Source of the DNA: Kiritimatiellia bacterium
GTDB lineage: Bacteria > Verrucomicrobiota > Kiritimatiellia > RFP12 > UBA1067
Direction: 5' to 3'
Assembly: GCA_033812795.1 (NCBI GenBank)
Contig: JAPXSY010000006.1
Location: 16,755-80,754 of the forward strand
DNA: 64,000 bases
The position numbers were made by a program, and so were the translations under genes. Shown here piece after piece: positions 1-64,000 of the stretch. The notes beneath the pieces were generated by a model, which was given only the letters and a program-made list of their open reading frames with translations, searched no databases and was not told where the DNA came from. Numbering within the stretch: the first letter of the stretch is position 1; the number at the start of each line of letters is the position of its first letter.

Positions 1-398
1 ATGTCCAACGGCGCGTTCAGGTCACTGCCGGATGTTGTAAAAGCAATTTTCATGATTCCTCCTTTCCCGCAGGCGCGCCTTCAAAGCGCGCCCACCCCGG
101 CCGGCCCGTGGCGAAAAACATGTTCCTGCATCTGCGGCCTCCGCCACCCCAGTTACCGCGTCCGCGGCCAAAGCCGCAGAAGCGTCCGCCCGCCATAATG
201 TTTCCTGCCGCGCCGCCGCCTGCGCAATATCCGGCTCCGCGTCCGGTCATCGGTCCCATTCCCAAGGGTCCCATTCTGTTTCCACCCGGCATAGTGTACC
301 TCCTTTTTTGTCTTTTACTAATTCCGCCACGGCGTGCCGTGGGGCTATAAAAAAACCTCCGTGCCTTCTGTGAGAGACCTCCACGGCCCCCGCCAAAC

Positions 399-452
399 AA
401 ACTAACGCACTAATGCACTAACGCACTAATGCACTAATTAACTAATGCACTG
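399..452. repeat. Tandem 8-mer repeat (ACTAAYGC) with about 6.5 copies. It overlaps the stop codon of the NifX-like gene.
   Basis: Read directly from the sequence: actaacgc/actaatgc alternate from 401 to 450. The sequence is AT-richer than the flanks. Confidence 0.85.
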
Positions 453-877
453 CTCCCTGCCCCTCCTCTGCCTAAACCTCTGCCTAAGCCTCTGCCCGCG
501 CCTCTGCCGCCGCCTGAGCAGGCGCGCCGCATCCGCCGCCGCCCGCAACAGCCTGGCATCGCGAAGACCGCACTGTTCAACAAACCGCTAAGCGCGGCTG
601 ATATGACCTGCCTGACCTCTCCAGTCACGAAGGCCTCGGTCTGTATGCCCGCCGCGATGATCATCTCATGCAGCGGACGCGAGACCGCGCCGCATACCAG
701 ACGCTTTACGCCTTGCGACTGCAGCCATGCGATATCCTCGGCCGGGGTGCGCCCTTCCAGTTTGTGCAGGCTTTCGCCGCAGATCTCCTGCCCCCGCGAC
801 TCGACGATCAGGATGTCCCTGGCCGTGTCAAAAACCGGCGCGATACGGGTTCCGTAAATGGAGTATGCTGTTTTCAC
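434..877 (-). CDS. NifB/NifX-like dinitrogenase FeMo-cofactor-binding domain protein. Its low-complexity Gly/Arg C-terminal tail is encoded by tandem repeats.
   Basis: The 147-aa ORF reads MKTAYSIYGTRIAPVFDTARDILIVESRGQEI...VKRLVCGAVSRPLHEMIIAAGIQ, which is typical of the small NifX/NafY-fold family. The start appears to be GTG. A sigma-54 promoter lies immediately upstream. Confidence 0.6.
   Translation of the reverse strand: MKTAYSIYGTRIAPVFDTARDILIVESRGQEICGESLHKLEGRTPAEDIAWLQSQGVKRLVCGAVSRPLHEMIIAAGIQTEAFVTGEVRQVISAALSGLLNSAVFAMPGCCGRRRMRRACSGGGRGAGRGLGRGLGRGGAGSSALVN
462..515. repeat. Tandem 12-mer repeat (CCTCTGCCNNNN) with 4 copies. It encodes a (GRGL)n tail on the minus strand.
   Basis: The units are cctctgcctaaa, cctctgcctaag, cctctgcccgcg and cctctgccgccg. 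They translate as GRGAGRGLGRGLGRG at the C-terminus of ORF 434..877. Confidence 0.8.
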
Positions 878-889
878 GCCTTAAATATA

Positions 890-905
890 TGCAATCCGCG
901 TGCCA
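890..905 (-). promoter_or_regulatory. Sigma-54 (RpoN) -24/-12 promoter
   Basis: The minus strand reads TGGCACG-CGGA-TTGCA, a perfect match to TGGCACG-N4-TTGCW. It is directly upstream of the NifX-like gene and directly downstream of a sigma-54 activator gene. Confidence 0.6.
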
Positions 906-1256
906 AGTGGCATCGGCTAGGTTATATCGATGTAACCATCTGTCCAGCAATCAGTTATGACATCATCGGAGGCGAGGCGTGAATTTTCACTAGTTGCATT
1001 TATGCTACTTTACCACAAAATTGGGTCGCACTTATGCTACCATTCTGAAGCGCTTGATCCATAAGGATAAAACCGGGAGAAGCAAGCGTCTGCTTGCCCG
1101 GACGAACAGACGCTCGTCCCAGAAAAATTCCGAACTCCGCGCCTAGCGCGGTGAAGCACGCTCTATTCTCTCCCCTATTTTCTCTCTCAATGTTCAAATA
1201 CGATCCCGATCCCGATAGCGATAAAACCCGAAACCAAAAACAAAGCGGGTAACGGA

Positions 1257-2624
1257 TCAGATGCCTTCAAGTCCCAACGCCTTGATCTTACGGAAGAGCG
1301 TGGTCTTGTGTATGCCCAGCGCGCGGGCGGCGGCCTGGCGGTTCCCGTTGCTGCGCTCTAAAGCGAGACGTATGGCCTGCGCCTCGGCGATGGCGCGGGT
1401 GTCCTTGATATGACCGCTGGCTGCGGCCTGTGTCCGTGTCATCTTTGCGCGCGTCAGGTTCTCGGGCAGGTGTTGCAAACCGATGTTTTCCGCGCCGCAG
1501 AGGATGAAGGCGCGTTCGATCACGTTTTCCAACTCGCGCACGTTACCCGGCCAGTCGTGCGCCATCAGCAACGACAGCGCCTTGGCTGAGATACCTGTCA
1601 CACGCTTGCTCTGCAGGCGGTTGAAACGGCGGATGAATTCGTCCACCAGCATCGGAATGTCTTCTTTGCGTTTGCGCAGCGGCGGCAGTTCCACACGCAC
1701 CACGTTGATGCGGTAATAAAGATCCTCGCGGAACGCGCCGTCGCGGCAGAGCTGCTGCAAGTCGCGGTTGGTCGCCACGACCACGCGCACATCGGCTTTC
1801 TCGGAACGGGTGGCCCCCAGCGGCTCGTAGACCCGCTCCTGCAAAACCCGCAGCAGTCGCACCTGCAACGCAGGACTGATCTCGCCGATCTCGTCGAGAA
1901 AGAGCGTGCCGCCCTTGGCCAGCGCGAAGCGTCCGGGCTTGTTCCGTGTCGCGCCGGTGAAAGCCCCGGCCTTGTATCCGAACAACTCCGACTCCAACAA
2001 GGTGTCGGGCAGCGCGCCGCAGTTGACCGCCACGAACGGCGCCTGGGCGCGCGGACTCAGCGTGTGCAGCGTCCGGGCGACCAGCTCTTTGCCGGTACCG
2101 GTCTCGCCCTGCACCAGCACCGTGCTCGGACTGGCGGCGATCGCGGGCAACACCTCAAACAGGCGCTGCATCACCGGACTGCGGCTGACCAGATCGCCGA
2201 CCTGAAACCGGCCCTCCAGCTCGCGCCGCAGGGCATCCACCTCGGAAAGATCGCGGAACACCTCCGCGCCGCCAATGACCCGACCCGCATGATCCTTCAG
2301 CACCGCGGTGGAGATGCTGATCGGAATGCGATCCCCTTCGGCGTTGATGATGTATCCCGAGCGGCCGATCACCGGCCGACCGGTCTTCAAGGTCGTTTGT
2401 AACGCGCATTCGGGCCCGCACATGTTGGAACGGAAGACGTCCGCGCATCGACGGCCGATCGCCTCTTTCCGCGGCACCCCTGTAATGGTCTCGGCCGCCC
2501 GGTTAAACGAGGTGACGCGCCACGCCGCATCGACCGTGAAGACGCCATCCGAGATGCTTTCCAGAATGGCGCGTGTGCCCATGTCGCCGTCTGTCTGCCG
2601 TATCTGGGACCGACCCATGCCCAC
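1257..2624 (-). CDS. Sigma-54-dependent transcriptional activator with a PAS sensor domain, a sigma-54 interaction AAA+ domain, and a C-terminal Fis-type helix-turn-helix
   Basis: PAS region: ESISDGVFTVDAAWRVTSFNRAAETITG. Walker A: GETGTGKELVARTLH. GAFTGA motif: GYKAGAFTGA. C-terminal helix-turn-helix: AAARALGIHKTTLFRKIKALGL. Confidence 0.85.
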   Translation of the reverse strand: MGMGRSQIRQTDGDMGTRAILESISDGVFTVDAAWRVTSFNRAAETITGVPRKEAIGRRCADVFRSNMCGPECALQTTLKTGRPVIGRSGYIINAEGDRIPISISTAVLKDHAGRVIGGAEVFRDLSEVDALRRELEGRFQVGDLVSRSPVMQRLFEVLPAIAASPSTVLVQGETGTGKELVARTLHTLSPRAQAPFVAVNCGALPDTLLESELFGYKAGAFTGATRNKPGRFALAKGGTLFLDEIGEISPALQVRLLRVLQERVYEPLGATRSEKADVRVVVATNRDLQQLCRDGAFREDLYYRINVVRVELPPLRKRKEDIPMLVDEFIRRFNRLQSKRVTGISAKALSLLMAHDWPGNVRELENVIERAFILCGAENIGLQHLPENLTRAKMTRTQAAASGHIKDTRAIAEAQAIRLALERSNGNRQAAARALGIHKTTLFRKIKALGLEGI

Positions 2625-2646
2625 ACCCTTCCCGTCTGATTCCGGC

Positions 2647-3399
2647 CTATTTTTCCGGTTCGATTGCGTATCCGAGCGTCACGACCGCTTTGGCCGTTTT
2701 CTCGATCGTCGACGTGTCGTACGCGCCGTATCCGGACGTGTCCGTGGAGTGGCGTTCGGTTATCTGAAAAACCCCCTGTTGCGCGGAGATCAAGCTCCCG
2801 ACCCTGCCCTTGCTGTTGGCGGCAAGGGCCACCGCACGCCGATACCCGTCTGATGTCGCTTCGGCGAGAAGCGCCAGTTTCGTATCCTTCAGGTCGGAGA
2901 TGTAGAACTCGGGGCTCCCGGCCCGGATTTCGATCCCGTCCTTGATCAATTCGGTGATTCCGTTCGAAACGTCGCGGATCAGCCGGACATTGCCGGACGT
3001 GACGGTGAAGGTCTGCGTGGCGTCGAAATACTCGGTTTCATTGGTTTCCTTCCCCTGCGCATCCCGTTTGGGAATCTTCTCGGTCTGAATGGTTCCCGCA
3101 ACCAGCTCCGTCTCGCCAAAGCCTGACCGCTTGAGGTACGCCATGACCGCATTCCTGCTTTCCCGCAGTTTGTCGTAGGACTCCTTCAGACTGGAACCCC
3201 TGACCGTGCATGTGGCGGTGAACTTCCCGACGTCGGACGTAATATCCTTTTCCGCGTACCCCTTAACCGTAATGGTCTGTTCGTGCCGAATCCGGACGAA
3301 CAGTTTGGACAACAGGGAAGAGGAAAGAATCATCCCCAAAGCCAGGATCACCGCAACCGCAGATATTTTGACAACGCTATTCATTCGTCTCTCCGTCAA
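2647..3399 (-). CDS. SIMPL/DUF541-family periplasmic protein
   Basis: 250 aa with a signal-anchor at the N-terminus (VVKISAVAVILALGMIL). The fold resembles the 26-kDa periplasmic SIMPL proteins. There is a 4-nt overlap with lysS, which suggests an operon. Confidence 0.45.
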   Translation of the reverse strand: MTERRMNSVVKISAVAVILALGMILSSSLLSKLFVRIRHEQTITVKGYAEKDITSDVGKFTATCTVRGSSLKESYDKLRESRNAVMAYLKRSGFGETELVAGTIQTEKIPKRDAQGKETNETEYFDATQTFTVTSGNVRLIRDVSNGITELIKDGIEIRAGSPEFYISDLKDTKLALLAEATSDGYRRAVALAANSKGRVGSLISAQQGVFQITERHSTDTSGYGAYDTSTIEKTAKAVVTLGYAIEPEK

Positions 3400-4874
3400 C
3401 CCTGTTTTTTCATCTGGGGGAAGAGGATCACATCCCGGATCACTTCGGTTCCGGTGAGCATCATAACCAGCCGGTCGACCCCCATGCCCAACCCTCCGGT
3501 CGGAGGCATGCCGTGCTCCAACGCCGTGATGAAATCCTCATCGATTTTTTCGGGGTTATCCCCCGCCTGATCAGCCAGCGCCGCGCGCTGCGCCATGGGA
3601 TCGTTCTGTTCGGTATAACCCGGACAAAGCTCTTTGCCAGCCACCACGAACTCGAAGACGTCCGCCAACTCGGGATCGTCCGCGCAGGTTTTGGCCAGAG
3701 GCACGAACTGGCGCGGGATGCGCGTCACGAACGTGGGCTGACGCAGCATTTTCTCGACCACTTTGCCGTAGACCTCATGCGTGACCATCAGATGGTTCCA
3801 CGACGGGTCGATGTCCACCCCCTTCGCCTCAGCACGCGCCCGCGCCTCGTCCACCGGCAGATCAAACCAGTCCGGCCCCATCACCTCCCTCACCGCGTCC
3901 CGATACGCGATCTCGCGGTAGGGCGGAGTGAAGTCCAGCATCTCCTTGGCTTCACCGTACGCCACCTGCAGCGTGCCGAGCACCTTTTCGCACAGGTGCG
4001 GCATGAGTCCTTCAATGAGGTTCTTCATGGAGGAACGGTCGCCGTAGGCCTCGTAGACCTCCAGCACGGTGAACTCCGGATTGTGTGTGCGGTCGATCCC
4101 CTCGTTCCGGAAATCTTTGCCCAACTCGAAGATGCGGTCGTATCCGCCGACAATCAACCGCTTCAAATACAACTCAGGCGCGATACGCATCACCATCTCG
4201 GTGTCCAGCGCGTTGTGATGCGTGACGAACGGTTTGGCAGCCGCACCCCCCGCCTGCGGCTGCATGATCGGCGTCTCGACCTCGATGAACCCGCGCGCGT
4301 GCAGGAAAGCGCGGATCTCCGCCAGAATCGCGCTCCGCTTATCGAACCGGGCACGCGACTCGGGATTCATCATCAGATCCAGATAACGTTTGCGGTAACG
4401 CTCTTCGACATCCTGCAACCCGTGGAACTTCTCGGGCGGTTGCAGGATCGCCTTGCCCAGCAGAACCCACGTGTGGACCTCAAGGGTCGGCTCACCGGTA
4501 CGCGTCGTGAAGAGGCGACCCTCGACACCAATGAAATCCCCCAGATCGAGATAGGCGAACGCATCGAACTGTTCCGGGGTCAACCGATCCTTCTTGACGA
4601 AAATCTGAAAATTGCCGGTGCCGTCGCTGAACGTTGCGAACGAGGCCTTGCCCATGCGCCGGATGGTCATCAGGCGACCGGCCGCCCGCACCACGCGATC
4701 CTCCGTAAACGTGGAGCGGATTTCCGAAAGGCGCGTGCGCTCAAACGCCTGCCCGTAGGGCGCAAACCCCCGCTCCTCCAGACTGCGCAGATTAGCGATG
4801 CGCTGTGCGCGATACTCGTTTCCCGACTGCGGCTGCTCCTCTGACATCTCGACCGTCCCTTTCCTTTCAACCAT
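3396..4874 (-). CDS. lysS: Lysine--tRNA ligase (class II)
   Basis: 492 aa. It has an OB-fold N-terminus and a class-II core ending in GGLGMGVDRLVMMLTGTEVIRDVILFPQMK. Confidence 0.9.
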   Translation of the reverse strand: MVERKGTVEMSEEQPQSGNEYRAQRIANLRSLEERGFAPYGQAFERTRLSEIRSTFTEDRVVRAAGRLMTIRRMGKASFATFSDGTGNFQIFVKKDRLTPEQFDAFAYLDLGDFIGVEGRLFTTRTGEPTLEVHTWVLLGKAILQPPEKFHGLQDVEERYRKRYLDLMMNPESRARFDKRSAILAEIRAFLHARGFIEVETPIMQPQAGGAAAKPFVTHHNALDTEMVMRIAPELYLKRLIVGGYDRIFELGKDFRNEGIDRTHNPEFTVLEVYEAYGDRSSMKNLIEGLMPHLCEKVLGTLQVAYGEAKEMLDFTPPYREIAYRDAVREVMGPDWFDLPVDEARARAEAKGVDIDPSWNHLMVTHEVYGKVVEKMLRQPTFVTRIPRQFVPLAKTCADDPELADVFEFVVAGKELCPGYTEQNDPMAQRAALADQAGDNPEKIDEDFITALEHGMPPTGGLGMGVDRLVMMLTGTEVIRDVILFPQMKKQG

Positions 4875-4910
4875 GCGCGGCAGTGTATCACACCTTCGGG
4901 AGCCCTGCCA

Positions 4911-7322
4911 CTACTCGCGTTCCCAATACGCCGCCTCGTTGGTGGCCAACCGTCCCGCCTCCATCTGGCGCAACACGCGCTCGGAATCGATCCGGCGCGG
5001 AATGCCGGGCAGGCACGCGTCCGCGGCAGGCTTGGAGGAGCGCGGCCCCTCCCCTTCCTTCATGCGAACGCCGCGTGCCGCGGGAACCGCAACGGATGCC
5101 GCGCCCCCGCCACCGCCGGGCACCTCTTCCGGCCGCGCTTGCGCAAGTTCGCGCCATTGAGCCACGCAAACCGCGCAAGCCAGCATCAGCGCCGTGCCGG
5201 CACTCAGCCGGGCCGCGCGACTGCCGCCGAACGCCAGACAGACCGCGAAGCCGAGCGCCAAAGCCGCAAAAGTGCCAATCGTCCGCTCCAACCCGGCGAG
5301 CGGCACCAATACCAGAAAGAACATCCCCGCCGCCGCCGCACCCAACGCATCGGCCAGAACAAAGACCGCGGCGCGATTCTCCGGTCCTTCCCCGCAGCAC
5401 GCCCACGCCACGGGTAGCGCGCCTCCGGCCGCGACCCCGATCGGAAAACAGAGCAGCAGGGTTACATAAGCGGTGGCGGCGCGTTCCGCGCCAGCCGACA
5501 TCGCGAAGGCACATCCCGCCAGCAGCACGGTCAAGGCCGACGGTAACGCAGCCGTGACAACGGGACGCTCCGGCATGGCGCGCATCCCCCCTTCGGCCAA
5601 ACGGTTGCCGCAAAAAAGCCCTGCCAGATACAGGCAGCTCCCGGCACCCGCTAACAGGTAGAGCGAACCGAAACGCATCTCGAGCCGGCTCAGCACCGTG
5701 AGCGACGCGGTCAGCCCCAAAGCGCCGCACGCCGCGAGCCATGCGGCCACCATCCGGCGCGGCGCGGTCTGGGCGCGCCCCACGACCACCGGCACGGTCC
5801 AGAGGATCAGCAGCAGATAGGCTGTCAGACGGACACCCTCGGGCCGCAGCAACCGCAGGAAAACGGATCCCGCCGCAGTTTCGGGATACGTGCGGCTCAA
5901 GGCGTCAGCCAAGCCGTAGGCCAACGTCGTTTCCGGCGCGGACATCTCCGGCGGGGCCAGAGGGGGGTCCGTGGCAAGCCACGCAGGCCATCGCGTTCGC
6001 CATGCTTCCGCGCGCGCGGGATCATAGAGCAGGCGCACTGCCTCGGCCGGATAGTGCGCACTCTTGAGCAGGGCGAAACGACGTACCGCGTCTTCCGCTC
6101 CATACGCCAATCCCGGCACCTGCGCAGCCACCCACCACCCCCCGGCACCGGCCGCAAGCGCGCCGCTTTCCGGCCAGACCTGCCGGATCCGCCGGACAAA
6201 GCGCTCCAGCAACGCGCCCTGTTCATGCGTCACGACGGCGCTTGTGCAATCGAGCCCGAACAACGCAACGCCGGTACGCCGCGTCACCTGCCGCACCGCA
6301 CACAGAAAGGCCGTCTCGCGCCATACCGCGCCGGCCAGAGACGTGGCGGCGGGCGGCCACACCAACACCGCATCAAAAAGAGGCGATGCGGGATCAGCCA
6401 GATAACGCCGCGGCGTGACACCGGCCGCGCGGATACGGGTTGCCATACCCGCCGCCTTCACGCTTTTCAGCAACCCGACACCATAGCCAGGGTCCGCCGG
6501 GCACCACACGATTTCCAGATCCGGACGCAGCGACTCCAGCGCGAGTCCCGTTGCCAGCGACACCTCGCCCAGCAACAGCACCGTGCGGGCGTAAGGGCGC
6601 TGCGACAACAGCAGGGCGGCCCATCCCATTGCGTGGTCGGTTTCCGGAATCACCTCCCGGACCCCGCCAGAGGAGAGGGCATAGAAGGTGCCGCGGTGTT
6701 TCCCGTAGAACGTCGTACCGCCGCCTGTCTCAAACCGTCCGGACGGCGCGGTGCCGTCGGGGAAGGCGCGCCGCCACTCCGCAAGGTCGCGCGGGTCCGG
6801 CGTGATCCCCAAGGCCAGCAAGCCAGTCACGGCAAGACCTCCCAGCGCAGCGCCGAGCGCCTCCCAGGCAAAGGCCCGGCTCACCGGGGATCCGTCGCGC
6901 GCCAACCGGACCGCCACCGCAGGCAACACAAACCCGGAGACGAAGCAAAAAGGGAAGTTCGCCACAAAGCAACCCGCCGCAAGCCTCGCCAAGGGGAAGG
7001 CCTGATAATCGGGAACCCCCAACCACGCGCGCAAATTTCCGATCAGCGCGTATTGGACAAAATAGAGCGCGATGCCCGCAGACAACGGCAGCCAGAGGCG
7101 GTCGGCCAATATCCCCGTAATCCGGCGGCCCATACGCGTCGCAGCGACTGCGGCACCCAGCCCGGTCCAACCGAGCCAGCAGGCGAGAAACAAGGCCACC
7201 CCGCTTTCGGTCGCCGCAAACCGCCAGAGGAAACGCCGCAACAGCAACGTCTGCGCCACCATGGCGACAGCGCCAAAAACCGCTGCCGTAGCCAGTATCG
7301 AAAATGAACGAAGCTTCCTCAC
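4911..7322 (-). CDS. Polytopic membrane protein of about 800 aa with a degenerate spermidine-synthase-like/methyltransferase-like soluble domain
   Basis: There are many hydrophobic helices in the N- and C-terminal thirds. The central region (VLLLGEVSLATGLALESLRPDLEIVWCPADPGY) weakly resembles the spermidine synthase fold. The function is not supported. Confidence 0.4.
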   Translation of the reverse strand: MRKLRSFSILATAAVFGAVAMVAQTLLLRRFLWRFAATESGVALFLACWLGWTGLGAAVAATRMGRRITGILADRLWLPLSAGIALYFVQYALIGNLRAWLGVPDYQAFPLARLAAGCFVANFPFCFVSGFVLPAVAVRLARDGSPVSRAFAWEALGAALGGLAVTGLLALGITPDPRDLAEWRRAFPDGTAPSGRFETGGGTTFYGKHRGTFYALSSGGVREVIPETDHAMGWAALLLSQRPYARTVLLLGEVSLATGLALESLRPDLEIVWCPADPGYGVGLLKSVKAAGMATRIRAAGVTPRRYLADPASPLFDAVLVWPPAATSLAGAVWRETAFLCAVRQVTRRTGVALFGLDCTSAVVTHEQGALLERFVRRIRQVWPESGALAAGAGGWWVAAQVPGLAYGAEDAVRRFALLKSAHYPAEAVRLLYDPARAEAWRTRWPAWLATDPPLAPPEMSAPETTLAYGLADALSRTYPETAAGSVFLRLLRPEGVRLTAYLLLILWTVPVVVGRAQTAPRRMVAAWLAACGALGLTASLTVLSRLEMRFGSLYLLAGAGSCLYLAGLFCGNRLAEGGMRAMPERPVVTAALPSALTVLLAGCAFAMSAGAERAATAYVTLLLCFPIGVAAGGALPVAWACCGEGPENRAAVFVLADALGAAAAGMFFLVLVPLAGLERTIGTFAALALGFAVCLAFGGSRAARLSAGTALMLACAVCVAQWRELAQARPEEVPGGGGGAASVAVPAARGVRMKEGEGPRSSKPAADACLPGIPRRIDSERVLRQMEAGRLATNEAAYWERE

Positions 7323-7433
7323 CCTTCATACCCTCTATGCCGTGAACATTGAGCGTTCGTTCCGCCTTTGGGAGGGACGCCCGCGCTCCAGACTCCGCAC
7401 CGCATATTCCCCGCCCTCTTCACGATTCACGAC

Positions 7434-8837
7434 TCAAACATCCTCAAACTTTTGTCCCGGCTGCGGCGCCACCACGTTCTCTACCCCGCGCGCCCGGACC
7501 AACTCGATCATGGCCTGGACTTTTTCCGGTTCGCCGTGGACCGCGAACACCCGCTTCAGACGCTTGCCGCGGACCGCGTCGAACCACCGCATCAGAGCCG
7601 TACGGTCCGCATGCGCAGACAGTGCGTTGATCGTGTGGACGCGCGCGTTCAGTTCAAACTCATCCCCCAGAATCTTTAACGGCGAACGGCGTTCGACGAT
7701 CCGGCGGCCCAGAGTGTTTTCCGCCTGAAACCCGACGATCAGAATGATGTTGCGCGGATCGCCCACGCCCTGTCTGAGATGGTGGAGAATACGTCCGCCC
7801 TCGCACATGCCGGACGCGGCGATGATGATCATCGGCCCCGGCCGGTCGTTCAACGCTTTCGACTGATCGGGCGTCTCCACAAACTGCAAGCCCGGAAAGC
7901 GCAGCGGGTCGATCCCCTGCCGCAACAGATCAGAGGCCTCCTCGTCGTAGCACTCACGGTGCCGGGCATAGACCTGGGTGGCCTTCAGCGAGAGCGGACT
8001 GTCCACATACACCGGCGTGAGCGGCATGCGCCGCTGTTCGATCAGCCGGTTCAACTCGTAGAGCAGATGCTGGGTACGTCCCACACTGAACGCCGGAATG
8101 ATGAGTCTGGCTTTCTGCTGGTGGATATCCTCAACGAATCCTTTGAGCCGACCCGAAACGTCCTCTCGCGCAGGGTGGTCCCGGTCCGCATATGTGCTTT
8201 CAATCAGAATCGTGTCCGCGCCCTGCGGAAAATCGTAATCGCGCAGAATCGGTCGGTCGGGCTGGCCCAGATCGCCGGTGAACAACAGCCGCCGCGACGT
8301 CCCGCCGCGCGTCTTCACATCCAACTGCACGAGCGCAGAGCCGAGAATGTGTCCGGCGTTGTGCAACAACAAGGAGATTCCGTCCCCCAGATCGACCAGC
8401 CGTTTGAGCGGTTCCGGTTCGAAGCGGGAGAGGATGTGGTCCACATCCTCCTGCTCATACAGCGGCTCGAACAGAACCTTGCCTTGCTGCGCACGTTTTT
8501 TGTTCACGTATTCCAGATCGCGCTGTTGGAGGTACGCGGAGTCGCGCAGCATGATGTCGCACAGGTCGCGCGTGGCTGGCGTGCAGTACACCTTACCCCG
8601 GAACCCGTGCCGCGCCAGAGTCGGCAGGTTACCGCTATGATCGATATGGGCGTGCGACAGGACCACGGCGTCCAGCGTCCGGGGATCGATCGGCATGTTG
8701 CGGTTCTTTTCAAACGCCTCTTTCCGGTGTCCTTGGAAGAGACCGCAATCCAGCAGAATCCGCTTCCCGTTCGCCTCCACCAGATGCATCGAACCCGTGG
8801 TCGTTTGCGCCGCGCCGAAGAATGTGAGTTTCATCAT
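7434..8837 (-). CDS. Metallo-beta-lactamase-fold / beta-CASP RNA-metabolising hydrolase of the RNase J/CPSF type
   Basis: Motif II HxHxDH occurs as VVLSHAHIDHSGNLP after LDCGLFQGHRKEAF. Beta-CASP and RMMBL-like segments are present. The start is placed at MMKLTFFGAAQ. Confidence 0.75.
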   Translation of the reverse strand: MMKLTFFGAAQTTTGSMHLVEANGKRILLDCGLFQGHRKEAFEKNRNMPIDPRTLDAVVLSHAHIDHSGNLPTLARHGFRGKVYCTPATRDLCDIMLRDSAYLQQRDLEYVNKKRAQQGKVLFEPLYEQEDVDHILSRFEPEPLKRLVDLGDGISLLLHNAGHILGSALVQLDVKTRGGTSRRLLFTGDLGQPDRPILRDYDFPQGADTILIESTYADRDHPAREDVSGRLKGFVEDIHQQKARLIIPAFSVGRTQHLLYELNRLIEQRRMPLTPVYVDSPLSLKATQVYARHRECYDEEASDLLRQGIDPLRFPGLQFVETPDQSKALNDRPGPMIIIAASGMCEGGRILHHLRQGVGDPRNIILIVGFQAENTLGRRIVERRSPLKILGDEFELNARVHTINALSAHADRTALMRWFDAVRGKRLKRVFAVHGEPEKVQAMIELVRARGVENVVAPQPGQKFEDV

Positions 8838-9177
8838 CCCGCTTCCTTTAACTGATGGTTCTGATCCGGGACCAGTATATACCCATCCCGTCATTCAATC
8901 CAGCGCAACGCGAGAATAACAGGAACGCCGAACGCCGGTATGGCACGGGCATCTTGCCCGTGTTTCATGGGCGGGACACCCATGCCGCAAAATTCTTCGA
9001 TCCATGCCCCCAAAAAATCTTCGTGTTCTTCGCGTCTTACCGCCGTCATCCCGCGGCCCCAGCGCACCAAACGTCCCGCATCTCTCATCACGCACCCTTT
9101 CAACGCGGGCTTCTCCCGCAACCTGATCGGCACAACCTGTTTGGAATCGGCAGGGCGTACGGTCTCAGGCGCAGAGT

Positions 9178-9636
9178 TCAGAACAGGTCATCGTCCTCCT
9201 CATCCGCACCGCCGAAACCGCCATCCCCCTCTTCGTCGAAATCCGCGCCGTACAGCACATCCTCCCCCCCGTCCTCTTCCTCCTCTTCGACAGCGAAGAG
9301 CCGACTGCGAAGCGCACCGGAACCCTCTTCCGTGACGTTGAACCGGCAGTCGAACTCATCGCAGGCGGAACAGGCCCTGGGCGTGAACGCCGCAGCCGAG
9401 ATTTCGCCGTCCAACACCAGCGGACAGGTTCGCGCGGTCGGCCCCGCGACCGCGCCGGTCGATGGTGCCGCAGGCCTCTCGACGGCAACGGGCGGACGCA
9501 CACCCGCAGCGGAAACCGGTTGCGGCGCGGCCTTACGGGGTTCCGGTTTCGCGGCGGCCCGCGCCGCAGTTGCAGCCGTTTTTTTCCCGGCCGGTTTCAC
9601 AGATGTCCGTTTGACGGATCGTTTGCTCGTCGCCAT
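9178..9636 (-). CDS. Hypothetical protein with a histone-H1-like Lys/Ala/Pro-rich N-terminus, a Cys cluster, and a poly-acidic C-terminus
   Basis: N-terminus: MATSKRSVKRTSVKPAGKKTAATAARAAAKPEPRKAAPQP. Cys cluster: CPLVLDGE...ACSACDEFDC. C-terminus: EEEEEDGGEDVLYGADFDEEGDGGFGGADEEDDDLF. It lies immediately downstream of ileS and overlaps it. Confidence 0.45.
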   Translation of the reverse strand: MATSKRSVKRTSVKPAGKKTAATAARAAAKPEPRKAAPQPVSAAGVRPPVAVERPAAPSTGAVAGPTARTCPLVLDGEISAAAFTPRACSACDEFDCRFNVTEEGSGALRSRLFAVEEEEEDGGEDVLYGADFDEEGDGGFGGADEEDDDLF

Positions 9637-9679
9637 ATCAGGAATCCTGCCTTTCCGCGGGTTCAGCCCCGCAACAGCG

Positions 9680-12600
9680 TCAGGCCTTCTCCACATGCAG
9701 GCCGACCGCGTGCCCGTTCAACTCGATCACCGGCCCATGCACTTCATCGAACCGGATGCCCTCACACAGCGTCTCGGCTTTCACATAATCCGCGTACTGT
9801 TCGATCGCCTCGCGCACCTCGGCCCCGCACGCCACCGTAACCCGGATACGCTGCGTCACCTCGTACCCCGCCTCTTTGCGCAGGTTCTGCACACGGCTGA
9901 CCCACTCACGCGCCAACCCCTCGCGGATCAACTCAGGCGTCAGCGCGGTCTCGATCCCAACGATCACATCGTCCTCAGAGGCCACGACCATCCCCACTTT
10001 GGGAGTCCGCCGCACCACCACGTCCCCGGCACAAAGGGTCATCGATTCGCCCCCGACCGCAATCGAAACCTCGCGCCCCGCGGCAAGCGCGGCAGCCTCG
10101 GCAGAGGAAAGAGCGGCGATGGCCGCCGCGACCGCCTTCATGCGAGGGCCGACCCGGGGACCCAGCTGACGAAAATCGGCTTTCACCGAGACATCAGCCA
10201 TAACGGTCTCGTCCTCCCCATATGCCACGGTTTTGATGTTCAGCTCATCGGTGATCAGATCCTCATACCCCTGCAGGATCGCGCGAAGACCGGCATTCCC
10301 GGAGACCACATGCAGCACCGCGAGGGGCTGCCGAATCTTCAGATCGTTCTCGGTACGCAACTGGCGGCCAAGCCGCACCACCTGCTGCACCCGGGCCATC
10401 GCGCTTTCCAACGCCTCATCACGGCCCGCCGCATACGCCTGCGGAAAATCGCACAGATGCACCGACTCGGGCATTGAGGCGCCGCGCAGATTACGGTATA
10501 TCGCCTCGCTGATGAACGGCGTGAACGGTGCGGCCACCTGACAGAGCTGCACCAGCACATACCGCAAGGTCCGGTAGGCGTGCGTCTTGTCTTCGTCGTT
10601 CTGAGATTTCCAGAAGCGGCGGCGGCTCCGCCGGATATACCAGTTGGTCAGATCCTCAATAAACGTGACGAACGGGCGCACGGAACGCTGCAAGTCGTAT
10701 CCGTCCATCGCCACCGTCACATCCCGGATCAGCGTCTCGAGCGAACTGACGATCCAGCGGTCCAGCACATTCGGACTCTCGGGACGGACCACCTCGGCAT
10801 CGTCAAACCGGTCGACGTTCGCGTACGTGACGAAAAAGCTGTAGGCGTTCCACCATGGGATCAGCAATTCGCGCAGAATCTGTTTTACGCCGGTTTCGGA
10901 GAAACGCAAGTTCTCGGCGCGCACCACCGGCGAATAAATCATGTAGAGCCGCAGCGCGTCGGCCCCGTACGCATCGAGAATGTGCGACGGGTCCGGGTAG
11001 TTCTTGAGGCGCTTGGACATCTTCTTGCCGTCCTCAGCCAGAACCAGACCGTTGACGATCACGTTCTTGAAGGGCGACTGGTCGAAGAGACAGGTCCCCA
11101 GCACCATCAGGGTATAGAACCAGCCGCGGGTCTGATCCAAACCTTCCGCGATGAAGTCCGCCGGGAAGAATGTGGAGATGTCCTGCCCGCCCTTCCCTCT
11201 CTTCTCCTCAACTCCTAAATCCTCAACTCCTAAATCCTCACTCCTCACTCCTAAATCCCCGAAGGGGTAATGCTGCTGCGCGTATGGCATGGCTCCCGAC
11301 TCGAACCAGCAGTCAAGCACCTCGGGCGTGCGCCGGTAGACCTTGCCGTCGCGCCGGATCACAACGCGGTCAACGAAATGCTTGTGCAAATCCGTGACGC
11401 GTTCTCCGGAAAGCTGCTCCAATTCCGCCACCGAACCCACGCAGATCTGATCCGCGGGATCATTCTCATTGATCCAAACCGGAATGCAGGATCCCCAGAA
11501 ACGGTTACGGCTGATGTTCCAGTCGCGCGCCTCGTTCAGCCAGTTGCCGAACCGCTTTTCGCCGACATACTCCGGCATCCAACGGACCGTAGCGTTGTTG
11601 CGCGTCAGCCGCTCATGCAGATCCTCGACGCGCACGTACCAGGCCTCGATAGCGCGATAGATGAGCGGCGTGTCCGTACGGTCGCAGAAGGGATAACTGT
11701 GCGTCACAGTAGTCTGATGCACCAACTTGCCTTCACGCTTGAGCCACTGGATCAGATCCTTGTCGCAATCCTTGCAGAACCGCCCCTGACACTCAGGCAC
11801 CGCCTCGGTGAAACAACAAGCGGCATCCAATGGATCCGCGATGACGCTCAAACCGGCCTGCTGGCAGACCCGGAAATCGTCTTCGCCATAAGCCGGCGCC
11901 ATGTGCACCAGTCCGGTTCCGTCCTCCGTGCTCACGAAGCTGTCAGTCAGCACACGGAACGCGCCTGCGTCCCGATACTCCGCAAAATGAGGGAAGATCG
12001 GCTCGTAGGTCCAATCCCGCAACGCCTCGCCCTTGAGACGCGCCAGCACCTCGTACGCGCCCGCATCCTTGTAATACACCGGAAGCCGGGCCTCCGCCAG
12101 CACAAAGACGGTCTCGTCCTCACAGTCGCGCACCACCACGTAGTCGATCTCCGGACCGACGCAGATCGCCAGATTCTCGGGCAGGGTCCACGGTGTGGTC
12201 GTCCAAATCAGCAGATAGGTCGTACCCCATGCGGGCTCGGCCCCCGAACGCACGCGCACACGAACGGTCACAGCGGGATCCTGCACGTCCTTGTAGTTGT
12301 TGCCCGCCTCGAAATTGCTGAGCGGCGTGCTGAGTTTCCAACTGTACGGCATGATCCGGTAGGATTTATAGATACGCCCCTGATCCCAGAGCTGCTTGAA
12401 CACCCACCAGATGCTCTCCATGAAACCGGGGTCCATGGTTTTGTAATCGTTGTCGAAATCGACCCAGCGCCCCATGCGCGTAACGGTCTTGCGCCACTCT
12501 TCGACATACGTGAGCACCATGGAGCGGCACTGCTCGTTAAAGGCGGCGACGCCGAACTCCCGAATCGCCTGCGCGCCGCTGACCCCCAGAGCCTCCTGCG

Positions 12601-12895
12601 CCAAGGCCTCGATCGGCAGTCCGTGGCAATCCCAACCGAACCGGCGTTCCACATGGTGGCCGCGCATCGTCTGATACCGCGGCACGATGTCCTTGATCGT
12701 ACCCGCCAGCAAATGCCCGTAGTGCGGCAAACCGGTCGCAAAAGGCGGCCCATCATAAAAAACGTACTCGCGTTGTCCCCGGCGTTGCTCCACGCTTTTC
12801 CGGAAGGTGTCGTGCGACTCCCAAAACGCCAGCATGTCACGTTCCATGCCGGGAAAATCCGTTTGCTTCGATACAGGTTCAAACATAAGATTCAC
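9680..12895 (-). CDS. ileS: Isoleucine--tRNA ligase (type 2)
   Basis: 1071 aa. HIGH-like motif: PHYGHLL. KMSKS motif: KMSKRLKN. The editing (CP1) domain is present. There is an in-frame tandem-repeat insertion (DLGVRSEDLGVEDLGVEE). Confidence 0.92.
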   Translation of the reverse strand: MNLMFEPVSKQTDFPGMERDMLAFWESHDTFRKSVEQRRGQREYVFYDGPPFATGLPHYGHLLAGTIKDIVPRYQTMRGHHVERRFGWDCHGLPIEALAQEALGVSGAQAIREFGVAAFNEQCRSMVLTYVEEWRKTVTRMGRWVDFDNDYKTMDPGFMESIWWVFKQLWDQGRIYKSYRIMPYSWKLSTPLSNFEAGNNYKDVQDPAVTVRVRVRSGAEPAWGTTYLLIWTTTPWTLPENLAICVGPEIDYVVVRDCEDETVFVLAEARLPVYYKDAGAYEVLARLKGEALRDWTYEPIFPHFAEYRDAGAFRVLTDSFVSTEDGTGLVHMAPAYGEDDFRVCQQAGLSVIADPLDAACCFTEAVPECQGRFCKDCDKDLIQWLKREGKLVHQTTVTHSYPFCDRTDTPLIYRAIEAWYVRVEDLHERLTRNNATVRWMPEYVGEKRFGNWLNEARDWNISRNRFWGSCIPVWINENDPADQICVGSVAELEQLSGERVTDLHKHFVDRVVIRRDGKVYRRTPEVLDCWFESGAMPYAQQHYPFGDLGVRSEDLGVEDLGVEEKRGKGGQDISTFFPADFIAEGLDQTRGWFYTLMVLGTCLFDQSPFKNVIVNGLVLAEDGKKMSKRLKNYPDPSHILDAYGADALRLYMIYSPVVRAENLRFSETGVKQILRELLIPWWNAYSFFVTYANVDRFDDAEVVRPESPNVLDRWIVSSLETLIRDVTVAMDGYDLQRSVRPFVTFIEDLTNWYIRRSRRRFWKSQNDEDKTHAYRTLRYVLVQLCQVAAPFTPFISEAIYRNLRGASMPESVHLCDFPQAYAAGRDEALESAMARVQQVVRLGRQLRTENDLKIRQPLAVLHVVSGNAGLRAILQGYEDLITDELNIKTVAYGEDETVMADVSVKADFRQLGPRVGPRMKAVAAAIAALSSAEAAALAAGREVSIAVGGESMTLCAGDVVVRRTPKVGMVVASEDDVIVGIETALTPELIREGLAREWVSRVQNLRKEAGYEVTQRIRVTVACGAEVREAIEQYADYVKAETLCEGIRFDEVHGPVIELNGHAVGLHVEKA
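11200..11260. repeat. In-frame coding tandem repeat inside ileS with an approximately 15-nt unit CTCCTAAATCCTCAA (variable)
   Basis: The sequence ctcctcaactcctaaatcctcaactcctaaatcctcactcctcactcctaaatcc translates on the minus strand to (DLGVE)-like repeats between HYPFG and FPADFIAEG of IleS. Confidence 0.8.
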
Positions 12896-13356
12896 TCATT
12901 TCCCCCTTCCGCTCACCCCATGGCGCACGAAAGGTCAAGATGCGTAAAAGCAAGATAGGAAAACTATAAAGGAACTGCCTTGACACGGCAAGACCGTATA
13001 AGAACTTAACAACCTATACCGTGTAACCTGTAACCTGAAAACCGTCCCCGTCAGCCATTAGCTATTGCAACACCTTTAACCCTCTGAACGTCAACAAGTA
13101 AGCTTTTCCGATTCAACGGAAACCCCCACAGACACACGGTTTTCGGCGGATCGAGAAAGCGTAACATCCTCTGAACTAAAACGTTGAAGGCGTTTCCCCC
13201 CCGTAGCCTGTGCGGTCCCGCTTCCGTCCACATATCATGAGAAGTGGACAGCCCTGCACAGAACCAGCGGGAACCATTCGAGGTTTGCGTTACGGTTTTG
13301 GTTTCTCTGCTCGTCGGGTCATGGAGTTCACCTCATTCCACGCACCCGGCGTCTTG

Positions 13357-13631
13357 TCATGCTTGATGAGGAATGCCTGCAAATCCTTCGGCTGAGCTGT
13401 TAAGAGGCGCCTTCTTCCCTTCGTGGTCAACAATCCGCAACATGTAATTCTTCCCGTCACCCTCTGTGAACGTCCACTTACTCTTATCCGTATTATCCTT
13501 GCCTCTCCACTCGCCAATCAGCAAAGGATCAAAGATCAGATCCTGCTCCGTGTATAACGGGTGCAGGGATGGAGCACACCCCATCAAAAAACCAAGATCC
13601 CGAGGGTCATGATCGCAGTCGTCTTTTTCAT
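13357..13631 (-). pseudogene. Small lipoprotein gene interrupted by a +1/-1 frameshift in a homopolymer (A6 on the plus strand, T6 on the coding strand)
   Basis: ATG at 13631 gives MKKTTAIMTLGILVF followed by a stop. With 7 T it would read MKKTTAIMTLGILVFLMGCAPSLHPLYTEQD...GIPHQA, which has a lipobox L-M-G-C. The homopolymer is at 13586-13591. The GC content is locally low. Confidence 0.55.
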
Positions 13632-13646
13632 GTTTTGCCCTTTCAT

Positions 13647-14384
13647 TCAGACGCGCCGCGCCGGACCCGCGACCGCGCGCCGTAAAGCGAGCCACAGCAC
13701 ATCCAGCAGCATCCGCCCCCCGCTGGAGAAGACCCGAACCGTCGAATGCCCGCCGTAATTCCAAATCACCGGAACCTCCACAACCCGGTACCCCAAATCC
13801 CGCGCCATCGCGATGATCTCGACATCAAAGGCGAAGCGGTTGATGCGCGAACGGCTGAACACCTCGCGGGCGACATCCCGCCGGAACAGTTTGAACCCGC
13901 ATTGCGTGTCGCGCATGTCGTGAACCCCGGCAAGACGCACAAGAAGGTTGAAAACCCGGCTCAACACCCTGCGGTGCAACGGCGGAGGCGTAAGAATATG
14001 AGCGCCGCGGACCGCCCGCGACCCACAGGCAATCGCCGCGCCCGCATCCACCGCCTCTTTCAACCGGACCCACTCTTGCAACGGTGTGGAGAGGTCGGCG
14101 TCCGACATCAGGATCAGATCGCCCTCGGCAGCGAGCACACCGGTCCGAACCGCGTAGCCCTTGCCCCGGTTGACCTTGTAGCCCAGCAGCCGGATCCGGT
14201 CACTGCCCGAAGCGGCGATGAACTCGCGCACCACATCCGAACACCGGTCGGGTGAACCGTCATCCACCAATATCGCGTCAACCTTCACCTCGGTCGTGTC
14301 GCGGATAAACGCCGCGACTTGTTCCAGCGTCCCCTTTAACCGACGGTACTCCCGATAAACCGGTATGACGACTGTTAACCGCAT
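13647..14384 (-). CDS. Family-2 glycosyltransferase (dolichyl-phosphate/polyprenyl-phosphate beta-glycosyltransferase-like)
   Basis: MRLTVVIPVYREYRRLKGTLEQV...ILVDDGSPDRCSDVV...LMSDADLSTP. These are GT-A DxD/DAD motifs. Confidence 0.8.
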   Translation of the reverse strand: MRLTVVIPVYREYRRLKGTLEQVAAFIRDTTEVKVDAILVDDGSPDRCSDVVREFIAASGSDRIRLLGYKVNRGKGYAVRTGVLAAEGDLILMSDADLSTPLQEWVRLKEAVDAGAAIACGSRAVRGAHILTPPPLHRRVLSRVFNLLVRLAGVHDMRDTQCGFKLFRRDVAREVFSRSRINRFAFDVEIIAMARDLGYRVVEVPVIWNYGGHSTVRVFSSGGRMLLDVLWLALRRAVAGPARRV

Positions 14385-14462
14385 GCCTCTCTTTCCCCTT
14401 TGAGTGTTATCCCTCGTTTGTTCGCAACGCATTCCGCACAGCGGACGGATCCCGCCTTTCCC

Positions 14463-17090
14463 TCACCCGCCTGTAAGTAGCGCGAACGCCTCGTGAGCGG
14501 TTTTCGCGGCCAACAACCCGTCCAGCGTCTGACCGGTCAAGCGTTGCCGCAACTCGGCTTCCACCTCGGCGTAGACAGTGGCCTCGGATTCCGGATACAA
14601 CACCATCACCCACACGCGCGGAGATGTTCCGGAGCCAGATGTCGCGGAAGCGATTCCCAACGCCGCGACCATGCGGTCGACATGCGCCGTCCGTACCGGA
14701 AATACCGCGACCTCCTCACCGATCCGGACCGGCGGCGTCTCCACGCCCCGGCGGATATCCGCCATCGCCTCCGGCAACGCATTGACCGCCCCGCTGCGCG
14801 CGCAGAGCGCCAACAGCAGGGCAAGACCCTGTTGACGATCCTCCACATCGAAATCGAGGGCGATGCTCTGCCAACGGAGGCAACGCGCCGGAATCGTCTG
14901 CCGTGCGCAAAACGCCGCGCCGGCGCGGCCGCCGGTGAGCACCGCATACATGTCGTCCGGCGTGTCGCACGCCAGCAGGGCGGCGCGGCCGTGGCTGTCC
15001 AGCAGCCGACACAGGTGCGCGATCACCTGCAATTGCGGCGACGCCGCCTGTTCGGGAGCCAGCACCAGCGCCACGATACGGGCTGGGCGGCCGTCCACGG
15101 TGTCATATGCCAAACCTTCTTTTTTCAGGCCGACCGCACACACCAGACGTGTCACGGCATCGGTGCGGGCGTGCGGCAGGGCCAGCCCGTGCTCCAACCC
15201 CGTGGAGAGATTCTGCTCCCGATCCAAAACCGCCTGCAACGCGCGATCCCGGTCTGTGACCAGTCCGCTCTCGCATAACAGGTTGACGAGTTCGGCGACC
15301 GCCCCGGCCGGAGTGGAGGCCAGCAACCGCGGACGGCAGGTCTCGGGGAACAGGTGGTTCCGCAACACACCCGCGCTCCCGGCCGCAGACGCTTCCGGCA
15401 CCTGTATGTTTTTTCTGAGCAACACGTCATCCAGCGGTCTCCGCAACGCACAAAGGTTCCCCTCGATATCGGAAAGCGCTTCCAGCATCACTACATTCAC
15501 CAGCGCGCGCTCGCGTTCGCCGCATTCGAACGTGATCTCCCCGTCATGGCTCTGGAGATGGATCACCTGAGTCTCGCGGCTGATGCGGTAGAGCATGTGA
15601 TGCCGGTTTAACACCTGCGCGTAAAAGCCCTCATCCTCAAACAGCTCAACAATCCGGTTCGCCATAAGCTGCGCCGCCTGCCGCGAAGGGAACCGGAACA
15701 CCAGCCGCGCCGGTTCCGGCCCGCTTCCACCGCAACCATCCCCCTGATCCAAAACCCGGTCAGAGAGGAACGGCAGAGCCACGCAGGAGCAGAGAATCAG
15801 AAACACGGCGCAAAACAGCAGGCTTTGGGGCAACGGGATCATGCCGCCGACCGCCGCCAGCAATGCCACCGAAAGTTCAGCGCGTGGCAGTGCCAGAATC
15901 CCCACGCGCAGCGATGTCGCGGCGCCTGACCGTGTCAGCGACGCCCCGGCCGCGCATCCGATCAGATTGGCCCCCAACACCGCCACAGCCAACAGCACCG
16001 ACGTGCCGAGCACGGTCTCGTTCGCCAGAAGATTCGGATTGAGACGCATGCCCAACGAGGCGAAACAGGCCGGCATCAGCGTCAGACTCACGAAATCGAG
16101 GCGCTCGCGGATCTCATGCCGGACATCCATCGCGGAGAAGGCCACACCCATCATATACGCGCCGGAGACGACCGGCAGCCCGCAGGCCCCGATCAACCCG
16201 CCCGCGATCAGCAGACCGGCCGCAGAGACCGCAAACGGCTGACCGTAATTCTTCTCCCGCACGGCTAACGCGTTCATGCGGCGCGCAAGCGGAATGCCCA
16301 ACAACAGCACAGCCCCCAACCCGACACCCGCGCGCCACGCCACCGCCGCAATCCGCGCACCGGAAAGCTCGTTCACTCCGCCTCCCGCGCCGCTGACACC
16401 CGCAACCACGGTGAACACGATCAACCCAAGCACATTCCCGGCCATGGCCGCTGTCAGCGACAGGGTGCCCACCGGCGATTCCAAACGTTTGCGGACCGCC
16501 AGCAGACGGGCCAGAAAGCCGACGGATGTGACGGAAATCGGGACGGCGCAAAGCAACAGCGCGGATGTGTGCCACGGCTGCGCCGGACCCAGCAGCGTTG
16601 GCGCGGCCCGGAAAAGCAGCGCGAGCCCCGCGCCGAACGCAAACAGGAATCCGCACACACCCGCCAGCACCCCGCTCGCCGACAGGCGCCGCATCTGACG
16701 CAAGTCCGTATCGAGTCCGGCCAGAAAAAAGAAGACCGCGAGGATCACGGCCATCAGACCCTGCCCGCCCCCACCCCACACCGACAGGAACGCCTCCGCA
16801 TCCCCCATCAATCCGTGCGGGAAAAACGGCAACGCCACCCCGCCGAGCAGATACGGCCCCACCACCACCCCGGCGGCCACCTCGCCGAACACCATCGGGA
16901 GACGCCCCCGCTCAAACAGGGCCCCTCCCAGTCTGGCCGCAAACACCAACACCCCGAGTTGCAGAATAAAACGTGCCGCGGCATCCGTTGCTGATCCCGA
17001 CGCACCGCAACCGTCAGCCCAGACCGGAGACACGGGTATCGCGGCCACCGCCAGTGCCGCCGCCGCCCGCCTCATTCCGCGTGTGATCAT
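14463..17090 (-). CDS. Monovalent cation:proton antiporter (CPA family) membrane domain fused to two C-terminal PTS EIIA-2 (PtsN/EIIA-Ntr-like) domains
   Basis: 875 aa. About 430 aa of transmembrane helices come first. EIIA-2 signatures follow: GLEHGLALPHARTDAV (His phosphorylation-site context), and a second EIIA-like block at the extreme C-terminus. Confidence 0.65.
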   Translation of the reverse strand: MITRGMRRAAAALAVAAIPVSPVWADGCGASGSATDAAARFILQLGVLVFAARLGGALFERGRLPMVFGEVAAGVVVGPYLLGGVALPFFPHGLMGDAEAFLSVWGGGGQGLMAVILAVFFFLAGLDTDLRQMRRLSASGVLAGVCGFLFAFGAGLALLFRAAPTLLGPAQPWHTSALLLCAVPISVTSVGFLARLLAVRKRLESPVGTLSLTAAMAGNVLGLIVFTVVAGVSGAGGGVNELSGARIAAVAWRAGVGLGAVLLLGIPLARRMNALAVREKNYGQPFAVSAAGLLIAGGLIGACGLPVVSGAYMMGVAFSAMDVRHEIRERLDFVSLTLMPACFASLGMRLNPNLLANETVLGTSVLLAVAVLGANLIGCAAGASLTRSGAATSLRVGILALPRAELSVALLAAVGGMIPLPQSLLFCAVFLILCSCVALPFLSDRVLDQGDGCGGSGPEPARLVFRFPSRQAAQLMANRIVELFEDEGFYAQVLNRHHMLYRISRETQVIHLQSHDGEITFECGERERALVNVVMLEALSDIEGNLCALRRPLDDVLLRKNIQVPEASAAGSAGVLRNHLFPETCRPRLLASTPAGAVAELVNLLCESGLVTDRDRALQAVLDREQNLSTGLEHGLALPHARTDAVTRLVCAVGLKKEGLAYDTVDGRPARIVALVLAPEQAASPQLQVIAHLCRLLDSHGRAALLACDTPDDMYAVLTGGRAGAAFCARQTIPARCLRWQSIALDFDVEDRQQGLALLLALCARSGAVNALPEAMADIRRGVETPPVRIGEEVAVFPVRTAHVDRMVAALGIASATSGSGTSPRVWVMVLYPESEATVYAEVEAELRQRLTGQTLDGLLAAKTAHEAFALLTGG

Positions 17091-17108
17091 TGCCGCCTCC
17101 GTCCGTGG

Positions 17109-17771
17109 TTATGCGCCCTGCCGGTTGATCCGCGCAGCGGCAACCCCCGCGCCGAATCCGTTGTCGATGTTCACCACCGTGACCCCGGCCGCGCAGGAGT
17201 TGAGCATACCGAGCAGCGCGGCAAGCCCTTGGAAACTCGCCCCGTACCCGACGCTCGTCGGCACCGCAATCACCGGACGGTCCGTGAGTCCGCCGACCAC
17301 GGAAGGCAGCGCGCCCTCCATCCCGGCCACCACCACAATCGCGCGCGCGTCCTCGAACCGGTCGATCCGTGAGAGCAACCGGTGCAGGCCGGCCACTCCC
17401 ACATCATAAACCCGTTCGATCTGCGCGCCCAGACGCTCGGCCGTGAGTGCCGCCTCCTCCGCCACCAGAAGATCGGACGTGCCGGCGCAGAGTACCGCCA
17501 CCTTGCCTTCCGGTTGCGGCAACGGCGCGACATCACGGGTCAAGATGTGCGCCTCTTCGCGGTAGACGGCATCAGGGATCTCCGTTTGAACAGCGGCAGC
17601 CTGCTCCGGCGTCACACGCGTCACGAATGCGTTTTGTCCGGCATCGTTCAACGCGCGCATGATCGCGGCGATCTGCACGGCAGTCTTGCCCGATCCGAAA
17701 ACCACCTCGGGCATCCCCAACCGCCGCTGGCGGTCGAAATCCGGTTTTGCGAAGTGAAGATCTTCAGTCAT
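17109..17771 (-). CDS. larB: PurE-like AIR-carboxylase-family protein, probably the nickel-pincer cofactor biosynthesis protein LarB
   Basis: It has the N-terminal extension and a PurE-like core (VVVAGMEGALPSVVGGLTDRPVIAVPTSVGYGASFQGLAALLGMLNSCAAGVTVVNIDNGFGAG), which is typical of the LarB architecture. No larC, larE or larA is in the window. Confidence 0.6.
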   Translation of the reverse strand: MTEDLHFAKPDFDRQRRLGMPEVVFGSGKTAVQIAAIMRALNDAGQNAFVTRVTPEQAAAVQTEIPDAVYREEAHILTRDVAPLPQPEGKVAVLCAGTSDLLVAEEAALTAERLGAQIERVYDVGVAGLHRLLSRIDRFEDARAIVVVAGMEGALPSVVGGLTDRPVIAVPTSVGYGASFQGLAALLGMLNSCAAGVTVVNIDNGFGAGVAAARINRQGA

Positions 17772-17774
17772 AGA

Positions 17775-19544
17775 TTACACCAACAAGGCATCGTCCAGTT
17801 TGGCTTTGACCTGCTCGATCGTAAGGCGTTCCTGCAGCATGGTGTCCCGGTCGCGGACCGTGACCGTGCCGTCCTCGAGGGTCTGGAAGTCGATGGTCAC
17901 GCACCAGGGCGTGCCGATCTCGTCCTGACGGCGGTAACGGCGGCCGATCGCGCCGCCCTCGTCCCAGAACGCGGAGTAGCGGCGGCGCAGGTCTTCGAAA
18001 ATCCCGCGGGCCCTGTTGTAGAGATCCGGCTTGTTCTTCACGAGCGGGAAGACGGCGACCTTAACCGGCGCGATGCGCGGACTGAAATGCATCACGATAC
18101 GGGTATCCTCTTTGCCCTTATCGTCGGTCAACTTCTGCTCCTCGTAGGCGTTGCAGAGCAGCGCGAGCATCATGCGGTCCACCCCGGCAGAAGGCTCGAT
18201 GACATGCGGCACGTACTTGCCCAAGAAGAGCTTCGATACGAAGGCGCGCGCGTCGGACTCGTCCTTACCGTGCGCGCGCCACTCGGCGACGACCTTATCG
18301 GTGAACGCGAGCTTAGCGGCGTCATCCAGCTTATCGGCCGCGAGCTTGAGCGGCTCGTCAAACACCTCCATGCTTTTGCCGCTGTGCTTTTGGTGCTGCG
18401 AGAGATCAAAGTCCGAGCGCGCCGCGATCCCTTCCAGCTCCTGCACGCCGAAGGGGAACCGGTATTCGATATCGACACAGGCGCGCGCGTAGTGGGCCAG
18501 CTCCTCAGGCTTCTGCCAGTACTCGACAAAGGACGTCTTGGGCAGTCCGCACGCCTCGAGCCAAGCCTTGCGCTGCTCAACCCAATATTTGTGCCACACC
18601 TCCCAGCCCCACGAGTCCTGCGGCACGGAGAGATCGGGATGGTCGTCCAAGGTGGTGACGTGTCCGCAAATCAGCTCGACCGCCTCGTCGGGCCGGATGA
18701 AGAACTCCAGCTCCATCTGCTCGAACTCGCGCGAGCGGAAGGTGTAGTTGCGCGGCGTGACCTCGTTGCGGAAGGACTTGCCCATCTGCGCGATACCGAA
18801 CGGCACCTGCTGGCGGCTCGTGGCCAGCACATTCTGGAACTGCGCGAAAATCGCCTGCGCAGTCTCGGGACGCAGATAGGCGATGTTCGCGGAATCGTCC
18901 ACCGGGCCGACCACGGTCCTGAACATCAGGTTGAACGGGCGCGGCTCGGTCAACTCACCGCCGCAGTAGGGACAGGGGACCACCGCAGGCTGCGGGGCCT
19001 TGGCATTCGCCAGCAGCGTGTAGAGCGCGCGCACCGCGGCATATGGCGCGGGATCGGCCTTGAGCGTCTCATAGGCGGCGGTCAGCGTGTCCGCATCGAG
19101 CACGGCCGCCAAATTCGGGGCAAGCCCTTTGGCCTTGCCTTTGCACCAGCCCGCGACTTGGGCCGCGTCCGCGCCGCCCTCCAGCAACGCCTTCAGACTC
19201 TGGCCGATCGCGCCTTCCGCCAGAATGTCCCACACCTGGTCGGCGCGCATCAGCTTTTTGCAGGCCCGGCAGGTGCACATGGGGTCCGAAAAGGTATCAA
19301 GGTGTCCCGAGGCTTTCCAGATCGCCGGATGCATGATGATCGTGGCATCGAGTCCCGCCACATCCTCGCGATTGCGCACCGTGGTCTTCCACCAGTCCTC
19401 CTTGATGTTGCGCTTCATCTCGCAGCCTAGCGGCCCGTAATCCCAAAATCCGTTGATCCCCCCGTACACCTCGGAACTGTGAAAAATGAAACCGCGGCGT
19501 TTACACAATGAGGCGATGACATCCAAGCTGCTTGTGTTCGACAT
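17775..19544 (-). CDS. glyQS: Glycine--tRNA ligase, alpha2 dimeric (eukaryote/archaea-like) type
   Basis: 589 aa. N-terminus: MSNTSSLDVIASLCKRRGFIFHSSEVYGGINGFWDYGPLGCEMKRNIKEDWW. Class-II motifs and an anticodon-binding domain at the C-terminus are present. Confidence 0.9.
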   Translation of the reverse strand: MSNTSSLDVIASLCKRRGFIFHSSEVYGGINGFWDYGPLGCEMKRNIKEDWWKTTVRNREDVAGLDATIIMHPAIWKASGHLDTFSDPMCTCRACKKLMRADQVWDILAEGAIGQSLKALLEGGADAAQVAGWCKGKAKGLAPNLAAVLDADTLTAAYETLKADPAPYAAVRALYTLLANAKAPQPAVVPCPYCGGELTEPRPFNLMFRTVVGPVDDSANIAYLRPETAQAIFAQFQNVLATSRQQVPFGIAQMGKSFRNEVTPRNYTFRSREFEQMELEFFIRPDEAVELICGHVTTLDDHPDLSVPQDSWGWEVWHKYWVEQRKAWLEACGLPKTSFVEYWQKPEELAHYARACVDIEYRFPFGVQELEGIAARSDFDLSQHQKHSGKSMEVFDEPLKLAADKLDDAAKLAFTDKVVAEWRAHGKDESDARAFVSKLFLGKYVPHVIEPSAGVDRMMLALLCNAYEEQKLTDDKGKEDTRIVMHFSPRIAPVKVAVFPLVKNKPDLYNRARGIFEDLRRRYSAFWDEGGAIGRRYRRQDEIGTPWCVTIDFQTLEDGTVTVRDRDTMLQERLTIEQVKAKLDDALLV

Positions 19545-20007
19545 ATCCTTCCTTCACTTGCGTGGTCGCGCAATCATGCGCTTATGAAATTGCCATTCTC
19601 GCCCCCCGCCGGTCAGGGACCAGTGCAACACCGGCCCCTGACCGGCGGGCTCGCGAATCCTCCAGGTGACAAACCAGTGTTAGTTTGGCATGCGGACGGG
19701 GTGTAGGCAAGGGGAAACAGGCCGTGAACAACGCGCTTCTCCGTCCGATGATCCGGATAATCCCGTTATTGTCCCTTCCAACCTGCCGTCACACTTCATA
19801 CCCCAGAGGACATGAGACGGCAACCGGTCACGAACGGGACACACGATGATGATGCACCGCGTGAGCGGCAAAGTACGGAACGTCACCGGCCTTGGGCAGG
19901 TCAGATAAGGCGCTTTTTACCACCCCGTCGCCTTTGTCCGCTTGCCAGAACGATGGCATTTTGCGACACTGTCGTCAAACAACACGTTCACCTTGGGAGG
20001 CAATCAC

Positions 20008-20790
20008 ATGATGCGGATCACACGATATGTCCTATGTGCGGGGATCTTTTCTGCGGCCTGCTGCCTTGCGGCAGAGGAAGGCTGGACCCCGTTGTTCAAC
20101 GGGAAAGATCTGGACGGCTGGATCCCGAAAATCAAAGGGTATCCCGCAGGCGAGAATTTCGCCAACACCTTCCGCGTGGAGGACGGCATGATCAAAGTGC
20201 GCTACGACGGGTACGACGGCGCGTTCAAAAACCGTTTCGGGCACCTTTTTTACAAAACCCCGTTCTCCCACTATATTCTGCGTGTCGAATACCGGTTTGT
20301 AGGAGAGCAGTTGCCGGACGGTGCCGGATGGGCCAAACGTAACAGCGGCGTGATGATCCACGGACAGACGCCGGAAAGCATGGGAGTGAACCAGTCGTTC
20401 CCAGTATCAATCGAGGTCCAGTTCCTGGGCGGACTGGGCAGCGGCAACCGCACTACCGCCAACCTCTGCACTCCCGGCACAAATGTTGAAAAGGACGGCA
20501 AACTTTACACGCCGCACGGACTCAGCGCCAAATCCAAGACCTATCACGGCGACCAATGGGTGACGGTTGAGATCGAGGCGCGCGGTAGCGAAACCATCCT
20601 CCATCGCATCGAGGGCGAGACGGTCTTGCAGTATGACAAGCCGCAGTATGACCCCAAAGACGGCGATGCCCGACGCCTGATCGAGGCGAACGGCGGCAAG
20701 CTCCTGATCGAGGGCGGGACAATCTCGCTTCAGTCGGAGAGCCATCCCATCGACTTCCGTAAAATCGAGATCAAGGTGCTGAAGCCGTAG
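20008..20790 (+). CDS. Secreted DUF1080 / 3-keto-disaccharide hydrolase-like (LamG-like jelly-roll) protein
   Basis: A signal peptide (MMRITRYVLCAGIFSAACCLA) is followed by GWTPLFNGKDLDGW, a hallmark of DUF1080. Confidence 0.7.
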   Translation: MMRITRYVLCAGIFSAACCLAAEEGWTPLFNGKDLDGWIPKIKGYPAGENFANTFRVEDGMIKVRYDGYDGAFKNRFGHLFYKTPFSHYILRVEYRFVGEQLPDGAGWAKRNSGVMIHGQTPESMGVNQSFPVSIEVQFLGGLGSGNRTTANLCTPGTNVEKDGKLYTPHGLSAKSKTYHGDQWVTVEIEARGSETILHRIEGETVLQYDKPQYDPKDGDARRLIEANGGKLLIEGGTISLQSESHPIDFRKIEIKVLKP

Positions 20791-23614
20791 TGTCCCCGGC
20801 ACCATGGCGCCGGGCCGATTCCTGAGCCATCGCTGACTCCGCAAACAGCGCTTCCACGCGCCGCAACAGTTCTTCGCGGGTTTCGACGCGCAGCAATGGG
20901 CACGGCAGACTCTTGCGGAAGGTGGCGCCGTACGATTTGGTCACCACACGCGGATCCGCGATGATGACCACGCCCCGGTCCGCCCGGGTGCGGATCAGGC
21001 GGCCGAAACCCTGCCGAAAGCGGATCACGGCCTGCGGCAGCGAAAACTCTCGGAAAGCGCAGCCTCCCGCATCTTCAATCTGTTCACAGCGCGCTTCGAC
21101 AATCGGATCGGTGACGGCCGCAAAGGGCAGCCGCGCCATGACCACGCAGCTCAGCGCCTCCCCCGCCACATCGACCCCCTCCCAGAACGAATGCGTTCCA
21201 AGCAGAACGCAGTTCCCGCCGGTACGGAAGATCCGTGTGATCTGATCGCGCGACCCGTTGGTGCCGTGCACCAGCAGACGGATGCCGGCCTCCTGCAGCG
21301 GCTCCTCCAGCAGCCGCGCGACCCGGTTCATCATTTCATAACTGGTGAACAGCCCCATCGCCCGCCCGCGTGTCCGCGTGAACACGTCCAACATCAGACC
21401 GCTGAGTTGCTCGGCATAGGTGCCGCCCGTGCCCCCTGTGGGTTCGGGAAGAAAAACCGGTGCCAGCGCCGCGCACTGCGTGAGATAATCGAACGGACTC
21501 GCCGCCACACAGGTCAGGAGCCGATCCGGTTCGAGCCGGTCGATCCCCAATCGCCGGCTGATATACCCGAACGAATTTCCCACGCGCAACGTGGCCGAAC
21601 AGAACACCACGGTGGCCTTCCGGCGGTAAAGCGTCTCGGCCAGCGCTTCACCGATACGAAGCGGTGCCGCGTAAAGATGGGCAGTCCCCGCACTGCGGCT
21701 CGGCGGTTCGGCCCAAAAAACGTGTTCCGCGTCATACGCGGCGAGAACGAAATCCAGATCCATCGCATAGGTCCGGAGCGACGCTGCCGCGCCTTCGACA
21801 TTGGCAGCCTGATCGTCATACAGCGCGAGCTCGCCTTCCGTCGCCTGCCGCAAGGCTTCCCCCAAGGCCAGCAACAGACCGGAGGCTTCGGCGATCGCAT
21901 TCTTCAACCCGATGCGATGCATTTGGACAGTGTCCTCATCCCATGCGTCCGGACAGGGCGTGAACCGCTTATCACGGAAAACCTCGCGGCGGAAACCGGA
22001 GGGAAACACGCCGCCGCATGCGGGTTGCCCGGCATTTCCCGCCGCGAGGGCCGACTCCCCCGTCGGCCAAACTGTCGCGTCAGGACCGTCGCAGGGCACA
22101 CACCGGAAACGCACCGGACCGGGTTCCGGCTGGATCAAGCCGTGGAGCGACTCGAACAGTTGCCGAGCCGCAGCCTGCACCTCTTCGAGCACATTGCGGA
22201 TCTCCCGGATTTGACGCCGCAGCGCTTGGGCGTATTCCGGATCCGCAGTCACCGCGCCCTTCTCCAAATGGTTGCGCAGAACTTCCAGCATACCCCCGGC
22301 CCGCCGCCCCCGGCCCCGGCTTAGTCGGCGCAACAGTTGGGTGAGGCGCGTCTGCGTAATCTCCGTGGAGAGGTGGCGCGTCGCGGCCTCCTCCAGATTG
22401 TGGGCCTCGTCAAACACGATCTGGGCATGCGGCGGCAGGGCGGTCCCGGGGGCCCGCGACTCCGCGAACACCAGAGCGTGATTCGCGATCACCACATGCG
22501 CCGCAGCGGCGCGCGCGCGGGCCCTCTGCAAAAAACAGCGCCGACTGTAGCGGCAGGCACGGCCTGGACACTCTTCGGCGGTAGAGGCCAGCTTCGCGAG
22601 GAACTCGGCATCGACACGTCCCGGACCCGCAAAGGTATCAAGATCGCCGTCCGGCGTCTGCGCGGCCCAGGCAAGCACATACGCGAAATGGCGCCATTCC
22701 GGGCGATCGAGTTCGTACTGGCTCTGCTCCAGCAGAATCGCGAGCCGCCGCAGACAGAAGTGGTTTGAGCGCCCTTTAACCACCGCCACGCGCAGAGCGG
22801 CGCGCCCGCCAGGACAGACCGCCTCGCGGACCCGCGGCAAATCGTTCTCGATCAGTTGGGCCTGCAAGTTCCGCGTGTTGGTGCTGACCACCACCGGAAC
22901 ATCGTTGAGCAGCGCCCAGGCCGCGGCCGGAATCAGGTAGGCCAGACTTTTGCCGACACCCGTACCGGCCTCGACCAACAAATGGCGCCCCTCGTTGAAG
23001 GCACGCGTGACGGCGTGCAGCATCTCGACCTGTCCGGCACGCGGCTCATAACCGGGCATGAGACGTGCGAACGCGCCGCCGGGAAGCAGATGCGCGGCCA
23101 TGGCCGCAACATCCAGCGGCGAGCAGTCGGCATGCTCGGGCAAGGCACGGCGATCCCCCCGGCGCGCCTCCGGGGCGAAGGTCTCGATCCAAGGCCCGCA
23201 TCCGACGCCAGCTTGACGAACGCAAGCCGCGAAGTGGCTGAAGACGCGCGCCAGTCCGTGCTCATCGAGATTGCGCAGGATCCCCTCAATCGACTCCAGT
23301 GTCCACAGGGGCAACGCGTTCAAACGCGCCGCCACAGCCTGCCACAGCACCCCGATCGCCTCACCGGTGTGCGGCCCCTGGCGTATTTGCGTGGTCACCT
23401 GCTCGGCGGGCGTGCCCGGGAAGGCGAAGGCGTACAGAACCAGCACATCGACCGCCCACGCCCCTTCCTGCGGCAAGACCCCCTCAAACGCGGCCGGATC
23501 CTGCGTGACGTACACCGTCTCCCCGCCGTCACGTTGATCCGTGACGGGAAAGAGATCGAAGACCGGCGGTCGGCCGGGATGTCGCGTGACCCAAACTGTA
23601 CGGAAGTTCAGCAT
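20771..23614 (-). CDS. DinG/XPD-family (Rad3-like) Fe-S ATP-dependent DNA helicase with an N-terminal extension of about 250 aa of unknown function
   Basis: Walker A: EAGTGVGKSLAYLIPAA. A 4-Cys Fe-S insertion reads CLRR...CPGRACRYSRRC. DEAH box: VVFDEAHNL. Helicase C-terminal motifs include VVFCSATL. Confidence 0.8.
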   Translation of the reverse strand: MLNFRTVWVTRHPGRPPVFDLFPVTDQRDGGETVYVTQDPAAFEGVLPQEGAWAVDVLVLYAFAFPGTPAEQVTTQIRQGPHTGEAIGVLWQAVAARLNALPLWTLESIEGILRNLDEHGLARVFSHFAACVRQAGVGCGPWIETFAPEARRGDRRALPEHADCSPLDVAAMAAHLLPGGAFARLMPGYEPRAGQVEMLHAVTRAFNEGRHLLVEAGTGVGKSLAYLIPAAAWALLNDVPVVVSTNTRNLQAQLIENDLPRVREAVCPGGRAALRVAVVKGRSNHFCLRRLAILLEQSQYELDRPEWRHFAYVLAWAAQTPDGDLDTFAGPGRVDAEFLAKLASTAEECPGRACRYSRRCFLQRARARAAAAHVVIANHALVFAESRAPGTALPPHAQIVFDEAHNLEEAATRHLSTEITQTRLTQLLRRLSRGRGRRAGGMLEVLRNHLEKGAVTADPEYAQALRRQIREIRNVLEEVQAAARQLFESLHGLIQPEPGPVRFRCVPCDGPDATVWPTGESALAAGNAGQPACGGVFPSGFRREVFRDKRFTPCPDAWDEDTVQMHRIGLKNAIAEASGLLLALGEALRQATEGELALYDDQAANVEGAAASLRTYAMDLDFVLAAYDAEHVFWAEPPSRSAGTAHLYAAPLRIGEALAETLYRRKATVVFCSATLRVGNSFGYISRRLGIDRLEPDRLLTCVAASPFDYLTQCAALAPVFLPEPTGGTGGTYAEQLSGLMLDVFTRTRGRAMGLFTSYEMMNRVARLLEEPLQEAGIRLLVHGTNGSRDQITRIFRTGGNCVLLGTHSFWEGVDVAGEALSCVVMARLPFAAVTDPIVEARCEQIEDAGGCAFREFSLPQAVIRFRQGFGRLIRTRADRGVVIIADPRVVTKSYGATFRKSLPCPLLRVETREELLRRVEALFAESAMAQESARRHGAGDTTASAP

Positions 23615-23638
23615 GTGCGCCGAACCGGAAATCCGGCC

Positions 23639-24508
23639 TCACTTCCCCATGTCGAAGAGCTTCAGGCAATGCCGGAAATCGGCGGGCAGCGGGCTGTGCG
23701 CCTGAAGGGTTTTGCCCGGCCGCATCGGATGCGGCAACCCGAGTCCCGATGCGTGGAGCATCAGGCGCGGCACACTCAACAAACGCGGGTCCCGCGCAAC
23801 TTTCACCCCGTATTTGCGGTCCCCCAGTACGGGATGACGAATCGCGGCCAGATGACGCCGGATCTGATGGGTACGTCCCGTTTCGATCCGCACCTTTAGA
23901 AAACTCGCGTCGCGGGAGAGCATGATCCGCTGAATGTGGCTAACCGCGCGCTCGCCGTCCAACTCCTGATCTACCGTTGAGGCGTGCCGTTCGTAGCGCC
24001 CGGAAACGATCGTATGATACTGCTTGGTCACCCGCCGCGTCTTGAACAACTCCACGGCGGCGTCAAAGGCCTCCGGCGTCTTGGCGCACAACAGACAGCC
24101 GGTGGTGTCCCGGTCGAGCCGGTGCACCGCCTTCAGTTCCGCGATCCCCGTCTGCGCGCGCAGCCGCTCCTCCACGCTCCCCGCGCCGACCGTCAGCAGA
24201 CCGGAAGGCTTGTCCACAACCGCATATTCCGCATCCTCGATGAGCAGGCGGATTTTCGGCACCGCAACGGGGTTCGCGTCCCGCGCGCCCTTACGCAGCA
24301 CCGCAGCCGGCAACTCTACCGTATCACCCTGACGTAGCGTATGATGCGCCATCCAGACACATTTGCGGTTCACCCACACCACCCGTTCGTCCAGCAGGGC
24401 TTTCACCGCCCGTCGGGAACGCGAGAGTTTCGCGGCGAGAAAAACCTGAACCGATTGACCTGCCTCGCTCTTGGACACCACAAAAGACAACACACCCGCC
24501 CGGCTCAT
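23639..24508 (-). CDS. RluA-family pseudouridine synthase (RluD-like) with an N-terminal S4 domain
   Basis: S4 domain: QVFLAAKLSRSRRAVKALLDERVVWVN. The catalytic motif HRLDRDTTGCLLCAKT contains the catalytic Asp. Confidence 0.85.
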   Translation of the reverse strand: MSRAGVLSFVVSKSEAGQSVQVFLAAKLSRSRRAVKALLDERVVWVNRKCVWMAHHTLRQGDTVELPAAVLRKGARDANPVAVPKIRLLIEDAEYAVVDKPSGLLTVGAGSVEERLRAQTGIAELKAVHRLDRDTTGCLLCAKTPEAFDAAVELFKTRRVTKQYHTIVSGRYERHASTVDQELDGERAVSHIQRIMLSRDASFLKVRIETGRTHQIRRHLAAIRHPVLGDRKYGVKVARDPRLLSVPRLMLHASGLGLPHPMRPGKTLQAHSPLPADFRHCLKLFDMGK

Positions 24509-24537
24509 ATCACCCGCTCTTTCCGCTTCCGCCCCCG

Positions 24538-25257
24538 TTACACCTGCAGAAGCGAACCCACCACCCCTGCCACCGCATCCCGTCCCAAACGGTTCGGACC
24601 CATCTGAACCTCAAGATCGATCCGCTTGTCTTCCTCCGCGTCTGCCACCACCCGGCAGGCCACCGGTTCGCCACCCAGCGCGCGATTGAAAAGCTCCGGC
24701 AACGGCTCGTCCGGCATTAGATCCTCAAACGGCCGTCCCAACACCTCGTTCTCTTCCCGAAGATCGAACATCTTCAGGAAGGCCGGGTTGACACACCGGA
24801 ACACCCGGTCCCGATCGCACACAAAACAGGCGCTCTGCGCGTTCTCAAACGCATTCGCCATGCTGCGCAGAGCCTGCCACTGTTTGCGCCGGCGCTCCGT
24901 GTTGCGGACCGTGAACACCAAATCACCGCTATTGATCAGATCAATCACGCTGATGGTCACCTCCGCCGCGAACACCGTTCCGTCCTGACGCTGGCACTTG
25001 GCGTCGAGCATGATGTGGCGCGCCTCATCGATCCCTTTGCGGATCCGCCCGATCATCTGCGGGGTGACGCCCGGGATCAGAAAAGCCACCGGCTTGTCCC
25101 ACACCTCCTCCGGCTTAACCTGAAAATACTCGGTCGCACGCGGATTGATCTCAATCACATGCCCGTTCGGGTCCGTGATCAGCAACGCATCATACATGCC
25201 GGCGATGAGTTGACGGTAAAGTGATTTATGATCCCGCATCGCGCAAACGGACGTCAT
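24538..25257 (-). CDS. Tandem PAS-domain sensor protein with no output domain
   Basis: Two PAS-like blocks are present (LIAGMYDALLITDPNGHVIEINPRATEYFQ is one of them). 239 aa. Confidence 0.6.
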   Translation of the reverse strand: MTSVCAMRDHKSLYRQLIAGMYDALLITDPNGHVIEINPRATEYFQVKPEEVWDKPVAFLIPGVTPQMIGRIRKGIDEARHIMLDAKCQRQDGTVFAAEVTISVIDLINSGDLVFTVRNTERRRKQWQALRSMANAFENAQSACFVCDRDRVFRCVNPAFLKMFDLREENEVLGRPFEDLMPDEPLPELFNRALGGEPVACRVVADAEEDKRIDLEVQMGPNRLGRDAVAGVVGSLLQV

Positions 25258-25436
25258 GTATCCCCCCTCTTTTCCAACACCTGCCGCACACGGTTACATC
25301 GTGCGGGACACGTTCACAACAACATGATTACTATGACAGGTTACTTCGCTTTCCGCAATTCCTGTTTTCATGAAATATGGACTCGCCTTACCCTGTCCGG
25401 CGTATTATCATGATCTCACCATTTGGGGAGGGAGTT

Positions 25437-25694
25437 ATGGAAGAGCGGCTTGACGAAACCACCTTCGTTTCATTCATTTGTGAGGCGTGCAATCAGGAGA
25501 TTGAGGCACCCGCAGACCTTGCGGGCCGTGAAACCGAGTGCCCGACCTGCGGCGTGACCCTCACGGTGCCTTACGTCTCCACGCCCGGAACCCTCTGGGG
25601 CGGTCCCCTTGAAAACACGGGGGGCCCCACTCCCGCGCAGACGGAGGCCATGAAGAGCCGGACGATCCGCATCGAACTGCCGGACAGTTGGTGA
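25437..25694 (+). CDS. Small zinc-ribbon protein
   Basis: MEERLDETTFVSFICEACNQEIEAPADLAGRETECPTCGV shows CxxC...CxxC. An RBS-like GGAGGGAG sits upstream. Confidence 0.5.
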   Translation: MEERLDETTFVSFICEACNQEIEAPADLAGRETECPTCGVTLTVPYVSTPGTLWGGPLENTGGPTPAQTEAMKSRTIRIELPDSW

Positions 25695-25701
25695 TCGTCC
25701 C

Positions 25702-26880
25702 ATGTCCCGCATCCTGTTCATCTCCCCGAAACCCTACTCCCCTTGGGAAGGCGCCTGCCACCGGACGCGCCATATACTCGAAGCCCAAATTGCCTTAGGG
25801 TACGATGTCGACCTGCTCACCCCGACGGAGGGTCAGACGCCCACCGTTGCCGACTCCGTCACCACTATCCCGCTGCCACGCCTCCCGTTCTGCCGACGCA
25901 CGCCCACCCTCCCTTCGCTTCTCCGCCTCACACTGGACCTGCTCGCGCTTCTCAAGATCCTCTGGCTTGCGGGAAACACGCGGTATGCGCTGATCCACGG
26001 ACAGGGCAACAGCGGGGTCCTCGCCTGGGCCGCGGCGCGCCTGCTGCGCATCCCCTGTATCGTGGAACTGCGGAACGACCCTGCGCCAGACCCCGCGCAC
26101 CGGCGCGGCCTCATCCCCGCACTCTACCGACGGCTGGAACACAAGGCGCTGAGACAGGCGGATGCGGTCATCGGCCATGATGCGGCAACGGTCGCGCGTC
26201 TGACAGACTTGGGCTGCCATAGCCGCGCGTGCGTGATCGCCGACATCCCGGCCGTAACCGAGGTGGCGGACGCACCGGCCCGCAATCTGGCGAAAGCGCG
26301 TTACCGGACCCTGACCGATCAGGATCTGGTCACCTGCGTCGCTTCCTATACCCGGTTTCAGGGACTCGACCTCTTTTTCAACGCGCTCCCGCGCCTGTTG
26401 GCAACGCTGCCCCACACGCGGTGCGTGGTCGTCGGCGGCGGCCCGGAGGAGATCGCGCAGATGCGCGAAGCCCTCGACCGGGCAGGCATCCATGAGGCCG
26501 TGACTTTCCCGGGCCGATTGTCCACCAGCGAGTTGGCCGCGTTGCTCGCGATTTCGGACGTGCTGGTCTCGTCCCGCCGTGCCGGCGCCACCGCACCCAT
26601 CAAAGTTCTCGACTACCTCCTTTCCGGCACTCCCATCGTGGCAGTCGACACCCCCGCCAACCGCGCCATCCTCTCGCCGGAAAACGCCGTGATCACCCCC
26701 GCCACGCCGGAGGGACTGGCGGACGGACTCATCCGCCTCCTGAGGTCGCCCGGACTCCGTACGGAACTCAGACTCAAAGGCCGCGAAACCCTGCGCCGCG
26801 AAAACCGCACGCCCGAGGCCTTCCACGCAGCCCTGGCGCGCTGTTACACCTATGCGCTCTCCCGGTCGGAGGCCGAGTGA
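25702..26880 (+). CDS. Family-4 (GT-B) glycosyltransferase
   Basis: MSRILFISPKPYSPWEGACHRTRHILEAQIALGYDVDLLTP. The C-terminal GT-B domain has an EX7E-like region. Confidence 0.75.
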   Translation: MSRILFISPKPYSPWEGACHRTRHILEAQIALGYDVDLLTPTEGQTPTVADSVTTIPLPRLPFCRRTPTLPSLLRLTLDLLALLKILWLAGNTRYALIHGQGNSGVLAWAAARLLRIPCIVELRNDPAPDPAHRRGLIPALYRRLEHKALRQADAVIGHDAATVARLTDLGCHSRACVIADIPAVTEVADAPARNLAKARYRTLTDQDLVTCVASYTRFQGLDLFFNALPRLLATLPHTRCVVVGGGPEEIAQMREALDRAGIHEAVTFPGRLSTSELAALLAISDVLVSSRRAGATAPIKVLDYLLSGTPIVAVDTPANRAILSPENAVITPATPEGLADGLIRLLRSPGLRTELRLKGRETLRRENRTPEAFHAALARCYTYALSRSEAE

Positions 26881-26881
26881 G

Positions 26882-27922
26882 ATGACGCGCCGCCTCCTCC
26901 GTTTCGCGCGCTCCTTCGTCATACTGGTCTCGCTGTTTCTGCTGTCGACATTGATCGCCGCCAACGCGCTCGTTCATCTGCCGCGCCAACGCCAACAGAG
27001 CCTGCTCCAAAACCTTCCGGATGTTGCGGCCCAAACGCTCACGCGTGTCGGCCATGCCGCGGCCGACATCACCGACGGACTCGGCTGGACCGGCCGTGAC
27101 GCCGTGGCCGCCCTGCCGCAGCCGACGGACACCAACCGCCTGACCCGCGCGGGTGTACCGCGCCGACTGCCCTCCTGCACCGCGCCGGATGATCTGGTCG
27201 TGCTCAACAAGATCGGCTTCACCATCGGTTATTCACCCGCGTGGCGTCATCCGGTCTGGGTCGCCTACCGGGCCGACCCGACGTGCCGAAACCCGCTGTT
27301 ACCGCGCCCCTCCGGATTCAAGCCCGACCCTGCCGCGCCGCGTTCGCCCAAACACCGGGAGTACTCCCGCAGCGGATACAACCGCGGCCATATGGTTCCC
27401 AACCGCGTGATCGCCTCGCGTCACGGTCCCGCAGCGCAGGCGCAGACCTTCCTCACCTCGAACATCTGCCCGCAGCGCGCCTCCCTCAATCAGGGGCCGT
27501 GGGAAAACCTGGAGTTCCGTATCGCGGAACTCTGGCCTACGCGGTACGGTTCGGTCTGGGTTCTGGCCGGCGCGGTGCCCGCACCCGAGGCCCGGCGACT
27601 GCCCTCCGGTATCCATGTGCCCGCCGCGTTTTACCAGATCGTCGTGACCCAGCCGCAGGACGGGACACTCCGCGCCTTCGCGGTGTACATGCCGCAACAC
27701 GTCCGGCGCCGCACCCCGGTCCGCTCCATGCTGGTTTCGATCGACGAGTTGGAGACGCTCACGGGGTTCGATTTTCTCTCCGAGCTGCCGGACGAGGTGG
27801 AGGCAGAACTCGAAGCCGCCACGCCCACGCGCCTCTGGCCCGTGGGGCTTGTCGGCACCATCCGGCTTGTGCGTGAACGCTTCCGCCGCTACCCCGTGAA
27901 ACGCGTTCAGGGCGCGCGCTGA
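26882..27922 (+). CDS. Membrane-anchored or secreted DNA/RNA non-specific endonuclease (Serratia-nuclease family)
   Basis: Signal-anchor: LLRFARSFVILVSLFLLSTLIAANA. The active-site motif SGYNRGHMVPN carries the catalytic His of the RGH family. Confidence 0.75.
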   Translation: MTRRLLRFARSFVILVSLFLLSTLIAANALVHLPRQRQQSLLQNLPDVAAQTLTRVGHAAADITDGLGWTGRDAVAALPQPTDTNRLTRAGVPRRLPSCTAPDDLVVLNKIGFTIGYSPAWRHPVWVAYRADPTCRNPLLPRPSGFKPDPAAPRSPKHREYSRSGYNRGHMVPNRVIASRHGPAAQAQTFLTSNICPQRASLNQGPWENLEFRIAELWPTRYGSVWVLAGAVPAPEARRLPSGIHVPAAFYQIVVTQPQDGTLRAFAVYMPQHVRRRTPVRSMLVSIDELETLTGFDFLSELPDEVEAELEAATPTRLWPVGLVGTIRLVRERFRRYPVKRVQGAR

Positions 27923-28743
27923 TAGACGCGCACATAATCGATCTCATACGTCTGAGGCAACATGGCGTCGTCGATCCCCTTTTGCCCGCCCCACGCCCCG
28001 CCGATCGCCAGATTGATGAGCAGGTAGTGCGGTTTACGGAACGGGTTGTCCTCCCCGGCACCCGCCTTGTCGAGCAAGAACCGGTGATAGAGCGTATCGT
28101 CATAGTAGAAATCCATGCGATCCTCGAACCGCTCCACAACATAGAGGTGAAAGTCATCCGACGGTTTCTGGTCATGCAGTTTGCCGCCCAAAGAGGTGCG
28201 CTTGCCTTGGGTCGTGTCAAACCAGTGCACATTGGCGTGAACCGTTGCGGGCGCATGCCCCACGAACTCCATGATGTCGATCTCGCCGCAACGCGGCCAG
28301 CCGATGGACCGGAATGAGGTGCCGAGCATCCAGATCGCGGGCCACATGCCGCGTCCGCGCGGCAGCTTCGCACGCACCTCGACACGCCCGTATGTCACCG
28401 CGAACAACCCCTCGGTGGTCAGACTGGCCGAAGTGTAGGCCGCGGTTTCCGCCTCGCGCCAATCCTCGGATCCGGACTTGTGCCCGGGATTGGCAAACGT
28501 CTCCTTGCGGCCTTCGATCACCAGACACCCGTTCTCGACCCGCGCGTTCTCCCGGCGCGCCACGGTGTAGAACTGCGCCTCCCGATTACGGACAAACCCC
28601 TTCTCATACGTCCACTTGGCCGGATCCGGCATGCCGGGCCGGTCAAACTCATCCGCCCACACCAGCCGCCACCCCTCGCGCTCCGCCGCGCCCGCACCGC
28701 ATACCAGCAAGGCGATCACACCCAACACGCATCCCATCCGCAT
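27907..28743 (-). CDS. Secreted glycoside hydrolase family 16 (laminarinase/beta-1,3-glucanase-like)
   Basis: The GH16 catalytic motif ExDxxE occurs as GEIDIMEFVGH. A signal peptide precedes it (MRMGCVLGVIALLVCGAGA). Confidence 0.8.
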   Translation of the reverse strand: MRMGCVLGVIALLVCGAGAAEREGWRLVWADEFDRPGMPDPAKWTYEKGFVRNREAQFYTVARRENARVENGCLVIEGRKETFANPGHKSGSEDWREAETAAYTSASLTTEGLFAVTYGRVEVRAKLPRGRGMWPAIWMLGTSFRSIGWPRCGEIDIMEFVGHAPATVHANVHWFDTTQGKRTSLGGKLHDQKPSDDFHLYVVERFEDRMDFYYDDTLYHRFLLDKAGAGEDNPFRKPHYLLINLAIGGAWGGQKGIDDAMLPQTYEIDYVRVYQRAP

Positions 28744-28886
28744 CCGCTCCCCCTTTCCGCCGCCCCACAGCGGCATTTCACCTCACGTTCCGACACCCAA
28801 TCTGTTACGGCATGCCATTCACGGCCAACGCCTTGCCTTGGGCAGCCTCGTCAAGCCGGGGCTCCACCGCGCGTTCTGTTATCCGT

Positions 28887-30926
28887 TCACGGTTCTGCCG
28901 TCGCGCGTCCGATCCGGTCCGCATCGTCCGCATAGCTGTACGCGAAACGTTGCCGCGTCTCCACGCAGGTCAGGGTCGGCGGCGTTTGCTGTCCGCCGGT
29001 CTGGCGCGGCAGATACTCCACGGCACAGGCTTGGACAGGCCGGTCCCGGGAATCGGCCTGAAGCACCTTGTGCCCCAGATACGTGAACCGTTCCGGCGTC
29101 CTGCCCGGACGCGTGCGGTACCAGCCGGTGAGACGGCCCTGATCATCGTATGCGTACAGATCCTTCCACCCTTTTTCAAAGGTGAGCATCGGGTCGGCGT
29201 ACCGGTGCTCCGCATTGGTGTAGTCAACCGACAGGACCTGTCCGTCATCCCGATAGGCCCGCACCTCATTCGGCAGATAATAGAACGAGATGATCGAAGG
29301 CGCGGTATATCCCTTGCCGTGACGCGCGAAGCATCCGATATCAACGCGGTGGCGCAGCAGAGCCGAGGGCATCCCTTGGTCATCAACCGGCCTGAAGGCG
29401 CCGTGATACGACACCGTGAGTTTCACACGCGAGGCGTTTGCGTTCAGAGGCGTGATGACAATTTTCCGGGTGTCGCCCTGCAACACGGTCCAGCGGAAGG
29501 CCCCTTCCTGCTGCTGACCGGGCACTGCGGCCTCCACGGTCATCACCCGCTCGCGGGACACGCCGCGCACAACCCGCGCGATGCAGCAGGGCGTATCGAA
29601 CAGCCCCTCGGAGCGCAGGTCGAAGAAATCCAAACCCGCCTGAACCTTGGCATCCTCCACTGTCCGAAGCGCCACCAAGGGCGGGATCGCCTCCGGCGTC
29701 ATGGCCTGCGCCATCCGCACCATGGCCTCGACATCCAGTTGCGCGGCATCGAATACAACCGGATGCGCCGCACCGGTCAAGTACCGCTCCTCGTCCTTTG
29801 CGACCGCCTTCTGCGTGATCCGGAGAATCCGCTGCAGCGTCGGACCGATCCGATTCCGCTGCGTCAGCGCGCGCTTGGTCGCTGGCGTGAACGCCGCCAA
29901 GGTTGCGGCGAAGGCGTTCACGAACGGCTGGTCCGAACCCGACGATCCTTGGCTGATCACGAAAAACGGGGCGTTGACCGGATAGAGATCCCCGGTTTCG
30001 GGATCATGGTCCCGATGTTCAGGGAACACCCAAATCTGGTTTCCGAGATAAAAACGCAGGGAGATGATCGCCCGGAGCGGATCGGTCACGGCCGCGCGCG
30101 GCAGACTGCGCCAATACGGGCCACTCACCATGGAGAGTGACGCGTTGCCCAGTACCGGCGCGTCGAACAGGCCGTTCGGCAGACTCAGGTGGACCTGGGC
30201 CTGCTTTGCCTGCTCGCCATACACCACCGGCGTCAGGCCGGGATAGTTCGACACCACCAGCAGCGAATGATTCCCGTCCCGGTTCACATACAGATCGCCG
30301 AAATTCCCGGACGCCGTCCCCGCCTTGAACCCCGCGCGCACCGTTTCCGCCGCCGCGCCGCGATACGCCTCCGCATAATCGGAAACGGGACGCAGATCCG
30401 GAACGAGCAGGTTAAACCGTGTCCGGAAACATCCGAACTCGAAATCCCATATCGTGTTTTCCGCATTCACTTCCGCCGGACGTCCCATAACAACGGATAC
30501 GGGACGGACGGTCGGCATACCCTCAACCGGTTTTCCCTGAAGACGCCGCGCCTTGTCCAACAGTTCCCGGAATGCCTTGATGGGGCCAAGCGATTTCAGG
30601 TCCCGGTCCGCCTCAATCGCGGCGGCGTCGCGGAAACCAAGGTCGATCGCGCGATCCAGCGCCGCCAACGCTTCCCCTTTGTCGGCACGGTAAGCGAGTG
30701 CGCAGGCCAGATTGTACTGCCACGTCGGGTCACGAGGCAGCAGGGCCACGCCCTCACGGCAGATCCGCTCCATCTCCTCAGTCTCTCCCGTCCGCACGAC
30801 CCGCATCAGTTGCTGTTGCAGAGCGAGGTGTTTCGGATAGAGCAACGGCATCTCAAACACGTTGGTCACGGCACCCGCAACCATCGAAATCAGACACGCG
30901 CAGACAAAAATCCCGCGTTTCCTCAT
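28887..30926 (-). CDS. Secreted hypothetical protein with N-terminal TPR-like repeats and a large uncharacterised domain
   Basis: The signal peptide is followed by TPR-like LACALAYRADKGEALAALDRAIDLGF. The remaining ~550 aa have no motif I recognise. Confidence 0.4.
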   Translation of the reverse strand: MRKRGIFVCACLISMVAGAVTNVFEMPLLYPKHLALQQQLMRVVRTGETEEMERICREGVALLPRDPTWQYNLACALAYRADKGEALAALDRAIDLGFRDAAAIEADRDLKSLGPIKAFRELLDKARRLQGKPVEGMPTVRPVSVVMGRPAEVNAENTIWDFEFGCFRTRFNLLVPDLRPVSDYAEAYRGAAAETVRAGFKAGTASGNFGDLYVNRDGNHSLLVVSNYPGLTPVVYGEQAKQAQVHLSLPNGLFDAPVLGNASLSMVSGPYWRSLPRAAVTDPLRAIISLRFYLGNQIWVFPEHRDHDPETGDLYPVNAPFFVISQGSSGSDQPFVNAFAATLAAFTPATKRALTQRNRIGPTLQRILRITQKAVAKDEERYLTGAAHPVVFDAAQLDVEAMVRMAQAMTPEAIPPLVALRTVEDAKVQAGLDFFDLRSEGLFDTPCCIARVVRGVSRERVMTVEAAVPGQQQEGAFRWTVLQGDTRKIVITPLNANASRVKLTVSYHGAFRPVDDQGMPSALLRHRVDIGCFARHGKGYTAPSIISFYYLPNEVRAYRDDGQVLSVDYTNAEHRYADPMLTFEKGWKDLYAYDDQGRLTGWYRTRPGRTPERFTYLGHKVLQADSRDRPVQACAVEYLPRQTGGQQTPPTLTCVETRQRFAYSYADDADRIGRATAEP

Positions 30927-30963
30927 CACGTCCCCCTTCCCTATGCTGTCCCGCACTGTCCTT

Positions 30964-31764
30964 TTATCCAAACAGCCTACGCCACCACGGCACCGGCGCC
31001 CGCGTCTGCCGCATCAGCCATTGGATGACCTCGTCATTCCCGTAGGCGCGATCCCACACGGCATGACCCGCACCTTCGAATTCCGTATACCGGACCGCAC
31101 GGTTGCCGACCTGTTTCAGCGCCTGAACCATACGCCGGGAACAGGCCACATCGACATTCTGGTCGGCCGTGCCGTGAAAAACCCAGATCGGCATCCGCCG
31201 GAGTTCCCGCACCCGCCGGATATCCCCCCCGCCGCAAACGGGAATCGCGGCGGCAAAACGTTCGGGGCGGCGCTGAATCGCATCCCAAGTGCCGAACCCG
31301 CCCAACGAAAGTCCCGTGATGTAGACCCGGTCCGGGTCCGCCTGACACGCATCCACCAGATGGTCCACCATGGCCAGCACGACCTCCATGGACGGGGCAG
31401 GCTGCGGCGGCATGGCATAGTCTTCCCCGCGCGCCAGCCGTTTCACCCACCAGTTGCCGGTTTGGCACTGCGGCGCCAAGATCATCACAGGTTCAGGCTG
31501 GCGGAGCAGGGTGGACAGCAGGGCGGGCAGCCCGACTTTGAGGTGACGGCGGTTGTCCGTGCCGCACTCTCCGGATCCGTGCAGAAACAGGATCAGGGGA
31601 TATCGGACGCCGGGCCGGGGAAACTGCGGCGCGCTCAACCGGTAAGCGAACGTCTCCCCGGTCGGCGCATTGGTAAAAACGCAGGAATGAAAACGTTCCT
31701 CGACCGTGAACTGCGCACACGCCTTGAGGGTCAGCGCAAAAAGAACCAGAAGCCAGCCTTTCAT
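30964..31764 (-). CDS. Secreted alpha/beta-hydrolase (esterase/peptidase S9-like)
   Basis: A signal peptide comes first, then HGSGECG and the nucleophile elbow GLSLGG. The fold is dienelactone hydrolase or esterase-like. Confidence 0.7.
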   Translation of the reverse strand: MKGWLLVLFALTLKACAQFTVEERFHSCVFTNAPTGETFAYRLSAPQFPRPGVRYPLILFLHGSGECGTDNRRHLKVGLPALLSTLLRQPEPVMILAPQCQTGNWWVKRLARGEDYAMPPQPAPSMEVVLAMVDHLVDACQADPDRVYITGLSLGGFGTWDAIQRRPERFAAAIPVCGGGDIRRVRELRRMPIWVFHGTADQNVDVACSRRMVQALKQVGNRAVRYTEFEGAGHAVWDRAYGNDEVIQWLMRQTRAPVPWWRRLFG

Positions 31765-31888
31765 GGGGATCAGTATGCCATAACCCGTCCGTCTTGGGGA
31801 GCGTCAATTCGCGCGCTCGTTTCCCGCCGGAGCGTCATGCGCGGCACCGCTTTCTGGTCTGTCCGCGCCAAAGCGGCGCGCTGATCGA

Positions 31889-34030
31889 TCAACTCGCCCC
31901 CAGCCCTCTGCTCATCACCACGCGCGCCAGCGCCTCGATCGCCCCTTCCGCGGTCGCCTCCGCCGCGACCGCATCCGGTTGACGGCCGAATCCGGCCAGC
32001 GCCTCCGAAGTCGGCCTGCCGATCGTCACCACGATCTGACCGGCCAGCGCCTCCACGCCCGCCTGCCCCATAAACGCCTCAACCGCTGATGCGCTCGCAA
32101 AGAAAACCGCATCGGACGCGGGCAACCGGGGATAGTGAACCGGTTCGTTGACGTACAACAGAACGTCCTCTACCGCCGCGCCCTCTTCGCGCAGAACATC
32201 GGCCAACAGCGGTCCGGCCTTTTCCGAACGCAACCGCAACACGTTGCATCCCGCTATTTCCAACGTCCGCATTTCCGCCGCCAATCCCGCCGCACTGTAT
32301 TCCATCGGCGGCGTCAGATCCGGATGGATACCATGGTGCCGAAACGCCGCGGCACTCCCCGGCCCGCAGGCCATCACCCGCGGCAGACGCCGCAGGTCGA
32401 CCCCCGCCTGCCGGATCATGCCCATGAACAGATGAACCGCCGAGGGTGAAGTCAACACCACCCAGTCAAACGACGCGATCCGCGTCAACGCCCGCTCCGC
32501 TTCAACACACGGCGTCAGCCGGATCAGTGGCCGGAGCAACGGCACTCCCCCGAAATCGACCACCCGCAACGCGGTCTTGTCCAGCAACGCCTCACTGCAC
32601 GTCAACAACACGCGGCAACCACGCAACGCGCCGGTGTCCCGCCGATACGCGCCCGCCGCCGCTTCACCGATTACCAGGAGTCCCGGCGCCTTCGTCTCCA
32701 CCGGCGCGGCCGCACCCTCGCGCAACCCGGCCAGCGTGGTGCGGAAAATCAGTTCGTCCTCCGCCCCCGCGTCAAAAACCAGTCCGACCGGGGTTTTCCC
32801 ATCCCAGCCCTCCGCAAGCAACTGGCCGGCCATCTCCGTCGCCACACGCACGGACATGAACAGCACCAACGGCAGACGCCGACGCGCTTCGAGCGACACG
32901 CTGGCTACGGCGCCGCCCTCGACCCGCGGCGTGAATGCCGTGAACCCGCGGGACACGCCGCGTTTGGTGAGCAGCATTCCTGTGCCGGTGGTGGCCACGG
33001 TCAGCGCACTCACCCCCGCCCGCACGCGGTAAGGCAGTTCCAACCGTTCCAACTCGTCAGTCTCTTCCGCCAGCCGCCCGAACAATCCGGGGTCACCCCC
33101 CTTCAGCCGCACGACCCGTCTGCCCTGACGGGCATACTTCGCGATGAGGTCAGTAATATCGGGCTGCCGCACCGCATGTTCGCCGCACCGTTTACCCACG
33201 AAGACGCGCTCGGCCGAGGGCGGCAGAAACTCCAGCAACCGGTCATCCATCAGCACGTCGTAGAGGCATACCTCCGCCTGCCGCAAATCCCGGACGCCGC
33301 CCCAAGTGCAGGACTCGGCCACGCCCACCCCCGCGCCCACAAAGCGCACCGCTTTGACAAAATATCCGCGCACCCTCGTCCAGACCGGATCGCCCAGTCG
33401 GAAGGTCACCGCCAACCGTCCCTGACCGGCGGGCACCGGCAGTTCTGAAAGCGGTATCCACTCGCTCACGCGCTCTTCCAGACCGAGCCGGTTCAGAGCC
33501 GCGCCAGCCATCAGCAGAGCGTCATACCGGCCAGCATCGAGTTGCTCCAGGCGCGACGGGATCGCGCCGCGGATCGGCTTCAGCACGGCGTGCGGGAATC
33601 GCGCCCGCGCAAAGGCTCCGCGCCGCTCGCTACTGACCCCCACCACCGGCTTCTCCGGCAGGTCAGCCCACGTTTTACCTTGCGGCAGAACCCATGCGTC
33701 GCGCGGATCTTCCCCCCAAGGCAGCCAGAACCAGTCCAAATCCGGCGGTACGGGATCAGGCAGGTCTTTGGCGCTGTGTACGGCCAAATCGATGCATCCC
33801 TTGCGCAAGGCGTCATCCAAATCGCGCGTGAAAAAATCCGCCGGACTGACGCGCAGGTCGGTGGCCAGATCCCGGTCACCCGGCGTTTCCAGCGTCACGG
33901 GATCGAATTCGAGAAACGGAAACAGCGCGGCAATCCGGTTGAGCGCGTCACGCGTCTGAGCCAGCGCCAGCCGACTGCCCCGCGTCCCGACTTTCGCGCG
34001 TACCGTTTGCATGGTTAACCTTTCCTTCAC
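31889..34030 (-). CDS. Tri-domain tetrapyrrole enzyme: HemC-like (porphobilinogen deaminase domains 1-2 only), uroporphyrinogen-III C-methyltransferase (CobA/SUMT), and uroporphyrinogen-III synthase (HemD)
   Basis: HemC-type signatures: GTRGSRLALAQT, HSAKDLP, PAGQGRLAV. The SUMT domain follows directly: VRFVGAGVGV...VCLYDVLMDD...VVRLKGGDPGLFGRLAEE. A HemD-like C-terminus follows (VVLTSPSAVHLF). Confidence 0.7.
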   Translation of the reverse strand: MKERLTMQTVRAKVGTRGSRLALAQTRDALNRIAALFPFLEFDPVTLETPGDRDLATDLRVSPADFFTRDLDDALRKGCIDLAVHSAKDLPDPVPPDLDWFWLPWGEDPRDAWVLPQGKTWADLPEKPVVGVSSERRGAFARARFPHAVLKPIRGAIPSRLEQLDAGRYDALLMAGAALNRLGLEERVSEWIPLSELPVPAGQGRLAVTFRLGDPVWTRVRGYFVKAVRFVGAGVGVAESCTWGGVRDLRQAEVCLYDVLMDDRLLEFLPPSAERVFVGKRCGEHAVRQPDITDLIAKYARQGRRVVRLKGGDPGLFGRLAEETDELERLELPYRVRAGVSALTVATTGTGMLLTKRGVSRGFTAFTPRVEGGAVASVSLEARRRLPLVLFMSVRVATEMAGQLLAEGWDGKTPVGLVFDAGAEDELIFRTTLAGLREGAAAPVETKAPGLLVIGEAAAGAYRRDTGALRGCRVLLTCSEALLDKTALRVVDFGGVPLLRPLIRLTPCVEAERALTRIASFDWVVLTSPSAVHLFMGMIRQAGVDLRRLPRVMACGPGSAAAFRHHGIHPDLTPPMEYSAAGLAAEMRTLEIAGCNVLRLRSEKAGPLLADVLREEGAAVEDVLLYVNEPVHYPRLPASDAVFFASASAVEAFMGQAGVEALAGQIVVTIGRPTSEALAGFGRQPDAVAAEATAEGAIEALARVVMSRGLGAS

Positions 34031-34151
34031 TTCCGAACGAGCCGTACCGCAACATGCCCATGAGTAAACTTCATGCTCTTCGTATCCTTGTGGTGTAACA
34101 ACATGTTATTGCGTTTGTTGATCCGTAAGGCACTGCCGAAAACTTCGACGT

Positions 34152-35678
34152 TCAGCGTTCGACGTTCAGCGTTCGACGTTCTTCCCCGGTCTCATGTTCC
34201 CCCTGGACGCTGCGCCGCATGCGCTCATAGAGGCTGCGGTGCTCGCGCAGGATCGCGTCACATGCTTTCAGCACTTTGTCCAATGTGCCGTTGGCGGACC
34301 GGTACCACCGTTTGATCTCATCCAGATCCGCCACGCGTACCCCGTTGCCGAACGTGTCCAGCGCCGGATCGATATTCCGGGGCATGCCGAGGTCGATCAG
34401 CGTCACACCGCGCGGATTCAACCGGGCACCATGCTCCAACCGGTTCAGCACCGGCTCGGATGCATTGACCGCACTCACCACAGCGTCAATCGTGGGCAGC
34501 ACACGCGCCAGGTCTTTCAGCTGGATCACTTCGATCCGGTGCGCGTCTTGGGCGCTCGACGCGGGCGCGTTGCGATGATAGGCCCACACGCAATGGCAGC
34601 CGCGGCGCAGCAGATCCTCCATCAGCCCCTGCCCGACCACCCCCGTGCCGATCACCAGCACACGGCTGTCCGGCAGCGCCGGCAGCTGTTCCGCCAAGTA
34701 CCGCAACGCCAAATCCTCGATCTCCGCGACGTCCAGCAGCGGCTCCACCTCATGACGGATATCCTTGGAAATGTGCAGCGCCGCATCGCACAACTCCCGG
34801 ATGACCGATCCCGCCCAACCGAACGTGACGGCCTCATCCACCGCCTCCTTCACCTGAGAGACCACATGGAACTCGCCCGGCGTCTGCGAATCCATGCCAG
34901 CCGCGACCAGGCACAGGTGCGCGAACGCGTCAAACCCGCGCTTCATGTAAAACCGGTCCGGCGGCAATTGGTCGAACCGCAGCAACCTCCGCAAAATCCC
35001 GCTGGTTCCCGCCTCGCGCGAAATCGCGGCCACCACTTCAATACGGTTGCAGGTGTTGAGAATGAAAAACTCATGCACACCCCAGATCTGCCGGATCATC
35101 CCGCCAATCGCCTCGCGTTCCCGCAACAGCAAATGGAATGGCGCACGTTCCTCAGCCGAAAGGTACTCATGACTGGTACCCAGCACCAGCAGATCCGAAT
35201 TTTCGATCGAATCCAGATGTTTCCGAAGATTTTCTTTCACCAGCCGCGATTGCCGACAGGATTTGCCGCTGGTGGAGACGGCGACCAGCACATCCCCGGT
35301 GCGGATAATAGCGGGCGTCACAAAATCCCCGTCCGGCCAATTCCCGTCCGCGCAGCAGCACAGAATCCGATTGGCTTGTGCGCTTTCGAGAACGGTTCGG
35401 TTGACGCGCTTGTCATCCGTGCAGGCGAAGACCATCGCCGCGCCCTCCACATCGGCCGGCTCAAACCGGCGAGCCGTATGGTGGATCGCCCCGGTTTCGG
35501 CCAGGGTTTGCAATTCCGCCACACAGTCCGGACACACGAGCCGAACCTCGGCGCCCGAATCCAACAAAAGCTCGACTTTGCGCTGCCCGACGCGTCCGCC
35601 CCCCACAACCAACACGCGGCGACGCTCAATCATCGCGTTGATCGGAAATGTCTTTCGAACCGGTCTTGTGTCTCGCAT
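34152..35678 (-). CDS. hemA: Fusion of siroheme-synthase-type precorrin-2 dehydrogenase/sirohydrochlorin ferrochelatase N-domain with glutamyl-tRNA reductase (HemA)
   Basis: N-terminal Rossmann fold: RRVLVVGGGRVGQRKVELLLDSGAEVRLV. HemA catalytic region with the TCNR(I/T)E motif: FILNTCNRIEVV. An NADPH-binding domain follows. Confidence 0.75.
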   Translation of the reverse strand: MRDTRPVRKTFPINAMIERRRVLVVGGGRVGQRKVELLLDSGAEVRLVCPDCVAELQTLAETGAIHHTARRFEPADVEGAAMVFACTDDKRVNRTVLESAQANRILCCCADGNWPDGDFVTPAIIRTGDVLVAVSTSGKSCRQSRLVKENLRKHLDSIENSDLLVLGTSHEYLSAEERAPFHLLLREREAIGGMIRQIWGVHEFFILNTCNRIEVVAAISREAGTSGILRRLLRFDQLPPDRFYMKRGFDAFAHLCLVAAGMDSQTPGEFHVVSQVKEAVDEAVTFGWAGSVIRELCDAALHISKDIRHEVEPLLDVAEIEDLALRYLAEQLPALPDSRVLVIGTGVVGQGLMEDLLRRGCHCVWAYHRNAPASSAQDAHRIEVIQLKDLARVLPTIDAVVSAVNASEPVLNRLEHGARLNPRGVTLIDLGMPRNIDPALDTFGNGVRVADLDEIKRWYRSANGTLDKVLKACDAILREHRSLYERMRRSVQGEHETGEERRTLNVER

Positions 35679-35741
35679 AGATCAGAAAAACCGTATCACA
35701 TTCCTGAGCGCTTGACCACACACGAGACCGGGAAGACCCCT

Positions 35742-36578
35742 TTAGTCGATCGCGTCACCCAGCTCCATGTTGTCGAGATCGATCTCCCCGCTGAACACAA
35801 ACTTGACCGGACCAGACAGCGTCAATCCGGTACATTTGCGATGACGCCAGTCGCCATCCACCGTGAGGTCGTATCCCGAGGATGTCTTCACTTTGGCGGG
35901 CAGCGTGAACCCTGCGGTCTCGACCGCCACCACCACGCAGGCGACGGCCCCGGTTCCGCAGGCACCGGATTCCGCTTCGACCCCCCGCTCGTAGGTGCGC
36001 ATCGTCATCCGGTTGGGTGCGCGCAACGTGACAAAATCCACATTCGTTCCGTCCGGCGCGAAAACGGGATGGCGACGCAGCGCGCGCCCGAGACCCTGCA
36101 CATCCACCGCGCTGATATGAGGCACCTGCACCACAAAATGCGGCACGCCCGTATTCAGAAAATCCCCGCGAATCGTCTCCCCGTCAATCTGGACCTCGAT
36201 CCCGTAGTTTTTGCGGGTCGGCTCCGGCATCCACACGCAAACCCCGTTTTTGGTGAGCTGCGCGTCCACCAGGCCGCACATCGTCTCCATGGTGAGGGCT
36301 CGGCCGCTGGCACCGATGGCATGCGCGAACGCCGCCGCGCACCGGGAACCGTTGCCGCACATCTCCACCTCGGTGCCGTCCGGGTTGAGGAACCGCATCC
36401 GGAAGTCGGCTTTATCCGAACGCTGAAGCAGAATCACCCCTTCACAACCGATTCCGGTGTGCCGTCCCGCCAAGGCGGCCATCAGAAAATGATCCTCCCA
36501 CGGAACCGTTCCCTCCCGGTCATCGATCAGCACAAAATCGTTTCCCGCGCCGTGCATTTTCGTGAAACGGATTTTCAT
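35742..36578 (-). CDS. dapF: Diaminopimelate epimerase
   Basis: MKIRFTKMHGAGNDFVLIDDREG. Both catalytic Cys regions are present (CGNGSRC; GACGTGAVA). Confidence 0.9.
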   Translation of the reverse strand: MKIRFTKMHGAGNDFVLIDDREGTVPWEDHFLMAALAGRHTGIGCEGVILLQRSDKADFRMRFLNPDGTEVEMCGNGSRCAAAFAHAIGASGRALTMETMCGLVDAQLTKNGVCVWMPEPTRKNYGIEVQIDGETIRGDFLNTGVPHFVVQVPHISAVDVQGLGRALRRHPVFAPDGTNVDFVTLRAPNRMTMRTYERGVEAESGACGTGAVACVVVAVETAGFTLPAKVKTSSGYDLTVDGDWRHRKCTGLTLSGPVKFVFSGEIDLDNMELGDAID

Positions 36579-36604
36579 TCAGTCCCTCCTCCGGCTTGTC
36601 CGCG

Positions 36605-38752
36605 TTACGGCAACTCCCGTCCGAAAATGCGCATCATGCGCGTCCGTAAATCGCCCTCCGTCTCCATCGGGATCTCGCCGCCGCCCGACAACGCGACCAG
36701 ATCGGCGAGGATATGCATCGCCTCATCCAGCACCACGTCGTCTTCCCATTCCTCCTGCTCCGAAGCATCCGACGCCTCATCCTCAATTTTCCGCATCTCG
36801 CGTTCAGCGCGCATCATCGCGCGGCGCGCCTCCCACTCCAACGGCACCTCGGTCTTCTCGTTCAACTCCTGCACATGCCGGACCAGAGTGCAATACCGTG
36901 CGTACCGGCTGTTGTCCGCCAGGCGTTGGGCTGAGAAAGCCTTCAACTGCGGCACAAACGCCGCCACATCCGAAACCGGAATGTAGAGTGCGGATTCAAC
37001 CCGGCTCCAGGGCAGGGCACCCGGCATCTTGTCTTCCCCGATGTCCAGCCCGTCGAGCGTCGACGGAATGACGATATCCGCCGCCACACCCCGGCGTTGC
37101 GTGGATGCGCCGTTGATGCGGTAAAAACTCGCGGTGGTCACCTTCATGGATCCCATTTTCTCCGAACCTAAAGGCATCACCGTCTGCACGGTGCCTTTGC
37201 CGTGCGATTGCGTATCACCAACCAACACCGCGCGGCCGTAATCCTGCAGCGCGCCCGCCACAATTTCGGAAGCCGACGCGCTGGCGCGGTTGATCAGCAC
37301 CACCACCGGCTTGCGGAACGCCATGGCCGGATCGAGATTGGGGACAGGGAGCACCACCAACTGACGGGCCTCGCGCACCTGAACCGCGGGACCGCTCCGC
37401 ACAAACAGGCCGGTCAGGCTGATCGCCTCGCGCAGCGACCCGCCCCCGTTGTTCCGCAAATCCAGAATCAGCCCCGCGACCTGTTCGCTGTTGAACGCGG
37501 CGAGTTGGCGGGCGACGTCCAGCGTCGCGCTGCGGAACCCCGCCTGACCCGGGCGTTTGTCCATTGTACCGTAAAACGTGGGCAGCCGAACCACCCCGAC
37601 CTTGACGGTCTTGCCCTCGGGGGAGGTCACCCGCGCGACACGGCCGGTCGCCGCCTGCTCCTCGAGTTTCACCTCATCCCGGATCAGGTCAATGCGCTTG
37701 GTGATCGTCCCGCTAGGCTCCGAAGCGGGTATGACCTCCAACACCACCCGGGTCCCCTTCTCGCCGCGAATCTTACGTACCGCTTTGTTAAGCGGCAGAT
37801 GCACGATATCCTCGATCGGTCCGTTGCCCTGCCCCACACCGATGATCTTATCCCCCTTCGTCAGGCGCTGGGCGCGCTTGTCCCGGTCGGCGGGCCCGCC
37901 GGGGATGATCTCCACCACCAACGCGGCGCCGTCTTCGGACCGGAGTTGCGCGCCGATCCCGCAGAGCGAGAGATTCATGTCAATGTCAAAATCCTCTTTA
38001 CGCATGGGCGACATGTAATCCGAGTGCGGGTCATACGCCATGGCCACGGCACTGAGGTAACGCTGCAACACCGCCTCCTCGTCCATATCCTGCACGACAA
38101 TCATCAACTGCTTGTAGCGCTTGGCGATGTTCTGCTCGGGCGTATCCGTTCCCGTACTCTCCGCACCCGGCATCGCGTTCGTAACGGCCTGCACCGGGGC
38201 ATTGGTCACACCGAGCCGGTCCAGTTCGCGGCTGATGCGCTGCGACAGCACCTCGTTTTTGATGCGTTTGCGCCACAAATCATCCTGCTCGGTCAAAGTC
38301 GCGGGCCAAGGCGCCTCCCGCCGTTTCCAGGTGTAGCTTTCCTCCTGATCAAAGGTGAACCCTTGCTCAAGCAGGTTGGTGACGGCCTGATAGCGCTCCG
38401 TGACCCGCTTGCGGAAAACCCGGTACACCTCAAAGGGGAACGAGACATCCCCCGCCTTCAACGCATCATCGATCTGGGTCCGCATCGGAATGAAGGCGTC
38501 GATATCGCTCTGCAGAAAGTAGCTGTGGTCGAAATCGAACGCGTTAAGCAGGTTGGTCCAGGCGACCTGAGAAATGGCGTCATTGAGGGGTTTCTGCGAA
38601 AGATGGGCAGCTGGCAGCACCCGCGCGACTTTCTGCGCGACGCCGCCATAATGGGGCTGCGGCACCAGCGTAGTCTGTGCCGCGCCCGCTATCCGCGGCA
38701 TCATCCCGAGCACGAAGAGCGCCAACCCGAAAAACCGGCATGTCCTCATCAT
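36605..38752 (-). CDS. prc: Carboxyl-terminal processing (tail-specific) protease, S41 family, Prc-like
   Basis: 715 aa. A signal peptide is present. PDZ domain: KGDKIIGVGQG. S41 catalytic region: VVLINRASASASEIVAGALQDYGRAVLVGDTQSHGKGTVQTV. Confidence 0.85.
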   Translation of the reverse strand: MMRTCRFFGLALFVLGMMPRIAGAAQTTLVPQPHYGGVAQKVARVLPAAHLSQKPLNDAISQVAWTNLLNAFDFDHSYFLQSDIDAFIPMRTQIDDALKAGDVSFPFEVYRVFRKRVTERYQAVTNLLEQGFTFDQEESYTWKRREAPWPATLTEQDDLWRKRIKNEVLSQRISRELDRLGVTNAPVQAVTNAMPGAESTGTDTPEQNIAKRYKQLMIVVQDMDEEAVLQRYLSAVAMAYDPHSDYMSPMRKEDFDIDMNLSLCGIGAQLRSEDGAALVVEIIPGGPADRDKRAQRLTKGDKIIGVGQGNGPIEDIVHLPLNKAVRKIRGEKGTRVVLEVIPASEPSGTITKRIDLIRDEVKLEEQAATGRVARVTSPEGKTVKVGVVRLPTFYGTMDKRPGQAGFRSATLDVARQLAAFNSEQVAGLILDLRNNGGGSLREAISLTGLFVRSGPAVQVREARQLVVLPVPNLDPAMAFRKPVVVLINRASASASEIVAGALQDYGRAVLVGDTQSHGKGTVQTVMPLGSEKMGSMKVTTASFYRINGASTQRRGVAADIVIPSTLDGLDIGEDKMPGALPWSRVESALYIPVSDVAAFVPQLKAFSAQRLADNSRYARYCTLVRHVQELNEKTEVPLEWEARRAMMRAEREMRKIEDEASDASEQEEWEDDVVLDEAMHILADLVALSGGGEIPMETEGDLRTRMMRIFGRELP

Positions 38753-39498
38753 ACGTCTTTCTGCTCCAATACCTTCACGGCCCGTTCGATCTCATCTGCG
38801 GACAGATGCCCGCCCCGTTCCCGCATCACCCCCGCAAGGCCGCTCACATTGCAGACCACGCACCCTTCACACACCGAAACCCCCGGGCGGAAGGTGTTGC
38901 TGGCGAAACAGACAACCGGCACACAGGCCGGTGACCCGCCCACCCGCTCGGCCAAAAAAGATGTCACTGCCGCTGCCGAGGCCCGTGCCTGCTCCAACGG
39001 TGGCCTGCTCGGCAAACCGCCATCCACCCGCAACACGCCCTCCTCCAGCGTGACGGAACCAGACCAGCACTTCGTTTCGATCGCAAACAGGCCGGTCGGC
39101 CCCACCACCACATGGTCGATCCCCTCCGAACGCCCGCCGCAAAGAAGATCATGAAACACATGAAAACCGCGCGGCAGACCGGAAAGCACCCAGGCCACCC
39201 GCTCTTCCCCACGGGCCCCTTTGAAAAAAGCGTCCAGTCCGGCAAGCCCGTCACGCACCGCCCATACCAGCGCCGCCGCGGTCACAAGCAGGCCGAGCCC
39301 CGCCGCCTCCCACGTGATCCGCGGCAGCAGCAGCCCCGAAAACAGACCGAGAACGAACAGGGCCGCCAGCAGCGGGCCGACCGCCCGCATCACCCCGGCC
39401 GCACGGGCGCGTTCGCCCGGAACACCGTATATCCGCGCTGACTCCGGCTCTTGCATAATGGGTTCAATTATTGTGACCGATTCACACACCGGTTGCAA
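38749..39498 (-). CDS. Membrane-anchored NERD (nuclease-related domain) protein
   Basis: Two N-terminal transmembrane helices are followed by HVFHDLLCGGRSEGIDHVVVGPTGLFAIETKCWSG, a NERD signature. Confidence 0.6.
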   Translation of the reverse strand: MQPVCESVTIIEPIMQEPESARIYGVPGERARAAGVMRAVGPLLAALFVLGLFSGLLLPRITWEAAGLGLLVTAAALVWAVRDGLAGLDAFFKGARGEERVAWVLSGLPRGFHVFHDLLCGGRSEGIDHVVVGPTGLFAIETKCWSGSVTLEEGVLRVDGGLPSRPPLEQARASAAAVTSFLAERVGGSPACVPVVCFASNTFRPGVSVCEGCVVCNVSGLAGVMRERGGHLSADEIERAVKVLEQKDV

Positions 39499-41374
39499 CC
39501 CTCTTCTTGCCGGCGATCTGCCGGGCCATGTTTTCGGCGGTCAGTCCGCATCCCTCCAGCAACTCGGCGAGATTCCCTTGTCCCACAAACCGGTCGGGCC
39601 AGCCAAAGGCCGACACAGGACAATCAAAACCGCCAGCCGCCAGAGCCTCGCGCAAAGCCGAGCCGAACCCGCCGCTGACCGCGCCGTTCTCCATTGTCAC
39701 GAATTGCGCCGCGTTTCCGGCCTGAGCATAGAGCAGCGTCGTATCCATCGGTTTCACGAACCGGGCATTCACCACGCCGGAACGCAGGCCCGCGTCCCGC
39801 AGACGGGTCGCCACGTCGCGCGCCAACGGCAGCATGTCGCCCAGTGCCCAAATCCACACCTCGCCCCCCTCCGGCCCCGCATCCGGATGAAGCAAGACTT
39901 CCGCCTGTCCGACGGACAATGCCGGGACCGCCGCGTCACACGCCACCTCCGGACCCGGTTCACGCGGATACCGGATCACCGACGGCCCGTCGAGCGCGAG
40001 GGCTGTCCGCAGCATGGCCTCCAGTTCCACCCGATCCTTGGGCTGCATGATCGTCAGATTCGGCAGACAGCGCAACATGGGGATATCGTAGACCCCGTGA
40101 TGCGTGGGTCCGTCGCCCCCCACCACGCCGGCCCGGTCCACGCAGAACACCACCGGCAGGCGCGGGATGCAAACGTCCTGCATCACACAGTCGACCGCCC
40201 GCTGCAAGAACGTGGAATATACCGCAAACACCGGGCGCAAGCCGGCGGTGGCCAAACCTGCGGCGAACACCACCGCGTGCGCCTCACAGATTCCCACATC
40301 GAAGAATCGTTCCGGATGGCGCGACGCGAACGGCTCCAACCCCGTGCCGCTACACATGGCGGCGGTGATCGCCACAACCGACGGGTCCCGTTCCGCCAGA
40401 GCGGTCAGCGTTTCGCCGAACGCCTGCGAATATCCGCCCGGACGCGCCTCAGGCGGTTGGCCGGCCTCCAGATCAAACGCACCCACGCCATGCCAGGCGC
40501 TGGGACGGCGTTCCGCGGGCCGAAACCCCCGCCCCTTTTGTGTGGCGACATGGATCAGTACGGAACGCTTGTATTCGCGCGCCGAACAGAGGGCATTCTC
40601 CAACGCGCGGAAATCGTGTCCGTCGATCGGCCCCACGTACCGCAGGCCAAAGGCCTCGAAGAAAGCGTTTTGCAGCCACAGGCTCTTGATCGCCTGTTCC
40701 AGCCGGTAGTAAATCCGACGCAGCGGTGTCATGCGCAACCGGTGGCCGGCCGCTTCGGCAGCGGCCTTGATGCGGTTGTAGCGCACATCCGCGAGCATCC
40801 GACCGAGACGGCGGGAGAGCGCGCCCACATTCTCGGAGATCGACATCTCATTGTCATTGAGGATGACGATCACCTTGCTTCGCACCTCCTCGATGCTGTT
40901 GAGCGCCTCGAGCGCGATCCCATTGGCCATGGCGCCGTCGCCGATCACCGCGACCACATGCCCCGCGCCGTTCCCCCGCTCACGCCCCGCCGCCAATCCC
41001 AGAGCGGATGAAAGCGCGGTCCCGGCATGACCGGCCACGCATACGTCACAGTCACTCTCTTCCGGCCGGGTGAACCCCGAAAGCCCGTCCCGCTGCCGCA
41101 GGGTGTGAAAACGCTCCCGCCGCCCCGTAAGCAGTTTCCAGGCGTAGGTTTGGTGGCCGACATCCCAAATCACCTTGTCCTGCGGCGGAGAAAAGGCGCG
41201 CAGAATCGCGATGGTCAGTTCGACCGCACCGAGATTGGAGGCCAAATGACCGCCGTTCCGGCTTACCGTCTCCAGAATCGCCTCCCGGATCTCTTCGGCC
41301 AGGACCGGCAACTGTCCAGATTCGAGAACCTGCACATCAGCGGGAGTCCGGATCGTTTTCAACAAATTCGACAT
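39482..41374 (-). CDS. dxs: 1-deoxy-D-xylulose-5-phosphate synthase
   Basis: MSNLLKTIRTPADVQVLE...GGHLASNLGAVELTIAL...DVGHQTYAWKLLTGR. TPP-binding motifs and a transketolase C-terminal domain are present. Confidence 0.9.
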   Translation of the reverse strand: MSNLLKTIRTPADVQVLESGQLPVLAEEIREAILETVSRNGGHLASNLGAVELTIAILRAFSPPQDKVIWDVGHQTYAWKLLTGRRERFHTLRQRDGLSGFTRPEESDCDVCVAGHAGTALSSALGLAAGRERGNGAGHVVAVIGDGAMANGIALEALNSIEEVRSKVIVILNDNEMSISENVGALSRRLGRMLADVRYNRIKAAAEAAGHRLRMTPLRRIYYRLEQAIKSLWLQNAFFEAFGLRYVGPIDGHDFRALENALCSAREYKRSVLIHVATQKGRGFRPAERRPSAWHGVGAFDLEAGQPPEARPGGYSQAFGETLTALAERDPSVVAITAAMCSGTGLEPFASRHPERFFDVGICEAHAVVFAAGLATAGLRPVFAVYSTFLQRAVDCVMQDVCIPRLPVVFCVDRAGVVGGDGPTHHGVYDIPMLRCLPNLTIMQPKDRVELEAMLRTALALDGPSVIRYPREPGPEVACDAAVPALSVGQAEVLLHPDAGPEGGEVWIWALGDMLPLARDVATRLRDAGLRSGVVNARFVKPMDTTLLYAQAGNAAQFVTMENGAVSGGFGSALREALAAGGFDCPVSAFGWPDRFVGQGNLAELLEGCGLTAENMARQIAGKKRVATGV

Positions 41375-41378
41375 AACC

Positions 41379-43007
41379 TCACTCTGCGGCTTTCTCCGCG
41401 GCCGAGGTCCGACGCTTCCAGATCTGAAGCGTCGTGCCGTTCTGCCCGAAGCCGGGAACCTCCTGCACACGATCGTAGTATTTGCCGACCTTACTGAAGA
41501 ACATCTGCCGCTCGGCGTGCGGCACCTCATCCATCACCGGCGCACGCACGGCTAACCCATATCCGCTGAAGGCCGCCACCCGGCACGACGCGGACGTGAT
41601 CAGTTCGCTCAAACGCCGGGTATTCATCACATGAAACCGCTGCGCGTCCTCGTCTCCCAGTTCCGGAAAATAACTGAACGGCCCCATTTCCAGCCCATCC
41701 GGCACACGCATCCCGGCCTCCACCGCAAGATAGGTGTCCTGTGTCAGCAACAGCCGGTCCTCCTCAGCCAGCGCCCGCACGTCACGGGCCGTCATCCGGA
41801 GCAGCGCCAGATCAGGCATCGGCTTACGAACCACCCAGAACCGGTCCTGCCCGTGCACGAACCACTCCTGCGCCAGCGGTGAGGCAAAGGCCGCGAGCAG
41901 CGAGGCCACGGTCCAGAACAGGCAAAGACAACCGCGCAACGTTCCGGAGGAGGTGCTGTTCGCGACCCACCCCGCCAGCGCAGCAGCGAGCAACCCCATC
42001 ACCGGAACCTGATAGTCGTCATACGGGAAGGGGCTGAGCAGATGCACCAGAAAGACCGCGAGAAAACCGAGTGTCCAGATTGCGGGCCACATCCCCCCCT
42101 GATACCGAACGCCCGCCGGTTCTTCTTGCGCGTTCTGTCCCACTATGCCGCTGCGGAAGATCCGGAAGATGATCAGCGCCGCAGTCAACAGCGCCATCGG
42201 CAAATAGGCGCGGACTGTCCGGGAGAATGACCCGGCCAGATAGAACCAATCCCGGCCGCCGCGCGAGACATGATACGTCTGGCCAAAGATAAACGCTTCG
42301 CGCGCCTCCATCAGACAGGGTCCGTACACCAGCGCCAGCCCCACTCCCCCACCCAATGCGAACCAGAAAAACGCGGCTCCGGTCTTACGGCAGGTGACCA
42401 GCAACGCCAGCGCGGTAACCGGCAGCAGCGCGCCCAGTGAAAGCCGTGTGCCCGCCGCAAACGCGATCAGGAGACCGGCAGGCAGCGCCCACATGCAGGA
42501 GAGGGCGGAACGGGTCTTACAGCGACGTGACACGCACAGCGACAGAACCCCGTATCCGCCCAGAAGCAGACAGGAGGCCAGCGCATAGGTTTTGGGGATC
42601 GTAGTGAAATAGATGTGATACAGATTGCATCCCGTCAACGCGAACGCGATCAGGCCGGCTTCCGCCGCCCGCTGGGCCGGCACCGCGCGCCGCGCCAACC
42701 CGGCCGCCATGACACACCCCGCCAACCCCATCAGTGCCGTCAGAATCCTTCCGCCCAAAACCCCAAAAGGTGTCCAGAGGCCCGAGAAGAGCGCATACAC
42801 GTACGGCAGAAGCGGCCCCTGCGTGAAAAAGAAATCCCGGTACGGTCTGGCCCCCTCGGCCACCCGGATCGCCGCATACAGGTACCACCCCTCATCCTGA
42901 TTGAGGTTGCCGAACCATACGGCGAAAGCGTACAACACAACCGTAGCCCCCGCCAACAGAGTCGCGGCACACCCTAAACAAAAGCGATGACTCCCTTTTC
43001 GGAGCAT
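41379..43007 (-). CDS. GT-C-fold membrane glycosyltransferase (family 39/83-like, ArnT/PMT type)
   Basis: 542 aa with about 12 transmembrane helices. The first periplasmic loop carries DEGWYLYAAIRVAEGARPY, as in ArnT/PMT enzymes. Confidence 0.6.
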   Translation of the reverse strand: MLRKGSHRFCLGCAATLLAGATVVLYAFAVWFGNLNQDEGWYLYAAIRVAEGARPYRDFFFTQGPLLPYVYALFSGLWTPFGVLGGRILTALMGLAGCVMAAGLARRAVPAQRAAEAGLIAFALTGCNLYHIYFTTIPKTYALASCLLLGGYGVLSLCVSRRCKTRSALSCMWALPAGLLIAFAAGTRLSLGALLPVTALALLVTCRKTGAAFFWFALGGGVGLALVYGPCLMEAREAFIFGQTYHVSRGGRDWFYLAGSFSRTVRAYLPMALLTAALIIFRIFRSGIVGQNAQEEPAGVRYQGGMWPAIWTLGFLAVFLVHLLSPFPYDDYQVPVMGLLAAALAGWVANSTSSGTLRGCLCLFWTVASLLAAFASPLAQEWFVHGQDRFWVVRKPMPDLALLRMTARDVRALAEEDRLLLTQDTYLAVEAGMRVPDGLEMGPFSYFPELGDEDAQRFHVMNTRRLSELITSASCRVAAFSGYGLAVRAPVMDEVPHAERQMFFSKVGKYYDRVQEVPGFGQNGTTLQIWKRRTSAAEKAAE

Positions 43008-43119
43008 GTCCCTCCCCCCAAAAATTACCCGCCGCGATGCCGCATCCTGTCCGCTCTCATTGCGCCCTTAGTATAACCCGATTTCTTTCCGTCACGCAAG
43101 CAGACAGCCGGATCACCGC

Positions 43120-43149
43120 TTGACCCGAGGCCCCGCTTCCGCATACTAT
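43120..43149 (+). promoter_or_regulatory. Candidate sigma-70-type promoter (TTGACC-N18-TACTAT) upstream of the rluB-like gene
   Basis: TTGACC sits at 43120-43125 and TACTAT at 43144-43149. The spacer is 18 nt, one longer than optimal. Confidence 0.3.
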
Positions 43150-43260
43150 CCCCGCATCCGGAAAAGACACCAAAGGCGGAAAAGCAGGCGCCGCCACCAG
43201 CCCGGTGAACCGCCGCGGGGCGTGAACCCCGCACGCATGTACTCGCGATCTGAAAGTCCC

Positions 43261-44181
43261 ATGAATGCGTTTCCTGACTCTGTCACTCCACCGCCCGCAG
43301 CCCTTCCCCGCGACACGCCGGGCGAACGGCTGCAGAACGTCCTCGCGCACCGCGGCGTCGCATCGCGCCGCCATGCCGCCGACATCATCGCAAACGGCTC
43401 GGTCACCGTCAACGGCAAGGTGATCTTCGCGCCCGGATTCCGCGTCGATCCGACCCGCGATGACATCCGCGTCAACGGGGAGCGTCTTGCGAAGACAGAG
43501 GAACGTTCCCGCACGATCCTGCTCCATAAACCCGCAGGCCTGATTTGCAGCGCGGACTCTTCGCGTGGCCAAACGGTCTGCGACCTGATGCGCCCGCATT
43601 TCCGCGAACGGATCGTGCCCGTGGGGCGTCTCGACAAAGAGAGTGAAGGACTGCTGCTGCTTTCCAATGACGGCGAACTCATCCACCGTATGACGCATCC
43701 GCGATACGGCCACTCCAAAACCTACCTCGTCCGGGTGGCGGGCCGCATGGCCGCTTCCAAAATCGAACTGCTGCGCTCGCGTTTGGAGATCGACGGGTAC
43801 ACCATCCGGCCGGTGAAGGTCGAGGTGCTGAAGGAGGGACGCGACAACACGCATCTTCTGGCCTTCACCCTGAGCGAAGGCCGAAACCGCCAGATCCGCA
43901 AAATGTGCTCTCTGGCGCATTTCGTCGTGCTGAACCTCACCCGCGTACGCATCGGCCCGCTGAAGATCGGCACGATGCGCCCCGGCGAATGGCGGGAACT
44001 CTCGGAAGCCGAAGTCCGGGCACTTAAGCGCACGCCTTCCGCATCCGTCATCCCGCCGCCGGATCGCGGCGGCCCGACCCGGGGCGGCACGCCGCCCCAC
44101 GCCAGGAGGCCGAAACCGGACCTCAGGCCCCCTGGCCCGCGAAAAAGCGGTCCATCAGCGCGCTGTGCTCGGCATCCGTGA
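43261..44181 (+). CDS. RsuA/RluB-family pseudouridine synthase with an S4 domain and an Arg/Pro-rich C-terminal tail
   Basis: S4 domain: RLQNVLAHRGVASRRHAADIIANGSVTVNG. Catalytic motif: VGRLDKESEGLLLLSNDGEL. Confidence 0.8.
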   Translation: MNAFPDSVTPPPAALPRDTPGERLQNVLAHRGVASRRHAADIIANGSVTVNGKVIFAPGFRVDPTRDDIRVNGERLAKTEERSRTILLHKPAGLICSADSSRGQTVCDLMRPHFRERIVPVGRLDKESEGLLLLSNDGELIHRMTHPRYGHSKTYLVRVAGRMAASKIELLRSRLEIDGYTIRPVKVEVLKEGRDNTHLLAFTLSEGRNRQIRKMCSLAHFVVLNLTRVRIGPLKIGTMRPGEWRELSEAEVRALKRTPSASVIPPPDRGGPTRGGTPPHARRPKPDLRPPGPRKSGPSARCARHP

Positions 44182-45112
44182 ACCCGCGGCTCTCGATCGT
44201 GACCCAGCCGTTGTAGCCGATCTCATCGATCACCTTGCGCACGGAGCGCCAGTCCACGCTGCCTTTTCCGATCGGCACGAAATCCCCCTCGTTCTTCTTT
44301 TCGCGGTCGATTTTGAAATCCTTGATGTGAAGTTTCACGATCTGGGAACCCAACGCGCGCAGCCACTCCTCGGTCGGGGCGTACCGCACGTTGTTGCCGA
44401 GGTCGAAGTAGGCTTTCACCCACGGGTTGTCAAACGACCGGACAAACGCGGCCGCGAAATCCGGCAGCACCCAGAGATTGTTCCACACATTCTCCAGCGC
44501 GATGATCACCCCTTCGCGCGCCGCGACAGGAATCAGTTCCTCAATCGCGCGCCGCGACATCTCGGTCGCCTGATTCTGCGCGGCGATGTACTCGGCAAAC
44601 GGCGCGTTGTCCCCCTCGACCACCGACGTGACGCGCAGCGTCCGGGGATCAAACGCAATCCGGAACTGCGACGGCTTGGGCATGGTGCCGCCCACCCTGC
44701 ACGGCACCAGCAGGATAACGGAGGATCCATACGTTGCCGTGAGGCGGATCATCCTCTTGACGTCCTCGATCGATTTACGCCGCTGGGCCTCGTCCGAGCT
44801 GTTGAAATTCGTCCACCCGCCCATGAAAGAATGGATGGCGAGTCCGTGTTTCGCGGCCGTCAAACGTCCTTGGATCGCCTGTTCCTCGGTCACGTTCTTA
44901 TTGGACAGTTCGACACCGGGAAAGCCGGCCTTGGCGATCCGCTCACAGGTCTTGTCATCCGCCACACCCGCAATTAACGCCTTGTACAGCGTGGTCCGGA
45001 ACGCGCATGCGCCCCCCCCCTCCTGCGCGACCCCGAAACGCGGCATCCCCGTCACTGCCCCGGCTGCCGCCACACCCATCATGAATGCCCTGCGGTTCAT
45101 CTGCATGTCCAT
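44123..45112 (-). CDS. Tat-secreted sugar-phosphate isomerase/epimerase (xylose-isomerase-like TIM barrel)
   Basis: The twin-arginine signal is MNRRAFMMGVAAAGAV. The barrel carries the AP-endonuclease-2/XylA-like fold (IKLHIKDF...). Confidence 0.65.
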   Translation of the reverse strand: MDMQMNRRAFMMGVAAAGAVTGMPRFGVAQEGGGACAFRTTLYKALIAGVADDKTCERIAKAGFPGVELSNKNVTEEQAIQGRLTAAKHGLAIHSFMGGWTNFNSSDEAQRRKSIEDVKRMIRLTATYGSSVILLVPCRVGGTMPKPSQFRIAFDPRTLRVTSVVEGDNAPFAEYIAAQNQATEMSRRAIEELIPVAAREGVIIALENVWNNLWVLPDFAAAFVRSFDNPWVKAYFDLGNNVRYAPTEEWLRALGSQIVKLHIKDFKIDREKKNEGDFVPIGKGSVDWRSVRKVIDEIGYNGWVTIESRGFTDAEHSALMDRFFAGQGA

Positions 45113-45312
45113 CCTCCCCTTGCCTTTCCTGTGCTCCCGTTCCGTTGGGCTGCACACCCTTTTCCGGATTTCCAGTCCCATCGCATCAGGCGCATGCGCC
45201 TGTCCCAATCTGACGTAAACAGTATAGAGACCCCGGAACGTCTATGTCAAGACACACGCGGTCAGGACAGATCAGCTTAGAATGGCCCGCTACGCGAGTG
45301 CCCCCGGGTCAG

Positions 45313-45345
45313 CAGGGGGTTTCGGTTCGTGACAGGGGGTTTCGG
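45313..45345. promoter_or_regulatory. 13-nt perfect direct repeat (CAGGGGGTTTCGG, two copies, 20-nt period) in a divergent intergenic region
   Basis: It is seen at 45313-45325 and 45333-45345, between a divergently transcribed isomerase and an esterase. Confidence 0.35.
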
Positions 45346-45471
45346 AGTTGACTGCGTTCGCCTCCCGCCTGCATAATGCGTTTCAACCACAAGACCGGCA
45401 CGGCACCTGTAAAGGCTGGGGAACGCCGGCGGCTCGAATAATCTCTTGCCGAGCATGACCCAACTGATCTG

Positions 45472-48048
45472 TTGGCAATGCCCAAAATGGGGGTAAGCGG
45501 GATGAATCGAAATGCGGGAATGTTGTTGGCGATCGTGCTTTCATTGCAAGTCAGGGCAGCGGGTGATCCGGCAGCGGTAGCGGCGTGGGAAAAGTCGGGA
45601 CGCGCGGAAACACTCGAATGGTTCAAACGCCATTGGTTCGGCGTGCGCCCGGCGGAACGTTTGGCGGATCAAGAGATCGGCGAGGATTACGTCGCGTGCC
45701 ACGGCGGGCAGATCAGGATCAACATTTACGTGAAGCTTCCGGAAGGCGCGAGTGCCGAGAACCCGGTGCCGGCTTTCATCTTCGGCGACCACTACAATCC
45801 CAAGACAAGCAGAACCAAGACAGACACGATGCCGGGAATCCCGACGAACGCGATCGTCTCGCGCGGCTACGCCTACATCCGGTTCAATTTCAATGACGTG
45901 ACGCCCAACACCAACCAAGGGTGCCACGACCCGTCAAGCGCCAACATGAAACTCGGCGGAATGGGCAATCCCGACAGCTGGGGCACGATCTCGGCTTGGG
46001 CGTGGGGTTTCTCTCGCGTAATGGACTGGGTGGAGACACGGCCGGAACTGGATGCGAAACGCATCGCGGTAATCGGACACTCCCGCGGCGGCAAGACCGC
46101 GCTATGGGCCGGATGCACTGACCAACGCATCGCGCTCACGATTTCGAACTGTTCCGGTACCGGCGGGGCGCGTTATTTGCATATGCCGCTCAAAGGAATG
46201 GAAACGCTGGACTGGATGAAAGACCATGCGACGCGGCACTGGTTCTGTCCGAGCTGGATACCGACCTATCGCAACCGCGAGACGGAAATCGAGCATGATG
46301 CGGACGAAATGATCATGCTCATCGCGCCGCGGCGAGTCTACGTGGCAAGCGGGTCGGAAGATAGCTGGGCAGGTCCCGCAGGCGAGTTCGAATCGGCCAA
46401 ACGCGCGTCGGCGCTCTGGGAAGCCTATGGACACAAGGGGCTTTCGCTCGACACGTTCCCGGTGCCGGGTACGGTCGACCACTCCGGCCGGGTCGGATAC
46501 CATTTGCGTCCGGGAGCGCACGCGATCAGGCCGTGGGACTGGGACCGCTACATGGACTTCATGGACAAACATCTGCCGGGGCCGAAAAAGGCACCCCCGA
46601 AAGCGATGGAGCCCGCGGCACCGGAATCGCAACGTGTCCAATCAGAGGCCATCCTCGCGTGGATCAACGCCTTGGAAGCCTTTTTCGACGGCGGCGAGCA
46701 AGGCTCTGTTCACGGCTTTTCGATCCTCCGGCACGGCAAAGTGATTGCCGAGGGCAGTTGGAAACCGTTCGACACGCTGCATGAGACACACATGCTCTAT
46801 TCGCTCTCGAAAAGCTTTGCCTCGACCGCGATCGGATTGCTGGTGGATGACGGCAAGCTGGACTTGGACGAACGGATCACTGACCTCTTTCCGGAATACG
46901 TTCCGGCGGAACCATCCGAAAACCTGAAGGCGATGCGTGTGCGCGATCTGCTCTCCATGAATGTCGGCACGAGCCATGCCGATCCGCACAAGAAAGACCC
47001 CGGCGGCGATTGGGTGAAGATGTTCGTCACCAACGTGATCGACGGCAAGCCCGGCCAGGCTTTCAGGTACGACAGCAGCGCCACCCATGTGCTGGTCGCG
47101 ATCGCCGAGAAGAGAAGCGGCAGGACGTTTTTGGATTTCATCGGGGAGCGGCTCTTCGACCGGATCGGCATCGGGAAGAATGCCTGGACCACTTATTCGC
47201 CGACCGGTATCGCTTGCGGCGGATGGGGGCTCAATCTGACAACCCGCGACCTGGCGCGGTTTGGACAACTTTATCTGCAGCGCGGTGTCTGGAACGGCGA
47301 AAGGGTCTTGTCGCGAGAGTGGGTAGAACTCGCGACAGCCCGGCACACCTGGAACGGCGGGATTGTCGGCACGCGTCCGGATGACGACTGGGCGCAGGGG
47401 TACGGCTTCCAGTTCTGGCGCTGTGTTCCCGAGGGCGTTTACCGTGCGGACGGGGCTTATGGCCAATACACGATTGTGTTGCCCGATCAAGATATGGTGG
47501 TGTCAATGCACGCCGGGGTCAAAAGCATGGGCAAAATATTAAAGCTGACCTGGGAACACCTTTTGCCCGGAGTCAGGAACGTCCCGTTGCCGGTGAACAC
47601 GGTCGGTGAGGAAGCGTTGCAGAAACGTCTTGGCGGTCTCGCCATTGCCCCGGTAAAAGGCTCGGTCGCGGAAGGCGCGTATTTCGGCCGGGAACTCGCT
47701 CTCAAGGAAAACAATCGCGGCATCAGGTCAATCCGCCTCGACCGCGAAGGCGAAGGATGGAAGTGTACGCTCGTGACCCGCGCCGGGGAAAACGCGTTCC
47801 CGGTCGGATGCGGCGTTTGGGCAAAAGGCACGATCAGGATCGATACGGAGAAATACGAAAAGCCTGGCGGACTTATCGGAGTGCAGCCGACGGTGGCTTC
47901 GGGTGGCGTGGATGCGGACGGCGTCTTCCGCATGAAGGTTTTCCTGACCGGAACAACCGCTTACCTTTCGTTCGAAATCTCAGAAAAGCAGATTCTGGGC
48001 CGACTTTTTGCCATAGACGGATGCCGGTTTGAGGGGAAGACGGAATAA
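45472..48048 (+). CDS. Secreted two-domain hydrolase: an N-terminal alpha/beta-hydrolase (glucuronoyl-esterase/acetyl-esterase-like) and a C-terminal beta-lactamase-fold serine hydrolase
   Basis: A signal peptide comes first. The first domain has the nucleophile motif GHSRGGKTALWAG. The second domain carries S-x-x-K (SLSKSF), a YxN-like element and further class-C-like elements. Confidence 0.65.
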   Translation: MAMPKMGVSGMNRNAGMLLAIVLSLQVRAAGDPAAVAAWEKSGRAETLEWFKRHWFGVRPAERLADQEIGEDYVACHGGQIRINIYVKLPEGASAENPVPAFIFGDHYNPKTSRTKTDTMPGIPTNAIVSRGYAYIRFNFNDVTPNTNQGCHDPSSANMKLGGMGNPDSWGTISAWAWGFSRVMDWVETRPELDAKRIAVIGHSRGGKTALWAGCTDQRIALTISNCSGTGGARYLHMPLKGMETLDWMKDHATRHWFCPSWIPTYRNRETEIEHDADEMIMLIAPRRVYVASGSEDSWAGPAGEFESAKRASALWEAYGHKGLSLDTFPVPGTVDHSGRVGYHLRPGAHAIRPWDWDRYMDFMDKHLPGPKKAPPKAMEPAAPESQRVQSEAILAWINALEAFFDGGEQGSVHGFSILRHGKVIAEGSWKPFDTLHETHMLYSLSKSFASTAIGLLVDDGKLDLDERITDLFPEYVPAEPSENLKAMRVRDLLSMNVGTSHADPHKKDPGGDWVKMFVTNVIDGKPGQAFRYDSSATHVLVAIAEKRSGRTFLDFIGERLFDRIGIGKNAWTTYSPTGIACGGWGLNLTTRDLARFGQLYLQRGVWNGERVLSREWVELATARHTWNGGIVGTRPDDDWAQGYGFQFWRCVPEGVYRADGAYGQYTIVLPDQDMVVSMHAGVKSMGKILKLTWEHLLPGVRNVPLPVNTVGEEALQKRLGGLAIAPVKGSVAEGAYFGRELALKENNRGIRSIRLDREGEGWKCTLVTRAGENAFPVGCGVWAKGTIRIDTEKYEKPGGLIGVQPTVASGGVDADGVFRMKVFLTGTTAYLSFEISEKQILGRLFAIDGCRFEGKTE

Positions 48049-48051
48049 ATT

Positions 48052-48565
48052 GGTTTCAGGTTTCTGGGTTTCAGGGTTTCAGGGTTTCTGGGTTTCATCC
48101 AAATCGGGGTCGGGATCGCTATCGGGATCGCTATCGGGTTTCAAGGTTTCTGGTTTCAGGGTTTCAAGGTTTCATCGCTATCGGGATCGCTATCGGGATC
48201 GCTATCGGGTTTCAGGGTTTCAAGGTTTCTGGTTTCTGGTTTCAGGGTTTCAGGGTTTCAGGGTTTCAAGGTTTCATCGCTATCGGGATCGCTATCGGGT
48301 TTCAAGGTTTCATGGTTTCATCGGGGTCGGGATCGCTATCGGGATCGCTATCGGGTTTCAAGGTTTCTGGGTTTCATCGCTATCGGGATCGCTATCGCTA
48401 TCGGGATCGATCATTTCACCACGGAACACCACCGCCTCACAGCCTCACACCCTCACAGTCTCACAGTCTCACAGCCTAACAGCCTAACAGCCTAACAGCC
48501 TCACAGTCTCACAGTCTCACAGTCTCACAGCCTAACAGCCTCACAGCCTCACAGCCTCACAGCCT
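48052..48565. repeat. Composite minisatellite array of about 510 bp. Blocks of 7/8-mer GG(G)TTTCW and 12-mer GGGATCGCTATC interleave, followed by about 17 copies of the 8-mer CCTMACAG/TCTCACAG.
   Basis: It is directly visible and begins 4 nt after the stop codon of the 45472..48048 gene. It lies between convergent genes. It has no spacers, so it is not CRISPR. Confidence 0.9.
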
Positions 48566-48595
48566 TTGAGATTGCGGGCTCCGCCCGCATCTCAA
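48566..48595. terminator. Strong GC hairpin (TTGAGAT-T-GCGGGC-tcc-GCCCGC-ATCTCAA) at the end of the satellite. It is a putative bidirectional terminator between convergent genes.
   Basis: The stem is 13 bp with one bulge. There is no U-tract. A related motif TGCGGGCTCCGTCCGCA recurs at 56701-56717. Confidence 0.45.
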
Positions 48596-48656
48596 TACGG
48601 CTCGGCACAGATCATCAACAAGGAGCGGAACGCTTTCAGCCAACCCGTTCTTTTCG

Positions 48657-50939
48657 TTATAACCCCTTCTGGTTTTTTCCGGCTTCAAGAAGCGTGACGG
48701 GGCCGTTCACCGCAAGGGCCACATAGACCTTGCCGTCTTCCCGTGTCTGCGTCTTCACGCACGAGGCGGATAACCCCGCCGCCGGCAGCATCCCCTCCCG
48801 GAAGACGAGCGTGAAGGACTGGGGTTTCTTGACCGTCGCGTTCGGTGTCAGGCGCAACGTCGCGAGTCGGCCGTCCTTGACACAGGCGTCGGCAAGGAGG
48901 CCTCCATGCGCCGGCAGCCGGAAGGCGTAATTCTTCCACTCGTCCGGCACACCGATGCCAAGCCGCAACTCATCCCCGGCGTTATGCAGGAGCATGTGGC
49001 ACAGGGCGACAAGCACATTGCCCGAGGCGGTCGAGAACCAGGGATGCGCGACAACCGTGCCGGGCTCGTTGATCTCGAAGGTCTCGCCGAACAATCCCGT
49101 CACGCCAGCGGCCTCGCGCAGCAGTTTGACCGGCTCCACGTTGTCTTCCAACAGGGTCATGGCAACCGCCATCTTGCCCGCATACCAAGGACAGATTTGT
49201 TTGCCGACCGGATACATGTTGCCAGCGAGGCGGCCGTCCCGAATGAAGCGGTAGGCCGCTTCACGCTGCAAGTCGTTGCTTTTGTCAAAGATCGGATACG
49301 GGAAGAGCCCTCCCAAGGTGGCCACGCTGGGAACCGTGCAGTTTTTGTAAGCGATGTAAGCTCCGTCGCGATGCGGCAGCGAGGCAACCAACTTGTCAGC
49401 CGTTGTTCTGAAATCCGCCGCCTCATCCAGATTCATGTGAAGCCGTTCAGCCGCATCCGCTGCGGCCCGCAAGGTGTAGATCGCGCCGCAGGTGGTCATG
49501 AACGGTCGCTCGCGCGCCGGGCCAAGGCGCTCCAGATCAGTGCACTTGCCGATGTACCACGTGCCGTCGGAATCCTCATACACCCAGTGCGAGCGGTAAT
49601 AGCGGGCACACTCGATCAGAACCGGATACCCGACTTCCTTGAGGTATTCTAAATCCCCACTGTAAAGGTACTGCGTCCAAACGCTTTTCGCGATATTGGA
49701 CATGTGGAAGATGTGGTCTAGCCAGAAGCCCTGCGGCGCTCCCTCCACGCGCCCGTCCTCATACGATTCCCATAGATAGCGGGCGCCATACTTGCCTTTT
49801 CTGCTGTAATGGCTCACACGGGCGCATGCGGTTTTCAACAGGGCTTTACGGAACTCCGGACACCGGCGGGCCACGGCGACGTGATTGGCGAGCAACAACC
49901 CCTGATGGCAGAACATCTCGTCCCATCCGAAGTATTTCCCATGCCAATGCCCCGGGAAGATCCCCACGGGGAAAGACCAGCGCGTGGCATTGACGCGCAG
50001 GTGGTACTGCGCGACATCGATCATACGCTGGATTTTCGGCTCCGGTACCTCAATGGACGATTCGCCGTGATATGCGGCCCAAGCCTGCTCATGCTCGCGC
50101 AACAGGGCGTTGAACCCGTTGTCCCAAACCCACTGGCGTGTGTTTTGGATGCGGTCGGCAAGCTTGCCGGAATCTAGCGTGTCTTCATACTGAATGAAGA
50201 ACGTGGTGACTTTCCGCTCACCGGGCTGAAGGGTAAATGTGGCGGAAAGCGTTGCGTCCCGGTCGTTCTTGACCGTGTAGTGTGCCGGTTCGTCCGCTCC
50301 TTTATAGGCCGCGATCATCGCATCACGGATGTCATTCCCGTAAGTCCGGCAGGAATAGACGGCGTAACGCGTTTCTTTACGCCACGCCCACGTTCCGGTC
50401 AGGCGCGGATGTTTGGGCGCCTGAAAGATGTAGTCCAACGTGACCTCCAGCGGCGCGGTTGCCGTGGAGACCAATGTGCGGCGGAAGGCGATCAGGTTAC
50501 GGGTAAGCGGCACGATGATCTCGCTCTCGATGCGGAGGCCGTTCGTGTAACTGTTGCGGCTGAACAGTGTCGCGCGCCGGACATCCAGCTCCTGTTCCCA
50601 GACATCCGGATAGTCACGCAATACCCCGCCGATGATAACGCGGTGGTTGAACTTGCCGAACTCGAACAATCCGCCATCGGGGGGCGGCAATCTCCGGCCA
50701 GCCCAGTATATGGCCGGTCTGATCCCGGCATAGCTGCGCTCGCGCATACCGCACGTCCAGTCAACGGTCATGCTCAACTCACCGTTACCCAACAGCGGGG
50801 GCACGTAGCCCTGCGGACAAGCATCCCCCGTGCCACAGACCAGCCCCTTTAACGGATCGCCCCCTGTCGCGGCCGAGACCGCCAAAGGCAGGAGGCCCAG
50901 CGCCACAAACAACATATGCCGCATCCTTTGCGTTCCCAT
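48657..50939 (-). CDS. Secreted (alpha/alpha)6 six-hairpin glycoside hydrolase-like protein, family uncertain
   Basis: 760 aa. A signal peptide is present (MRHMLFVALGLLPLAVSAA). It has a beta-sandwich N-domain followed by an alpha-toroid core (…GKYFGWDEMFCHQGLLLANHVAVARR…). It lies in a carbohydrate-active gene context. Confidence 0.45.
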   Translation of the reverse strand: MGTQRMRHMLFVALGLLPLAVSAATGGDPLKGLVCGTGDACPQGYVPPLLGNGELSMTVDWTCGMRERSYAGIRPAIYWAGRRLPPPDGGLFEFGKFNHRVIIGGVLRDYPDVWEQELDVRRATLFSRNSYTNGLRIESEIIVPLTRNLIAFRRTLVSTATAPLEVTLDYIFQAPKHPRLTGTWAWRKETRYAVYSCRTYGNDIRDAMIAAYKGADEPAHYTVKNDRDATLSATFTLQPGERKVTTFFIQYEDTLDSGKLADRIQNTRQWVWDNGFNALLREHEQAWAAYHGESSIEVPEPKIQRMIDVAQYHLRVNATRWSFPVGIFPGHWHGKYFGWDEMFCHQGLLLANHVAVARRCPEFRKALLKTACARVSHYSRKGKYGARYLWESYEDGRVEGAPQGFWLDHIFHMSNIAKSVWTQYLYSGDLEYLKEVGYPVLIECARYYRSHWVYEDSDGTWYIGKCTDLERLGPARERPFMTTCGAIYTLRAAADAAERLHMNLDEAADFRTTADKLVASLPHRDGAYIAYKNCTVPSVATLGGLFPYPIFDKSNDLQREAAYRFIRDGRLAGNMYPVGKQICPWYAGKMAVAMTLLEDNVEPVKLLREAAGVTGLFGETFEINEPGTVVAHPWFSTASGNVLVALCHMLLHNAGDELRLGIGVPDEWKNYAFRLPAHGGLLADACVKDGRLATLRLTPNATVKKPQSFTLVFREGMLPAAGLSASCVKTQTREDGKVYVALAVNGPVTLLEAGKNQKGL

Positions 50940-50984
50940 GACTAATGCCTTCGTCTTTTGTCTCCTGTCCCCCCCCCTCTTCCC

Positions 50985-52716
50985 TCACTCAACAAAAACA
51001 GGGTCCGCACGCATGCGGGTGATCCCGTTCTCATTAAACGTATCCACCGTGAACCAATAGGGCGCCCCCGCATTCAGGCTGTAAATGTCGAGCCGCGTTT
51101 GACCGCGGATTTCAAAGGGCGTGAACATCGCATCCGCTGCCACACCGTAACGTACGACCGCGCCTTTGGCGCCTGCCCCGCCCTCCCATTCCACCGTCAC
51201 ATGCCGCCGGTCGGCCTTCCCGCGAATCACCCGAACGTTGCTTGCCGGCGCGGGAGGCGTTCCCTCTCCGGTTCCGAAAACGCGAAGACCCGCAACAGCA
51301 AAGTATCCTGACTTCGTACCGCAATTTATAAGCCGAAGGTGCCGCGTGGCCACAGGATTTTCCAGCTCGTGATAAGCGTTCATCCGGTCCTTCGGGTTTT
51401 GGGATTGGTCGACCCTGGTTACCCAGTGCACGCCGTCGTCGGAGCAGTCCACCCGATATTTTTGAACAAAATCCTGCGGCAAACTGTTTGTGCTCCTCCG
51501 CACCTCTTCCGTCTCCGCGAAATGAACCTGTATCGCGCACACCCGTTTAATCGCGCCGAGATCGACACCGATCCAAGCGTTCGAGTCCGATCCCTTGGGC
51601 TGCCACCAGGATCGGATACTCGTGTCGAAGGCGCATCGGGCGAGACGGGCGCCGCTATGTTCCGACGAAGCGCTGACGGCCTTCCCGCAACCCAGTTCCA
51701 TCCAGCCGACAAGATTCCCTTTCCCGGGGCTGGGATTTTTGCCGGGCAGATACTGCGGCAGGTCACCAAAGGCCGTTTCCGCAAACAACCGTCCTGCCGC
51801 ATCGATGCGGGCGGGAAAAAGGACCACACGACGCTCGACACCGCGAATCACACCGGTGGCGACATGCCAAAGGCGTTGGTGCTTGTCTTGAAAGGTCGCC
51901 CCGTGGCCGGCACCGGGAATAAACCCCGTCGGCTTGAACGAGAAAGGACTGTACGGTTCATACACGAACGGTCCCATCGGCGAACGGGAAACGCAAACGC
52001 CATCACCATACGTGTCAAACTCGGTACCGGGTGCCGCGTATTGGTAGTAATACTTCCCCCCGTGTTTATTCATCCAGGACCCCTCGATCCACGGCTCCTT
52101 GTCGGAGCGGTCGAGACCATGTCCCTGATTGGTGTTGCCCCGCACCTCCCAACCGCGTTCGCTCTCAAGCGGCCGAACGCATTCCGCCGCGGCACCGATA
52201 CGCTTGAACTGGTTGGTCGGATCAAGCTCGATGACGGTAGGCGCCCCTCGTCTTTTTCCGGCGGCGCAACCGGCGTAAAGAAACACGCGACCGTCGTCAT
52301 CGGCAAAAAGGGCGGGGTCCACATTGCTTTTTTGCGCGTTGACTAACTCCCATGAGTCCTCATCCTTGGGCCGCGAACTCTTGAAGATACCCGCACCCGA
52401 AGCCGTGAAATAAAGCTCCCCCCGATATTCCATGGCCGTGGGCGCATAGTTCGCCAGAGGCAGGTTGGGCGGCGACACTTTCCGCCAGCAGACAAAATCA
52501 GGCGACCACCAGTAGCCACCCGATTTTGAGGCGAACAGGTAATAATCTCCCTTATACGTCAGACAGACGGGATCCGCGCCTTCGTGAAACCCGAGCTCGT
52601 TTCGGAAGCCGTAATCGAGATCAAGCGGGTTGCAGAACGTCATGGGCTCCCGGCAAGATCCCCATGCCGCGACCACGCCGACCACCCCAAACACAAACGC
52701 CCTGTTCTTCATCTTC
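50985..52716 (-). CDS. Secreted GH43-family (5-bladed beta-propeller) glycosidase with a C-terminal F5/8 type C (discoidin) domain and an FN3-like domain
   Basis: MKMKNRAFVFGVVGVVAAWGSC is a signal/lipobox-like start. GH43-like blocks are present (FCNPLDLDYGF…GDYYLFAS…). The discoidin domain reads QVHFAETEEV…HLRLINCGTKSGYFAVAGLRVFG. Confidence 0.65.
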
Positions 52717-52928
52717 ATATTAAAAAATGCCTCGGGGCTGCGCCCTCGATGCCGACGAAGACAGGATACAACGTACCGGGTCAGTTCGTCCAATGGATTC
52801 CTTGATCGTCGGATAGTCCGGATCACCCTTAATCTTACGAACGATATTGACGCCAACGCCAAAATCGCGCACAATTTTAATGATCCTGATAAAAGGGTTT
52901 TGTGAAAATCACCTCCGAGGAGTCTTGT

Positions 52929-55900
52929 ATGAAAAGCAGGCTGAGCTTTGATTCTTGTTTCATCTCCGCTTGGACATTTGCCGTGGCGGCGTTCTGTTTC
53001 CAGATGGGTGCTCAGGCGCAAACCTCCGTGAGTCTCTACAAGGGGCCGATCACCGGAAGTTCGCCTGAGAATCCGGTGGACTTTTCGGTGACCTCGTACT
53101 GGGATCCGGCGGGCATGCCGTCCGGCACAACCGCCGAGGCGAAGTTCGCGAAGGCGACGATGGGCACGCTCACCGAGCAGATGTACGTGGCGTTGCCGAA
53201 TGACCTCACGCTTTTGACGCTGCGTGCCGGCGGCGGGAAGATCATCAACTTCATCGGCGAGAACGTCAGCCTCGGCACACTCCACTATCACGACTACCTC
53301 GGCTACGCCTCGGTGCTCTACGCGACGGCCCACGCCTTCGGGAACGATATCTCCAGTGTGTGCGGCGCCTTCGCGGGCGATGTCGTCAATGCGATCAGCG
53401 GCAAGATGGTGTTCGCCGGCGGCGAGGTCGAGCACCATCACCACTGCTACGCCAATTCCGATTCCGAGACGATCCTCAACGCCCTGCCGACCAACTTCTG
53501 GACGCACGGCTCTGCCAACCTCCATCTCTATGCGTCCCGCCAGTGTGGCGAGGTGACCGGGCTTTGGAAGGCGACGAAGGATTCAAAGCACCTGAAGTAT
53601 GTCGGCGCTTCTGCGATCCACGTGGTGGCGCCGGGCGCGAAGGTGACCTGCCCGGGGATCGTGCCGACGGGTGCCTACGTCCGCCGCTGGTTCTCTAACG
53701 CGAAGACGATCGAACTTTCTGCGGCGGCGCTGGACAACGCCGATTCGACCAACTTGACCTTCCATGCCTACAATCCGTCCGTTCGCCAAGACGTCGTGAC
53801 CTGGCAGAAGCAGGGGGGAGCCCAAAATGCGATTCTCAACAAGTGGAGCACCGGGCAAAATGCGGTTCTGGAGGTTGATACGTTGCAGGGCGGCAGCGCG
53901 GACGCGATTACGTTCGACGCGGAGGGGAACTGCTATCCCTGGAGGGTCATTATCCACAATGGCAAGATCTTGAGTGCGGTTAATTTCAAGTATGCGGATA
54001 TCGAATTCGCCGACAATCCCTCCGGTGTGCGCGGTCTTCCGAATTCCGCCGTCAGCGTCACCTCCTCGTCCAAGTCCTCGACCGTCACCGTGCCGGGCGG
54101 GGAGAACACGGCCTATTTCAAGACATTCGGCCCCATTGCCGCAGGCGGAGGGCTCATCAAAAGGGGGCGGGCGCGCTCGTCGCGAAACTCGGCGACGATC
54201 TTTTTGGTTCGCTTGAAGTCGCGGAAGGTTCGGTCTCCTTCACCAACGCGGTCGACACCGCCAAGATCTACGAGCTCGGCTCATTGACCCTCGGCGCAGG
54301 GACGGTCTTTAACGTCGACGGGGGCGTGACGCTTAACGTGAAGATGATTTCCGTCGGCACGGGGGCGCGGATTACCGGCACGGGCACGATTGCCTTCCCC
54401 AACCTCTCCATGATCCCCGAGGGCGTGATCGCCTCTTCGGTGAAGATCGGGATCGCGGGCGTCAGCGGCGGTCTCGTACACGGCGAGATCGTCCCCGCCG
54501 TGGTGGGCGATCCGGCGTTTTGGCTGGACACGGCTGCGGCAGATTCGCTTGTCACAGAGGAGAACGGCGCTGTGACGAACGTCGTGCGCTGGAACGACTG
54601 CCGCAAGGCATCGCCGGATGACGGCTACATGTTCGCGACGAACTGCTGGGCAAAACCAACGCTCGCGAACATGCTGATTCAGAATTACACTCACCGGTCA
54701 GAGGGAGCCCGGATCAACAGTTTCAACCGCAACTACGTGAGGATCGTCGCGAATCCCGCCTCGCTGGCCCACTGCGAGGCGCTCGTGTGGAGCCGGAAGC
54801 TGACGGGGATCAAGTCCGTTTTCCTCGTGATGAGCGCGGCGGACGGCGGCGGATGCGTTCTCGGCAACACGGCCAAGCTCGGCGACTTCGGGCGCGGCGC
54901 CACGGGGCAGGCCGCCATTTTCTATTCCGGAACCGATGCCTCGCCGGAGAAGGTGTACAAGGCGCCGATGTACATAAACGGCGTCAAGGTCGTCAACCAT
55001 TTCACGTTCGGTCCGTACACGGGTTTCCCGAACAACTGGCGCCCCTTCCTCTTCGAGGTGCATCCGACGGCGGACGGCGGCGAGGCGGACGCCTTCGGCA
55101 TGCAGGGGACCAACCGGCTCGATCTCGCGGGCGGACAGCGGATCTTCGAGTGTATCCTCTACACGAACGAGCTCACCCGCACCGAGCAGGCGCAGGTGGC
55201 CGACTACCTCACGCGCAAGTGGTTCAACGCCTGCTACGGCGGCGCGTACGCGCTGGACGAGGCGGAGGAGACAATCGACGCGACGACGTTCGACCGTCTC
55301 GACATCGTGTCCGGCGATTACGCGGTGGAGGCGATTACCGGCACCTCTTTCGTGAAAACCGGCGCGGGCGGGATGTATGTCGCCTCGCTCACCGGCGGCA
55401 CGGATCTCACAATCCCGGAAGGTTCGATGGTGATCTCCTCCGCGAAGGCGGCGAGCTTCGCGAACCTGCCGGTGGACGACAGCGGCGTCTACATGCACCT
55501 CGACGCGAACAACCTCGAAGGTTCCACAATGAGCGAGATCGACGGCAAGGGTGAATGTGTGAAAATCTGGAAGAGTCTCCGCGGCGCCACGCTCCGCACG
55601 GCAACGAATTTCTCCACCAATCACCCGGCGCTGAAGACGACAGGCGGCTCCGCGCGCATGAAAGACGGCATGAAGTACGTTGACCTCGGCGAATTCCGGG
55701 AAGTGCCGACGACAACCGGATACGGTACCGTGAACGCCAATTGCGGTGAGACGTATCACTTCGTGAAGTCCGACGGCATCCGTGCGATGTTCATGGTGTT
55801 CGGCGGCACCGGTCCCCTTGTAGGGAATAATGGCATTTATCAAAATTATGGGGAGGGCGGCCTCTACCGCGGTGACAACGCGGCCGCACTGGGACCGGCG

Positions 55901-56656
55901 GCGCCGCTGATCTATCCCAATGGCTGGTATGCGAATTCCTATTCGCTCGCCAAGGGGTACTGTACATACGTGAAGGTAAACGGTGTTGAAACCGATCCGA
56001 CGACAACGGGGCTCGACAACGATCTCAATGTCATCTCGCTCAGGACCTACATCGATCCGGTGAGCGCCTCGGCTTTCAACTGTATCCACTACAACAACAA
56101 GTTCGGTGGCGCGCAGTATGGCGAGGTGATGTTCTACACACGGCCGGTGTCGCGTCCCGAGGCGCACCGCATCGAAACGTACCTTCGTAATAAGTGGTGC
56201 CGGGAGGGTTATTCAACGGCCGGTTACGAGGCGGCCGTGGCGGGCAAGGTGATGCTGGGGACGAACGCGATGCTGAAAGTGGTGGGCGGCGAGCCGCTCA
56301 CGGCAACGGGTCTCGGCGGCGGTGGCACGGTCACGGGTGACGTGACACTGCAGAACAATGCGGAGCTGACGGTGGTGATCACCGACGGGGTGGCGTCCTC
56401 TCAGACGATCGAAGGTGAACTCGTCCTCCCGGTGAACGGCACGATCAAGGTCGTCGGCGATTTCACCGGCCTCGCCTTTGGAGATTCCGATGTCTTCAAG
56501 TCTGCCTCGATCCATGCGTCGACCGATCTGAGCGGATGGGGCCGCAATCTCACCCAGGTTGTCCATCCCGAAAAGCGCAACGTCTCCTTCAGGGTGGTCG
56601 AAGGCGCGATCCGCATGACGGTCAGCAAGTCGGGAACGACATTCATCCTCCGGTGA
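52929..56656 (+). CDS. Giant secreted beta-strand-repeat (autotransporter-associated/adhesin-like) surface protein of about 1,240 aa. It is split into two ORFs by a -1 frameshift in an A4G5 homopolymer near 54158-54166.
   Basis: ORF 52902..54287 carries a signal peptide (MKSRLSFDSCFISAWTFAVAAFCFQMGAQA) and ends in Arg/Ser-rich nonsense. Frame +2 reads through as ...LIKKGAGALVAKLGDDLF...LGSLTLGAGTVFNVDGG into ORF 54284..56656. Module-ending motifs QVADYLTRKWF and HRIETYLRNKWC repeat. An HHHH run is present. Confidence 0.6.
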
Positions 56657-56816
56657 TCGTGAAAACGATACCGCAGATTCGGCACCTGTAAGCAAAGGGG
56701 TGCGGGCTCCGTCCGCATTACTTCGCCGGGGTTTTTGAGAACGAGGGGCGGTGGCGACGTTTTCAGCGCAACCCAATGTGCAAACACGCCTCCTTCGCCC
56801 CCAAGGAGAAACGCAC

Positions 56817-58916
56817 ATGACAAAGATGAACGATACGCCCATTGCGACCGCCGTGGCTGTGTTGCTACTGGCGATAGCGTGTGCCTCGAAGGTCGCGGCG
56901 GACGAATTGCAGGACTGTGAGCTGAAGCGACTGCCGCTCGGGTCAATCTGCCCGGAGGGATGGCTCAAACACCAGCTCGACAAAATGACGGACGGCATCT
57001 GTGGGCGACTTTACGAATACGGCAAGTTCCTGAACCCCACCAACGGCTGGATCTCGCGCGCCGAGCAGGGCGAACTCGACAACCAGCGCCACTGGAACGA
57101 GGGCACCGGATGGGAGGAACAGCCCTATTGGTTCCGTTCGTTCGTGAAGCTCGCCGCGCTGACCGGTAACGAACGGATGTTGGGCGTCTGCCGCGACTGG
57201 ACGGAGAAGATGCTCGCGACGCGCGATCCGGACGGCTGGTACGGTCCCCAGCCGCTCAAGCGGGTACGGCTTAAGGACGGGACTTTCATGCAGGACATCT
57301 GGGGCCACATGGTGATGAACGAGGCGCTCCTTTCGTGGTATGACTACTCCGGCGACCGGCGCGTGATGGCCCTGCTTTCCGGCTTCTGCGATTTCTGTCT
57401 TGCCGTTCCCGAGGACCGCTTCATCCACCCGCCGCAGGGCAACGGTTACGCGCCGGCCTCGGGATGGCTCCCCCTCATCCAGAAAGCGCGCGCCGGCGAT
57501 ATGATCTCAACGCTGTTCCGGCTTTATGACGTGACGAAGGATGCGAAGTTCACGCGGCTTTCGGACAAGGTGTGGCGGCGTTACTACGTTAAGCGCGAAT
57601 CGCTCTTCCTCAACATCCACAACGTTAATTTCTGCCAGATGTTCTCCTATCCTTCGATCTACGCGCGGCGCACTGGCGATCTCGCGCTTGCCGAGGAGAG
57701 CGAGTACTGGCTGAAGCAACACTGGATGACCTGGGGACAGATGCCGCGTTGCGCGTTCGCGGCGGATGAGAACTGCCGCGTCGGCTGTATCGATCCGCGT
57801 TACGGACTGGAGAGCTGCTCGTGGGGTGAATACGTGCGGAGCTTCCAGAACCTCTCCGACCACCGCGCCGAGACGAAGTGGGCAGACCGCACCGAGGATG
57901 TGGTCTTCAACCACGCTCCATGTGCCTACACGCCGGATTGGAACGAGGTCCACTACATCACCGCCTGCAACCAGACGGTGATTGATGCGCGCACCGACCA
58001 CGACTATGCGAACCATCCGCCGATGAATGCCTATTCGCACACTGAGTACCGCTGTTGCCTCTACAACGCGGCAATGCCGTTCCCGCTCTTCACCGAGAAT
58101 CTGGTGAAGCGCGCGAGGGACGGCGCACTCGTCTTCTGGATGTACGCGCCGTGCTCGGGGAAAACGGACGGTGTCGAATGGAAACTCGACACACGCTATC
58201 CGTTCCGCGAAACCGCCCGGCTGGCGGTGAACGCGGCGAAACCGCTTGTCCTGCGCTTCCGCGTACCCGCTTGGGCAAAGGCGTTCTCCGTCGGCGGGAC
58301 CGCCGCGACACCCGGCGTGAGAATGCTGGACGTGAAGGTGCCCGCCGGCGGATCTACGCTCGACATCGCGATGAAGGCGGAGTGCGAGTTCACACCGTGG
58401 GCACGACAGAACGGCATTTCGGTCGACCGCGGCCCGCTCACCTATTCGGTGGCGATCGGCGAGCGGTATTCCAAGGTGTCGGTGGTGAAGGGCGATAGCG
58501 GTTCCGTCATCTGGGTGGAGGGAAACAACAACCGTGATGCCGACCGCGTCTACACCGAGATCGCGCCGACCACGCCTTGGAACTACGGCATCGATGTTAC
58601 CGCGAAGCCGGTCTGGAAGGAGTGCGTGTGGAACGACGACTGCTTCGTCTCGTCCAACGCCTGCTGCGAGCTGTCGGTCCGCTGCCGACGGATCCCCGAG
58701 TGGACGCTGCAAGACAACGAACCGGCACGGCTCCAGTTGTCGCCCGCGTATTCGAGCGAGCCGCTCGAAACGGTGCGCTTCACGCCGCTCTGCTGCCAGC
58801 GGCTCCGGCTCTCGGTGCTGCCGCAGGTTACGGACAACGCGACGCTCGGCTACCGCTGGAAAAAGGTTCCGCCGACGACGGACCGCAAAAACCGCGCGAA
58901 AATCTTCAGCCCGTAA
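56817..58916 (+). CDS. Secreted glycoside hydrolase, probably GH127/DUF1680-like (beta-L-arabinofuranosidase-type alpha6/alpha6 barrel)
   Basis: Signal peptide: MTKMNDTPIATAVAVLLLAIACA. About 700 aa with several conserved Cys and an alpha-toroid-like central region. The family call is by architecture only. Confidence 0.4.
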   Translation: MTKMNDTPIATAVAVLLLAIACASKVAADELQDCELKRLPLGSICPEGWLKHQLDKMTDGICGRLYEYGKFLNPTNGWISRAEQGELDNQRHWNEGTGWEEQPYWFRSFVKLAALTGNERMLGVCRDWTEKMLATRDPDGWYGPQPLKRVRLKDGTFMQDIWGHMVMNEALLSWYDYSGDRRVMALLSGFCDFCLAVPEDRFIHPPQGNGYAPASGWLPLIQKARAGDMISTLFRLYDVTKDAKFTRLSDKVWRRYYVKRESLFLNIHNVNFCQMFSYPSIYARRTGDLALAEESEYWLKQHWMTWGQMPRCAFAADENCRVGCIDPRYGLESCSWGEYVRSFQNLSDHRAETKWADRTEDVVFNHAPCAYTPDWNEVHYITACNQTVIDARTDHDYANHPPMNAYSHTEYRCCLYNAAMPFPLFTENLVKRARDGALVFWMYAPCSGKTDGVEWKLDTRYPFRETARLAVNAAKPLVLRFRVPAWAKAFSVGGTAATPGVRMLDVKVPAGGSTLDIAMKAECEFTPWARQNGISVDRGPLTYSVAIGERYSKVSVVKGDSGSVIWVEGNNNRDADRVYTEIAPTTPWNYGIDVTAKPVWKECVWNDDCFVSSNACCELSVRCRRIPEWTLQDNEPARLQLSPAYSSEPLETVRFTPLCCQRLRLSVLPQVTDNATLGYRWKKVPPTTDRKNRAKIFSP

Positions 58917-59042
58917 TGAAACCGTGCGGCAGGTCGAGGGCTCTTCCACTCGACCCGGTTGGCAAAGCTCATCATCGTGTTCAGGACAGCACGGGGCGCG
59001 GTTTTTCGCCCGCTCCCGCTGGGAGAGGGGAACGCGATCGCG

Positions 59043-60338
59043 CTATGGCAAAGTCCTGAAAAGGCGGAAGCCAAGGCTAAAGAAGCGACTGCCCGGGGGA
59101 TCTTGGTAACGGAACGCCGAACGGCAATACGACGCGGAGTCGTACACGCTTCCGCCTCGAAACACGCGCTTCGAACCTGAATCCGCCCCGTCCGGATCCG
59201 TCCCCGTTTCTGCGCTCGTCGTGCCCCAGTTCAGACACCACTCCCACACGTTGCCGTGCATGTCGTAGAGTCCCCAGGCATTGGGGCGTTTACTGCCGAC
59301 CAGTTGTGCGGCTGTCGGAGGCGTGGGGGCACTGAACTTGTACCATCCCAACGCATTCAGATGCTCGTTGGTGTTCCCGTTGTTATTGTCCTCGGTTCCG
59401 GTGTATTTCGCTTTCGTGTTGCCGTCGTTGAACACGGTCGTGGTCTTGGCCCGGCAGACGTACTCCCATTGCGCCTCGGTCGGGAGGTCGAAATCTCCGA
59501 TACCGGTTTTCGCCCTCAGCCTACCCATAAAAGATGTCGCATTCACGATTCTGTTGGATGGCCAATTCACCGCCGGATCGTCCGCATTCGCCGGATCCTC
59601 GCGGATCTCATAATAGGAGACCGTGTGTTTAGCCTGCGTAGCCGTACCGCCCGTCGTGCCCATGACATGGTCCCACTGCTTCTGCGTGACCTCGAAGACA
59701 CCGGCATACATATTCTTTGTGAGGGTCACATTATCGGTTCCGTTCTGTGTGTCCCCCTGCTGGAAGGAGCCCGCCGGTACGCGCCGCAGCACCAGCTTGT
59801 CGGTCTTGTAGAGGTCGTTGGTGGTCACTCCGGTCCAGATGACCGATTCCACAATCGTCTCTCCCACCGCATTCGTAATGGGATTGCGCATCCACGCGCC
59901 CCAGAGGCCGTTCGTGAGATCCTCTTCGTAAACATACTCGATCTGCTTGTCCGCTCCCGCCTCTTTCGTCAGGTCCACGATCATGTAGAGCGGCGGCGTT
60001 ACAGGCGTGAGGGTCACTTTGAACTGTGACAAAACCTCTTCATTGGTGTACTGGCTTTGCGTCGGATCCCAGACGATCCGGCGCGCGCCCTGCCCGGAAA
60101 CACCGTAAAGATCGCCGGAGAGCTCGTTGTCGCCCAGCACGAGCGGTATCGAGCCGTTGTGGGCCGTCACCGCGATATCCACCCCCTGCGTCGCATTCGC
60201 GATCACATAATCGATGTCCACCAGCTTGCTCCACGGCCAACGCTGACGCACGCTGACATGGCTGATGTCAGCCGCGAGGCTGTTCAACGCCAGACACGCC
60301 GCCAAACTCGCCAATGCCGTTTTCATTGTTGTTGTCAT
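59043..60338 (-). CDS. Secreted protein with a C-terminal formylglycine-generating-enzyme (FGE/SUMF1) domain
   Basis: Signal peptide: MTTTMKTALASLAACLALNSLAA. FGE motifs: RVPAGSFQQGDT…AWGLYDMHGNVWEWC…RGGS…. Confidence 0.75.
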   Translation of the reverse strand: MTTTMKTALASLAACLALNSLAADISHVSVRQRWPWSKLVDIDYVIANATQGVDIAVTAHNGSIPLVLGDNELSGDLYGVSGQGARRIVWDPTQSQYTNEEVLSQFKVTLTPVTPPLYMIVDLTKEAGADKQIEYVYEEDLTNGLWGAWMRNPITNAVGETIVESVIWTGVTTNDLYKTDKLVLRRVPAGSFQQGDTQNGTDNVTLTKNMYAGVFEVTQKQWDHVMGTTGGTATQAKHTVSYYEIREDPANADDPAVNWPSNRIVNATSFMGRLRAKTGIGDFDLPTEAQWEYVCRAKTTTVFNDGNTKAKYTGTEDNNNGNTNEHLNALGWYKFSAPTPPTAAQLVGSKRPNAWGLYDMHGNVWEWCLNWGTTSAETGTDPDGADSGSKRVFRGGSVYDSASYCRSAFRYQDPPGSRFFSLGFRLFRTLP

Positions 60339-60448
60339 TGCCGTTTCTCCATTCTTCTTTCTTTGACCGACATGCATCGACTTGAGACGACCTGAACCAT
60401 CCCGAGTCAAAATCCCGATTTCAAACACACTTTAGAACTTCCCGATTC

Positions 60449-61150
60449 TCACTTCACGCTGAATATGGACCCCTCCGGCACGCGGAGGAGCGTGGCCTCC
60501 CACAGACCGGCGCTTCCCGGAAAATCAAGTGCCAGATCGAAGATACCGTATCCCCATGAGCCGTCCCGCAGTTTCCAGCCGTAGTAACCGGCGGCAGGGA
60601 GCAGGTTGGTCTGCGCGACCCCGTCCTGACGCCTGATCGACAGGCGGCTGTTCGAAGCCGGGGCGGTCGTGTTGATCCAGCGGACGTCATGCGGGATCAC
60701 CGCCGCGTCCCGTACGTGCGTCCAGCGCTTATCGGCATCAGACAGAAGCACCGGCGTTTCGCCATACGCGCCTGACAAGACACTTAGCCGGGACTGTTGC
60801 ACACGGATCACGGCATTTTGCGCGTCATAAAAACGCAGGGTCAGGTCCACCACGTCCTCCTCCGACGGTACCGGGGTTGCGCTGACCTGCCAGACCCAGT
60901 TGGTCGCGGGGCGCGTAAAGACAACGGTCTGCGTGCCGCGCAGACCATCCAGCGTCAACTCCGCCCGCACGGCACTCTCGTCCCTCCACTCCCAGGACAG
61001 CAGCACCGTGTTGGTGCAGACCCTCGACCAGTGGCCATCACGCGCGGGCGAGGTGTTGATCATTACCGGCACCGATGAGGCGGCTTGGGCCGACTGGCCG
61101 ACCAGCAGCAGGGCCACCGCAACCGTTATCGCTATGTTGCCTACGCTCAT
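60449..61150 (-). CDS. Secreted hypothetical protein of about 230 aa, located upstream of the FGE-domain gene
   Basis: Signal peptide: MSVGNIAITVAVALLLVGQSAQA. No motif I recognise. Confidence 0.45.
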   Translation of the reverse strand: MSVGNIAITVAVALLLVGQSAQAASSVPVMINTSPARDGHWSRVCTNTVLLSWEWRDESAVRAELTLDGLRGTQTVVFTRPATNWVWQVSATPVPSEEDVVDLTLRFYDAQNAVIRVQQSRLSVLSGAYGETPVLLSDADKRWTHVRDAAVIPHDVRWINTTAPASNSRLSIRRQDGVAQTNLLPAAGYYGWKLRDGSWGYGIFDLALDFPGSAGLWEATLLRVPEGSIFSVK

Positions 61151-61381
61151 GTCCCCTCCCTCCAATTATCATTGTTGATAATAGTAAACCGCATCCCCAG
61201 AAGCGTGTCAAGCCATCGAGTTGATTTCAGTTCTGCTCTTTTTTTTCTCACGCGGAGGCGCGAAGGGTACGAGGTTTTTTGAGGGGGACGTTGTCCCGAA
61301 CCGTCGAAAACACCGCACCCCGCCAACACACGTCCGGCCTACGCCTGCGCCCCCCCCCGACGGGCCGAGGCGAGGGTAGCG

Positions 61382-61567
61382 CTACAGCGTTATGGCAAAG
61401 TTATCACAACGCGGAAGCCGTAGTCTCGGCAGGTCGAACCCGCTGATCCCCGTCTTGGCCCGGACGCACCCCATGAAACTGGACGGCCGAACCGCGGAAC
61501 CCGTCGACGGCCAGTCCACCACCGGGCTGCCGTTTGTCGCCCCCCGGAACGGATTGAATATAGCCAA
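61382..61567 (-). pseudogene. Remnant of a second FGE-domain gene. It keeps about 45 aa of the FGE domain, then an internal deletion and frameshift, then a conserved 3' end.
   Basis: The ORF VVDWPSTGSAVRPSSFMGCVRAKTGISGFDLP aligns to AVNWPSNRIVNATSFMGRLRAKTGIGDFDLPT of the 59043 gene. The 3' DNA block TATGGCAAAGT…GCGGAAGCC (61388-61420) matches 59043-59075. In the other frame it reads GFRVVITLP*, compared with GFRLFRTLP*. Confidence 0.6.
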
Positions 61568-61577
61568 TTTTTTTCGG

Positions 61578-62774
61578 TTATTTTTTGAAAACCGCTTTTT
61601 TAAGCACGGTCCAGGGCAGGCCGTGCACGGTAAGATCCGCCATAAAGGGGTCGGGATCGAACTGCTCCATGTTAAAAACCCCCTTACCCCGCCATTGACC
61701 GGTGAGCATCATTTTCGCGCCGATCATGGCCGGCACCCCCGTGGTGTACGAGATCGCCTGAGACTGGACCTCGCGGTAACACTCCTCGTGATCGCAGATG
61801 TTGTAGATAAACACCGTCTTGCGTTGGCCGCGGGCGTTCCGTCCCCGGACCTGACAGCCGATGCAGGTCTTGCCTTTCGTCAGCGGACCGAGCGAGGCGG
61901 GGTCTGGCAGCAACGCCTTAAGGAACTGGAGCGGCACGATATCGACCCCGTTGAACCGCACGGGGTCGATCCGCGTCATGCCGACATTCCTCAACACCTC
62001 CAGATGCTTGAGGTAGTTGTCAGAGAAACTCATCCAGAACCGCGCGCGCCGTAACTCCGGGATGTGCCGGGCCAGAGACTCCAGCTCCTCGTGATACATC
62101 AGGTAGACCTTCAGCGAACCGAGGTTTTCAGGCATCGTGAAGGAGGAACACACCGAAAGCGGTTCGGTCTCCTTCCACTCGCCATCCTCCCAGAAACGGC
62201 CCTTGGCCGTAACCTCGCGGATATTGATCTCGGGGTTGAAATTGGTTGCGAACGGTTGACCGTGACTGCCGGCGTTGCAGTCGATGATGTCGATTTCCTC
62301 GACATGCGGCACGAAATGTTTACGGGCGTAGGTGCAGAACACACTCGTGACGCCGGGGTCGAACCCTGAACCGAGCAGAGCCATGAGACCGGCTTTTTTG
62401 AAGCGGCTATGATAGGCCCATTGCCACTTGTACTCAAATTTCGCCTGATCCGGCGGCTCGTAGTTGGCGGTATCCAGATAGTTCACGCCCACCTCAAGAC
62501 AGGCGTCCATGATGTGCAGGTCTTGATAGGGCAGCGCCACGTTGATCACGAGATCCGGCCGGTGCCGCTTCAGCAGCCGGACCGTCTGCGGCACGTTGTC
62601 CGCATCCACCTGCGCGGTGGTGACCTTGCGCGGCAACCGTGCGGCCAGCGCATCCACCCGGGCGCGGGTTCGTGAAGCGATCACGATGTCGGTAAAAACC
62701 TCGGGAACCTGCGCGCACTTGTGCGCCACGACCGCGCCGACACCGCCGGCGCCGATAATCAGTACTTTGGCCAT
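61578..62774 (-). CDS. Saccharopine-dehydrogenase-family enzyme, probably carboxynorspermidine/carboxyspermidine dehydrogenase
   Basis: MAKVLIIGAGGVGAVVAHKCAQ is the Rossmann fold. 398 aa, with overall similarity to CANSDH. Confidence 0.7.
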   Translation of the reverse strand: MAKVLIIGAGGVGAVVAHKCAQVPEVFTDIVIASRTRARVDALAARLPRKVTTAQVDADNVPQTVRLLKRHRPDLVINVALPYQDLHIMDACLEVGVNYLDTANYEPPDQAKFEYKWQWAYHSRFKKAGLMALLGSGFDPGVTSVFCTYARKHFVPHVEEIDIIDCNAGSHGQPFATNFNPEINIREVTAKGRFWEDGEWKETEPLSVCSSFTMPENLGSLKVYLMYHEELESLARHIPELRRARFWMSFSDNYLKHLEVLRNVGMTRIDPVRFNGVDIVPLQFLKALLPDPASLGPLTKGKTCIGCQVRGRNARGQRKTVFIYNICDHEECYREVQSQAISYTTGVPAMIGAKMMLTGQWRGKGVFNMEQFDPDPFMADLTVHGLPWTVLKKAVFKK

Positions 62775-62905
62775 GAGATCATCCTTTTGTGGTTGGGAAT
62801 GGGGAGAGTATACACCATTTGGAGCGGGAGGTCATCCCAATCAACAAGGCGATCCTTTTCACTGGGAAAGGTGCCCGCGAAAAGGTTTTCGGATTCGAGG
62901 CTTGC

Positions 62906-63841
62906 ATGCCGGGCCGGGTTTGGATACAAAAGAGCAAAGTGAAGGTCCTTTTCCTGTTCATCGATGGCGTGGGACTGCGCCCACCCGCAACGGACAATCC
63001 GGTCCATTCCGGCATCTGCCCGACGCTGTGCCATCTTATCGAACAGCACGGGGTGTCGATCGACGCGTGTCTGGAGGTGACAGGCTTGCCGCAAAGCGCC
63101 ACCGGACAGACGGCTCTGTTCACGGGTGTCAATGCCTCGCAGATCATGGGACGTCATTGTGAAGGCTTTCCCGGTCCCACGCTCCGCAAACTCATCGAGC
63201 AGGGCAATCTGTTCATGGATCTCTCGCGCAAGGGGCTGCGCTGCCGATTTGCGGACGCCTATCTGGTAGACAGCGTGGACGAACTGCGGGGCCGCCGTTT
63301 CAAATCCGTAACAACCGTGATGGCGCTGACCCAGCCCGAGACGATCTCCATTCAGGATGACCTGATGGCGAATCAGGCGGTCTTCCATGACATCACCCGT
63401 AAGAGTCTGCAAGAAAAAGGGTTGGCCATTCCGCTGGTCACCCCGCCGCAGGCCGCCGAACACCTCATCGAGGTCGCGTTGGCGAATGACTTCACCCTGT
63501 TCGAGTTTTTCCAGACGGATCTGGCCGGCCACTCATGCCAATACGATCAGGCATGCGAAACACTCCGCACGCTGGATCTCTTTCTCGACATGGCCGTGAG
63601 ACTCTGCAAGACCACCGGTTTGCTGCTGATCCTCACCAGCGACCACGGCAATATCGAAGACATGGGCACACGCGGCCACACCCGCAATCCGGTGCCGCTG
63701 ATCGCCCTTGGCCCCGGCGCGGACGAAATCAAGAACCTCGCGTCCAGTCTAACGGACATCACTCCGCGCCTGACGCGTCTGATGGTTCCGGGACACACCT
63801 CCATGCCGCGGACAGCCCCCCCCGCTGATTCCGCCCAGTAA
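62906..63841 (+). CDS. Alkaline-phosphatase-superfamily 'metalloenzyme' domain protein (ApgM-type phosphoglycerate mutase/phosphopentomutase-like)
   Basis: VLFLFIDGVGL is the N-terminal metal-binding Asp motif. ILTSDHGN is the C-terminal metal-binding motif. Confidence 0.55.
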   Translation: MPGRVWIQKSKVKVLFLFIDGVGLRPPATDNPVHSGICPTLCHLIEQHGVSIDACLEVTGLPQSATGQTALFTGVNASQIMGRHCEGFPGPTLRKLIEQGNLFMDLSRKGLRCRFADAYLVDSVDELRGRRFKSVTTVMALTQPETISIQDDLMANQAVFHDITRKSLQEKGLAIPLVTPPQAAEHLIEVALANDFTLFEFFQTDLAGHSCQYDQACETLRTLDLFLDMAVRLCKTTGLLLILTSDHGNIEDMGTRGHTRNPVPLIALGPGADEIKNLASSLTDITPRLTRLMVPGHTSMPRTAPPADSAQ

Positions 63842-63940
63842 ACGGCGACTTGCGACAGTCGGCCCGCGTTCGTATCGGGCAGCGACGCCCGCGCCCCCGA
63901 CTCCTGTCTTGCGTCTCTTGTCTCCCGCTCTTTTAGGCTC

Positions 63941-64000
63941 TCAATCGATCCGCACCCCGGCCTGGCGCAACACCCGCTTGACGGCATGGACCGCCTTGGC
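63941..64000 (-). CDS. 3' end (last 19 codons) of a minus-strand gene that continues beyond the window
   Basis: An in-frame open reading runs from the window edge to the TGA at 63941-63943 (…AKAVHAVKRVLRQAGVRID*). Confidence 0.3.
   Translation of the reverse strand, partial: AKAVHAVKRVLRQAGVRID

Follow-up and report, generated by a model that had tools for sequence, protein, structure and literature searches.

A lipoprotein gene with two lesions in an uncultured Kiritimatiellia species is very probably a fixed pseudogene

Introduction

The programmed −1 frameshift site of E. coli dnaX is A AAA AAG with a downstream hairpin. Frameshift stimulators usually lie at a spacing of 5–9 nt. Homopolymer tracts within coding regions also drive known switches, as in the case of the poly-C tract of Neisseria pilC, where the reading frame of an exported or surface protein is set by a mononucleotide run in the 5′ part of its coding sequence (PMC5953494). 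A study of the Neisseria phasome set its minimum tract length at 9 (G) or 11 (T); the shortest switching tract that it cites is G7 (PMC5953494). Frames are also broken for good in ordinary bacterial pseudogenes, which carry lesions such as a homopolymer frameshift and an internal deletion. Among exported proteins with a barrel fold, lipocalin-like lipoproteins are represented in the PDB by 4qrl (BACUNI_01346) and by 5cyb of S. pneumoniae.

Here, we analysed a locus in a window of 64,000 nt (the whole stretch of DNA under study) from an uncultured Kiritimatiellia species sampled by metagenomics. We conclude with high confidence that positions 13290–13631 (minus strand) are a fixed, non-functional pseudogene with two lesions, derived from a gene for a lipoprotein of ~190 aa. 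Nothing essential separates this copy from ordinary pseudogenes with a homopolymer frameshift and an internal deletion; it stands out only by a combined lesion length of 240 nt and by the survival of every invariant residue in the parts that were retained. As in Neisseria pilC, a mononucleotide run in the 5′ coding region sets the frame, but unlike pilC-type loci the tract has only 6 bases, shows no length polymorphism and is absent in homologues, and the putative ON reading is not an intact protein. The locus shares with the dnaX site a slippery run that is followed by a hairpin, whereas it has no in-frame tandem-slippage heptamer, the hairpin spacing is wrong, the shift is not conserved and the downstream product is truncated. 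The intact family resembles 4qrl and 5cyb in consisting of lipoproteins of ~190 aa with a mostly beta model; however, the structural matches are weak, there is no sequence match, and the window copy is without most of the modelled barrel.

Results and Discussion

Reading frames at the locus

The locus lies downstream of a GT2 glycosyltransferase ORF that ends at 13647 (Pfam PF00535, E 1e-24). After a spacer of 15 nt, which contains AAGGG as a possible ribosome-binding site, a signal-peptide remnant ORF (13584–13631, minus strand) starts at an ATG (13631–13629), encodes MKKTTAIMTLGILVF and ends at a TGA stop (13586–13584). We refer to its frame as frame B, and to the frame of the lipobox described below as frame A. 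The stop overlaps a run that is exactly T6 by inspection of the sequence (A6 on the plus strand, 13586–13591). Adding one T to this run gives MKKTTAIMTLGILVF-LMGCAPS…IPHQA, a reading of 91 aa that ends at a stop at 13359–13357, and a −1 shift on the T6 run leads into this reading as well. Two Lys stand within the first seven positions of the repaired N-terminus, which fits the PROSITE lipobox pattern, with the Cys at position 19, the same position as in five intact homologues. The lipidated peptide of such a product would be CAPSLHPLYTEQDLIFDPLLIGEWR. With T6, the signal peptide is not in frame with the lipobox, and only the hypothetical repair of one T joins the two.

The T6 sequence itself contains a second ORF of 75 aa (P0010, MGCAPS…IPHQA; 13357–13584, minus strand), which comprises an N-terminal fragment of the lipoprotein and a 15-residue out-of-frame tail. 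It stands in public annotations (NCBI, JGI, ENA, Logan) as a ‘hypothetical protein’. Its ATG overlaps the leader stop codon as TGATG (minus strand, 13584–13588). This overlap is an accident of TTG ATG, the codons for lipobox Leu-Met, after the loss of one T. In form it resembles translational coupling by termination-reinitiation, with a leader of 15 codons.

The GC content of 13290–13631 is 50.6%, versus 62.1% in the window and 63.3% in the GT2 gene. A preliminary description, made from the letters alone, had reported an early stop after the ATG at 13631, the T6 run, an extra T that would join the signal peptide to the LMGC lipobox frame, a distance of 15 nt from the GT2 gene and a local GC content below that of the flanks. 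All of these observations are borne out by the coordinates and values given here.

The gene belongs to a large family of lipoproteins

A homology search with the repaired product returned nine protein clusters, of which eight (P0002–P0009) are homologues of 179–197 aa. Most of the eight start with a signal peptide and a lipobox with Cys19, and a near-invariant SxHPLYTEQDLIFDP motif follows the lipobox. A profile of these eight full-length sequences was run against 1.84 billion cluster representatives (clusters at 50% identity) and matched 4487 of them at E ≤ 1e-3, including 696 at E ≤ 1e-30. Family members are mostly 185–200 aa long, with intact homologues of about 190 aa. Some representatives of 310–334 aa contain two matched stretches, which suggests a tandem duplication. 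Searches of Pfam and NCBIfam with the repaired product and the full-length homologues found no family, and a PDB sequence search with the family profile gave nothing significant (best E 0.13). The intact family is thus large, undescribed and without a Pfam model, and it could merit a description of its own.

An AlphaFold2 (AF2) model of the homologue P0004 (mean pLDDT 77, pTM 0.70) consists mostly of beta strands with three helices. In a Foldseek comparison of this model with the PDB, the best matches were lipocalin-like or avidin-like barrels. These matches were weak, with none at E ≤ 0.001; the best was 4qrl, at E 0.034, TM 0.30/0.45 and 14% identity. On the basis of this model, we tentatively propose that the family may have a lipocalin-like barrel fold.

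A genome scan with the family profile identified 24 loci in PVC-group phyla, Bacteroidota and others. The MAGs that carry the family are labelled Sumerlaeota, Omnitrophota, Phycisphaerae, Verrucomicrobiae, Kiritimatiellaeota, Lentisphaerae, Planctomycetota, Bacteroidota and others. No orthologous GT2–lipoprotein–ileS locus was found among these 24 loci, and the intact homologues sit in unrelated contexts that are not syntenic with the window. The genes of intact homologues have a lower GC content than their own contigs in all three cases checked, markedly so only in L012 (52% vs 67%). The low GC content may therefore belong to the gene rather than to the locus in the window.

Two further observations concern individual family members. 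In an uncultured Phycisphaeraceae MAG (L022 around 6012, CAYRTH010000056.1), the residues that precede the Cys are …ERRDNRWHENRSVEVDLLTSC, and no in-frame signal peptide can be recognised; this copy may be another decayed or mis-started member of the family. The intact homologue P0003 is among the closest homologues by nucleotide sequence, with 80% identity over the C-terminal segment. P0003 co-occurs with a GT2 relative (P0167, 71% identical) in both JGI 3300010352 (L013/L046) and ENA ERZ27257423 (L015/L047), and this co-occurrence hints that P0003 comes from a related Kiritimatiellia species.

An internal deletion removes the centre of the gene

Alignment with the family divides the window copy into three segments, all on the minus strand. 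Family residues 1–13 lie at 13631–13593 in frame B. An N-terminal homologous segment, covering family residues from about 10 to 72, lies at 13411–13596 in frame A (tblastn, 52–63% identity) and holds the lipobox LMGC, the HPLYTEQDLIFDP motif and the first beta strands. A C-terminal homologous segment, covering family residues from about 154 to 189, lies at 13290–13406, again in frame B, and reads LLTAQPKDLQAFLIKHDKTPGAWNEVNSMTRRAEKPKP before a TAA stop at 13292–13290. Its motif match at 13406–13299 was found by tblastn at E 1e-8 to 1e-15 with 57–83% identity, and in blastn the segment shares 80% nucleotide identity with L013–L016.

Between the latter two segments lies the junction of a deletion, our lesion 2 (13407–13410), at which the 243 nt for family residues 73–153 are replaced by 4 nt. 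The net deletion is 239 nt (3n+2) and is out of frame. The tblastn segments stop at 13411 and restart at 13406 in another frame, and the protein alignment agrees. In a MAFFT DNA alignment with the intact genes of L012, L013 and L017, the deletion appears as a gap of 239 columns. Family residues 73–153 have no tblastn match in the window, and tblastn of intact members found no other copies of the family there. In a comparison beyond the gene (12880–13660), there was no homology downstream of the stop codon, and about 29 nt upstream of the ATG align weakly with the homologues; these are probably the ribosome-binding-site region.

The retained segments keep all family-invariant residues, and in the alignment neither has a stop in its ancestral frame. 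The motif C-x-P-S-[LV]-H-P-L-Y-T-E-Q-D-L and the invariant residues G40, W42, W53, Y63, D69 and G72 are present in the window copy. The family's C-terminal motif L-T-x-x-P-K-[DE]-L-Q-A-F is present as well, but it is out of frame with the middle segment. The deletion took the central invariants G73, F75, H78–L80, L88–D89, P92, D94, N100, Y103, H111–F113, Q124–M125, D131–W132, A143 and H146–E147, so that the deleted stretch carries about 23 of the 50 family-invariant columns. In the AF2 model of P0004, residues 73–153 include predicted strands E72–82, E85–92, E114–119, E122–128 and E146–149 and predicted helices H101–107 and H130–139. The deleted stretch thus corresponds to most of the predicted beta-barrel of the homologue model.

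The deletion also decides what the repaired copy could encode. Past the junction, the middle frame (…LNSSAEGFAGIPHQA*) is an out-of-frame read-through, and the C-terminal segment, being in a different frame, is unreachable by translation from the middle segment. As a consequence of the 239-nt deletion, a T7 allele would give only a stub of 91 aa, with 57 residues of mature family sequence and a tail of 15 out-of-frame residues. Neither T6 nor T7 can yield a protein of the family architecture. The two lesions together sum to 240 nt, a multiple of 3, so the signal-peptide remnant ORF and the C-terminal segment have frame B in common. We treat this as a 1-in-3 coincidence without consequence, since three stops intervene in the shared frame.

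The T-run is probably one T short and its length does not vary between assemblies

The other lesion, lesion 1, is the T6 run at 13586–13591 (minus strand), which is one T short of the ancestral length that we infer. The ancestral run would be T7, read as GTT TTT TTG (V F L), since with T7 the Cys19 lines up with that of every homologue; one T would have been lost after the hydrophobic core of the signal peptide but ahead of the lipobox. As the window contains 24 runs of this length (13 T6 and 11 A6), a T6 run alone is unremarkable. What shows the frameshift to be real is homology to either side of the run: family residues 1–13 map ahead of it, and intact family members matched 13596–13411 in tblastn at E 1e-15 to 1e-21. 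In the intact homologues examined, there is no homopolymer run at the equivalent site, which reads CTTTTAAC in L012 and TTTCTC in L013–16. T-runs elsewhere in the signal-peptide regions of homologues are sporadic and at other positions. The window contains longer homopolymers, namely C9 at 45012–45020, 50969–50977 and 61350–61358, C8 at 63816–63823 and T8 at 61239–61246. If there is any hypermutable or error-prone tract in the window, these are better candidates than the T6 run.

The position of the run speaks for a reading in which the gene is a phase-variable (contingency) locus, where slipped-strand mispairing would toggle between T6 (OFF) and T7 (ON) and so control a short surface lipoprotein. 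The run falls exactly between the signal-peptide core and the lipobox, T7 restores the Cys19 lipobox, and in-frame homopolymer tracts such as the pilC poly-C drive known systems (PMC5953494). Such a switch predicts alleles of different lengths. A further 12 contigs of the species were retrieved (five from JGI, five from ENA, one NCBI MAG and L042 from a JGI metagenome scan); they come from various samples and were built by various assemblers, with contig names in SPAdes style (NODE_), MEGAHIT style (k141_), JGI and NCBI MAG form. Over lengths of up to 6.2 kb they share 99.4–100% identity with the window. All 12 carry T6 and the deletion, as consensus assemblies in which minority alleles stay hidden; 11 of them were found by look-up of P0001 and P0010, ORFs that T6 itself produces, and the twelfth by a metagenome pattern scan that permitted any run length and matched this single contig, with T6. 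Three linked SNPs at 13195–13205 and one SNP at 13325 separate the contigs into at least two haplotypes, and the MAG L007 is more divergent than these two. As T6 and the deletion occur in all haplotypes, the lesions predate haplotype divergence.

Protein collections give the same picture. The 75-aa T6 product P0010 occurs in 58 blocks (NCBI, JGI, ENA, Logan), from which 22 contigs were read. No T7 product appeared in the homology search, which would have caught one, and exact look-up of T7, T5 and T8 products from either possible ATG gave zero matches among about 15 billion proteins. Against phase variation, then, stand the single run length across haplotypes, the missing alternative products, the lack of a conserved tract in homologues and an ON state that is not an intact protein; moreover, T6 and T7 are well under the published tract lengths of G 9 and T 11. 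We regard phase variation as very unlikely. The lesions are common to every species assembly retrieved, which makes the T-run a mutational scar and not a regulatory device.

This bears on what the preliminary description had left between two readings, a gene ‘disabled or switched’. The first stands, with two lesions and real homologues; the second is not supported, as T6 is invariant and T7 would give only a stub. The same holds for its suggestion that the slip may be regulatory or phase-variable, against which stand the deletion, a lesion that it had overlooked, T6 in 12 of 12 contigs, the lack of a tract in homologues and the shortness of the run. It had proposed comparing the length of the T-run between relatives (T6 in all 12 contigs, no run in intact homologues) and had named a T6 run invariant across strains, together with a repaired ORF without homologues, as the outcome that would speak against it. 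The run is indeed invariant across assemblies, and the repaired ORF has homologues, a combination that fits ‘disabled’ and not ‘switched’.

The site does not have the anatomy of a recoding signal

A related reading places the shift in expression instead of in the DNA. If tRNA-Phe made a programmed −1 slip on U UUU UGA, or if transcription slipped on the run, a lipoprotein stub would be made at low level; alternatively, reinitiation at UGAUG would yield the 75-aa protein without a signal peptide. Several features of the site speak for this: with the stop in the A site, a −1 slip of the P-site tRNA on UUU re-pairs perfectly and leads into F-L-M-G-C; a 7-bp hairpin (GAUGGGG…CUCCAUC) directly follows the run; and reinitiation is possible, since the leader stop and the start codon of the 75-aa ORF overlap. 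However, the codons TTG GTT TTT TGA contain no zero-frame X XXY YYZ heptamer and permit only a P-site slip of a single tRNA. The hairpin lies 0–1 nt from the site, and the fold z-score of the 113-nt region is only −2.3. In the homologues the gene is a single ORF without a shift, so the feature is not conserved, and the product would be without the part that matches most of the barrel in the homologue model. Reinitiation at UGAUG would give only a fragment of the predicted barrel without a signal peptide. We therefore consider recoding extremely unlikely, and we reject a programmed frameshift on the anatomy of the site and its lack of conservation in homologues.

A pseudogene could also have been kept for a new role. 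Rare slippage from T6 to T7 could supply a lipid-anchored stub of 91 aa, whether it takes place in the DNA, in the RNA or during translation at U UUU UGA; alternatively, termination-reinitiation at UGAUG could supply the 75-aa fragment, and either might perhaps have been retained. Such retention would explain the survival of all invariant residues in the retained parts. We give this possibility a very small chance.

The least probable reading is a sequencing or assembly error in which the true genome has T7. In its favour, homopolymer indels are a common artefact of some platforms, and the preliminary description had reported another homopolymer frameshift in the window. However, 12 further contigs of various sample and assembler origin replicate T6, and 58 blocks list its ORF. 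The 239-nt deletion occurs in all 12 as well, and a homopolymer error cannot explain it, so we reject this reading. As for that other frameshift, a mechanical scan of the window for pairs of long coding-like ORFs that differ in frame and are separated by a run of at least 5 bases gave no convincing candidate, only two weak ones at 2650–2654 and 3479–3483 (minus strand), which may include the frameshift meant in that description.

Gene decay at a synteny breakpoint

The locus thus has the features of a fixed pseudogene: intact homologues exist, the frame is broken, there is more than one lesion, and the lesions are common to the assemblies of the species. Two independent lesions, the loss of one T and the out-of-frame deletion of 239 nt, disable the gene, and most likely no functional product remains. 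Residual expression of fragments is possible. As all invariant residues survive and the retained segments have no stops in their ancestral frames, the decay is recent.

A GT2 protein identical to that of the window is named by NCBI ‘MAG TPA: … [Kiritimatiellia bacterium]’, and the GT2 proteins next in similarity share only about 70% identity with it. The loci of these relatives (L043–L047) keep the upstream AIRC, Na/H exchanger–PTS EIIA and GT2 genes. An FAD oxidoreductase or a GDSL lipase follows downstream of GT2 in these loci, and in the relatives examined both the lipoprotein gene and ileS are absent from this position. As the relatives differ directly downstream of GT2, the remnant and the 394-nt spacer that follows it (12896–13289, 50.5% GC, no recognisable homology) lie at a GT2/ileS synteny breakpoint. 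The gene would have arrived, or have been stranded, in the rearrangement that placed ileS beside GT2.

The finding has little biological weight; it adds one example of gene decay, from an uncultured Kiritimatiellia species. It does bear on annotation: the 75-aa ‘hypothetical protein’ listed in NCBI, JGI, ENA and Logan is a pseudogene fragment. More generally, where a short homopolymer breaks a frame, the whole gene should be checked against full-length homologues before phase variation is called.

Rfam and tRNA scans of the whole window gave nothing, and a literature search on the MAG accession gave no matches. The GT2 ORF of 261 aa has no exact record, and gene callers use a start that gives 245 aa. 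The haplotypes differ within 11 nt of the spacer (window 13195–13205), reading GGCTACGGGGGGGAAACGCC versus GGCGACGGGGGTGTAACGCC on the minus strand; one of them breaks a G7 run (plus-strand C7, 13196–13202), which has no length variation. Finally, in one JGI contig of 1053 bp, a population variant (P0012, equivalent to window about 13690–13760) differs in the peptide that precedes the remnant in that reading frame, with MCCGSLYGARSRARLNERAK… in place of …VARFTARGRGSGAARLNERAK…, which implies an indel in the 3′ end of GT2 in that sample.

Follow-up and report, generated by a model that had tools for sequence, protein, structure and literature searches.

Can hydroxymethylbilane be made by a HemC that lacks the domain carrying its cofactor? 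A covalent cofactor is required by every hydroxymethylbilane synthase (HMBS) studied (PMC7242693; PMC7959689). The question is raised by a tetrapyrrole locus of an uncultured Kiritimatiellia bacterium (assembly GCA_033812795.1, contig JAPXSY010000006.1), which we analysed within a 64,000-nucleotide stretch of that contig (positions 16,755 to 80,754), hereafter the window, whose numbering is used throughout.

Two adjoining fused genes encode five early haem-pathway enzymes

Two adjoining genes on the minus strand, separated by a spacer of 121 bp (34031..34151, from the ORF coordinates), encode five early haem-pathway enzymes in two fused proteins. Their common strand and their order are those of the SirC-GluTR-PBGD fusions of other lineages. 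By ORF, Pfam and NCBIfam parsing, 31889..34030 was a hemC'(domains 1-2)-cobA(SUMT)-hemD fused gene. Its ORF encodes 713 aa from a GTG codon, and the true start is probably M7 (34012), where the products of its relatives begin. Pfam placed PF01379 at residues 13-214, PF00590 at 230-435 and PF02602 at 489-698. All of the best 120 homologues carried the same three domains and none carried PF03900, the Pfam family of PBGD domain 3; a domain-3 HMM built for this analysis likewise detected none in the nearest 120 relatives. The AF2 model of the product had a pLDDT of 84.7 and a pTM of 0.85. The motifs quoted for this gene in the initial annotation (GTRGSRLALAQT, HSAKDLP and PAGQGRLAV) were all present. 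The annotation had also proposed that HemC domains 1-2 lead into CobA/SUMT, followed by HemD, and that the protein has neither domain 3 nor the cofactor cysteine. This layout was borne out: PF03900 was detected neither in the protein by Pfam nor genome-wide at E ≤ 1, and no second hemC (PF01379) gene was found in the genome by HMM or tblastn searches. No paper describing a HemC fusion without domain 3 was found in our literature search.

The upstream gene, 34152..35678 (minus strand), was parsed in the same way as a fusion of sirC' (CysG-N/Met8p-like) to hemA', a glutamyl-tRNA reductase (GluTR) without its dimerisation domain. The ORF encodes 508 aa; the relatives begin at M16 (35633), the probable start. 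The SirC-type NAD-binding domain was indeed joined to HemA, as first read from the DNA, with PF13241/TIGR01470 at residues 11-156, GlutR_N at 166-310, the NADPH domain at 330-457 and the TCNRIE motif present. PF13241, PF05201 and PF01488 occurred together in 120/120 of the best homologues. The AF2 model of this product had a pLDDT of 87.2. NCBI gives relatives of this gene no label beyond 'NAD(P)-dependent oxidoreductase' or 'hypothetical protein'.

The SirC-like precorrin-2 dehydrogenase and predicted ferrochelatase module (residues 16-159; 35202..35633, minus strand) was delimited with TIGR01470 and the CysG alignment. It scored 112.1 bits against TIGR01470 (cut-off 62.3) over model positions 1-145 of 205 and matched residues 12-146 of the CysG chain; the C-terminal helical part was missing from both the structure-chain and the profile matches. 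The GluTR catalytic and NADPH domains (residues 161-508; 34155..35198, minus strand) were delimited with TIGR01035 and 1GPJ. They matched PF05201 at 4e-24, PF01488 at 1.8e-20 and residues 3-318 of 404 in 1GPJ, and scored 126.8 bits against TIGR01035 (cut-off 209.55) over positions 2-337 of 416. The dimerisation domain PF00745 was missing by Pfam from this product and from 120/120 relatives. The active-site cysteine of TCNRIE, read directly from the sequence, is Cys210 of the ORF (35049..35051, minus strand), and T194, C195, N196 and R197 were invariant in alignment A3. The product thus shares the NAD-binding Rossmann module and central domain with CysG, Met8p and SirC (1PJQ, 3DFZ), and with GluTR (1GPJ, 4N7R) both the NADPH domain and the catalytic domain bearing the TCNRIE cysteine. 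It differs from them in having lost the SirC helical C-terminus and PF00745 (1GPJ residues 319-404), with the two modules set head to tail. Neither loss was mentioned in the initial annotation.

The PBGD module lacks domain 3 and the cofactor cysteine

The PBGD module consists of domains 1-2 only (ORF residues 7-225; 33356..34012, minus strand), as delimited by PF01379, TIGR00212 and VIA. It matched PF01379 at 2.2e-50 and scored 173.6 bits against TIGR00212 (cut-off 164), over model positions 2-204 of 293 only. The solved PBGD chains all aligned only up to query residue ~215 (phmmer E values of 1e-30 to 1e-35), and VIA gave Z scores of 16-18 and rmsd values of 2-3 Å to 1PDA, 4HTG and 7CCY. By the human HMBS domain limits of PMC7959689, which was also our source for the list of substrate-site residues, the PBGD part stops exactly at the end of domain 1 (~residue 225), with beta-1 of the methylase beginning at ~residue 228; domain 3 has therefore been cleanly replaced, not shifted. 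At the position where domain 3 should start (33350..33358, minus strand), located from these limits and the model secondary structure, the last helix of domain 1 passes straight into methylase beta-1; in the AF2 model these are helix 209-218 and strand 222-226 (M7 numbering). The GG(G/S)C cofactor loop and its cysteine (E. coli C242, human C261), seen in class members with canonical HemC, were missing from the module.

In contrast to the lost domain, the active site was retained. The substrate-site residues R17, S19, Q25, S86, K88, D89, R136, R137, R154, R160, Q203 and G204 were conserved, and the catalytic Asp89 (33764..33766, minus strand), which aligns with human Asp99 in the HSAKDLP motif, was invariant in the family. 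Judged from the alignment, the module is under purifying selection, its catalytic and substrate-site residues (human HMBS R26, S28, Q34, S96, K98, D99, R149, R150, R167, R173, R195, Q217 and G218) all being kept down to 55% identity. N169 was the sole listed HMBS residue not kept in the module. Column statistics also revealed a clade signature in the active-site lid, D65-F66-F67 (33830..33838, minus strand), where canonical enzymes have G-(L/V)-F: column 65 was D in 96% of short modules and G in 88% of canonical ones, and F66 occurred in 99%.

The module thus shares with canonical three-domain HemC (1PDA/1AH5 of E. coli, 7CCX/5M6R of human) the fold and sequence family of domains 1-2, the catalytic Asp, the Arg/Ser-rich pyrrole-binding cleft and the pathway position. 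Unlike canonical HemC, it is without the whole of domain 3, has a lid of GDRD and D-F-F, has lost the Thr and Lys of the RGNVxTRLxKL motif, and is in frame with SUMT and HemD.

The short form is the standard state of the class

In our class sample, 98/151 genomes had a PBGD and only 6 had domain 3, the short form being present in ~92 of the 98. Among genomes positive for both Ahb and PBGD, 31/32 had the short form, and in many of them its gene was at most 2 kb from ahbAB. The PBGD module occurred without domain 3 in 8/8 further genomes sampled from the family of the present bacterium and in 12/12 from the neighbouring family f3. A PBGD without domain 3 is therefore the standard state of the whole class and not a local oddity.

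The present assembly, in 166 contigs, has a completeness of 90.8%, so a canonical hemC or a separate domain 3 could sit in its missing part and leave the short module redundant. Across 201 genomes of the phylum, one (G278) does carry a canonical gene alongside a fused one; otherwise the short form and canonical HemC were nearly mutually exclusive. However, the genome searches described above recovered neither a domain 3 nor a second PBGD, and the family and f3 genomes, some of them 94-98% complete, were uniformly without domain 3. Three genomes of the class that are closed or nearly so (G100, G137 and G015) likewise had the long-frame form with no domain 3 above cut-off. A hidden canonical enzyme is thus extremely improbable.

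Short PBGD modules group together

In a tree of domains 1-2, one branch (SH-aLRT 97) had 84/86 short modules on one side and the full set of 58 canonical modules on the other; a single clade of all 86 was not rejected (p-AU 0.81). On one side of the tree stood the Kiritimatiellia fusion modules, the Planctomycetota SirC-GluTR-PBGD fusion modules and the stand-alone HemC of Chlamydiae; the N-fused group was supplied by the family of the 31889..34030 module. The triple fusions P0311, P0319 and P0346, from MAGs labelled Phycisphaerae and Armatimonadota, match the Kiritimatiellia genes in module content and module order, in having a PBGD of the short clade and in the truncation of GluTR. They differ in the position of the polypeptide break, which falls after PBGD' in the triple fusions, leaving PBGD' as a free C-terminal end, and before PBGD' in Kiritimatiellia.

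The short HemC of Chlamydiae belongs to the same two-domain clade, with the GDRD and DFFTR signatures and no PF03900. It is annotated as hydroxymethylbilane synthase and stands alone at ~215-240 aa, whereas the Kiritimatiellia module is fused. Chlamydial short HemC serves the classical HemE-HemH route. The stand-alone short form is modelled by NF002202/PRK01066 (NCBIfam, 241 positions), against which the 31889..34030 module scored 149.9 bits, under the cut-off of 251; chlamydial P0181 and P0206 passed. In addition, the invariant chlamydial cysteine before the RG motif was not found in the Kiritimatiellia module.

The SUMT and HemD modules and a candidate cysteine

The probable SUMT/CobA-type uroporphyrinogen-III C-methyltransferase module (residues 227-465; 32636..33352, minus strand) was identified with PF00590 (3.6e-31), TIGR01469, NF004790 and VIA. 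It fell just below the cut-offs of TIGR01469 (175.1 bits against 185) and NF004790 (179.7 against 198), with VIA Z scores of ~20 to CysG, SUMT and NirE. The YD, GKR and GGDP motifs were present; the first loop was remodelled, and residues 335-372 had low confidence in the model. This was the only TP_methylase of its type found in the genome. The HemD/uroporphyrinogen-III synthase module (residues 471-710; 31901..32620, minus strand), identified with PF02602 and VIA, was a full-length HEM4 (8.5e-38, model positions 6-230 of 231) with Z scores of ~16 to 1WD7 and 4ES6, the HemD of T. thermophilus and P. aeruginosa.

Bifunctional CobA/HemD (SUMT-UroS) proteins have also been described in Desulfovibrio, Clostridium josui and Lactobacillus reuteri. 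In the class members G020, G026 and G039, hemC-adjacent genes of 514 aa have the same SUMT-HemD order directly downstream of hemC. Compared with these, 31889..34030 has lost domain 3 along with the stop codon of hemC and the gap between the genes, which places three enzymes in one chain. Identity was only 31-35%, and the N-terminal SUMT loop reads GAGPGDP in those proteins and a divergent GAGVGVAESCT in ours.

This methylase loop contains a cysteine, Cys241 (Cys235 in M7 numbering; 33308..33310, minus strand). The cofactor might still be covalent, held by a lineage-specific residue: here this cysteine near the cleft, and other residues elsewhere. Cys235 was 98% conserved in the nearest 120 relatives; class members with three-domain HemC have a separate SUMT-HemD protein, whose canonical GAGPGDP loop does not contain it. 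Judged from alignment ranges, the methylase N-half of the AF2 model lies at about the domain 3 position, and four aligned chlamydial short forms have in common a cysteine four residues before the RG motif. However, distant fusions of the same architecture had the loop cysteine only in some cases, with A, L, F, S or the canonical GPGD..L(L/A)T often found instead, and Cys241 was therefore rejected as a general substitute anchor. In the SirC-GluTR-PBGD fusions, moreover, nothing follows the short module. No cysteine column was conserved across the clade or common to its three architectural groups, and seven modules had no cysteine at all; P0215 is an example of a complete module without one. We regard a lineage-specific covalent anchor as quite improbable.

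The genome encodes a probable siroheme-dependent haem route

All five modules were single-copy in the genome, which also encodes HemB and HemL (544.9 bits, cut-off 527). One 344-aa ORF was an AhbA-AhbB fusion, scoring above both cut-offs (216.4 bits for AhbB, cut-off 125; 153.2 for AhbA, cut-off 140). AhbC and AhbD were the best matches of two adjoining radical SAM genes, below the cut-offs (615 against 650 and 349 against 500). HemE, HemH, CbiX, CbiK and NIR_SIR were not found in the genome. The initial annotation had pointed to siroheme, or a siroheme-dependent haem route, in place of the HemE/N/G/H path, and the genome agrees with it, showing neither domain 3 with its cysteine nor a canonical hemE-hemH set. 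Haem consumers were represented by a CCP-like protein and by two multihaem cytochromes, each of which has seven CxxCH motifs. With no second hemC or free domain 3, no HemE, HemH, CbiX or CbiK, and the AhbA-AhbB fusion and the probable AhbC and AhbD present, the siroheme-dependent haem route would therefore rely on the short HemC. The missing CbiX, CbiK and HemH are also what makes ferrochelatase activity of the SirC module probable.

The module might instead make no hydroxymethylbilane and act as a scaffold or regulator that binds porphobilinogen or bilane, in which case either an enzyme not yet recognised would supply the product or the cell would import tetrapyrroles. Its defining cofactor domain and cysteine are missing, and the searchable literature yielded no assay of any short-clade enzyme and no biochemical data on the clade. 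However, the catalytic Asp and the full substrate-site set are invariant, the module's place between GluTR and HemD follows the pathway order, and it is the sole PBGD homologue in the ~92 sampled class genomes and in the 31 with Ahb genes, nearly to the exclusion of canonical HemC. Without it the upstream HemA, HemL and HemB would be purposeless. A scaffold or regulatory role is accordingly quite improbable.

A probable two-domain hydroxymethylbilane synthase

We consider it fairly probable that the module is a working two-domain HMBS whose primer is held without the classical thioether, and that the five activities feed a siroheme-dependent route to haem b. The two genes would supply GluTR, PBG deaminase, uroporphyrinogen-III synthase, SUMT and precorrin-2 dehydrogenase/ferrochelatase as five consecutive activities on two polypeptides, and these, with the separate HemL, HemB, AhbAB, AhbC and AhbD, would lead to haem b via siroheme. 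From this pathway context we infer that the PBGD module makes the cell's hydroxymethylbilane from four porphobilinogens. Domain 3, and with it the cysteine that anchors the dipyrromethane, would have been lost a single time, in the ancestor of the clade, whose descendants stand alone or are joined to different fusion partners.

The primer is most probably non-covalent in the arginine-rich cleft, because that cleft retains all of its pyrrole-binding and catalytic residues and the clade has no conserved cysteine; a dipyrromethane, or else the first substrate pyrrole, could serve as this primer. The remodelled acidic lid (GDRD and D-F-F) probably helps to hold it. The methylase N-terminal half is predicted to pack at the usual site of domain 3 and cap the cleft, since PBGD chains aligned to the AF2 model over 222-237 residues (model range 3 to ~300), more than domains 1-2 alone. 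Such a cap cannot be essential to the chemistry of the clade, because the stand-alone chlamydial forms have none. The unstable bilane would be received by HemD of the same chain, and the lost GluTR dimerisation domain is probably replaced by the SirC module, which forms a dimer in known relatives. The only HemC copy found in this otherwise complete haem pathway is yet one without the cofactor domain and cysteine of every version studied.

HemC domains 1-2 run directly into a methylase

Both tetrapyrrole genes described in the initial annotation were recovered on the minus strand, at exactly the coordinates it gave (31889..34030 and 34152..35678). In the 713-aa product of 31889..34030, Pfam placed PF01379 (PBGD domains 1-2) at residues 13-214, PF00590 (tetrapyrrole methylase) at residues 230-435 and PF02602 (HemD) at residues 489-698, and detected no PF03900, the PBGD C-terminal domain. 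The match of this product to the NCBIfam hemC model TIGR00212 was confined to model positions 2-204 of 293, and the alignments to all 17 distinct solved PBGD sequences matched stopped at about query residue 215. In human HMBS, domain 1 consists of residues 1-116 and 216-239, domain 2 of residues 117-215 and domain 3 of residues 240-361, which include Cys261 (PMC7959689). Alignment to the solved sequences put the end of the PBGD part at about residue 225, the counterpart of the end of human domain 1, and the secondary structure of the AF2 model showed that methylase strand beta-1 begins only three residues past this end. Domain 3 has thus been excised and replaced, and is neither shifted nor hidden. 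These results confirm the earlier observation that HemC domains 1-2 pass straight into SUMT and then HemD, and support the interpretation given to it.

Two further features were seen in this gene family. The methylase segment at window 32897-33010 (minus strand; residues 335-372 when numbered from M7) reads RAGVSAL...TPR, whereas in canonical SUMT it carries the (I/V)PG(I/V)(T/S) and TGH substrate/SAM motifs; its pLDDT is < 50, yet it is well conserved in the family. In addition, the gene of a close relative on a 99-kb contig (P0122, 206 aa, 75% identical) ends abruptly within GQGRLA (…GQGRLAAGTTC), probably because a frameshift or break has damaged this copy of the fused gene.

The SirC-GluTR' protein has lost two domains

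The 508-aa product of 34152..35678 (minus strand) begins with a CysG-N/SirC-type NAD-binding module (TIGR01470, 112 bits, cut-off 62.3, positions 1-145 of 205), followed by the GluTR catalytic domain with TCNRIE and then the NADPH domain, as expected from the proposed fusion of a precorrin-2 dehydrogenase-type domain to HemA. Beyond what had been noticed before, the GluTR dimerisation domain PF00745 is absent from this product (1GPJ was matched at 3-318 of 404 only), as is the C-terminal helical part of the SirC module (CysG was matched at 12-146 only). None of the best 120 homologues (0/120) has PF00745. In the model of the protein (pLDDT 87.2, pTM 0.71), the SirC Rossmann module directly joins the first strand of the GluTR catalytic domain. 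Because SirC, CysG-N and Met8p are dimers, the fused SirC module may take over the dimerisation role and stand in for the lost GluTR domain, which would make this pairing a second, smaller domain replacement in the same operon.

The segment beside the equivalent of Asp104 also differs from CysG. CysG has NVV-DD there, whereas the fusion has an invariant Cys-Cys-Cys (residues 107-109; window 35352-35360, minus strand) followed by an invariant D-G-N-W..G-D-F loop. This loop, at residues 95-106 of the alignment of SirC-GluTR' relatives, is the sole part of the model with pLDDT < 50, and the region might bind the metal in the chelatase step.

The short module is the only PBGD found in the source genome

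The source assembly comprises 3.54 Mb in 166 contigs, with the window on contig 6, and is an estimated 90.8% complete. The search for a separate full-length hemC that the initial annotation had proposed returned none by HMM or tblastn. PF03900 had no match in the source genome even at E <= 1; no second PBGD was found, the sole other PF01379 match (15 bits) being at chance level; and tblastn detected no paralogues of any of the five modules. A domain 3 acting in trans and a second hemC were rejected, since these searches of the 90.8% complete assembly found neither.

The gene content also agrees with the suggested siroheme-dependent haem route and not with the HemE/H path. HemL (544.9 bits, cut-off 527.3) and HemB are present, AhbA and AhbB (siroheme decarboxylase alpha and beta) form one 344-aa ORF above both curated cut-offs (contig C30, L091:8326-9360, plus strand), and two adjacent radical SAM genes have AhbC (615 bits, cut-off 650) and AhbD (349 bits, cut-off 500) as their best matches. 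HemE, ferrochelatase, CbiX, CbiK and siroheme-type sulfite/nitrite reductase were not found in the source genome. The genes found thus provide one candidate for each step from glutamyl-tRNA to haem b, and the PBGD step of this pathway rests on the domain-3-less module. CysG and Met8p perform dehydrogenation and iron insertion in one module; since the searches revealed no separate chelatase, the SirC-like module is left as sole candidate for the two steps and would be bifunctional.

Haem consumers in the source genome are a cytochrome-c-peroxidase-like protein and two secreted proteins with seven CxxCH each, which are probable multihaem cytochromes (plus strand; contig C4 at about 73211, open frame of 918 aa, and contig C17 at about 6687, open frame of 283 aa). 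Cytochrome bd was dropped as a consumer, since none was found and multihaem c-type cytochromes are present instead. The gene next to the AhbA-AhbB ORF encodes a PdxB-like dehydrogenase. Directly downstream of ahbC-ahbD lies a 373-aa ORF (contig C20, L090:5296-6417, minus strand) whose N-terminus resembles a phage-type integrase by eye, raising the question of whether ahbCD might sit at the edge of a mobile island.

Distribution in the class and the phylum

The best 120 homologues of HemC'-SUMT-HemD (55-100% identity), all from Kiritimatiellia MAGs where named, have the same three Pfam domains, and PF03900 was found in 0/120. PBGD domains 1-2 were present in 98 of the 151 sampled genomes of the class. 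Domain 3 was above the cut-off in only six of the 151, each time in a canonical frame of 305-375 aa, while the open frames that hold the module in the remaining PBGD-bearing genomes are about 660-770 aa long. The domain-3-less clade is the only HemC in most Kiritimatiellia sampled. AhbB was detected in 35 of the 151 genomes; 32 of these 35 also have PBGD, in the short form in 31, and ahbAB and the short PBGD are often neighbours on one contig, no more than 2 kb apart.

Among the genomes with domain 3, the canonical hemC of G026, G039 and G028 is followed directly by a separate SUMT-HemD gene. In G020 the SUMT-HemD gene (514 aa) is likewise separate, but it and hemC lie on different contigs. 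The methylase loop was the standard GAGPGDP in all three full-length SUMT-HemD genes read (G020, G026 and G039), and the GG(G/S)C cofactor loop was found in all three canonical HemC proteins read (G026, G039 and G028). With canonical hemC next to SUMT-HemD, the fusion seems to have arisen in a conserved hemC-cobA/hemD arrangement when domain 3 and the gene boundary were lost in frame.

In a sample of 201 genomes of the phylum, each at least 90% complete, canonical-length HemC occurred in about 70, nearly all outside the Kiritimatiellia class, and a long fused frame without domain 3 in about 50. Only one genome, G278 (91% complete, 1% contamination), has both a canonical 306-aa HemC (C69:599-1222) and the fused short form in a 721-aa frame (C74:3901-4512), reflecting either a transitional state or contamination. 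This complementary distribution is as expected of isofunctional forms. An apparent five-module mega-fusion in G262 (1,193-aa open frame) proved to be the usual three-module fusion, whose reading frame stays open further upstream. In this genome, from another lineage of the phylum, the three-module fusion lies between CbiD of the cobalamin pathway and HemB (L098, C8:45500-54500), and judging from these neighbours the short HemC would supply B12 synthesis instead of, or besides, Ahb haem synthesis.

One clade with several architectures

We searched exhaustively with the PBGD half as query and assigned architectures by Pfam parse. The short PBGD forms the C-terminal end of SirC-GluTR'-PBGD' fusions of 640-735 aa (P0311, P0319, P0346 and others) in MAGs labelled Phycisphaerae and Armatimonadota. 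Their module order is that of the window, but the polypeptide break falls after PBGD', whereas it falls before PBGD' in the window. The short module is also carried by SirC-PBGD' proteins and by PBGD'-HemD proteins with no methylase between (P0312, from a Planctomycetota MAG, P0256, P0271, P0273 and P0332). Furthermore, it occurs as a stand-alone protein of 206-253 aa, a form that passes the curated NCBIfam model NF002202 and is thus already modelled in databases. The 80 named genome loci with this form are almost all from Chlamydiae (Parachlamydiales, Simkania, Waddliaceae, Rhabdochlamydiaceae and Chlamydia).

We built an unrooted maximum-likelihood tree of 145 domain 1-2 modules, whose canonical members were the sequences closest to the query. 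In this tree, 84 of the 86 modules without domain 3 were split from the 58 with it (58 of 58) by one branch (SH-aLRT 97). Truncation or mislabelling probably explains the two exceptions, and a tree with all 86 domain-3-less modules together was not rejected (p-AU 0.81). The short clade has its own signature (numbered from the GTG of the window's ORF): D65 in 96%, against Gly in 88% of canonical sequences, F66 in 99%, D72 for Glu, Q163 for Lys, loss of the canonical Thr159, and, where the lid begins, a GDRD motif.

Active site and cofactor anchor

The residues of the substrate site and the cofactor/oligopyrrole site of human HMBS are R26, S28, Q34, S96, K98, D99, R149, R150, R167, R173, R195 and Q217/G218 (PMC7959689). 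All of them are conserved in the window's module and across the short clade. Because these residues are kept, the cleft is predicted still to be a pyrrole binder that retains the catalytic Asp. Missing from the short clade are the cofactor-binding loop with its Cys and the domain-3 arginines. A conserved Cys inside domains 1-2 was rejected as the anchor, since no Cys column is common to the three architectural groups and seven modules, including the complete stand-alone P0215, have no Cys at all. Another candidate for the anchor was a Cys in the methylase loop, Cys235 when numbered from M7 and Cys241 in the ORF. Conservation among close relatives is 98%, and the canonical SUMT of genomes with three-domain HemC lacks this Cys. 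However, it is not conserved in more distant fusions of identical architecture, and it cannot exist where the module is C-terminal or stands alone. Given this varying loop and these other architectures, Cys235 was rejected as a general answer.

The most economical reading of the conserved residues would be that no covalent bond holds the primer of the short clade: it would sit in the arginine-rich cleft, where the remodelled acidic lid may help to hold it. Either dipyrromethane or the first substrate pyrrole could serve as this primer. PBGD chains align to the AF2 model of HemC'-SUMT-HemD (pLDDT 84.7, pTM 0.85) over 222-237 residues, between model residues 3 and about 300 (4HTG: Z 18.1, rmsd 3.1 Å, 231 aligned), and domains 1-2 account for roughly 205. 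Because the aligned length exceeds domains 1-2, the model suggests that the N-terminal half of the methylase lies about where domain 3 sits and might cap the cleft. HemD on the same chain would receive the unstable bilane, and the adjacent SUMT would methylate uroporphyrinogen III.

That the domain-3-less module is the HMBS of the cell is well supported by context; that its chemistry proceeds without the thioether anchor is what we infer. With somewhat less than even confidence, we propose that this HMBS clade, fused in Kiritimatiellia and Planctomycetota and stand-alone in Chlamydiae, builds the tetrapyrrole chain without covalent dipyrromethane, using either a non-covalent primer or a cofactor-free mechanism, with the invariant Asp of the lid, D65, helping to hold the first pyrrole. 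A cofactor-free mechanism might hand aminomethyl- rather than hydroxymethyl-bilane to the fused HemD.

Implications

The siroheme-dependent haem route, usually known from archaea and sulfate reducers, is here predicted in a PVC lineage. Hydroxymethylbilane synthase is a textbook enzyme. Its dipyrromethane primer, self-assembled and Cys-linked, is held to be universal and unique in tetrapyrrole biosynthesis, and major reviews describe a cofactor attached to Cys242 and unique to HMBS (PMC7242693, PMC13564367); all solved HMBS structures have three domains (PMC7959689). Full-text searches, which covered mainly non-subscription literature, found no description of a two-domain or domain-3-less HemC or of a SirC-GluTR fusion. 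The gene pair is a new member of an apparently uncharacterised two-domain HemC clade, itself a variant of a well-known enzyme. The finding is also relevant to annotation, since no consistent name is in use for relatives of the fusions, which appear as HMBS, SUMT, 'NAD(P)-dependent oxidoreductase' or 'hypothetical protein'. The anchor-less clade is the HemC source in Chlamydiae and some Planctomycetota as well. If the short HemC is active, the covalent anchor would be inessential, and it could be tested directly how such an enzyme primes the chain, counts to four and releases the product.

Follow-up and report, generated by a model that had tools for sequence, protein, structure and literature searches.

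The closest described systems are bacterial MITEs and modular intergenic repeats, namely the pneumococcal BOX elements, with their boxA-(boxB)n-boxC structure, the Correia elements of Neisseria and the BIMEs of E. coli, together with heptamer repeats such as the cyanobacterial STRRs (e.g., CCCCAGT). Arrays of a further heptamer, TAACTGA, are found in Beggiatoaceae, Cyanobacteria and Bacteroidetes (MacGregor 2015, PMC4679880). They mostly comprise 2–6 copies directly upstream of start codons and form mixed heptamer assemblages with contigs ending in the repeats, no inverted-end carrier element being described (PMC4679880).

Here we analysed a composite short-repeat array at positions 48052-48603 of a 64,000-nucleotide stretch of DNA from a Kiritimatiellia bacterium (hereafter, the window). 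The array is probably a copy, truncated at its ends and expanded internally, of a modular, non-coding element dispersed in a Kiritimatiellia lineage. Like BOX, Correia elements and BIMEs, this element family is short, non-coding and dispersed in intergenic DNA, has inverted-repeat ends that pair in a rod-like fold, carries a variable number of internal modules, often lies at gene 3' ends and is flanked by short target duplications. Unlike them, it is hosted by Kiritimatiellia, shares no sequence similarity with any of the three, and yielded no cognate transposase in 0.95 Mb of family loci; its body consists mostly of three microsatellite-type modules (6, 7/8 and 8 nt) expanding to hundreds of bases, and whole A-J-B(-M) modules (lettered below) are tandemly iterated. 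With STRR and TAACTGA arrays it has in common intergenic units of the 7-nt class, mixed unit types within a spacer, the same unit in distant lineages and contig breaks, whereas the window units are different, sit between gene 3' ends and form modules of a dispersed element. An identity as a STRR- or TAACTGA-type array was therefore rejected, given the other units and a site between two stop codons, and the likeness is one of kind only. Finally, copy-number polymorphism in near-identical strains, 56-nt higher-order units and slippage or unequal exchange recall VNTRs and minisatellites; unlike ordinary locus-specific VNTRs, the window array belongs to a multi-copy element that varies at its other sites too. 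A literature search of incomplete coverage found no paper that connects Kiritimatiellia to repeats of this kind.

Results

Genomic setting and layout of the array

The array fills the gap between two hydrolase genes, whose convergence, proposed in a first-pass annotation of the window, was confirmed, so that it lies between two 3' gene ends.

45502-48048, + strand: serine hydrolase with glucuronyl-esterase-like (GCE_fung) and Beta-lactamase-family domains (Pfam PF22244, PF00144)
48657-50915, - strand: GH65/GH95-like glycoside hydrolase, 752 aa (Pfam; P0001 100% identical)

The product of the upstream gene is recorded verbatim as 'serine hydrolase [Kiritimatiellia bacterium]', and three bases (ATT) separate its stop codon (48046-48048) from the array. 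On the other side, the GH65/GH95-like ORF measures 760 aa, the recorded start being 8 codons further in; its stop codon lies 62 nt off the hairpin that ends the array, and a GH43 gene adjoins it. A check of the flanking hydrolases found a signal-peptide-like N-terminus. In GCA_035407705.1, the neighbourhood of the locus is made up of housekeeping and carbohydrate-active enzyme genes, with no transposase, reverse transcriptase or other mobile-element genes among the neighbours. The source names of both flanking proteins and of the IleRS encoded in the window are Kiritimatiellia bacterium MAGs and, judged by these names, the host is an uncultured Kiritimatiellia MAG lineage.

Direct reading of the sequence (47700-48900), TRF and a unit-by-unit parse agreed on three repeat families, on their alternation and on the hairpin. 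The initial description of a 0.5-kb composite in which blocks alternate at least four times was borne out, with five A blocks and five hexamer blocks.

48052-48097, + strand: A-block 1, six GG(G)TTTCW units (parse, TRF)
48098-48105, + strand: junction TCCAAATC, module J of the element family (the same junction stands between A-block and hexamers in most of the 118 metagenome contigs listed and in L018)
48106-48135, + strand: hexamer block 1, GGGGTC and two GGGATCGCTATC (parse)
48136-48174, + strand: A-block 2, five units (parse)
48177-48206, + strand: hexamer block 2, GCTATC and two 12-mers (parse)
48207-48276, + strand: A-block 3, nine units (parse; TRF score 98)
48279-48296, + strand: hexamer block 3, GCTATC and one 12-mer (parse)
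48297-48352, + strand: A-block 4 (48297-48320) and hexamer block 4 (48323-48352), together a 56-nt higher-order unit (TRF period 56; allele comparison)
48353-48376, + strand: A-block 5, three units (parse)
48379-48408, + strand: hexamer block 5, GCTATC, one 12-mer, GCTATC and GGGATC (parse)
48409-48434, + strand: 26-nt non-repeat linker GATCATTTCACCACGGAACACCACCG, module M, present in most family copies
48435-48562, + strand: C-block, 16 YCTMACAG octamers (TRF, parse), whose order and number vary between alleles
48563-48603, no strand assigned: module H, CCTTTGAGATTGCGGGCTCCGCCCGCATCTCAATACGG, with the hairpin at 48566-48595; family homology stops at about 48603

The 26 A units of the five blocks are GGGTTTCA (13 copies), GGTTTCA (seven), GGTTTCT (five) and GGGTTTCT (one). 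The five hexamer blocks (B) combine eight GGGATCGCTATC 12-mers with seven single hexamers (GCTATC, GGGGTC, GGGATC), and shuffles gave an expectation of 0.02 for the eight occurrences of GGGATCGCTATC. The C-block is composed of CCTCACAG (six), TCTCACAG (five), CCTAACAG (four) and CCTCACAC (one). An initial estimate of about 17 C copies corresponds to the 17.0 of TRF; the parse yields 16 octamers, the excess in TRF being due to a trailing CCT. TRF scores within the array reached 216, with higher-order periods of 44 and 56 nt. Strand composition switches at the linker, the A and hexamer blocks being G/T-rich and the octamers C/A-rich.

Folding confirmed the 13-bp hairpin at 48566-48595 (13 pairs, one bulged T, 3-nt loop), with energies of -20.2 (+ strand) and -21.0 kcal/mol (- strand); z is about -4.4, and none of 200 shuffles was as good. 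Module H is the sole structured part of the window element, and a structured RNA spanning the array was rejected, because the element as a whole folds worse than shuffles (z = +2.1) and the A-block and C-block give z = -1.0 and z = +1.6, respectively. This poor folding is consistent with a strand-asymmetric composition unable to pair with itself. A G-quadruplex role was likewise rejected: A-block 1 holds, at 48066, the only + strand G3N1-7 x4 motif of the 64-kb window, and GG and GGG vary among A units, which makes the single canonical motif an inconsistent feature.

Two other short-repeat loci of the window, at 401-508 and 11205-11258, are real by TRF and lie in or adjoining coding sequence. 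The IleRS gene carries one of them as an in-frame insert; the other supplies the codons for the C-terminal tail of a small ORF and runs on into the spacer beyond. The first-pass annotation had grouped both with the array; they stand as repeats, and differ from it in kind. The CCTAA/ACTAA core that it saw in several units is indeed visible there, but the meaning given to it was not supported.

A dispersed family with the same modular plan

Searching one genome per species for exact matches to two 12-mers returned 100 stretches from many phyla, the closest being L018, from a Kiritimatiellia long-read MAG, at a locus unrelated to that of the window. L018 has the order of the window: A units, TCCAAATC, two 12-mers, GGGATCGAT..TTTAACCACGGAACAC. 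Scanning metagenomes for the A-to-hexamer junction gave at least 118 contigs, mostly from the sample series of the window locus itself; these contigs carry no taxonomy, and two or three are chance coding matches (L124, L128). They resolve into at least about 82 distinct sites, the window locus not being among the matches listed.

We lettered the modules as follows: L and R, the inverted ends CCTAAAAAGAGCAGTTGA and TCAACTGCTCTTTTTAGG; A, B and C, the GGTTTCW, hexamer and octamer blocks; J, the junction TCCAAATC; M, the linker ...ACCACGGAACAC; H, the hairpin of the window; and Q, CCAATGTTTACGGGGCTTTGCT. The order of the body is fixed, (GGTTTCW)n being followed by TCCAAATC, (GGGATC/GCTATC...)n and the linker ...ACCACGGAACAC... 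What follows depends on the type: type 1 (L-A-J-B-M-m-Q-R, about 283 nt) has a long hairpin, and type 2 (L-A-J-B-M-C-H-Q-R, about 240 nt) has a C-block (CCTCACAG)n and the hairpin TTGAGATTGCGGGCTCCGCCCGCATCTCAA; in both, a conserved tail leads to the right inverted repeat, which closes the element. A third recurrent plan is iterated, (A-J-B-M)n, and L163/L230 read L-(A-J-B)x4-M-C-H-Q-R, which is the plan of the window with ends added. The type-2 copy el2, from L127 (243 nt), shares the module order of the window and is 98% identical to it over 48535-48596 (el2 118-179), which takes in H, and 93% over 48376-48466, a segment of hexamers, linker and first octamers. Full copies measure 232-300 nt, many of them 240-283 nt, and are non-coding, and no Pfam or Rfam family matches the element.

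These results replace the earlier picture of a local satellite capped by a hairpin. The body order A/TCCAAATC/hexamers/...ACCACGGAACAC.../C octamers/hairpin is the plan of a dispersed family at no fewer than about 82 other sites, and the presumed cap is a near-invariant module that 15 or more other loci of this family share. The genome-wide repeat-generating process suggested at first has a genome-wide component, which is largely the spread of an element, followed by local slippage.

Terminal inverted repeats of about 18 nt (CCTAAAAAGAGCAGTTGA / TCAACTGCTCTTTTTAGG) were present at both ends in 29 copies among the matches listed. The 5 nt outside CCT...AGG were identical in six of 25 copies and matched in at least four positions in 10 of 25, against 3 of 225 in offset controls, and the duplicated target resembles TTWAM; in copies lacking it, the duplication has presumably decayed or recombined. 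A full type-1 copy is predicted to fold into a rod with its two ends paired (-125.6 kcal/mol, z = -9.9). A search of 0.95 Mb of family loci for an autonomous partner turned up no long left-right pair carrying a transposase. The family combines the hallmarks of a MITE, being short, non-coding and dispersed, with terminal inverted repeats and target-site duplications. The inverted repeats and 5-bp duplications are consistent with transposition of a MITE-like element, and we call the family a candidate MITE.

Relation of the element to gene 3' ends

The position of the copies raises the question of a function. According to crude ORF calls, the right end of the family copies faces a gene 3' end in 28 of 34 cases among the matches listed, convergent spacers are over-represented (9 of the 19 copies with both neighbours called), and, where the left-hand gene shares the strand of the element, its stop codon is 0-50 nt away, a distance that is 3 nt in the window. 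Every array is also G-rich on the sense strand of the adjoining gene. The hairpin folds stably on either strand (-20 and -21 kcal/mol, z = -4.4) and hardly varies among 15 or more loci. Taken together, these features could suggest a device under selection that acts in cis, as RNA or DNA, at gene 3' ends (a bidirectional stop, an insulator or an mRNA 3'-end stabiliser between convergent genes), with the hairpin as its active part and the unstructured G/U-rich arrays as spacers or protein-binding tracts.

We consider such a device unlikely. A preference for 3' ends is what purifying selection against promoter insertions would produce with any MITE. Near-invariance of the hairpin is explained equally well by recent spread: module H differs among its 15 or more other loci in two variants, neither of them compensatory, and no covariation was seen, there being too little variation among loci. 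A T/U tract follows the hairpin on neither strand, so that an intrinsic (rho-independent) terminator was rejected despite the stem-loop. Scans found neither a sigma-70-like promoter nor a terminator-like site in 48049-48656 or at the left end of a full family copy. Moreover, the array ranges from 379 to 675 nt among near-identical strains, and L103, which carries an 83%-identical orthologue of the GH gene, does without the element, having a 186-nt spacer free of repeats; the neighbour gene in L103 is a different one, and this orthologue says nothing about an empty site. Most likely the array is selectively neutral, or selfish, DNA whose presence in the spacer between the 3' ends of two genes is tolerated, and the conserved hairpin is at most an incidental RNA 3'-end structure.

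Origin of the window copy

The window copy is of type 2; its A/hexamer pair occurs five times in succession and its C-block is expanded to 16 units. No left end L exists upstream of 48052, and the inverted repeats and target-site duplication by which a MITE is recognised are both missing at the window locus; the similarity of 48604-48656 to a decayed Q-R was not significant (214 of 500 shuffles reached the score). As a copy without ends it is classed as a truncated relic, not as an intact member, and the loss of both ends makes it probably immobile. Its origin by transposition would follow from the family as a whole, nothing of the kind being seen at this locus.

The missing ends, together with higher-order periods of 44 and 56 nt and alleles that differ by whole modules, would also be expected of a satellite born in situ, in which three independent microsatellites recombined with no kinship to any mobile element. 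Such a birth is very improbable, as the module order, the junctions TCCAAATC and GATCATTTMACCACGGAACAC and the 30-nt hairpin recur at some 82 or more unrelated sites. Because modules, junctions and hairpin are shared, often along with inverted repeats and 5-bp duplications, an independent origin is not credible; because the sites have no flanks in common, a segmental duplication of the window locus is argued against as well.

Accordingly, we favour descent from the dispersed element with reasonable confidence. A type-2 copy, or a fragment of one, may have come between the two hydrolase genes and subsequently lost its ends. Its microsatellite modules would then have been lengthened and shortened through slipped-strand mispairing inside blocks, and misaligned exchange between A/hexamer modules may have led to gains and losses on the 56-nt scale, both steps being suggested by the allele differences described below.

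Length variation at the locus

Exact-protein look-ups in NCBI, ENA and JGI recovered the locus from at least 14 independent contigs. Array length was measured from the end of the upstream gene to the sequence immediately past the hairpin, both serving as fixed anchors. All the alleles measured come from short-read assemblies, and some of the following length differences could be assembly errors.

Window: array 547 nt, flanks used as reference
L104, L107 and L108: array 675 nt, flank mismatches to window 0/4400
L106: array 619 nt, flank mismatches to window 0/4400
L109: array 606 nt, flank mismatches to window 5/4400
L110: array 379 nt, flank mismatches to window 5/3397

The window locus is hypervariable and VNTR-like, with short head-to-tail units (TRF) and five array lengths across strains. 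Alleles differ by whole modules and in unit order. In the 675-nt allele, the 56-nt unit of 48297-48352 (three A units, GGGGTC and two 12-mers) occurs twice and the octamer block is 72 nt longer; in L109 and L110, the module order is unlike that of the window. The duplicated 56-nt unit in L104 supports the modular organisation, with gain and loss of whole modules, that had been proposed at the outset. Block length also varies between samples at other family loci (L163 vs L230, L139 vs L158, L143 vs L176).

Eight contigs (L101, L102, L105, L111-L115) stop within the array or at its edge. Contigs often end inside them, so the arrays must be difficult for assemblers and any one length may be in error, and the same short-read breaks would be expected if assembly had collapsed or expanded the repeat into a form not present in the genome. 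We regard an artefact of this sort as highly improbable. The absence of the array from other assemblies, which had been named as the sign of an artefact, was not observed: it is present in all of the independent contigs counted above, with identical flanks in NCBI, ENA and JGI assemblies made from different samples with different assemblers, and the 675-nt form was found three times independently. In k141 contigs, the part of the array within 141 nt of a unique flank is anchored, and unit order there is still sample-dependent; in L101 (k141), unique sequence anchors the octamer block over its first 61 nt, where the unit order differs from both the window and L102. In addition, the run of three CCTAACAG units in the window is absent from the longer allele, and hence the window form is no simple collapse of it.

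As a type, the element is ordinary (a repeat element and a VNTR); the family is new, and its three expandable microsatellite modules are unusual. What appeared to be a local satellite is thus a way into a previously undescribed repeat family of Kiritimatiellia, which are uncultured polysaccharide degraders. Elements of this kind break short-read assemblies and can mediate rearrangements, and the five array lengths between essentially identical flanks offer hypervariable strain markers. The family would also illustrate how a mobile carrier can seed microsatellites genome-wide, with local expansion afterwards.

Identities rejected

We discount almost entirely a protein-coding repeat or a known array type such as CRISPR, since the open frame that runs over the A and hexamer blocks (ORF 48029-48487, 152 aa) has no Pfam family and flat codon-position GC, all three + frames are open across the array because its units contain no stop codons, 7- and 8-nt units shift the frame and the 56-nt allele difference is not a multiple of three, while the units, at 6-12 nt, are too short and abut without spacers, as already recognised in the first-pass annotation, as opposed to CRISPR repeats of about 24-48 nt with unique spacers. 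A known RNA was rejected as well, Rfam 15 giving no match in the window at the gathering score or in 47900-48750 at E <= 1. The same held for a phage origin of the hexamer arrays, the 12-mer pair having 0 matches in 2.9 million viral contigs.

Hexamer arms in other phyla

Beyond Kiritimatiellia, the hexamer module resembles 23S rRNA intervening sequences, in that B-type hexamers form inverted arms around PF05635 (Avd / four-helix-bundle) ORFs or their remnants in several phyla and in L132, much as a stem flanks the ORF of an intervening sequence; unlike them, the window copy has no inverted partner and no PF05635 ORF, and lies outside any rRNA gene. A cassette with inverted hexamer arms and PF05635 was rejected for the window, where the 14 forward triple-hexamer matches in the array have no nearby reverse-complement partner and the sole reverse hexamer array lies at 1199-1222. 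A tentative and rather doubtful extension of our reading is that the module is one arm of a widespread, undescribed cassette, 5'-(ATCGNN)n ... (NNCGAT)n-3', which carries or once carried a PF05635 (Avd-like / 23S-rRNA-intervening-sequence) gene and is spread over Desulfobacterota, Chromatiaceae, Planctomycetota, the PVC group, Hydrogenedentota, Acidobacteriota and others; the Kiritimatiellia element would then be a non-autonomous one-arm derivative, and the arms would be kept by a sequence-specific process and not by chance slippage. Conservation of the TCCAAATC boundary across phyla was not supported, as GAAATC, the most frequent outer unit, derives mainly from a single genome.

Several observations were made along the way on the 100 genome stretches. 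The 12-mer usually lies within an (ATCGNN)n array, and a strict reverse-complement (NNCGAT)n array was found within 1.5 kb after it in 58 of the 100 and before it in five, typically across a gap of 10-150 nt. The outer flanks of these arms are genome-specific and are themselves inverted repeats, as exemplified by an element of about 150 nt that more than 25 stretches of a single Desulfobacteraceae MAG contain. The loop between the arms holds a PF05635 ORF in about five of the 100, its acidic C-terminal tail (…DPDSDSDLDPDD) being encoded by the 3' arm. L132, a Kiritimatiellia-type contig, shows A units, TCCAAATC and hexamers followed by a decayed PF05635 gene and reverse hexamers.

Short repeats within and beside coding sequences of the window

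Outside the modular element, repeats were recorded in the window at the following positions.

Repeat features of the window outside the modular element
401-451: (ACTAATGC)x6, running across the stop codon of a NifX-like ORF (434-877, minus strand) and into the spacer
457-508: (CCTCTGCCTAAR)x4, within the same ORF
1199-1222: lone hexamer array of the GATCCC/GATAGC type in reverse orientation, with CGATCC as the TRF unit
8942-8986: 45-nt double hairpin GGCACGGGCATCTTGCCCGTGTTTCATGGGCGGGACACCCATGCC, also at 2700-2745 of L018
11205-11258: 15-nt repeat TCCTCAACTCCTAAA x2.8, within the gene for IleRS (9680-12886, minus strand)
34144-34181: perfect repeat TTCGACGTTCAGCG x2.7, found by TRF

Since the repeats at 401-508 encode the tail of the NifX-like ORF and span its stop codon, short repeats also invade coding sequence in this genome. 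The C-terminal tail of this ORF (...GRGAGRGLGRGLGRGG), whose PF02579 match falls slightly under the Pfam cutoff, is the product of the four-copy array, and the six-copy array enters the spacer that precedes a DUF5320 gene (50-292, minus strand). In the isoleucyl-tRNA synthetase gene, the 15-nt repeat formed an in-frame insertion yielding the peptide ...HYPFG-DLGVRSEDLGVEDLGVEE-KRGKGGQDISTFFPADFIAEG, at a position flanked on both sides by conserved catalytic-domain motifs. All close strains carried this insertion without any difference, and a more distant member of the IleRS cluster (P0158) had another loop at that position, shorter by 11 aa.

The minus-strand gene at 1257-2624, which encodes a sigma-54 activator, ends in a stop codon; directly 3' of it lies the hexamer array at 1199-1222, for which no forward partner was seen. 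The 34144-34181 repeat overlaps the 3' end of an ORF at 34152-35678 (minus strand).

Repeat units in other phyla and in viral contigs

The exact 24-mer (GGGATCGCTATC)x2 was found in many phyla among the matching genome contigs (L001-L100), its hosts including Desulfobacterota, Planctomycetota, Opitutales, Lentisphaerae, Hydrogenedentota, Riflebacteria, Nitrospirota, Acidobacteriota and others, as well as the Chromatiaceae isolates Thiohalocapsa and Thiorhodococcus. For the most part it served there as the 5' arm of a hairpin built from inverted hexamer repeats, and some of the loops contained PF05635 (23S rRNA intervening-sequence/Avd-like) ORFs. The Desulfobacteraceae MAG S24.Bin080 had a MITE-like element of its own, of about 150 nt (GGCATCCTTCAT...ATGAAGGATGCC), with an inner stem made of the same hexamers; over 25 of the fetched stretches contained it (L003, L007, L009, L023 and upwards of 20 further loci).

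GGGTTTCW arrays were also carried by six IMG/VR viral contigs (L116-L121). They lay right behind a stop codon in L118 and L120, two contigs that share their sample series with the window's host; in L116 and L119 the reverse complement of the array abutted ribosome-binding sites on their upstream side; the array of L121 was about 25 units long.

Possible rearrangement at family copies and a second dispersed repeat

Among the matches listed, some family copies from different samples had one flank in common and differed in the other (L139 versus L158, L130 versus L175), a pattern which suggests that recombination between element copies caused rearrangement. Other short-repeat types adjoined or sat within the copies in L131, L139, L173, L134/L238 and L178/L239; they included A and C blocks in reverse complement as well as CTCCTAA, TTAGGA(A/T) and CCTCTGCG. 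Several of these extra types look like the units that make up other repeat loci in the window.

The 45-nt double hairpin constituted a second dispersed repeat besides the modular element, and was 98% identical between the window and L018, which comes from another Kiritimatiellia MAG. The first of its two hairpins was present in 11 fetched loci (listed for the double hairpin besides the window: L018, L159, L174-L176, L195, L201, L205, L208, L216 and L236).

Follow-up and report, generated by a model that had tools for sequence, protein, structure and literature searches.

A gene of an uncultured Kiritimatiellia bacterium has been split into two open reading frames by a one-base length difference in a short run of adenines. 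With a probability of roughly 0.8, the split copy is a nascent pseudogene: a real, very recent and strain-specific loss-of-function allele of a gene which is repeatedly lost in the population. The gene lies in a stretch of 64,000 nucleotides, called the window here, whose coordinates are used throughout; all features described are on the forward strand.

In the scenario that we favour, the intact gene would encode a 1,242-residue protein exported by the Sec pathway, with an N-terminal region, PATR-like beta-helix segments, two jelly-roll modules that both end in a Y-L-x-x-K-W helix, and a beta-rich C-terminus, in this order. In the window strain one A would have been lost from an ordinary run of five (AAAAA to AAAA, 54159-54162) at codons K411-K412. 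Translation from the normal start would then give 411 native residues followed by about 41 nonsense residues. The coding sequence of the beta-helix, the two lectin-like modules and the C-terminus would remain, but only in a frame without a signal peptide. Therefore any exported product should lack all that follows the first PATR-like motif.

One gene in two reading frames

The 5' fragment, ORF1 (52902/52929..54287), has 461 codons from a GTG at 52902 and 452 (product P0014) from an ATG at 52929. Direct reading of the sequence finds a Shine-Dalgarno signal, GGAG (52919..52922), 6 nt 5' of the ATG, and public gene calls on other assemblies likewise start at this ATG. ORF2, as annotated by gene callers, occupies 54284..56656; it starts with TTG and encodes 790 residues without a signal peptide. 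If one A (or one G) is added at the A4G5 run, a single stop-free frame results, as the original prediction held, with 1,251 codons from the GTG and 1,242 from the ATG (not 1,240 as first given). The predicted full-length protein of about 135 kDa reads …GGLIKKGAGALVAK… across the junction, with the junction peptide LIKKGAGALVAK, and in a tblastn search against the window it is found as two collinear pieces, with no paralogue. ORF1 and ORF2 are two halves of one gene. Their unity is more than a chance of reading frames, because intact alleles elsewhere read exactly ...GGGLIKKGAGAL... at this place and homologues with about 25-40% identity align directly across the junction, so that the joined product is coherent in its domains.

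Where is the lesion? Base-by-base comparison with three other alleles (L001, L012 and L019) places it at 54159..54162, where the window has AAAA and every intact allele has AAAAA, with GGGGG directly 3' of it (54163-54167). The proposed single-base homopolymer indel is thereby borne out; the quoted string CAAAAGGGGGCGGG stands at 54158-54171 instead of 54157-54170. The deletion falls within codons K411-K412 (AAA AAG) of the first PATR-like motif, G-G-L-I-K-K-G-A-G-A-L, and hits the codon of an invariant Lys; K411 and G413 are both without variation in the family alignment. A C/T SNP that lies 110 nt away, at 54271, allows the tract to be phased, and the window haplotype has C.

Beyond its 411 native residues the ORF1 product continues out of frame for about 41-42 residues (RGRARSSRNS...) up to a TGA at 54285-54287. 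This Arg/Ser-rich nonsense had been described as lying upstream of the break, but it is downstream and fills the final 42 codons of ORF1. The rest of the gene, residues 412-1242, is found in the -1 frame at 54161..56656 by frame analysis and tblastn. That frame, which is the frame of ORF2, is already open from 53984 and leaves an open overlap of 300 nt with ORF1 (53984-54287). It reads ...KGAGALVAKLGDDLFGSLEVAEGSVSFTN..., the repeat sequence that had been noticed in the alternative frame. The TTG of ORF2 overlaps the stop codon of ORF1 (ATTGA).

Protein family and architecture

The joined protein belongs to an unnamed metagenomic family with 418 cluster representatives (E<=1e-3), most of about 1,200-1,260 residues and matched end to end; "giant", as it was first called, is thus overstated for a protein of ordinary family size. 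A cluster look-up of 10 of the representatives yielded no name for them. The profile search suggested for the joined product gave 0 matches at E<=0.1 in both Pfam and NCBIfam. The PATR profile (PF12951) was matched by 8 of 40 family members (best E 4.4e-6), and its motif is visible in the joined protein, itself without a match. Neither the joined protein nor the 40 family members matched a LamG/ConA profile of Pfam (e.g. PF13385, Laminin_G_3). No autotransporter domain was found with Pfam or NCBIfam, and a 12-stranded beta-barrel is absent among the reported fold matches. A family profile compared with PDB sequences was also tried; it returned beta-helix noise that was not significant (T4 gp5, E about 0.09). 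A literature search with Kiritimatiell*, autotransporter and LamG found nothing relevant.

Residues 1-30 (52929..53018, MKSRLSFDSCFISAWTFAVAAFCFQMGAQA|QT) are, by sequence inspection, a predicted Sec signal peptide with a basic n-region, a hydrophobic core and an A-x-A cleavage site, and the N-termini of homologues are comparable. Downstream, the protein carries PATR-like motifs (G-x-L-V-K-x-G-x-G-x-L) and right-handed beta-helix segments which resemble autotransporter passengers and tapirins. The second PATR-like motif that family alignment reveals, F-V-K-T-G-A-G-G-M-Y-V (residues 808-818, 55349..55381), belongs to the stretch of beta-helix that links the two modules, and K810, G812 and G814 within it do not vary in the family.

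Both modules are ConA/LamG-like jelly rolls, as indicated by duplication and by fold matches. Module 1 covers residues 525-765 (54500..55222), from VVGDPAFWLD... to the ...ADYLTRKW helix, with E741, Y745, Y760, L761, K764 and W765 invariant in the family. Module 2 covers residues 853-1090 (55484..56197), from GVYMHLDAN... to ...ETYLRNKW, with invariant H857, D859, A860, W881, E1066, L1086, K1089 and W1090. The two are an internal duplication (BLASTP E=3e-6), and their fold matches are jelly-roll beta-sandwiches of ConA-like and LamG-like proteins, including lectin modules. Two modules had been expected to end in E-x-Y-L-x-x-K-W. Two modules there are, and the family-invariant Y-L-x-x-K-W does occur twice (760-765 and 1085-1090), but the full motif occurs only once, as ETYLRNKW at residues 1083-1090, its counterpart in module 1 being ADYLTRKW.

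The C-terminal beta-rich region (residues 1091-1242, 56198..56656 up to the stop codon), defined by model and conservation, closes with a family-conserved G-x-x-hydrophobic(3)-R (GTTFILR; G1236 and R1242 conserved), and its strands are modelled confidently (pLDDT about 90-98). The AF2 model of the 790-residue ORF2 has a pLDDT of 87.8 and a pTM of 0.88. For a partial allele of 987 residues, with an alignment of 13 sequences, the pLDDT was 54 and the N-terminal 410 residues were poor, and this model was left out of the fold search.

The picture agrees with the secreted, adhesin-like protein of beta-strand repeats in the original prediction. Judged from the predicted signal peptide it is probably secreted or at the cell surface, and its fold similarity suggests that it may bind glycans as a lectin or adhesin-like protein. 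It differs from the PATR (PF12951) proteins of the PVC superphylum and from autotransporter passengers in falling below every Pfam threshold, in carrying no autotransporter beta-barrel or other recognised anchor, and in having its beta-helix interrupted by two jelly-roll modules. With ConA/LamG-like lectins (for example Laminin_G_3, the PilC minor-pilin lectin module, the BoNT/TeNT Hc N-domains and the phage "ConA-like lectin/glucanase") it shares the jelly-roll, whereas it has no sequence-profile match to them and the Y-L-x-x-K-W motif of its closing helices is peculiar to its own family.

The gene lies among glycan-active genes, as first noted (GH65m/95-like, GH43+F5/8C, GH127-like and FGE-sulfatase), and a saccharopine-dehydrogenase gene. 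Conserved synteny with glycoside hydrolases was considered and is not general among homologues, one of which adjoins a GH20/GH28 giant while two others do not; the glycan context is therefore only suggestive.

Alleles in other assemblies

Is the lesion found outside the window? In exact-protein look-ups among public assembled contigs, the exact frameshifted product of 452 residues is on at least 16-18 contigs. The 10 places listed are from 10 accessions in three assembly sources, namely ENA (ERZ27257451, ERZ27249270 and ERZ27249281), JGI (3300010365, 3300028593 and 3300028568) and Logan (SRR21487924, SRR8441380, SRR8441321 and SRR5007348), and each matches the window at 100% identity along 3.3-7.4 kb. 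Some of these accessions may share studies or reactors, which would make fewer than 10 fully independent populations, and the window itself may derive from one of them. They were assembled by different pipelines (JGI assemblies, Logan and k141 contigs in ENA), and for other strains these sources do give the correct A5. When metagenome_contigs and genome_contigs were scanned for the exact DNA around the tract, either with a variable gap or without one, no match was returned. As in a pseudogene, the frame that intact alleles keep open is disrupted, and the lesion is reproducible in independent data.

Intact alleles with A5G5 are P0027 (1,242 residues, L012) and the partial P0001 (987 residues, L001) and P0022 (970 residues, L019), and the repaired window protein has the same junction sequence and the same length as the intact alleles of other assemblies. 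The A4 copies are confined to one clonal haplotype, present in at least 10 of its about 11 assemblies with no sign of mixture, and five other haplotypes all have A5; thus a single mutation event explains the distribution. The deletion seems to be recent, since one extra A is the sole difference of L019 from the window in 2,990 bp, ORF2 has no additional lesions, and a comparison of the repaired allele with L012 gives a pN/pS of 0.16 (6 synonymous and 3 non-synonymous steps). The gene bears signs of past purifying selection. The A5 of L019, on the window haplotype, would fit an ancestor and a revertant equally well; A5 on this haplotype is recorded under ERZ795030.

Sister strains with 98.8-99.8% nucleotide identity carry the same gene either intact or with different damage. 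A 2-bp duplication (+CA) follows 53164 in 5 contigs. A MITE-like element of 170 bp has entered the gene after 54441, accompanied by a GGT duplication; it too is seen in 5 contigs, from both sides, and an Rfam search with it gave no match. One lineage (L018) has the element alone, and a derivative of it (L015, L016) has the element plus +CA, which looks like decay following a first hit. A 1-nt T deletion (P0023) is possibly a fourth lesion; it is known from a single protein record which ends about 25 residues past the shift and may be a contig-end artefact. The nearest homologue from another species is also split.

Among all haplotypes, every coding indel is in this gene. None was found in the neighbouring GH65m/95-like, GH43+F5/8C, GH127-like, FGE-sulfatase and saccharopine-dehydrogenase genes of any haplotype compared, and all other indels in the 7-12 kb compared are intergenic. 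The locus thus appears to be lost repeatedly in the population rather than switched, since sister strains have independent disruptions while the neighbouring glycoside-hydrolase genes are intact.

Alternative explanations

Could the gene be switched instead of lost? Slipped-strand mispairing at A(4/5)G5 might turn the surface protein OFF (A4) and ON (A5) reversibly in a clonal population, as the original prediction suggested. The lesion is indeed a 1-nt change of homopolymer length, the product is secreted and adhesin-like, of a class that is typically phase-varied, and L019 puts A5 on a background otherwise identical over 2,990 bp, which means that a single lineage has both states. Known contingency loci, however, usually have tracts of no fewer than 7-8 G/C or 9 A/T. 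The A5 and G5 runs are far shorter than that, and the window contains 39 other A5 runs and 14 G5 runs. Nor is the tract conserved: in homologues (L022 and L025) the motif is spelled GTGAAGAACGGA or GTGAAGGACGGA, without a homopolymer. Neither homoplasy nor a mixture is evident in the assembled contigs, as A4 is limited to the one 100%-identical haplotype and predominates there, and the element insertion and 2-bp duplication of other alleles are not readily reversible. The poly-G genes of Campylobacter, sabA/hopZ of Helicobacter and the repeat-controlled surface genes of Haemophilus and Neisseria share with this gene a surface-type protein and a frame set by homopolymer length, but here the tract has only 5 nt and is not maintained in homologues, the length varies within one clonal lineage only, and other alleles carry unrelated lesions. 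The on/off switch is thus improbable.

A still smaller chance is given to a split functional gene, in which ORF1, as a secreted N-terminal domain, and ORF2, re-initiated at TTG 54284, would work separately or as a complex. The overlap of this TTG with the ORF1 stop has a geometry that permits translational coupling, ORF2 is undamaged, and the allele occurs in many samples. However, ORF2 has no signal peptide, and it starts inside the beta-helix segment beginning at the motif 406-417, so about 40 residues would be lost. No family member is split at this point, and a recent deletion, in view of L019, explains an intact ORF2 equally well.

The two remaining explanations are very unlikely. One is a sequencing or assembly error in a genome that truly has A5 and an intact gene. 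Single-base homopolymer indels are a classic assembly artefact and an A5 version does exist on the same haplotype, but the identical A4 allele on 18 contigs, the 10 listed coming from 10 accessions and different pipelines, refutes this alternative of the original prediction, and the same sources give A5 in other strains; in the 7-12 kb compared, other indels lie only between genes. The other is programmed recoding, by which a -1 ribosomal frameshift or transcriptional slippage would restore the full-length protein from the A4 allele. A -1 shift at AAA-AGG would give back wild-type ...IKKGAG..., AGG is a candidate slow codon, and the -1 frame is open through the overlap; yet the idea was rejected, as the overlap has no slippery X-XXY-YYZ heptamer, neither tRNA re-pairs well at C-AAA-AGG, four A are too short for transcriptional slippage (which needs a run of about 8-9 nt or more), and the intact alleles, like all homologues, have a single ORF with no conserved recoding signal, so that a shift is not a conserved feature.

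Discussion

A pseudogene, which was one of the alternatives first proposed, is thus favoured in the form of a recent, strain-specific loss-of-function allele. It resembles the strain-specific pseudogenes and recurrent surface-protein losses of natural populations in that, among strains whose identity exceeds 98.8%, several independent disruptive lesions hit a single gene, with intact neighbours and with signs of past purifying selection and of secondary decay in one lineage. It does not amount to a new mechanism.

Then why would the gene be lost again and again? One tentative and rather doubtful answer is selection for loss, at least three knock-outs having arisen in co-existing strains by different routes (A-run deletion, CA duplication and MITE-like insertion); the protein might be a phage or predator receptor, or costly to the cell. 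In a weaker variant of this reading, the A5/A4 site would truly toggle at low frequency.

In annotation, the two "hypothetical proteins" ought to become a single gene with a flagged frameshift; the shift is real and should not be "polished" away. One uncultured species offers a natural series of intact alleles, a one-hit nascent pseudogene and a two-hit decaying pseudogene, in a large unnamed PVC-type family which combines beta-helix segments with two ConA-like modules. Should the repeated losses be adaptive, a phage receptor or a costly adhesin of Kiritimatiellia would be the candidate roles for the protein.

Lesion at the junction

Two open reading frames on the plus strand, ORF1 (52902..54287, 461 aa) and ORF2 (54284..56656, 790 aa) in the ORF listing, are related by a frame of -1 for ORF2, which is open upstream as far as 53984. 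From about 54161 the ORF2 frame reads KGAGALVAKLGDDLFGSLEVAEGSVSFTNAVDTAKIYELGSLTLGAG... and the ORF1 frame becomes RGRARSSRNSATIFLVRLKSRKVRSPSP.... When one base is added to ATC-AAAA-GGGGG (AAAA at 54159-54162, GGGGG at 54163-54167), a single stop-free ORF results, which has 1,242 aa counted from the ATG at 52929, with GGAG at 52919-52922 before it. The original prediction that the two ORFs form one protein is thus borne out by the repaired frame and by intact alleles elsewhere. Its description of the split was otherwise accurate, except that its coordinates for the homopolymer run were shifted by one and the nonsense stretch, placed upstream of the break, actually lies downstream.

Among about 5.8 billion proteins searched, a 987-aa partial protein (HOR98308.1, Kiritimatiellia MAG) was found to be continuous across the junction (...GGGLIKKGAGAL...; 100% local identity). 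Over 7.3 kb its contig, L001, matches the window at 99.8% identity, and the differences are 12 SNPs and two homopolymer indels (AAAAA, or A5, against A4 in the window, and an intergenic C-run). A complete 1,242-aa protein (P0027, contig L012) and a 970-aa partial one (P0022, contig L019), both in the same 90%-identity cluster, are also intact there. Because all three are intact at the junction, the lost base is an A within codons K411-K412 (AAA AAG). The deletion site is the invariant Lys of the first PATR-like motif, where the beta-helix begins, and therefore the exported A4 product would be left without any recognisable module.

Is A4 an error of sequencing or assembly, as had been allowed for? 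Eighteen contigs are on record with exactly the frameshifted 452-aa product. Ten of these, each from its own accession in ENA (ERZ27257451, ERZ27249270, ERZ27249281), JGI (3300010365, 3300028593, 3300028568) or Logan (SRR21487924, SRR8441380, SRR8441321, SRR5007348), are 100% identical to the window across 3.3-7.4 kb; the window itself may derive from one of these accessions, and some of them may come from one study. A4 was nevertheless obtained from several separate runs and by three assembly pipelines, and the same sources assembled the A5 of other strains correctly. The A4 frameshift is not an assembly error.

Haplotypes and repeated disruption

All contigs were aligned to the window to define haplotypes. 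Haplotype A (window and L002-L011) carries A4 and the gene is broken; A0 (L019) carries A5, matches A otherwise over 2,990 bp and is intact to the contig end. One A deletion on haplotype A explains every A4 copy, and it is very recent because there are 0 SNPs against L019 and ORF2 is undamaged. Haplotypes B (L001, intact up to residue 987) and C (L012, intact, 1,242 aa) also have A5. So does E, in which a 170-bp element with a GGT duplication is inserted after 54441 (left junction in L018, right junction in L020 and L021). Haplotype D (L013-L017) has the E SNP background with CA duplicated after 53164 (GGCAC to GGCACAC), which cuts the protein short at 96 aa; the element junction is also present in D contigs L015 and L016. 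From E to D, the lineage took a second hit after the first one. In addition, P0023 (HPK38170.1), a protein record without DNA that ends about 25 residues past the shift, hints weakly at the loss of a single T near 53883 in a B-like haplotype.

The gene has been hit independently, three or more times, each time by a different kind of lesion. Every coding indel across the haplotypes is in this gene, and only SNPs occur in the GH65m/95-like, GH43+F5/8C, GH127-like, FGE-sulfatase and saccharopine-dehydrogenase genes; the damage is specific to the target gene. A pN/pS of 0.16 between the repaired allele and L012, from only 9 substitutions, suggests that it was under constraint until recently.

The 170-bp element is a MITE-like repeat, CGCACAGGCTAC...GGCTAACGTG, with terminal inverted repeats of about 17 nt (GGCTATTGCAACACCTT / AAGGTGTTGCAATAGCT). 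Its folding is strongly structured and multi-stem (MFE -67 kcal/mol, z -5.3), and an Rfam search gave no match. The window copy (13046-13215, minus strand) is intergenic, 94% identical and has its left arm deleted; 100% copies interrupt the target gene in other strains (L018 6200-6369) and lie at the end of an IMG/VR contig (L027 13938-14107). The element is a frequent contig breakpoint.

Phase variation and recoding unlikely

Could the tract switch between A4 and A5? Low-rate switching may occur. A phase switch, the other reading originally offered, is probably not the explanation: the tract is an unremarkable A5 then G5 in a window with 39 A5 runs and longer runs up to C9, the homologues' version of the motif has no homopolymer, homoplasy is absent among the compared haplotypes, and an insertion and a duplication break the other alleles. 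The SNP at 54271 sits 110 nt from the tract. Recoding across A4 is not supported, as no X-XXY-YYZ heptamer was found within the 53984-54287 overlap and the homologues are all single ORFs.

Runs of C9 (50969-50977, 45012-45020, 61350-61358), C8 (63816-63823) and T8 (61239-61246) also occur. Several of the C9 and C8 runs lie a short way upstream of minus-strand genes, in sequence that seems to be non-coding, and read as poly-G on the strand of those genes. At 50969-50977, some 30 nt upstream of the GH65m/95-like gene, strains show three states of length or sequence (C9, C8 and CTC6). If repeats vary expression here, these C runs are more likely to do so than the A5 run.

Gene neighbourhood

The neighbours include an 858-aa ORF (45472-48048, plus strand) in which a CE15-like glucuronyl esterase (fungal-type, PF22244) is fused to a beta-lactamase-family domain (PF00144), a GH65m/GH95-like protein (48657-50939, minus), a GH43 with an F5/8 type C domain (50985-52718, minus), a GH127-like protein (56751-58916) and an FGE-sulfatase-domain protein (59043-60428, minus). 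These neighbours support the predicted glycan-active setting, but glycoside hydrolases are not consistently beside the homologues elsewhere. The spacer 48052-48565, between two convergent genes, is short tandem repeats almost throughout, with (GGTTTCAG/GGTTTCAA)n blocks alternating with (ATCGCTATCGGG)n and then (CACAGCCT)17; its length varies by strain, with many indels in L013 and L018.

Protein family

The profile search proposed for the joined product gave no match in Pfam or NCBIfam scans. Running phmmer over all 1.84 billion representatives yielded 418 relatives with E<=1e-3, of which 109 reach E<=1e-30; most of the relatives are about 1,200-1,260 aa long and match end to end. None of the ten family representatives checked carries a name, and 8 of 40 members match PF12951 PATR. 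In alignments the G-x-L-V-K-x-G-x-G-x-L motifs (residues 407-417 and 808-818) are invariant, and both modules, which share detectable homology (BLASTP E=3e-6), end in E-x-I-x-Y-T-N-x-L-x-x-x-E-...-Y-L-x-x-K-W. Fold matches are tapirin C-domains (11.6 and 10.9), AbnA domain 4 (11.1), the PilC minor-pilin lectin module (10.6), IgA1 protease, VacA p55, pertactin, Hbp, Ag43 and Hap (8.8-10.3), and BoNT/TeNT Hc domains. Foldseek against BFVD gave 28 matches with E<=1e-3, the strongest at 8e-9; their names are ConA-like lectin/glucanase or LamG-like jellyroll.

A C-terminal G-x-x-hydrophobic-hydrophobic-hydrophobic-R/K (residues 1236-1242, 56636-56653 in the window) is conserved in every member, for example GTTFILR, GLRAIIR and GTTVIFR, and matches no assignable sorting signal. 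In the nearest homologue from another organism (P0028/P0177, 36-40% identity), a frameshift likewise splits the gene, leaving an N-terminal ORF of 193 aa and one of 1,102 aa; the split is present in two separate assemblies (L023 9480-10061 and 10001-13309; L024 4677-5258 and 5198-8506), with no homopolymer at the shift. Another homologue, P0034 (L025 10001-19087; L026 3355-12441), lies downstream of a divergent two-component system (HisKA_3 kinase and GerE-type regulator) and immediately upstream of a 1,802-aa protein with DUF4838, GH20 and GH28 domains.

We read the protein as a beta-helix scaffold, predicted to be Sec-exported, with two ConA/LamG-like modules, for which a role as a glycan-binding adhesin or capture protein is plausible. 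It belongs to a large, unnamed PVC-type family of beta-helix and lectin-like proteins. The frameshift is real, recent and strain-specific and probably abolishes the function of a gene repeatedly disrupted in this population; its mechanism is ordinary, and a mild interest lies in the population pattern and in the uncharacterised family.
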